Assembly: GCF_004365815.1 (NCBI RefSeq)
Contig: NZ_SODD01000035.1
Coordinates: 1-27,218 of the forward strand
Source of the DNA: Breznakia blatticola
Lineage (GTDB): Bacteria > Bacillota_I > Bacilli_A > Erysipelotrichales > Erysipelotrichaceae
Reading direction: 5' to 3'
Length of the DNA stretch: 27,218 nt
Under the pieces are notes generated by a model, which did no database searches, was not told where the DNA came from, and worked only from the letters and a program-made list of their open reading frames with translations. A program made the translations under genes and the position numbers. Positions 1 to 27,218 of the stretch are shown piece by piece (position 1 is the first letter of the stretch; each line of letters starts with the position of its first letter).

Positions 1-8893: not shown

Positions 8894-9968
8894 ATTCTTG
8901 ATGATTTACGAAAATATTTGATTTATATGTGTTCTTAGATTGATACTCTAATTGAATTTCATTATTCTTTTTGAAGTTATTATCAATGTCGTAAGTGATC
9001 AGTTTATCTTCTGCTGTCAATACTATTAGAGTATTGTTGTTAATATCTGTTTTTCTAATTGTACATTTTAGATCATAGCTTCTAATTTGTTCTGTTTCAA
9101 GGTTATAAACACTAACCATACTTCCGTTTGGTTCTAGTATACTGGTGTGAGATATAATAAGAGAACCTTTATATTCAAAAACATCATCAGGTGTTTTATA
9201 TGGGAGCGTAACTGTTTTTATATCATAAGAGACTAAATCAAGTATTAAGAGTTGATCATCATCTTCACCATTTCTTTTGAATTGACTTGGAATAAACATT
9301 TTATTATTATAAATCATCGCTTTATAAACTCCACCACAATATTCAGAAAGATCAATGGTTTCGAATAATTCTAAATTATCGTTATAAATGTGTATTCCGT
9401 TATGGTCTATCAATTCTCCATTTTTTTCGATTGAGTAATTATAAAATTCATATAGTTTGTCCTTATCTACAACAAGTTGTGTGTTCATTGCGCCTGCTTC
9501 TTCTAGTTTTACTTCTTTTATTTCCTTAGTTGTTTTATCAAAGCGTGTAATATAACACTCACCATTGAGATTGCTCCCAGCATATACATATTTTTCATCT
9601 GCCGTAGAACATAGAATATTTACGCGATCAATTGGGTATTCTGTAAATTCTTGATTTTCTACATTTAAACTTACAACCTTCTTTGCATCTGCTTTCTTCA
9701 TTAGACCTAAGGGAACAAGCAATACACTATTATCTAAATATACAGGGTTATCCCAAGTAGATGATAGGTCTGCATAATCATAATACTTAGTTCCTAATTC
9801 ATTCAAAGACTCATCATAAAAAGTAATGCTACTATCTTCTTTTGCTTGTGTGGTTTCTATGACTCCTACAAAAAAATCACTTGATATATTATCGTCATTG
9901 TTTTGTTGTTGACATCCAACTAAAGACAAAGCAAATAAAATAATGATTAAGAAAATTTTTGTTTTCAT
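8892..9968 (-). CDS. Lipoprotein, probable 7-bladed beta-propeller; function unknown
   Basis: Start set at ATG 9968 (AGGAGA SD upstream). Signal plus lipobox MKTKIFLIIILFALSLVG|C. Seven recurrences of a hydrophobic run, then Y/F-D/N, then a polar turn (ITFYDESLNE, VSLNVENQEF, YITRFDKTTKE, IHIYNDNLEL, LILDLVSYDIK, VSVYNLETEQ, LITYDIDNNF). Confidence 0.65.
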   Translation of the reverse strand: MKTKIFLIIILFALSLVGCQQQNNDDNISSDFFVGVIETTQAKEDSSITFYDESLNELGTKYYDYADLSSTWDNPVYLDNSVLLVPLGLMKKADAKKVVSLNVENQEFTEYPIDRVNILCSTADEKYVYAGSNLNGECYITRFDKTTKEIKEVKLEEAGAMNTQLVVDKDKLYEFYNYSIEKNGELIDHNGIHIYNDNLELFETIDLSEYCGGVYKAMIYNNKMFIPSQFKRNGEDDDQLLILDLVSYDIKTVTLPYKTPDDVFEYKGSLIISHTSILEPNGSMVSVYNLETEQIRSYDLKCTIRKTDINNNTLIVLTAEDKLITYDIDNNFKKNNEIQLEYQSKNTYKSNIFVNHQE

Positions 9969-10188
9969 AACTTGTTTTCTCCTCTGAAAATTGAAGGATA
10001 CATATATATATGGTCTTTCAATTTTTCTTGTCTTTCTGTAAATTAATATTGTTTTTGATGTATTTACCAAGGCTTGTTTACTATATATACAGATTAACTA
10101 TATGTATAGTTTTTGTCAATGATGCGTTGAATTGTTATATAAATGCAAAATATGCATACAGACTTGCTAACGCGATACTTAAACTTTT

Positions 10189-10244
10189 CTTTTGTATTTC
10201 TTTAGAATTTCTACCACTTGGATTTAAGAATTATTGCATATGAT
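10189..10244 (+). promoter_or_regulatory. Putative response-regulator-dependent promoter of the DD-carboxypeptidase gene
   Basis: CTTTtGtAt (10189-10197) and CTTTAGAAt (10200-10208) are 11 bp apart. Exactly 30 nt follow before TATGAT (10239-10244). Confidence 0.4.
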
Positions 10245-10273
10245 AGATACAGATAAGGAATAGGTATGAATAT

Positions 10274-11209
10274 ATGAGACGAAAGAGAAAAAAGCATCGT
10301 TTGCTATCGATTACGTGTTTTCTATTTAGTGTGTTATTAGTCACGACACTAGTGACTAACCAACTACCACAGAAATTAATTAATGCTATTTCAAATCAAG
10401 AACTAGAAGGTGGCAGGCAAAAACAAACATTGGAGTTGTTAGATGGTTTACAAAGTTCAAATGCAACACTTGTGCAACTTGACAATGATACACCAATAGA
10501 AAGTAAAGACGGAGATCATCGAGTGTATCCAGCATCGCTAACAAAAATTATGACTTTGCTTGTCGCATTGGAAGAGATTAATGATTTTCAGGCAACAACT
10601 AAAATAGCACCATATACGATTGAGTACATACAAAAGATGAATGCAAGTGTCGCTGGATTTCAAGCACATGAAGAAGTAAGAGTTTTAGATTTGCTTTATG
10701 GTTTGCAACTCGCTTCAGGAGCAGAATGTGCACTTACTATTAGTGAATATGTTGCAGGTACAGAAGAACATTTTGTCGATAAAATGAATGCAAAAGCTAA
10801 GAAATTACAACTAGAGAACACCCATTTTACAAACTGTACCGGTTTGGATGATCCCAATCAATATACATCTGCAAATGATATCGCAAAACTACTACGATAC
10901 GCCTTAAATAACCAAGATTTTCGTTTTATCTTTACAAGCTATGTATATCAAAGTACACCAAGTGATGCTCATCCGAAAGGAATATTGATTAGTAGCACAC
11001 TCTCACAAAAACTACAGGATATGCAAATTGGCAATGAGACAATCCTAGGTGGAAAAACAGGCACAACAGACAATGCAGGCTTATGTTTGGCGTCATTGCT
11101 AAGAGTAAAAAATCAAGAATATGTACTTGTGACATTAGGTGCACCATATACAAATGATGATACGTATGGAAATGTGATGGATGCAATTTCTGTTGTAAAT
11201 CGCTTATAA
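10274..11209 (+). CDS. Serine-type D-alanyl-D-alanine carboxypeptidase (peptidase S11 / PBP5-like), membrane-anchored
   Basis: N-terminal TM (LLSITCFLFSVLLVTTLV), SxxK (YPASLTKIMT) and KTG (GGKTGTT). The middle motif reads S-G-A (LASGAECA) where S-x-N is usual. Confidence 0.8.
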   Translation: MRRKRKKHRLLSITCFLFSVLLVTTLVTNQLPQKLINAISNQELEGGRQKQTLELLDGLQSSNATLVQLDNDTPIESKDGDHRVYPASLTKIMTLLVALEEINDFQATTKIAPYTIEYIQKMNASVAGFQAHEEVRVLDLLYGLQLASGAECALTISEYVAGTEEHFVDKMNAKAKKLQLENTHFTNCTGLDDPNQYTSANDIAKLLRYALNNQDFRFIFTSYVYQSTPSDAHPKGILISSTLSQKLQDMQIGNETILGGKTGTTDNAGLCLASLLRVKNQEYVLVTLGAPYTNDDTYGNVMDAISVVNRL

Positions 11210-11217
11210 ATACAAAT

Positions 11218-11273
11218 CTTTAGAAATTCTTTAGAAAAGTTTTCTATTCAGTAGGCAAAGAATCCCTTATAAT
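11218..11273 (+). promoter_or_regulatory. Putative autoregulated promoter of the two-component operon
   Basis: Perfect direct repeat CTTTAGAAA (11218-11226) and CTTTAGAAA (11229-11237) with 11-bp period. Exactly 30 nt follow before TATAAT (11268-11273). Confidence 0.5.
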
Positions 11274-11301
11274 TAAGGACGAGAGAAGTGGGGGATGATT
11301 T

Positions 11302-11994
11302 ATGAAGCATACGGTACTCATTGTTGAAGATGAAAGGGAAATTGCAAATGCAATAGCTATTTATTTAGAAAATCAAGGATATGATGTTCTAAAAGCAGAA
11401 AATGGAAAGAAAGGTCTTCAACTATTAGCAGAACATTCTGTATCATTAGCTATCGTAGATGTCATGATGCCAGTAATGGATGGAATTACAATGATTATGA
11501 AAGTACGTGAATCGTATGATCTTCCAATTATTGTGCTAAGTGCTAAAAGTGAAGATATAGATAAAATTACTGGTTTAAATATTGGTGCAGATGACTATGT
11601 CACAAAACCATTTGTTCCAATGGAATTAATTGCACGCGTGCAAGCGCAAATCCGTCGTTACTATCGATATCAAAAACATCAAGAAGAAACATTTCATGGG
11701 TATCGTGTTGGAGGTTTAGAACTTCATACAGATACGAAAAACTTCTTTGTTGATGGAGAAATCGTCCGATTAACCCCATTAGAAATGCAAATCATGGAAC
11801 TTTTTATGAAACATCCAAATGTTGTGTTTTCTAGTGAACAAATCTATGAATCGATTTGGAAAGAAGAAGCCATAAGTACTGAAACTGTAATGGTACATAT
11901 TCGTAACTTACGTGAAAAGATCGAAATTAACCCTAAAGAACCACGATATATAAAAGTTGTATGGGGGATTGGCTATAAACTAGAAAAATCGTAG
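11302..11994 (+). CDS. OmpR/PhoB-family response regulator, VanR-like
   Basis: Receiver domain (LIVEDE..., IVDVMMP acceptor Asp, KITGLNIGADDYVTKPF, ELIARVQAQIRRY) plus a winged-helix C-terminus (YIKVVWGIGYKL). Confidence 0.9.
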   Translation: MKHTVLIVEDEREIANAIAIYLENQGYDVLKAENGKKGLQLLAEHSVSLAIVDVMMPVMDGITMIMKVRESYDLPIIVLSAKSEDIDKITGLNIGADDYVTKPFVPMELIARVQAQIRRYYRYQKHQEETFHGYRVGGLELHTDTKNFFVDGEIVRLTPLEMQIMELFMKHPNVVFSSEQIYESIWKEEAISTETVMVHIRNLREKIEINPKEPRYIKVVWGIGYKLEKS

Positions 11995-12006
11995 AAGGAG
12001 AAATCT

Positions 12007-14145
12007 ATGAAAAAAATAAAAGCAATACTATTCATTTCAATTATCTTGTGTAGTATTTTATATGTTGCACAGTTTCCAGGTATCGCTCAAAAAGTTGGTG
12101 AAGAAAGTAATGAGTATTCAATAATCTCTGCAAGTAATCAATTACTAGGTAGTGAATATGCATTCAAGGAAAAATTAAATCCCAACGAAAGTGAAAAGCC
12201 AGTATGGTTAGAAAAAACTGGTTCTATCGGTTTGGAAGATGCAAATGTTGCAGCAGTTGAGAAGTTCATGTTAGCTGAAGAACTATCTAGATTTGAAACG
12301 GATGCATTTGTGAAAGTGCAAGCCATCGATTTAGAAACACAAGAACGCTATACAAATAGTGAAAAGTACAACTTCAAAAATGTGAAACAGATGGATAAAC
12401 AATCAAGGCTGGATTATACTGCAGTAAAACTAACGTTTGATAAAGATGGTCAATTGACTGTTATTGGTGAGTTTCCAAATTCATATGTTGCAAAACATAT
12501 TCTAAGTACATTTGAGGATGATCGAGAATACGCTATTGTTTCATTATATACTGAGCATTTATATGAATACGATGAGTATCCAATCAGTGATGATTTTCAA
12601 ATAGTCGCAAACAACTATTCAATGAAGCCAGTTAAAAATCTCGAAGTAACATATATTATTCCTAACGATCTTACAACACAGTATATTGATGGAAGAATTA
12701 GCGGATATGATTGGTCAAACAAATGGAATGATGTGTATCTATTTAATGAAAATGGATCTCATTCACTGTATATGTTGTATGGTTTCATAGCTTGTGGAGT
12801 TGTTGCATTAATCATGCTATTTTTGCCAGAAAGAAAAGTAGCTCAAATTCAACCATATAAAGCCATAAAAAAAGTACCATTTGAACTTGTTGTGGGAAGC
12901 TTTACAATACTTCTATCCTTCATAATCATCGTATTAGCTGAATGCACAACAAGTATGTTGCAAGGTTCGTATGCACCGGCAATATTGTCGGATAATCGTG
13001 TATTGTATTATGTAATGTGTTTTGCATTAAGTACAACGCTACTGTTTGCTGTTTCAATAGTTGTGTATTTGCTAAAACATATATTGATGAACTTTACATC
13101 GTATATGAAAGAAAGAAGTTATCTCGTTCGTTTTGTGCGATGGGTATTCACATTATCGTTTACTCCGAAAGGATATATTACAATAGCTGGTATTTTCGTG
13201 ATAAACTTAGTGATTTTGGTTTATGGATCTTCTGGATATTATCGAGCAAGAATGATTCCAGCAGTATTTCTATTCATCGTATTTGCGTTAATTATGATTC
13301 ACATATTTGATCGCATTTGGAAAAACTATAAAAAAGTATTAAATCAAAGTGAACGCGTATCGCAAGGTGATTTTACAAGTACACCACTTGGCGATGTACA
13401 ACCATTCAATGAAATTAGCGAACAACTTGCAAGTATCAATGACGGATTTAAAAAGGCAGTTGATGAGGAAGTAAAGTCGCAGCGTATGAAAACTGAACTG
13501 ATTACAAATGTATCACATGACTTAAAAACCCCATTAACTTCAATTATCTCGTATGTAGATTTACTCAAGAAGGAAGAATTGAGTGATACAACCAAAGAGT
13601 ACGTAGAAGTGTTGGATCGTAACTCTATTCGTTTGAAACGTTTGATTGAAGATTTATTTGAAGTAAGTAAAGCAGAAAGTGGAAATGTTGAGCTTCATCT
13701 AGACAAAATAGATATTGTGAATTTATTAAATCAAGTGCTTGTGGAAACAAAAGATGAAAGAGCAGAACAGCTAGATATTCGAATCACTTCATCAAACGAA
13801 CATATTTATGCAAATCTAGATGCGAATAAAATGTATCGAGTATTTGAGAATTTACTGCAAAACATTTATAAGTATGCATTGGCACAAACACGTGTATATA
13901 TCGATATAAAAGAAACAGATACTATTTCCATTGTCTTTAGAAATATCTCACAAATTGAATTAGATTTCGATGCACAACAATTAATGAATCGATTTGTTCA
14001 AGGAGATAGTTCAAGGAGTCAAGAAGGCTCTGGACTTGGCTTAGCTATAGTGAAAAGCTTTGTCGAATTACAAGGTGGAGAAATCAACATCGTAGTCGAT
14101 GGAGATTTATTCAAAGTAGAACTTACATTTAAGAAGTTCGAATAA
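12007..14145 (+). CDS. Sensor histidine kinase with a large extracytoplasmic domain and multi-TM sensor region
   Basis: 712 aa. H-box NVSHDLKTPLTS (His codon 13516-13518), N-box ENLLQNIYKYA, G-box GSGLGLAIVKSF. N-terminal TM, ~225 aa external domain, 5 further TM segments. Confidence 0.9.
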   Translation: MKKIKAILFISIILCSILYVAQFPGIAQKVGEESNEYSIISASNQLLGSEYAFKEKLNPNESEKPVWLEKTGSIGLEDANVAAVEKFMLAEELSRFETDAFVKVQAIDLETQERYTNSEKYNFKNVKQMDKQSRLDYTAVKLTFDKDGQLTVIGEFPNSYVAKHILSTFEDDREYAIVSLYTEHLYEYDEYPISDDFQIVANNYSMKPVKNLEVTYIIPNDLTTQYIDGRISGYDWSNKWNDVYLFNENGSHSLYMLYGFIACGVVALIMLFLPERKVAQIQPYKAIKKVPFELVVGSFTILLSFIIIVLAECTTSMLQGSYAPAILSDNRVLYYVMCFALSTTLLFAVSIVVYLLKHILMNFTSYMKERSYLVRFVRWVFTLSFTPKGYITIAGIFVINLVILVYGSSGYYRARMIPAVFLFIVFALIMIHIFDRIWKNYKKVLNQSERVSQGDFTSTPLGDVQPFNEISEQLASINDGFKKAVDEEVKSQRMKTELITNVSHDLKTPLTSIISYVDLLKKEELSDTTKEYVEVLDRNSIRLKRLIEDLFEVSKAESGNVELHLDKIDIVNLLNQVLVETKDERAEQLDIRITSSNEHIYANLDANKMYRVFENLLQNIYKYALAQTRVYIDIKETDTISIVFRNISQIELDFDAQQLMNRFVQGDSSRSQEGSGLGLAIVKSFVELQGGEINIVVDGDLFKVELTFKKFE

Positions 14146-14149
14146 AAGG

Positions 14150-14180
14150 GTGAGACCGCTGGAGGTCTCACTTTTGTGTT
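14150..14180 (+). terminator. Intrinsic terminator of the two-component operon
   Basis: GTGAGACC-gctgga-GGTCTCAC followed by TTTTGTGTTTT. Confidence 0.8.
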
Positions 14181-14194
14181 TTGGGCACAGAAAC

Positions 14195-14223
14195 TTGACC
14201 TAGCATGACGATGCGTTTACACT
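14195..14223 (+). promoter_or_regulatory. Sigma-A-type promoter candidate (TTGACC-N17-TACACT)
   Basis: Hexamers at 14195-14200 and 14218-14223. The -10 ends 4 nt before ATG 14228 and 7 nt before ATG 14231. Confidence 0.4.
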
Positions 14224-14227
14224 ATAT

Positions 14228-14941
14228 ATGATGAAAAAGATCATGCAAAAACAACAATCAACAACGTCAATTGATGCACATGAACGCTTACTTGTAGGTG
14301 GTTTACTAGCAGTTGTCGGTGGGTATTTAGACGCATTTACTTACACTTGTCATGGTGGTGTGTTTGCTAATGCGCAAACGGGGAATATGGTGTTGCTTGC
14401 CGTTAATTTGTTTGGTGCAGATGTGAAATCACCACTTAATTATATTGCACCGATTTTAGCTTTTGCCTTTGGTGTATTACTTAGTGAGTATTTACATCGA
14501 AGACGTCGATTCTTTGGTGTTTTGTTGTGGAGACAAGTTGTATTAGTAATTGAGATGCTTGTAGTATTCGTCATTGGTTTTCTGCCAATGACATTTCCTA
14601 GTCTAGTGATAAATGTTGCGATATCTTTAGTAGCAGCAATGCAAATGAATAGTTTTCGTAAAGTATTAAATCTACCGTATGCAACAACTGTTGCTACTGG
14701 TAATTTACGTTCGATGATGGAAAATGTCGCAAAAGTGGTATTCGATCATGATAAACAAGCAAGAGTTCATGTCTTTCATTATGGTGGTATTATTTTCATG
14801 TTTATCATAGGAGCAATTTTTGGCTTTCTTGCATCTAGAACATTGCAAAATAAAGCAATCTTTCTAACTATACCGATTTTTGTATCTATATTGGTGATTA
14901 TTCGTGATCATAAAAAGTATGAAGGAGCTAGTGAATTATGA
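14228..14941 (+). CDS. YoaK/DUF1275-family membrane protein
   Basis: Motifs GGYLDAFTY...GGVFANAQTGNMVLL and ATGNLRS, about 6 TM. The start could be ATG 14231. Confidence 0.75.
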   Translation: MMKKIMQKQQSTTSIDAHERLLVGGLLAVVGGYLDAFTYTCHGGVFANAQTGNMVLLAVNLFGADVKSPLNYIAPILAFAFGVLLSEYLHRRRRFFGVLLWRQVVLVIEMLVVFVIGFLPMTFPSLVINVAISLVAAMQMNSFRKVLNLPYATTVATGNLRSMMENVAKVVFDHDKQARVHVFHYGGIIFMFIIGAIFGFLASRTLQNKAIFLTIPIFVSILVIIRDHKKYEGASEL

Positions 14942-15366
14942 GAAAGCAAATCGCAGTGAAAGCCTTAATTCAAAAGCAAAACGATTTCTTAGTTCTTCAT
15001 AAAACGGTAGAAGAATCAAAGTTTGATGCATCTGATAGTTTATATGATTTACCAGGTGGTCGCGTTGAAGCAGATGAAATGATGAACGATGCACTTATTC
15101 GTGAAGTATTTGAAGAAACGGGTATTCAAATACAACAAGAACAAATACAAAAAGAAGTAAACAAAGTGGATGTACAACGAAAAGATGGAACAAGTTTGCA
15201 TGTGATTACCTATCTTGTGCATGTAAATACTGAGAAAATTACTTTGAGCGATGAACATGAAGCGTATATGTGGTTAAATAAGTCGAGTGATTTGTATTCG
15301 CTTTTGCCTGAATATATACAATTATTGATGGAAAATGTTATATCTGATGATAGCAATCATGTGTAA
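14938..15366 (+). CDS. NUDIX hydrolase
   Basis: Nudix box GGRVEADEMMNDALIREVFEETGI (GX5EX7REUXEEXGU). ATGA overlap with the upstream stop. Confidence 0.85.
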   Translation: MRKQIAVKALIQKQNDFLVLHKTVEESKFDASDSLYDLPGGRVEADEMMNDALIREVFEETGIQIQQEQIQKEVNKVDVQRKDGTSLHVITYLVHVNTEKITLSDEHEAYMWLNKSSDLYSLLPEYIQLLMENVISDDSNHV

Positions 15367-15400
15367 AAAAATATGAGAGTAAATGAAGTGAGGTTAATGT

Positions 15401-15754
15401 ATGTGTGCAGATGAAAAAATGTATAAAGATTTTGTAGTATCAAAAAACATTCTTAAAGGAAAACCAGTGGGGTATAGTTTACGTGAGAAAACTGCAGATG
15501 ATACCTTAAGTGGTTGGAATGTTTTATCTATTGAAGATGATGAAACATATGTTTCAAATCCTGATAATTTTACAATTGTGAAAGCAAGTGAAATAGCAAA
15601 ACTACAACCATTACTACTTGAAATTTATGATAGTATGTATGGTACAGAATTGAACTGGCTATATGATGAAGATGGTATGTTCAAAGGATTTTTTGATCTA
15701 GGTAGTAATCAAGAAGTTAGTATTGCGCAAGTACTAACAAAAGGAATGTTGTAA
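15401..15754 (+). CDS. Small cytoplasmic protein, Imm33/DUF2185-like
   Basis: 117 aa. The pattern VSKNILKGKPVGYSLRE...SGWNVLS.EDDETYVSNPDNF.IV...I..LQP matches my recollection of DUF2185 (conserved SGW plus acidic patch). Not verified by HMM. Confidence 0.4.
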   Translation: MCADEKMYKDFVVSKNILKGKPVGYSLREKTADDTLSGWNVLSIEDDETYVSNPDNFTIVKASEIAKLQPLLLEIYDSMYGTELNWLYDEDGMFKGFFDLGSNQEVSIAQVLTKGML

Positions 15755-15802
15755 GACAAATAAGAAAAGTGTGTGTTAGAAAAATTAGCTAAAGGGGGAA
15801 AT

Positions 15803-17545
15803 ATGGCTATTATAGGAATCGATTTAGGGACAACAAATAGTACAGCAGTTGTCTACAAAGAAGGAAAAGTGGAATTTATTCCAAATGCATTTGGAGACTA
15901 TTTAACACCAAGTGTTGTTAGTAAAGATGGTGATTCAATCATTGTAGGGAAAATTGCCAAAGAACGATTGGTGCATCACGCAGATAAAACAGCTGCATTA
16001 TTTAAACGTGAAATGGGAAATCAAACAATTATACGTTTAGGAAAGGATAAGTATACACCTGAAAAATTATCAGCTGTAGTCGTTCAACAACTCGTTGCTG
16101 ATGCAGAAGCTTATCTACAAGAGAAAGTCGAAGAGATTGTTATTAGTGTTCCAGCATATTTTAATGCAAAGCAAAGACTTGCGACGAAAAAAATAGGCGA
16201 TTTACTTGGGATTAAAGTAGAACGTCTGATCAACGAACCATCGGCTGCTGCAATTGCATGTAGAGATCAAGAGGAAGATGAAACATTTATCGTTTTTGAT
16301 TTTGGTGGTGGAACACTGGATGTATCAGTAGTTGATTGTTTTGCGAATGTTATCAATATTTGTGCGATTGCAGGAAATAATCAACTTGGTGGAAGTGATT
16401 TTGATATTGCGATCGCAAATACATTTATTCAACAATCAAAATTTCCAGCAAAAACAGTGAACGATTTTGTAGGTGCAAATAGAAATAGTTTATTGTATGA
16501 AGCAGAGCGTGTGAAACTTGCTTTGCAAGATCAAGACGAAGTATGGATGCGTTATCACTTTCATAAACGTACTTATGAATTACTTTTTACAAGAGATATG
16601 CTATATACCTGTGCAAAACCAATCTTTGAAAAACTAAAAACAGTAATTGGTACAGCGGTTAAAGATAGCGGATTTCATGCACCTGAATTTACTGGTGTGA
16701 TCTTGGTTGGTGGTTCAAGTTATATGCCTGTTGTACAAGACTATCTTCGTGAACTGCTAGCAATACCGATTATGACAAGTCCTGATATGAATTTATTAGT
16801 TGCGAAAGGTTTGGGAACATATATTGCAATTAAAGAGAGAAAAGAAGAAGTGGCTTCGTTAGTTGTAACAGATGTCTGTCCATTTTCTTTATCTACTGCA
16901 GTCGTAAGTGAAATTGACCCAAGTGTTCATTTAGCTGATGTACTTATTGAGAAAAACACAGTACTACCGACAAGTAAAAGTCTTCTACTTTCACCAGCAA
17001 ACCTGGGACAAAAACATGTAAATATTCAAGTTTACCAAGGAGAATCGGCATATGCTAAGTATAATGTGTTATTAGGAAGACGGCATGTAGACCTTCCTGT
17101 GAATTTTGATAGACCAGAGATGTTTACCTTAACGTATTCATATGACATTAATTCCATGTTGTTTGTTGAAGTGTTAGTACATTCAACGCAAGAGCGAAGT
17201 ATTTTCCAAGTAGGGGAAAGTGATTACTTGGAAGATATCACTTCAAAACAAACGCTTGAACAAATCAAAGACATTTCGCTTAAGATTACACGGAAACCTG
17301 AAATTGATTTGTTAGAAGCGCGTATTCTTCGTGTCTGCGAACAAACAAGCAAACAGAAAAGCAAACACTTGATTGAGTATTGGATGGAAACTGAGAAAGA
17401 ATTGAAAAGTAATGGCCAATCACTACGAAAACAACATCAAATTATCGAGCAAGCACACCGTGTATTAGATATGTATGAAAAAGATAATGATTTGGATCGC
17501 TTGGATATATTCTCTGACGATGATTCGAAAGGATTTTTATCATGA
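15803..17545 (+). CDS. Hsp70-family ATPase of the HscC (Hsc62) subtype
   Basis: Start at ATG 15803 (AGGGGGA SD). Motifs IGIDLGTTNS, DKTAALFKREMG (near-identical to E. coli HscC as recalled), ISVPAYF, RLINEPSAAA, DFGGGTLDVS, LVGGSSYMP. A beta-sandwich SBD and a short helical lid follow. Confidence 0.85.
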   Translation: MAIIGIDLGTTNSTAVVYKEGKVEFIPNAFGDYLTPSVVSKDGDSIIVGKIAKERLVHHADKTAALFKREMGNQTIIRLGKDKYTPEKLSAVVVQQLVADAEAYLQEKVEEIVISVPAYFNAKQRLATKKIGDLLGIKVERLINEPSAAAIACRDQEEDETFIVFDFGGGTLDVSVVDCFANVINICAIAGNNQLGGSDFDIAIANTFIQQSKFPAKTVNDFVGANRNSLLYEAERVKLALQDQDEVWMRYHFHKRTYELLFTRDMLYTCAKPIFEKLKTVIGTAVKDSGFHAPEFTGVILVGGSSYMPVVQDYLRELLAIPIMTSPDMNLLVAKGLGTYIAIKERKEEVASLVVTDVCPFSLSTAVVSEIDPSVHLADVLIEKNTVLPTSKSLLLSPANLGQKHVNIQVYQGESAYAKYNVLLGRRHVDLPVNFDRPEMFTLTYSYDINSMLFVEVLVHSTQERSIFQVGESDYLEDITSKQTLEQIKDISLKITRKPEIDLLEARILRVCEQTSKQKSKHLIEYWMETEKELKSNGQSLRKQHQIIEQAHRVLDMYEKDNDLDRLDIFSDDDSKGFLS

Positions 17546-18867
17546 GTTACTTTGATGATTGCTGGACAATACTTGAAATCGAAAAGACCAACGATAAGAA
17601 AGTTATCAAATATGCCTATGCAAAATTATTAAAGAAATATCATCCCGAAGAAGCACCTGAACAGTTTCAACGTATCCAACAGGCATATAAACAAGCTTTA
17701 AATTATGCAAATCAAACAGATGAACCAATAAGTTTGGAGCAACAAGATCACACGTTAATGACTGATACAAACCAAAGTGTTGATCATAAACCATCAACAC
17801 ATACGATGGAAAACCATGAAGAGAACTTAGAACAACCGATTCATACTATTGAATTTATGAATATCGAGAATGAACAGAATCAAGGTGTTGATAAAACAAA
17901 AGACAAGAAATCGATTTTATTTGATACAGATTTAAATGTTGTGAATACAGATGCTGAGGTTCATACTTCAATATTTAATAATACAAGTATTGATGAATCA
18001 CAAGTGGTCACAAAAACCTATTTACTTCAGAAATTCGAACGAGATTTAGAACGCTCATTATCAAAAGATACAATTACGCTTTTCTTTATTGATTCTGATG
18101 TCCAAGTGTATATTAAGGATCCTACATTTGTAGAACAAGTTGAAGCCATTCTTGTCCGCAAATGTAAAAAGATGGATGAAGATATACTAGCATCAACACA
18201 GTCGTATGCAAATGCATATAAAATGAATAAGCTGTTACGTGCTATTGAGAAAAGAAAAAAGGGTGCTAAATTCAGTAAAATCAAAAAAGGTGCAGTTATT
18301 TATGTGCTTGTTATACTTTCATTTACACTACGTCCACTGCTAACGCATATAAAAAATGATAAACCAAAGGTAAATCAACAAGTAATTGAGAAATATAACC
18401 AGCTACAGGATGAACGATATGAAGAGTTATTGAATGAAAAAGCAAATGATGCATATGTTTCAATACGCAATATGGAAGCTACACGTTTTGGTTTACACTA
18501 TGGTGAAAATGAAGATATTAATATGTTGTATGATGCAAATAATGAACTTATTTTACAAGAACCGGTACTTCGATATAAAAGCAATAATGACAATGCAATG
18601 TTATTGCTAACTGAAAATGGTTGGAGTATATACTTTGAAGGAATTGCATATCCAACAAATTGGGAAGATGCAAGTTTTGTGACATTACATATTGATGGTG
18701 TACAACAAGGAGTACTTCAAGCCATTATTGCAAAAGATGTAAATGGTTATGCAATATATGACACACAAGGAAGATTCATGTATCAAGATCAAAATAATTA
18801 TGCTGAAACTGATACTTTTGATGTGTATGTTGAACAAGGAGAAATTGTTCGCGTTGAGTTAAATTAG
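17542..18867 (+). CDS. Membrane-spanning J-domain protein (DjlB/DjlC-like architecture) with an HPE motif
   Basis: N-terminal J domain (CWTILEIEKTNDKKVIKYAYAKLLKKYHPEEAPEQFQRIQQAYKQAL), polar linker, one TM (AVIYVLVILSFTLRPLL, about nt 18292-18357) and a ~170 aa C-terminal domain. ATGA overlap with the Hsp70 stop. Confidence 0.75.
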   Translation: MSYFDDCWTILEIEKTNDKKVIKYAYAKLLKKYHPEEAPEQFQRIQQAYKQALNYANQTDEPISLEQQDHTLMTDTNQSVDHKPSTHTMENHEENLEQPIHTIEFMNIENEQNQGVDKTKDKKSILFDTDLNVVNTDAEVHTSIFNNTSIDESQVVTKTYLLQKFERDLERSLSKDTITLFFIDSDVQVYIKDPTFVEQVEAILVRKCKKMDEDILASTQSYANAYKMNKLLRAIEKRKKGAKFSKIKKGAVIYVLVILSFTLRPLLTHIKNDKPKVNQQVIEKYNQLQDERYEELLNEKANDAYVSIRNMEATRFGLHYGENEDINMLYDANNELILQEPVLRYKSNNDNAMLLLTENGWSIYFEGIAYPTNWEDASFVTLHIDGVQQGVLQAIIAKDVNGYAIYDTQGRFMYQDQNNYAETDTFDVYVEQGEIVRVELN

Positions 18868-18877
18868 AATTCAAAAA

Positions 18878-18905
18878 ACGGAGCACTTTATCGTGTTCTG
18901 TTTTC
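18878..18905 (+). terminator. Intrinsic terminator after the J-protein gene
   Basis: ACGGAGCAC-tttatc-GTGTTCTGT (9 bp including 2 G-U) followed by TTT. Confidence 0.6.
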
Positions 18906-18979
18906 ATATAAAAATAAAAATGTAATCCAATGCACAAATGGATGATCGTCAAACGTATACATAATGAAGAGGGCAGTGT

Positions 18980-19444
18980 ATGGATATTAAAGAGTATGAA
19001 AGAATTGTACATAAGTATCAAGATTTGGTACTTAGAGTAGCAATGGCAAACATTAATCATCTTGAGGATGCAAAAGACATCACACAGGATGTTTTTGTGA
19101 AGCTGTTTAAGCAAGATGAATTTATTGATGAAACGCATTTAAAAGCGTGGTTGATCCGCGTAACCGTAAATCAATGTCATAGTTTATTTCGACGACACTT
19201 TCGAAAGAATCGAATGGATGTTGATTTTGAATATGAACTTGCTAGCAAAGAACATATTACAGTAAAACACGAGTTGGAATTATTAAAGCCGAAGGAAAGG
19301 GTATATGTGTATTTACATTATATTGAAGGATACACGTATAAAGAGATAGGCCAAATGCTCAATAAAAATGAATACACTGTCGCTTCGAGTATAAGACGAT
19401 CACTTAAAAAGTTAAAGATGGTCTTAAGTGAGGAAACACTATGA
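18980..19444 (+). CDS. ECF-type RNA polymerase sigma-70 family factor
   Basis: 154 aa. Region 2 (DAKDITQDVFVKLFK...KAWLIRVTVNQCHSLFRR) and region 4 HTH (YTYKEIGQMLNKNEYTVASSIRRSLKKLK). Confidence 0.85.
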   Translation: MDIKEYERIVHKYQDLVLRVAMANINHLEDAKDITQDVFVKLFKQDEFIDETHLKAWLIRVTVNQCHSLFRRHFRKNRMDVDFEYELASKEHITVKHELELLKPKERVYVYLHYIEGYTYKEIGQMLNKNEYTVASSIRRSLKKLKMVLSEETL

Positions 19445-20598
19445 AAAAGAAGAACTATCAGAATTTTTATGATGCAATTAAAGTTGATAAAACACTTGAA
19501 GATACATTACTAGCTCTACCACAAAGAAAAAGCAAATCAAAAGTACTAACAAAAGTAGCATTTGCTTGTGTAGTTGTATGTATGATTATTGCTGGTGTGT
19601 TTGCAAGTAATATATTAAAATCAGATGAAGATGTTACAGCAAATCCTGTAAATAAAAAGCCAAGTATAGCCAAAAGAATAAAAAATGGTGAAATTGTAAG
19701 TTATATCAAAAGTGATGAGTTTTTAAAGAATACTGTCATTGGTGGTATGGGAGTATCTGAACCCATAGAATTAACAAATTATGCGTATGCAAATAAGGAT
19801 GGTGCAATTACTGAACTTCCAGTGTATGAAAATCAATATTTTGATAAACAGGCTTCTACTTTTGAAATGAAGTACATAATATGGAAGACTGAAAAAATCG
19901 TAGCACAAGTAGTAGGAAGAGAAGATATTCATTTCAAAGTAGATATTGATACAAATAATCAAATATCTATATGGTTTGAATCTGACGAATTAGAAACATT
20001 AGCACCTTCCAACAAAGAAGCCATTGAGATTGCAAAAGAAATTATTGAAAAAGTAACAGGCAAAAAGCAAGAATATGAACGCTCGAGTGAAGAAATATAT
20101 GTATCTAGTTTTTATGTATATAAGTTTCATAGTAAAGATACACAACATTATGAAGAAGAGTTAAATGAAAATGTACTAGATTATAGCACACGTGATATTA
20201 ACTTCCCTGAGAACACAATGAATATGCATATCACTATAGCAAATGAATCTTCAAGAAAAAACATTGGTGAACACAAGCTAATTTCTTATGATGAAGCATA
20301 TCAACATTTAATGAAGGGAAATTACTTCAGTTTTGTACTTGATGGACCGCAATTCAATAGTACTAAAGAATATAATTGGGATTATAAGATACGTGATGAA
20401 ACAATTACAGATTGTCGTCTTGTATATTTGAAAGGAAGTTCATCTGAGAAGTATCAAATTCCTTATTATGAGTTTATTATTGATCAAAATGCATATCCAA
20501 CCTCTGAGGATACGATTGAACCTTCGTGGTATGTGAAATGTTACATACCAGCAATTGATGCAGGATACTTCGTTGGCGATTGGACAAAGTATAACTAG
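19441..20598 (+). CDS. Putative single-pass membrane anti-sigma factor with a large extracytoplasmic domain
   Basis: ATGA overlap with the sigma gene. Cytoplasmic N-terminus of ~38 aa, TM VAFACVVVCMIIAGVFASNIL, ~325 aa external domain. No HxxxCxxC zinc motif. Confidence 0.5.
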   Translation: MKKKNYQNFYDAIKVDKTLEDTLLALPQRKSKSKVLTKVAFACVVVCMIIAGVFASNILKSDEDVTANPVNKKPSIAKRIKNGEIVSYIKSDEFLKNTVIGGMGVSEPIELTNYAYANKDGAITELPVYENQYFDKQASTFEMKYIIWKTEKIVAQVVGREDIHFKVDIDTNNQISIWFESDELETLAPSNKEAIEIAKEIIEKVTGKKQEYERSSEEIYVSSFYVYKFHSKDTQHYEEELNENVLDYSTRDINFPENTMNMHITIANESSRKNIGEHKLISYDEAYQHLMKGNYFSFVLDGPQFNSTKEYNWDYKIRDETITDCRLVYLKGSSSEKYQIPYYEFIIDQNAYPTSEDTIEPSWYVKCYIPAIDAGYFVGDWTKYN

Positions 20599-20660
20599 TA
20601 TTTAGTCGGTATTTAGGGTATAATACATAGGCAAAGAGTTGTAGAAATCTACGATTCTAA

Positions 20661-20689
20661 TTGACTTTTGGATATGAATCATGTAACAT
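20661..20689 (+). promoter_or_regulatory. Sigma-A-type promoter candidate for the rplU operon (TTGACT-N17-TAACAT)
   Basis: Hexamers at 20661-20666 and 20684-20689. Confidence 0.4.
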
Positions 20690-20695
20690 ATCAAT

Positions 20696-20790
20696 GTTGT
20701 TAGCTTCTTCGTGGCTTACAACCGCTCTTCATAAGGTACATAAGTATGCGTGCATCACCTTATTTGGCGAGTCTTAACGAAAGAAGGAGG
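20696..20790 (+). promoter_or_regulatory. Structured 5' leader of rplU (position and form consistent with the L21 ribosomal-protein leader)
   Basis: Hairpin GTTGTTAGC/GCTTACAAC (20696-20722) and hairpin ATAAGGT...ACCTTAT (20731-20763) lie just upstream of the AAGGAGG SD. The family assignment is positional and from memory only. Confidence 0.35.
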
Positions 20791-20796
20791 TATATT

Positions 20797-21108
20797 ATGT
20801 ACGCAATTATTGAAACAGGTGGAAAACAAATTAAAGTTGAAAAAGGACAATCTATTTTTGTTGAAAAATTAGATGTGACTGAAGGAGATAAAGTTACTTT
20901 TGATAAAGTAGTTTTAGTTTCTGATAAAACAACTAAGATCGGTACTCCATACGTAGAAGGTGCGAAAGTTCAAGCTACTGTTGAAAAACAAGGTAAAGCT
21001 AAGAAAATTATCGTTTACAAATACAAAGCGAAAAAAGGTTCTTCTCACCGTAAACAAGGTCACCGTCAACCATACACAAAATTAACTATCGATGCAATCG
21101 AAGGATAA
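20797..21108 (+). CDS. rplU: 50S ribosomal protein L21
   Basis: [18 protein letters not shown]...; AAGGAGG SD 7 nt upstream. The track's extension to 20746 was discarded. Confidence 0.95.
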
Positions 21109-21111
21109 TTT

Positions 21112-21426
21112 ATGGTAAAGGTAAAAATTGATACAAAAGCAGATCAAATTACACAAGTTGTAATTAAAGGTCATGCAGATAGTGCAGAACATGGACAAGA
21201 TCTAGTCTGTGCAGGTGTATCAAGCATTGCAGTAGGTATATTAAATACATTACATGTAATGGATGAAAATGCATGTTCATTAGAAATGAATGATGCATTC
21301 ATCAAAATTGTTGTTATAAACAATACAGAGACGGTGCAAACCGTTCTGAAAACACTATACATTCAACTTAAAACCATGGTTGAGAATTATAGTGCATATA
21401 TTCAGATAACGAAAGAAGAGGTGTAA
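21112..21426 (+). CDS. prp: Ribosomal-processing cysteine protease Prp
   Basis: 104 aa between rplU and rpmA. Motif [20 protein letters not shown] holds the His/Cys dyad. Confidence 0.88.
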
Positions 21427-21428
21427 TC

Positions 21429-21716
21429 ATGATGAAATTCAGTTTAGATATTCAATTATTCGCATCTAAAAAGGGAGTTGGTTCGACAAAAAACGGTCGT
21501 GACTCTCAATCAAAAAGATTAGGTGCAAAACTGGCAGATGGACAACATGCAAACGCTGGAGCTATTATCTACCGTCAACGTGGGACAAAAATTCACCCAG
21601 GTAAAAACGTTGGACGTGGGGGAGATGACACATTATTTGCTACTATTAGCGGTGTTGTGAAATTCGAACGTTTAGGTAAAAAGAAAACTCAAGTTTCAGT
21701 TTATCCACAAGCATAG
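21429..21716 (+). CDS. rpmA: 50S ribosomal protein L27 with a Prp-cleavable N-terminal extension
   Basis: [11 protein letters not shown]|[23 protein letters not shown]... Confidence 0.95.
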
Positions 21717-21722
21717 TTAAAT

Positions 21723-21752
21723 ATCCTCGCGCTAGTCGCGGGGATTTATTTT
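21723..21752 (+). terminator. Terminator-like hairpin between rpmA and obg
   Basis: ATCCTCGCG-ctagt-CGCGGGGAT followed by TTATTTT. It ends 24 nt before the obg ATG. Confidence 0.55.
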
Positions 21753-21775
21753 GTAAAGTAAAGTGAGGTACATAT

Positions 21776-23059
21776 ATGCAATTTATAGATAGAGTTAAAA
21801 TTAAAGTCAAAGCTGGTGATGGTGGAAAGGGTATGTCTTCTTTCCGTCGTGAAAAATATGTACCATTTGGTGGTCCTTCAGGTGGTGATGGTGGAAAAGG
21901 TGGAGACATCGTTTTCATGGTCGATGAAGGAAAATCAACACTTTTAGATTTACGTTACAATCGTAAAGTTGTTGCTCCTAATGGTGTAAATGGAAAAACC
22001 AAAAAGATGCATGGAGCAGTCGGTGAAGATGCGGTGATTAAAGTTCCATTAGGAACGATTGTTAAAGATGCAGAAACTGGACGTATTCTAGCGGATCTAA
22101 CAAGAAAAAATCAACGTGCGATCATTTGTAAAGGTGGTAAAGGTGGACGTGGTAACTTCCGCTTTAAAACAAGTAAAAATACTGCACCTACATACGCTGA
22201 AAAAGGTGGATTAGGTGAAGTGAAAGATGTTGAAGTTGAATTAAAAGTATTAGCAGATGTTGGGTTGGTAGGATATCCTTCGGTTGGAAAATCAACACTA
22301 TTATCTGTAGTAAGTGCCGCAAAACCAGAGATTGCAGATTATCACTTTACAACGATTCAACCAAACTTAGGAATGGTTCAAGTTCCAGACGGACGTAGTT
22401 TTGTTATGGCGGACTTACCAGGACTTATTGATGGTGCAGCTCAAGGAAAAGGGTTAGGACATCAATTTTTACGTCATATTGAACGTTGTCGTGTAATTAT
22501 CCATGTTGTCGATATGGGTGCACAAGATGGTCGTGATCCAGTTCAAGATTATGCAAATATTAATAAAGAATTGGAAGAGTACCAATATCGTTTATTGGAA
22601 CGTCCACAAGTTGTAGTGGCAAACAAGATGGATTTGGATGATGCAGAAGCCAATCTAGCTCGTTTTAAGGAAGCATATCCTGATGTGGAAATTTATCCCA
22701 CGATGACCGCTTTAGATGAAGGGTTAGAACCAATTATCTATAAAGCTGCTGATTTACTTGAAGTTACACCTGTTTTCCCATTATATGATGAGGAAGAGAA
22801 AAGTGAAGGTGTACTTTATAAATATGAAGGTGATAAACCTCCATTTAAAGTACATAATCTTGGAAATGGTCGTTGGAAACTTACAGGTGAAGAAATTGAA
22901 ACAGCATTTGCGATGGCAACACTTGATACGGATGAAGGACAACAGCGATTTGCTAGAAAGATGCGTGTTCTAGGCGTTGATTCTGCTTTACGTGAAGCAG
23001 GAGCAGCTGATGGAGATACCATTGAATTAGCAGAATTTGAATTTGAATTCGTAGAATAA
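21776..23059 (+). CDS. obg: GTPase Obg/CgtA
   Basis: Glycine-rich Obg fold (KAGDGGKG..., GGDGGKGGDIVF), G1 GYPSVGKST, G3 DLPGLI, G4 NKMD, C-terminal OCT/TGS-like tail. Confidence 0.95.
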   Translation: MQFIDRVKIKVKAGDGGKGMSSFRREKYVPFGGPSGGDGGKGGDIVFMVDEGKSTLLDLRYNRKVVAPNGVNGKTKKMHGAVGEDAVIKVPLGTIVKDAETGRILADLTRKNQRAIICKGGKGGRGNFRFKTSKNTAPTYAEKGGLGEVKDVEVELKVLADVGLVGYPSVGKSTLLSVVSAAKPEIADYHFTTIQPNLGMVQVPDGRSFVMADLPGLIDGAAQGKGLGHQFLRHIERCRVIIHVVDMGAQDGRDPVQDYANINKELEEYQYRLLERPQVVVANKMDLDDAEANLARFKEAYPDVEIYPTMTALDEGLEPIIYKAADLLEVTPVFPLYDEEEKSEGVLYKYEGDKPPFKVHNLGNGRWKLTGEEIETAFAMATLDTDEGQQRFARKMRVLGVDSALREAGAADGDTIELAEFEFEFVE

Positions 23060-23064
23060 TAAAC

Positions 23065-23099
23065 AAAGCATCTACCCATATTTGGGAAAGATGCTTTTT
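23065..23099 (+). terminator. Intrinsic terminator of obg
   Basis: AAAGCATCT-...-AGATGCTTT followed by TT(T). Confidence 0.75.
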
Positions 23100-23112
23100 A
23101 TATGAAAAATAG

Positions 23113-23141
23113 TTAGAATTTACGCTAATTTTTGATAGAAT
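23113..23141 (+). promoter_or_regulatory. Promoter candidate for the MATE gene (TTAGAA-N17-TAGAAT)
   Basis: Hexamers at 23113-23118 and 23136-23141. Confidence 0.35.
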
Positions 23142-23167
23142 GTGTAGTGAATGATTTGGGGGGACAT

Positions 23168-24526
23168 ATGAGTAGAGTAAAGGATATGACAAGTGGTAGT
23201 CCACTGCGACTAATGGTATTGTTTGCCATACCACTAATATTAGGGAATTTGGGTCAACAATTATATATGATTGTGGATACGATTATTGTTGGCCAAGGAG
23301 TTGGTGTTGAAGCACTTGCTTCATTAGGTGCTACAGATTGGACGTATTGGTTGTTTTTGTGGATAGTACAAGCGATTACACAGGGATGTTCCATTCGTGT
23401 AACGCAGGATTTTGGTTCAAAAGATTATAGTCAACTTCGTAAATCGATTACGATGTCGATTCGTATTTGTATATTTGTTACATTGATTGTAACAGTTGTA
23501 GGGTTGATATCAGGAAAACGATTATTGATTTTACTGCAAACACCTGAAAACTTAATGCAAGGTGCACTTACGTACTTCTATATTATGCTTGGTGGAATCG
23601 TAATCAGTGTATGTTATAACATGAGTGCAGCAATTCTTCGTTCGTTTGGTGATGGAAAAACACCGTTGTTGGCGATGGGGATTGCAGCAATTGTGAATAT
23701 TTTATTAGACTTATTATTTGTTATGGTGTTTCACTGGGGAATTGCAGGGGCTGCAATTGCAACACTAATTGCCCAAGCACTATCTTTCATCTATTGTTTG
23801 CATGTTTTACGAAAATTGGATTTCTTACAGTTTGATAAAACTGATTGGATTGTAGATAACAAACGAATTCAAGAACTTGTGAAATTAGGAGCACCACTGA
23901 TGTTTCAAAATATGGTTATTGCAGGAGGCGGAATGGTTTTACAATCTGTCATCAATAAATATGGAATTATATTTGTTGCTGGATTTACCGCAACCAACAA
24001 ACTCTATGGTTTACTTGAAACATCGGCAATAAGTTTTGGTTATGCGACGACAACATACACTGCGCAAAACTGGGGTGCTAAGAAAATTAAACGGATTGTA
24101 GATGGATTACGAACATCGACAGTTTTATCACTTGTGCTTTCTGTAGTAGTTGGAGTATTTTTGATTGTTGTTGGTCGTCAATTATTAACGCTGTTTATTG
24201 CGAGTGAAAGTTATGCAGATCAAGTGTTAGATGTTGCGTATAAATATCTGTTTATTATGTCGTTATTTTTACCAGCACTGTATTTACTATATACATACCG
24301 TTGTACATTACAAGGGTTAGGAAATACAGTAGCGCCGATGATTTCTGGATTTATTGAGTTTTTCATGCGGGTGATTAGTGCGCTTGTATTTCCATTAGTA
24401 ATTGGAAGTACTGGTATATTTTATGCAGAGGTCACTGCTTGGGTTGGTGCAATGATTTACTTGATGATTAGTTGCTTGTCAAATGTAAAGCGAATTCAAG
24501 AAACCGTAGTTGAAAACGAATCATAA
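23168..24526 (+). CDS. MATE-family efflux transporter
   Basis: Start at ATG 23168 (GGGGGA SD). MSRVKDMTSGSPLRLMVLFAIPLILGNLGQQLYMIVDTIIVGQ..., about 12 TM. Confidence 0.85.
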   Translation: MSRVKDMTSGSPLRLMVLFAIPLILGNLGQQLYMIVDTIIVGQGVGVEALASLGATDWTYWLFLWIVQAITQGCSIRVTQDFGSKDYSQLRKSITMSIRICIFVTLIVTVVGLISGKRLLILLQTPENLMQGALTYFYIMLGGIVISVCYNMSAAILRSFGDGKTPLLAMGIAAIVNILLDLLFVMVFHWGIAGAAIATLIAQALSFIYCLHVLRKLDFLQFDKTDWIVDNKRIQELVKLGAPLMFQNMVIAGGGMVLQSVINKYGIIFVAGFTATNKLYGLLETSAISFGYATTTYTAQNWGAKKIKRIVDGLRTSTVLSLVLSVVVGVFLIVVGRQLLTLFIASESYADQVLDVAYKYLFIMSLFLPALYLLYTYRCTLQGLGNTVAPMISGFIEFFMRVISALVFPLVIGSTGIFYAEVTAWVGAMIYLMISCLSNVKRIQETVVENES

Positions 24527-24534
24527 ATGATGCA

Positions 24535-24573
24535 AAGAATTCTGTAATCGATTGAGAAAACAGAATTTTTTTA
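24535..24573 (+). terminator. Intrinsic terminator of the MATE gene
   Basis: AATTCTGT-(14-nt loop)-ACAGAATT followed by TTTTT. Confidence 0.65.
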
Positions 24574-24614
24574 AATGAATAAGTGTATCTATTTCTTTCA
24601 GTGATTTTAAATTG

Positions 24615-24623
24615 TGATATAAT
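24615..24623 (+). promoter_or_regulatory. Extended -10 element (TGaTATAAT) directly upstream of ybeY
   Basis: TGATATAAT at 24615-24623. Only 6 nt (atccac) separate it from the ybeY ATG at 24630, and there is no SD. Confidence 0.45.
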
Positions 24624-24629
24624 ATCCAC

Positions 24630-25079
24630 ATGAGTGTACATATAGAAAATCAATATGATTTCACTTTCGAATTTGAAAAAGAATTTGATGAAATCTACAA
24701 AAAAACAAAAGAAGTGATTCACAAACCTGAACACTATGTCGTTAGTGTAATTTTTGTGGATGATAAACAGATACATGAAATTAATCAATCGTATCGAAAT
24801 ATTGATCGACCAACGGATGTGATTAGTTTTGCCTTACTTGATGATCCTGACTTTTTACTTCCAGAAATGGATGAAATAGAATTAGGGGATATTTTTATTA
24901 GTATTGATACTTGTAAAAGACAAGCAGTTGAATACGGACATAGTTTTAAACGTGAACTTTGTTTTCTGTTTACGCATGGATTATTGCATTTGTTTGGCTA
25001 TGATCATATGAATGAAGAAGATGAAACAAAGATGTTTACATTACAACGGGAGATTCTTGATGAAATTGTGGATAAATAA
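24630..25079 (+). CDS. ybeY: rRNA maturation endoribonuclease YbeY
   Basis: Motifs PTDVISFAL and HGLLHLFGYDH (zinc-binding H-x-x-x-H-x-x-x-x-x-H). Confidence 0.9.
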   Translation: MSVHIENQYDFTFEFEKEFDEIYKKTKEVIHKPEHYVVSVIFVDDKQIHEINQSYRNIDRPTDVISFALLDDPDFLLPEMDEIELGDIFISIDTCKRQAVEYGHSFKRELCFLFTHGLLHLFGYDHMNEEDETKMFTLQREILDEIVDK

Positions 25080-25401
25080 GTTTAAGAATGCCTTTCGCGG
25101 ATTTGGCTTGCTTATTAGTGACTTTAGTGTAAGAATTCAGTTGGTGTTGTTACTAGTTGCATCTGTTTTTTTTATGATGTTAGGACTAGAAACGTATGAA
25201 TGGATTGCTGTTGTGATTTGCTTTGCTTTAGTGATTGTGGCAGAAATGATGAATACGGTGATTGAAAAAACATTAGATTACATACAACCTAACCAAGATC
25301 CAAAAATCCGTAATTTAAAAGATATGGGTGCAGGATTTGTATGGATGGCTTGTATGTTTGCGATTATTGTCGCATGTATTATTATTGGAGGAAAAATTTA
25401 A
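25060..25401 (+). CDS. dgkA: Diacylglycerol/undecaprenol kinase (DgkA family)
   Basis: Start chosen at ATG 25060 (MKLWINKFKNAFRGFG...), overlapping the ybeY end by 20 nt. Three TM and the EMMNTVIE motif. Confidence 0.8.
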   Translation: MKLWINKFKNAFRGFGLLISDFSVRIQLVLLLVASVFFMMLGLETYEWIAVVICFALVIVAEMMNTVIEKTLDYIQPNQDPKIRNLKDMGAGFVWMACMFAIIVACIIIGGKI

Positions 25402-25788
25402 ATGGAAAAGATTATTGAACAAACTAGAGAATATTTGAAAAATGCATACGTACCATATTCGAATTTTAGAGTAGCTGCTTGTGTGCAAACAAAAGATCAA
25501 TTATACTTTGGTGCAAATATTGAAAATGCGAGTTATGGATTAAGTAACTGTGGAGAACGCAGTGCGCTATTTTATGCATATTCTCATGGAGTTCGTAAAG
25601 AAGATATTCAAGCAATTTATGTTGTAACTACAGCAGATGTAATTACAACACCATGTGGAGCATGTCGTCAAGTTATGGCGGAGTTAATGCCACGCGATGC
25701 AAAAGTGATTCTTGCTAATGATGATGAAATTCAAACATACACAGTGGAAGGCTTACTTCCTCATGCTTTTGATGCGGAGAGTATGTAA
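25402..25788 (+). CDS. cdd: Cytidine deaminase
   Basis: Zinc motifs CGERSA and PCGACRQVMAE; 128 aa; GGAGG SD. Confidence 0.9.
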   Translation: MEKIIEQTREYLKNAYVPYSNFRVAACVQTKDQLYFGANIENASYGLSNCGERSALFYAYSHGVRKEDIQAIYVVTTADVITTPCGACRQVMAELMPRDAKVILANDDEIQTYTVEGLLPHAFDAESM

Positions 25789-26681
25789 TGAGTTTTAAAA
25801 GCGGGTTTGTAGCGATTATTGGACGTCCAAATTCTGGAAAAAGTACATTGTTAAATGCACTGATGCAAACTAAATTAGCGATTGTTTCTGATAAGCCGCA
25901 AACAACAAGGAATAATATACTTGGTATTTTAAATACAGATACTTATCAAGCGGTATTTGTGGATACACCAGGAGTACATAAACCAAAAACAGCACTTGGT
26001 CGTTCGATGAATAAAGGTGTCTATTCTTCTATGCAAGATGCAGATGTTATGTACTTAGTTGTCGATGTGACAAAACCATATGGTACAGGTGATGAATTTT
26101 TATTAGAAAGAATTAAGAATACACATGCTAAAGTATATCTTGTGTTAAATAAAGTGGATTTAGTTTCACGCGAACAACTAATTGAAACACATGTGACTTG
26201 GGCGAGTAAATTCGACTTCAAAGAAGTGATTCCCATTAGTGCAAAAAATAGCGATAACATTGATGAATTACTAAATGTGACAATTGCTGATCTACCAGAA
26301 GGTGTACAATTCTATCCAACGGATATGGTTAGTGATCGCTCAGATGATTTTCGAATCAAAGAAATCATTCGTGAAAAAGTGTTATTTTATACACGTGAAG
26401 AAATTCCTCATGGAGTTGCGGTTGTTATTGAAAATAAAGAAGAAGAGGATGGCGTATTATACTTACAAGCTTTGATTATAGTCGAACGAAAAAGTCAAAA
26501 GGGAATCCTTATTGGGAAACAAGGAAGTATGATTAAAAACATTCGTTTAGCTGCACAAAGAGAACTCAAGCAATTACTTGGCAAAAAAGTAACACTCGAG
26601 CTATATGTACGAATTGAAGAAAACTGGCGCAATAAGGAAAGCAAACTAAACGAACTAGGATATAAGGAGTACGATGAATAA
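25788..26681 (+). CDS. era: GTPase Era
   Basis: G1 GRPNSGKST, G3 DTPG, G4 NKVD, C-terminal KH domain (GILIGKQGSMIK). Confidence 0.95.
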   Translation: MSFKSGFVAIIGRPNSGKSTLLNALMQTKLAIVSDKPQTTRNNILGILNTDTYQAVFVDTPGVHKPKTALGRSMNKGVYSSMQDADVMYLVVDVTKPYGTGDEFLLERIKNTHAKVYLVLNKVDLVSREQLIETHVTWASKFDFKEVIPISAKNSDNIDELLNVTIADLPEGVQFYPTDMVSDRSDDFRIKEIIREKVLFYTREEIPHGVAVVIENKEEEDGVLYLQALIIVERKSQKGILIGKQGSMIKNIRLAAQRELKQLLGKKVTLELYVRIEENWRNKESKLNELGYKEYDE

Positions 26682-27218
26682 TACTTGTATTGGTATTATC
26701 TTAAATAATCGAGACTATAAAGACAATGATGCGTTAGTCGATGTGCTTACACAAGAGTACGGGAAAATTACATTTGTAGCCCGTGGTGTAAGAAAGCACA
26801 ACTCGAAAAATGCAACACCATGTTCCATTCTTAGAATTTCGCGATTTTATTTTGATTACAAGGAAACAAGAGGCTTACAAAATCTAAAGATTGCAGAACC
26901 GGTGAAAAATTTCTTTCATATTCAAGGAGATCTAGAAAAACAAGCCATTGGTTGTTTAATTCTAGAACTTATGGATGCTTTACAGTTAGATGATGAACCT
27001 GCTTATACATTGTTGGAGAATACCTTACAGTATTTGGATTCAACAAAAAATCCATACCTTGTTTTGGGGTTATATCTTGCTGAACTTTGTCGTTTTATTG
27101 GGATTGAACCATTTGTTGATGGCTGTGTAAACTGCCAAAGTGAGCATCAAATTGTTGCAGTTAGTGTTAGTGATGGAGGATTTGTTTGTGCAAATTGTTA
27201 CAATCCTAGCAAACACAT
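26674..27218 (+). CDS. recO: DNA repair protein RecO (partial, runs off window)
   Basis: ATG 26674 overlaps the era stop. MNNTCIGIILNNRDYKDNDALVDVLTQEYGKITFVARGVRK...; zinc finger CVNC...CANC near the window end. Absent from the ORF track because no stop is reached. Confidence 0.85.
   Translation, partial: MNNTCIGIILNNRDYKDNDALVDVLTQEYGKITFVARGVRKHNSKNATPCSILRISRFYFDYKETRGLQNLKIAEPVKNFFHIQGDLEKQAIGCLILELMDALQLDDEPAYTLLENTLQYLDSTKNPYLVLGLYLAELCRFIGIEPFVDGCVNCQSEHQIVAVSVSDGGFVCANCYNPSKH

Follow-up and report, generated by a model that had tools for sequence, protein, structure and literature searches.

An HscC-type Hsp70 and its predicted membrane J-protein as a probable two-gene chaperone unit in Breznakia blatticola

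Organization of the locus

The DNA examined in this study (the window) is a 27,218-nucleotide stretch from Breznakia blatticola. Three genes lie in a row on its plus strand. The first (15401–15754) encodes a 117 aa protein of the Imm33/DUF2185 type, the second (15803–17545) encodes a 580 aa Hsp70 composed of a nucleotide-binding domain, linker, beta substrate-binding domain and short lid, and the third (17542–18867) encodes a 441 aa J-protein. An initial annotation had described three genes on the same strand of which the last two overlap by ATGA, and the open reading frames confirm this arrangement. The family assignments on which that description relied are likewise upheld by Pfam, as PF09951 (52.6 bits against a curated cut-off of 25.4), PF00012 (300.6 bits) and PF00226 (33.1 bits, J-protein residues 6–50) all match above their curated cut-offs.

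The length of 580 aa for the Hsp70 assumes initiation at ATG. A GTG codon at position 15773 offers an alternative start that would yield a protein of 590 aa; however, we prefer the ATG because a ribosome binding site read from the sequence (GGGGG, 15794–15798, plus strand), located 5 nt upstream, serves this codon. The orthologue in the sister Breznakia lineage L090 is likewise called at 580 aa.

The Imm33 gene is separated from hsp70 by 48 bp, and no terminator-like site was seen from the upstream Nudix gene through the stop codon of the J-protein gene, in agreement with the earlier remark that the upstream neighbours share the strand without an intervening terminator. Directly 3′ of this stop codon, an intrinsic-terminator-like hairpin (18875–18904, plus strand) with a 12-bp stem and a predicted ΔG of −14.4 kcal/mol closes the chaperone unit. 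The hairpin has a z score of −4.87, none of 200 shuffled sequences was equally stable, and it is conserved in L090. Beyond it are an ECF sigma gene (18980–19444, plus strand; TIGR02937, 77.5 bits) and a putative single-TM anti-sigma gene of 385 aa (19441–20598, plus strand), which form a unit separate from the chaperone pair. The sigma pair had been placed immediately downstream of the chaperone genes, and it is indeed adjacent to them, but the intervening hairpin argues against one transcription unit. A GrpE gene was not found in the annotated syntenic loci, which fits the observation in the initial annotation that none lies nearby, and a search of the locus for a CIRCE element and for hrcA found neither.

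The Hsp70 is of the HscC type

Judged by its sequence, the 580 aa Hsp70 does belong to the HscC type. It carries the DLGTTNS, DFGGGTLDVS and LVGGSSYMP motifs and has the stretch DKTAALFKR.MG in common with E. coli HscC (YbeW), to which it is 37% identical over 466 aa. BLASTP scores are 287 bits for HscC, 188 for DnaK and 182 for HscA, and identity to DnaK is only 27–30%. In the alignment the catalytic residues K70, E171, D194, T199 and D201 (DnaK numbering) are kept, R167, N170 and D393 are also invariant, and the J-contact and linker residues are preserved.

Four indels place the protein in the same subfamily as E. coli HscC. The lobe I region corresponding to DnaK residues 76–101, whose deletion is a feature of HscC proteins (PMC8215388), is missing from both the Breznakia protein and E. 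coli HscC (columns 94–117 of alignment A1). The GrpE-signature loop is absent, as in HscC (columns 307–312). Loop L1,2 of the beta substrate-binding domain, for which an insertion of 4–8 residues is the HscC criterion, carries a 6-residue insertion (columns 428–433) where E. coli HscC has 4. The lid shares with HscC a 10-column gap in helix B (columns 569–578), where about nine residues are expected to be deleted in HscC proteins, whose total length is 550–580 aa. The indels, the BLASTP score and the shared motif thus bear out the earlier assignment of this protein to the HscC type. Between this gene and its L090 orthologue, 36 codons differ synonymously and 4 non-synonymously; by this measure the gene is under purifying selection.

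The J-protein combines a DjlB/DjlC-type J domain with a distinct body

The J domain (residues 1–58; 17542–17715, plus strand) is of the DjlB/DjlC type. In place of HPD it has HPE, within YHPEE at residues 33–37, and it carries a CWxILEIE motif. About 1% of J-proteins have HPE, which typifies DjlB/C (PMC10410713, PMC13254874). The domain is 46–47% identical to the J domains of DjlC and DjlB (YbeV and YbeS), with which it also shares a short loop between helices II and III, and it scores 58.9 bits against DjlB, 50.1 against DjlC, 36.2 against DnaJ and 18.5 against HscB. With hhalign it aligns to DjlB/C across 57 columns at 98% probability, and AF2 models the domain with pLDDT values of 75–88. 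Pfam detects the J domain alone; a G/F region, zinc finger and DnaJ C-terminal domain were all undetected.

The J domain is followed by a polar, acidic linker (residues 59–154; 17716–18003) that is probably disordered, with pLDDT values of 20–26 and no secondary structure in the AF2 model. The linker holds 12 of the 19 amino-acid differences between the J-protein and its L090 counterpart, and its length differs among homologues. Next is a helical, predicted cytoplasmic juxtamembrane domain (residues 155–246; 18004–18279) that is conserved across the subfamily, 100% identical in L090 and also present in short tail-anchored J-proteins of Holdemanella; no matching Pfam family was found for it. 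The predicted transmembrane helix (residues 250–268; 18289–18345) is modest, with a Kyte–Doolittle mean of 1.85, an Arg and a Pro within it, and a poor AF2 model. In every aligned homologue the corresponding segment is more strongly hydrophobic. Eight K/R residues lie in the N-terminal flank of the segment versus three in the C-terminal flank, a bias that matches a predicted topology with the J domain inside and the C-terminus outside. These features agree with the membrane J-protein partner that had been proposed for the Hsp70.

The remainder of the protein (residues 272–441; 18355–18864) is an unannotated, beta-rich domain of ~170 aa that is predicted to be extracytoplasmic. Neither its sequence nor its family profile matched an entry in Pfam or the PDB, and AF2 builds it, at low confidence, as about 12 strands. 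Homologues of this domain are confined to Breznakia, Peptacetobacter and Faecalitalea, plus two metagenome sequences.

The Breznakia pair resembles E. coli HscC/DjlC (biochemistry and DjlB/C membrane localization in PMC8215388) in that the two genes are neighbours, a GrpE gene is absent and the J-protein has a membrane anchor. In the E. coli J-proteins, however, a cytoplasmic body of ~400 aa precedes a tail anchor within the last 30 residues, whereas the Breznakia span lies at residues 250–268 of 441 and is followed by 173 residues. The profile–profile alignment covers the J domain alone, and BLASTP against DjlB/C finds nothing past residue 56. Gene order differs as well. E. coli has a DUF1266 gene (ybeR, ybeU) ahead of each J-protein gene, with hscC on the other strand, whereas in Breznakia hsp70 is followed by the overlapping J-protein gene and the window contains no DUF1266 gene. 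Overall, the HscC and DjlB/C scores, the indels and the hhalign result favour the view, already taken in the initial annotation, that this is a Gram-positive counterpart of the E. coli system.

The pair recurs in other genomes

An HscC-type Hsp70 gene adjoins the J-protein gene at 69 of 78 HPE J-protein loci in species genomes. At 62 of these 69 the J-protein gene follows hsp70 on the same strand, in many cases with an overlap of 1 or 4 nt. The frequency of HPE among the 78 loci is itself biased because HPE belonged to the search pattern. The same pairing occurs in the related loci L003, L004, L006, L008 and L091. In the uncharacterized Erysipelotrichaceae and Peptostreptococcaceae pairs of Breznakia pachnodae, Peptacetobacter hiranonis and Faecalitalea, the Hsp70s are 52–53% identical to the B. 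blatticola protein, and hsp70 and the J-protein gene have the same overlap. The J-proteins of these pairs match the B. blatticola protein in full-length architecture, including the middle domain, the span and the C-terminal domain. On this genomic evidence, an Hsp70 and membrane J-protein pair of the HscC/DjlC type is common in Firmicutes, as is the layout in which a TM span is followed by a predicted outward domain of ~170 aa.

What surrounds the pair is less constant. Directly upstream of hsp70, L008, L091 and B. pachnodae (at two loci) encode a ~300 aa protein with two TM segments and an SseB domain (2TM-SseB), Peptacetobacter encodes a DUF3592 protein, and a 93 aa TM protein is encoded there among the relatives; neither the 2TM-SseB nor the DUF3592 gene is present in the B. 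blatticola window. DUF1266 directly follows the J-protein gene at 11 of 69 other loci, all in Bacillus or Paenibacillus. Otherwise the neighbours are housekeeping or varied genes. The pair is variably present or absent between related genomes, and published work describes HscC as sporadically distributed, in a way that suggests horizontal transfer (PMC8215388).

The Imm33-like gene is a backbone neighbour

Members of the Imm33/DUF2185 family serve polymorphic toxin systems as immunity proteins (Zhang et al., 2012; PMC3482391). The Breznakia protein shares with them the model match and the conserved Trp of an SGW motif (residues 37–39), but the toxin neighbour is missing: the genes around it are those for DUF1275, Nudix and Hsp70, and no toxin gene was found in the window. 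Its closest plasmid homologues, in Listeria and C. butyricum (45–51% identical), belong to nuclease-toxin/immunity arrays of the LXG/T7SS type, where they follow GH-E nuclease and ankyrin genes, and a Sebaldella plasmid homologue (44% identical) is near a two-partner secretion locus; none of these plasmid genes has an Hsp70 neighbour. In the Erysipelotrichaceae relative L002, the order DUF1275–Nudix–Imm33–rplU occurs without Hsp70 or J-protein, and the flanks align with those in Breznakia. Given the absence of a toxin gene and the chromosomal DUF1275–Nudix backbone, the gene reads as an orphan of the immunity type. A Pfam scan of the gene next upstream of HscC/J-protein loci identified Imm33 in 0 of 75 cases, and a search of the open reading frames within ±6 kb of the 78 loci gave no match when the query was a single-lineage profile of three sequences (the window protein and close relatives). 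By its genomic distribution, therefore, the Imm33 gene is a backbone neighbour and not a conserved part of the chaperone pair.

Alternative explanations

The initial annotation had viewed all three genes as one dedicated module, with the Imm33-like protein as a client, regulator or antidote of the pair. The shared strand, the 48 bp spacing and the lack of a terminator make co-expression likely, and the Imm33 gene is probably co-transcribed with the chaperone genes. Relatives hold lineage-specific accessory genes directly upstream of hsp70, so this position can hold a partner. The three-gene order is also kept in two Breznakia lineages; these are 97–99% identical here, however, and are therefore not independent. 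Furthermore, L002 retains the Imm33 gene without the pair, the upstream-gene scan and the profile search did not find the gene at other HscC/J-protein loci, and it is unrelated to the recurrent 2TM-SseB protein (hhalign 0.4%). When co-occurrence of the trio was examined, only the Hsp70/J-protein part proved recurrent. We thus regard a three-gene module as improbable, although a lineage-specific functional link between Imm33 and the chaperones in Breznakia is conceivable. An adjoining immunity-type gene, presence/absence polymorphism between related genomes and the sporadic spread of HscC would also suit a conflict or anti-phage accessory module with the Hsp70 and J-protein as sensor and effector. 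We consider this highly improbable, as none of the three proteins gives a PADLOC match (E ≤ 0.01), toxin, nuclease and effector domains are absent, the neighbours elsewhere are of the kinds described above, and no relatives of the J-protein were found on plasmids.

A link between the chaperones and the neighbouring ECF sigma/anti-sigma pair had been raised as well. In one form of such a link, the external domain of the J-protein would provide the signal and the Hsp70 would modulate the sigma factor or the membrane anti-sigma. This draws on an analogy, since E. coli HscC co-purifies with sigma-70 and its over-expression lowers sigma-70 activity, according to a passage in PMC3861889 that cites Arifuzzaman (2002). 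Moreover, although the sigma pair has been deleted from L090, that lineage retains remnants of both ends, including a 59-bp 3′ remnant, so the ancestor shared by both Breznakia lineages had the sigma pair next to the chaperone genes. The Hsp70 and J-protein genes of L090 are nevertheless intact and under purifying selection, the terminator divides the two units, a sigma homologue lies within 6 kb at only 6 of 78 loci and is adjacent at none, and no recurring sigma family was found among 69 downstream neighbours. The ECF sigma and anti-sigma genes make up a unit of their own, and action of the chaperones upon it is very improbable. Least credible is a routine duplicate of housekeeping dnaK/dnaJ. 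The top-scoring NCBIfam matches are indeed DnaK models, and Pfam returns just generic HSP70 and DnaJ. However, the 296 bits obtained fall far below the equivalog cut-offs of 648 and 822, and the DnaJ model scores 27 bits against a cut-off of 377. All HscC indels are present, similarity to HscC exceeds that to DnaK, and the J-protein has HPE and lacks the DnaJ client-binding domains, while grpE, hrcA and CIRCE are absent. We reject this reading on the basis of the equivalog scores, indels, J-protein architecture and context. The basic ATPase cycle and its stimulation by a J domain are presumably common to DnaK/DnaJ/GrpE and the Breznakia pair.

Proposed function of the Breznakia pair

Most probably, the functional unit is an HscC-type Hsp70 with its own J-protein, translationally coupled and closed by a terminator, which would act at the membrane in the manner of HscC/DjlC and from which the Imm33 gene and the sigma pair are separate. 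We infer the ATPase stimulation, membrane topology and clients of this pair, largely by analogy with the E. coli proteins. The cytoplasmic J domain would trigger ATP hydrolysis in this Hsp70 only, a specific partnership that gains indirect support from the gene pairing at 69 of 78 loci, and fast nucleotide exchange would make GrpE dispensable. The membrane anchor would keep the chaperone at the inner face of the membrane, where it would remodel a narrow set of clients. These may be picked by regions of the J-protein outside the J domain, and the cytoplasmic portions of membrane proteins would be the likeliest candidates. As homology to DjlB/C ends at the J domain, client selection could differ greatly from that in E. 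coli. More speculatively, the outward domain probably anchors to, or senses, a component of the envelope.

A bolder proposal, which we think improbable, is that the J-protein is a signal transducer, such that an envelope or cell-wall cue on the beta-rich domain sets the place and time of Hsp70 activation on the cytoplasmic side and the sigma/anti-sigma pair, the ancestral neighbour, is one of the clients. If true, this would constitute a chaperone-based transmembrane relay, and a sigma client would echo the sigma-70 binding reported for E. coli HscC. For the HscC/DjlC-like chaperone pair that we favour, the difference from E. coli lies in the body of the J-protein, with its predicted internal span and unannotated, beta-rich domain of 170 aa.

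Identity of the chaperone gene pair

The window is one complete contig (27,218 bp) from Breznakia blatticola, a member of the Erysipelotrichaceae. Three consecutive genes on its forward strand have the coordinates and lengths reported in the initial annotation, and all three products pass the curated cut-offs of their Pfam models. The ORF at 15401-15754 encodes a 117-aa Imm33/DUF2185 protein (PF09951, 52.6 bits). It is followed by an ORF at 15803-17545 for a 580-aa Hsp70 (HSP70 model, 300.6 bits) and by one at 17542-18867 for a 441-aa J-protein (DnaJ model, 33.1 bits, residues 6-50) with 100% identity to the NCBI entry 'DnaJ-like protein [Breznakia blatticola]'. The last two ORFs overlap by ATGA and, judged from the sequence, are translationally coupled.

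The Hsp70 was aligned with E. coli DnaK, HscA and HscC. All the indels listed as typical of HscC (Mayer 2021; PMC8215388) are common to HscC and the window protein: the DnaK 76-101 segment and the GrpE-signature loop are missing, the substrate-binding domain has six extra residues in its loop L1,2, and lid helix B carries a 10-column deletion. The two proteins also have in common the DKTAALFKR.MG stretch, given as characteristic of HscC in the initial annotation, and the bit score of the window Hsp70 is highest for HscC (287, versus 188 for DnaK and 182 for HscA). The same alignment shows its catalytic and J-contact residues to be intact. By every sequence test applied, this Hsp70 is classed in the HscC subfamily, as first proposed. 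The gene differs from its orthologue in the sister Breznakia lineage by 36 synonymous and only 4 non-synonymous codons, and is therefore functional and under purifying selection.

We also considered whether the genes could be a routine duplicate of dnaK and dnaJ. This explanation was rejected, as scores to the DnaK and DnaJ models fall well short of the cut-offs, the J-protein has neither a G/F region nor a zinc finger, no grpE lies nearby, and a search for a CIRCE element found none.

Architecture of the J-protein

The J domain carries HPE in place of the usual HPD, a CWxILEIE motif at its start, and a short loop between helices II and III, and in all of these features it resembles DjlB and DjlC, the E. 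coli J-proteins of HscC. The HPE form is found in ~1% of J-proteins and is the sole tolerated variant, known from DjlB and DjlC (PMC10410713, PMC13254874). The J domain is followed by a polar linker of ~95 residues that is probably disordered (pLDDT ~20) and holds 12 of the 19 substitutions relative to the sister lineage. Beyond the linker lie a conserved helical domain (residues 155-246), a single hydrophobic span (residues 250-268) with a positive-inside bias, and a beta-rich C-terminal domain of 170 aa whose profile matches nothing in the PDB sequences or Pfam. A structure prediction from three usable sequences gave a mean pLDDT of 42.8, with the J domain alone confident.

When the non-J part was compared exhaustively by HMMER with 1.8 billion representative proteins, it recovered one distant full-length relative, and a search of plasmids found no relative of the J-protein. 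A family profile of the C-terminal domain recovers only Breznakia, Peptacetobacter and Faecalitalea, together with two metagenome sequences. This architecture may already be catalogued in the J-protein literature. A 40-residue stretch near the C-terminus (residues 395-434, window 18724-18843) matches the Big_9/cadherin-like repeats of giant adhesins, with E-values down to 8e-10 that are sums over many repeats. As alignment of the family shows no conservation of this motif, the match was not treated as homology, and probably reflects a common beta-strand pattern.

When the J-protein family was compared with DjlB and DjlC using hhalign, homology was found in the J domain and none in the remainder of the protein. 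[quoted passage not shown] Because the J-protein differs in both anchoring and body, the pair is a variation on the HscC/DjlC type and not its direct orthologue. The proposal of a Gram-positive counterpart of E. coli HscC/DjlC is supported.

Conservation of the pair

A scan for HPE-type J-proteins, limited to one genome per species, returned 78 loci, a count that is biased because HPE formed part of the search pattern. These loci are distributed among Erysipelotrichaceae, Lachnospiraceae, Paenibacillus, Bacillus, Streptococcus, Clostridium, Leptotrichia and a few Proteobacteria. The gene for an HscC-type Hsp70 adjoins that for the HPE J-protein in 69 of the 78, and in 62 loci the Hsp70 gene precedes the J-protein gene on one strand, often with an overlap of 1 or 4 nt. 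Such gene content and order identify a tightly coupled pair that is widespread in Firmicutes. A simple hydropathy rule sorted the J-protein bodies into 31 with a single span and more than 25 further residues, like that of the window, and 22 that are tail-anchored as in DjlB and DjlC; the remainder have no span or several. By this measure the J-protein in many of these pairs extends past its membrane span, in contrast to the E. coli proteins with their tail anchors. A PADLOC search with the Imm33 protein, the Hsp70 and the J-protein gave no match at E<=0.01, and the pair fits no known defence system.

The neighbouring sigma/anti-sigma genes

A link had been suggested between the pair and the ECF sigma gene (18980-19444) and putative single-TM anti-sigma gene (19441-20598) immediately downstream. 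Several observations argue against it. A hairpin at 18875-18904 with a U-rich 3′ side (dG -14.4 kcal/mol, z-score -4.9) lies directly 3′ of the J-protein stop codon, which places the sigma gene in a separate unit. In the sister Breznakia lineage (L090, 'unclassified Breznakia' genomes) the gene order is DUF1275, Nudix, Imm33, Hsp70 (580 aa), J-protein (441 aa) and rplU. When the interval L090:11420-11880 is compared with window 18868-20598, the terminator, the sigma start region in diverged form and the final 59 bp of the anti-sigma ORF are retained. These sequence remnants make the direction of change clear, pointing to deletion of the sigma pair in that lineage while the chaperone pair was kept. 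Sigma homologues occur within 6 kb in six of the 78 HPE J-protein loci and are adjacent in none, and the downstream neighbours (n=69) include no recurrent sigma family. Between the terminator and the sigma gene, the spacer at 18905-18979 contains TGTAAT...N20...CGTC, read by eye ~35 nt before the ATG, which may be an autoregulated ECF-type promoter.

The Imm33 gene as a neighbour of the pair

The initial annotation grouped the Imm33 gene with the pair as one module. Although the 117-aa protein belongs to the Imm33/DUF2185 family as suggested, its association with the chaperone genes was not found beyond Breznakia. A 106-kb contig of an Erysipelotrichaceae relative (L002) carries an Imm33 orthologue with 69% identity, whose cluster includes a protein of 'Erysipelotrichaceae bacterium MTC7'. 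The gene order there is response regulator, kinase, DUF1275, Nudix, DUF2651, Imm33 and rplU. The DNA follows that of the window as far as the Imm33 stop codon, and the alignment resumes at the rplU promoter and leader. This interruption indicates that ~4.85 kb (roughly 15760-20600), comprising the genes for Hsp70, J-protein, sigma and anti-sigma, is missing and Imm33 is kept. The gap reflects either an insertion in Breznakia or a deletion in the L002 lineage, the intergenic DNA being too diverged to tell the direction. This presence/absence pattern agrees with the literature, in which HscC is described as sporadic and as probably spread by horizontal transfer (PMC8215388).

A Pfam scan of the genes directly upstream of other pairs found Imm33 in none of 75 loci, and a profile built from the window protein and its close relatives matched no ORF within ±6 kb at the 78 HPE J-protein loci. 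Homologues on plasmids (44-51% identity) likewise are not near an Hsp70 gene. In Listeria the homologue follows genes for a GH-E nuclease and an ankyrin protein within an LXG/T7SS toxin locus, in Clostridium butyricum it belongs to a toxin/immunity array, and in Sebaldella it is close to a locus for two-partner secretion. These contexts fit Imm33 as first described, an immunity domain against HNH-fold nucleases (PMC3482391). A word-based search found only two relatives of the window protein and a metagenome scan found none; its predicted structure, from three usable sequences, has a mean pLDDT of 57.3.

The best reading of the Imm33 gene is that of a backbone gene of immunity type, left as an orphan. 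Alternatively, it may have a functional link to the Nudix hydrolase gene with which it occupies 14938-15754. Nudix followed by Imm33/DUF2185 is the order in the window and in both relatives, and PA2504 of P. aeruginosa (DUF2314 plus DUF2185) is the sole two-hybrid partner reported for the Nudix enzyme RppH (PMC8466066). The trio is not real, and the window pair is one among many.

Three further features of the window were recorded. PADLOC's candidate model PDC-S07 recognises the Nudix protein with an E-value of 5.9e-17. A low-GC (28-29%) cluster at 5478-8450, missing from the same position in L002 and L090, encodes a 100-aa ORF without a family match, a 671-aa DUF1430/bacteriocin-associated integral membrane protein (TIGR01654, 94 bits, below the cut-off) and an ABC ATPase scoring 251.8 bits against a lactococcin-972-type bacteriocin export model (cut-off 254.85). 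The cluster resembles a set of bacteriocin/immunity transporter genes of the lactococcin-972 type. Finally, a ribosomal protein L21 leader upstream of rplU (20710-20784; RF00559, 46.6 bits), nearly identical in L002 and L090, forms the right-hand edge of the variable region.

Recurrent partner genes in other lineages

The third gene differs by lineage and encodes DUF1266, DUF3592, a 93-aa membrane protein, or a protein that combines two TM helices with an SseB domain. Among the closest relatives, the upstream slot holds a gene for the SseB-type protein (~300 aa) in B. pachnodae (twice; L004:7047-7985 and L004:11096-12001) and in two further loci (L008:4835-5755 and L091:2169-3086), in each case directly upstream of an HscC-type Hsp70 or J-protein gene. 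All four members carry a pair of TM helices at the N-terminus and an SseB domain (PF07179) at the C-terminus, and hhalign found the family unrelated to Imm33. The order in B. pachnodae (partner, Hsp70, J-protein, partner, J-protein) recalls ybeR-djlB and ybeU-djlC of E. coli. In Peptacetobacter the upstream slot is occupied by DUF3592. Holdemanella and related Erysipelotrichaceae (L013-L018, L021, L022, L029, L042) have a very hydrophobic 93-aa ORF overlapping the Hsp70 start, and their J-proteins are tail-anchored (201-212 aa) with a helical mid domain in common with the window protein.

Downstream, DUF1266 is the sole recurrent family. It lies 3′ of the HPE J-protein gene in 11 of 69 loci (L039, L040, L052, L058, L062, L071, L072, L074 and L079-L081), every one from Bacillus or Paenibacillus. 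The E. coli proteins YbeR and YbeU, whose genes precede djlB and djlC, also belong to this family; the association of HscC, J-protein and DUF1266 thus spans Proteobacteria and Bacilli.

Proposed function of the pair

By sequence, the Hsp70 is of the HscC type and ATPase-competent, and its J-protein combines a cytoplasmic J domain of the HPE form with a predicted membrane span. [quoted passage not shown] By analogy, the window J-protein would tether its own Hsp70 to the inner face of the membrane and switch it on there. The long flexible linker would let the J domain range further from the membrane, and the likeliest client or partner site would be the conserved helical domain. That the domain predicted to face outward acts as an anchor or sensor is speculation.

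HscC is one of three bacterial Hsp70 types and is described as "largely unexplored" in reviews to 2026 (PMC13580251); for E. coli HscC, reports are limited to sensitivity to cadmium and UV and to an effect on sigma-70 (PMC8215388, PMC3861889). The window locus reveals no new system. The analysis removes a false lead that tied this chaperone to polymorphic-toxin immunity, and the recurrent third genes (DUF1266, SseB-type, DUF3592 and 93-aa) are better leads to HscC clients than Imm33. Together with the bitopic J-proteins, these partner genes offer a practical way to approach what HscC does.
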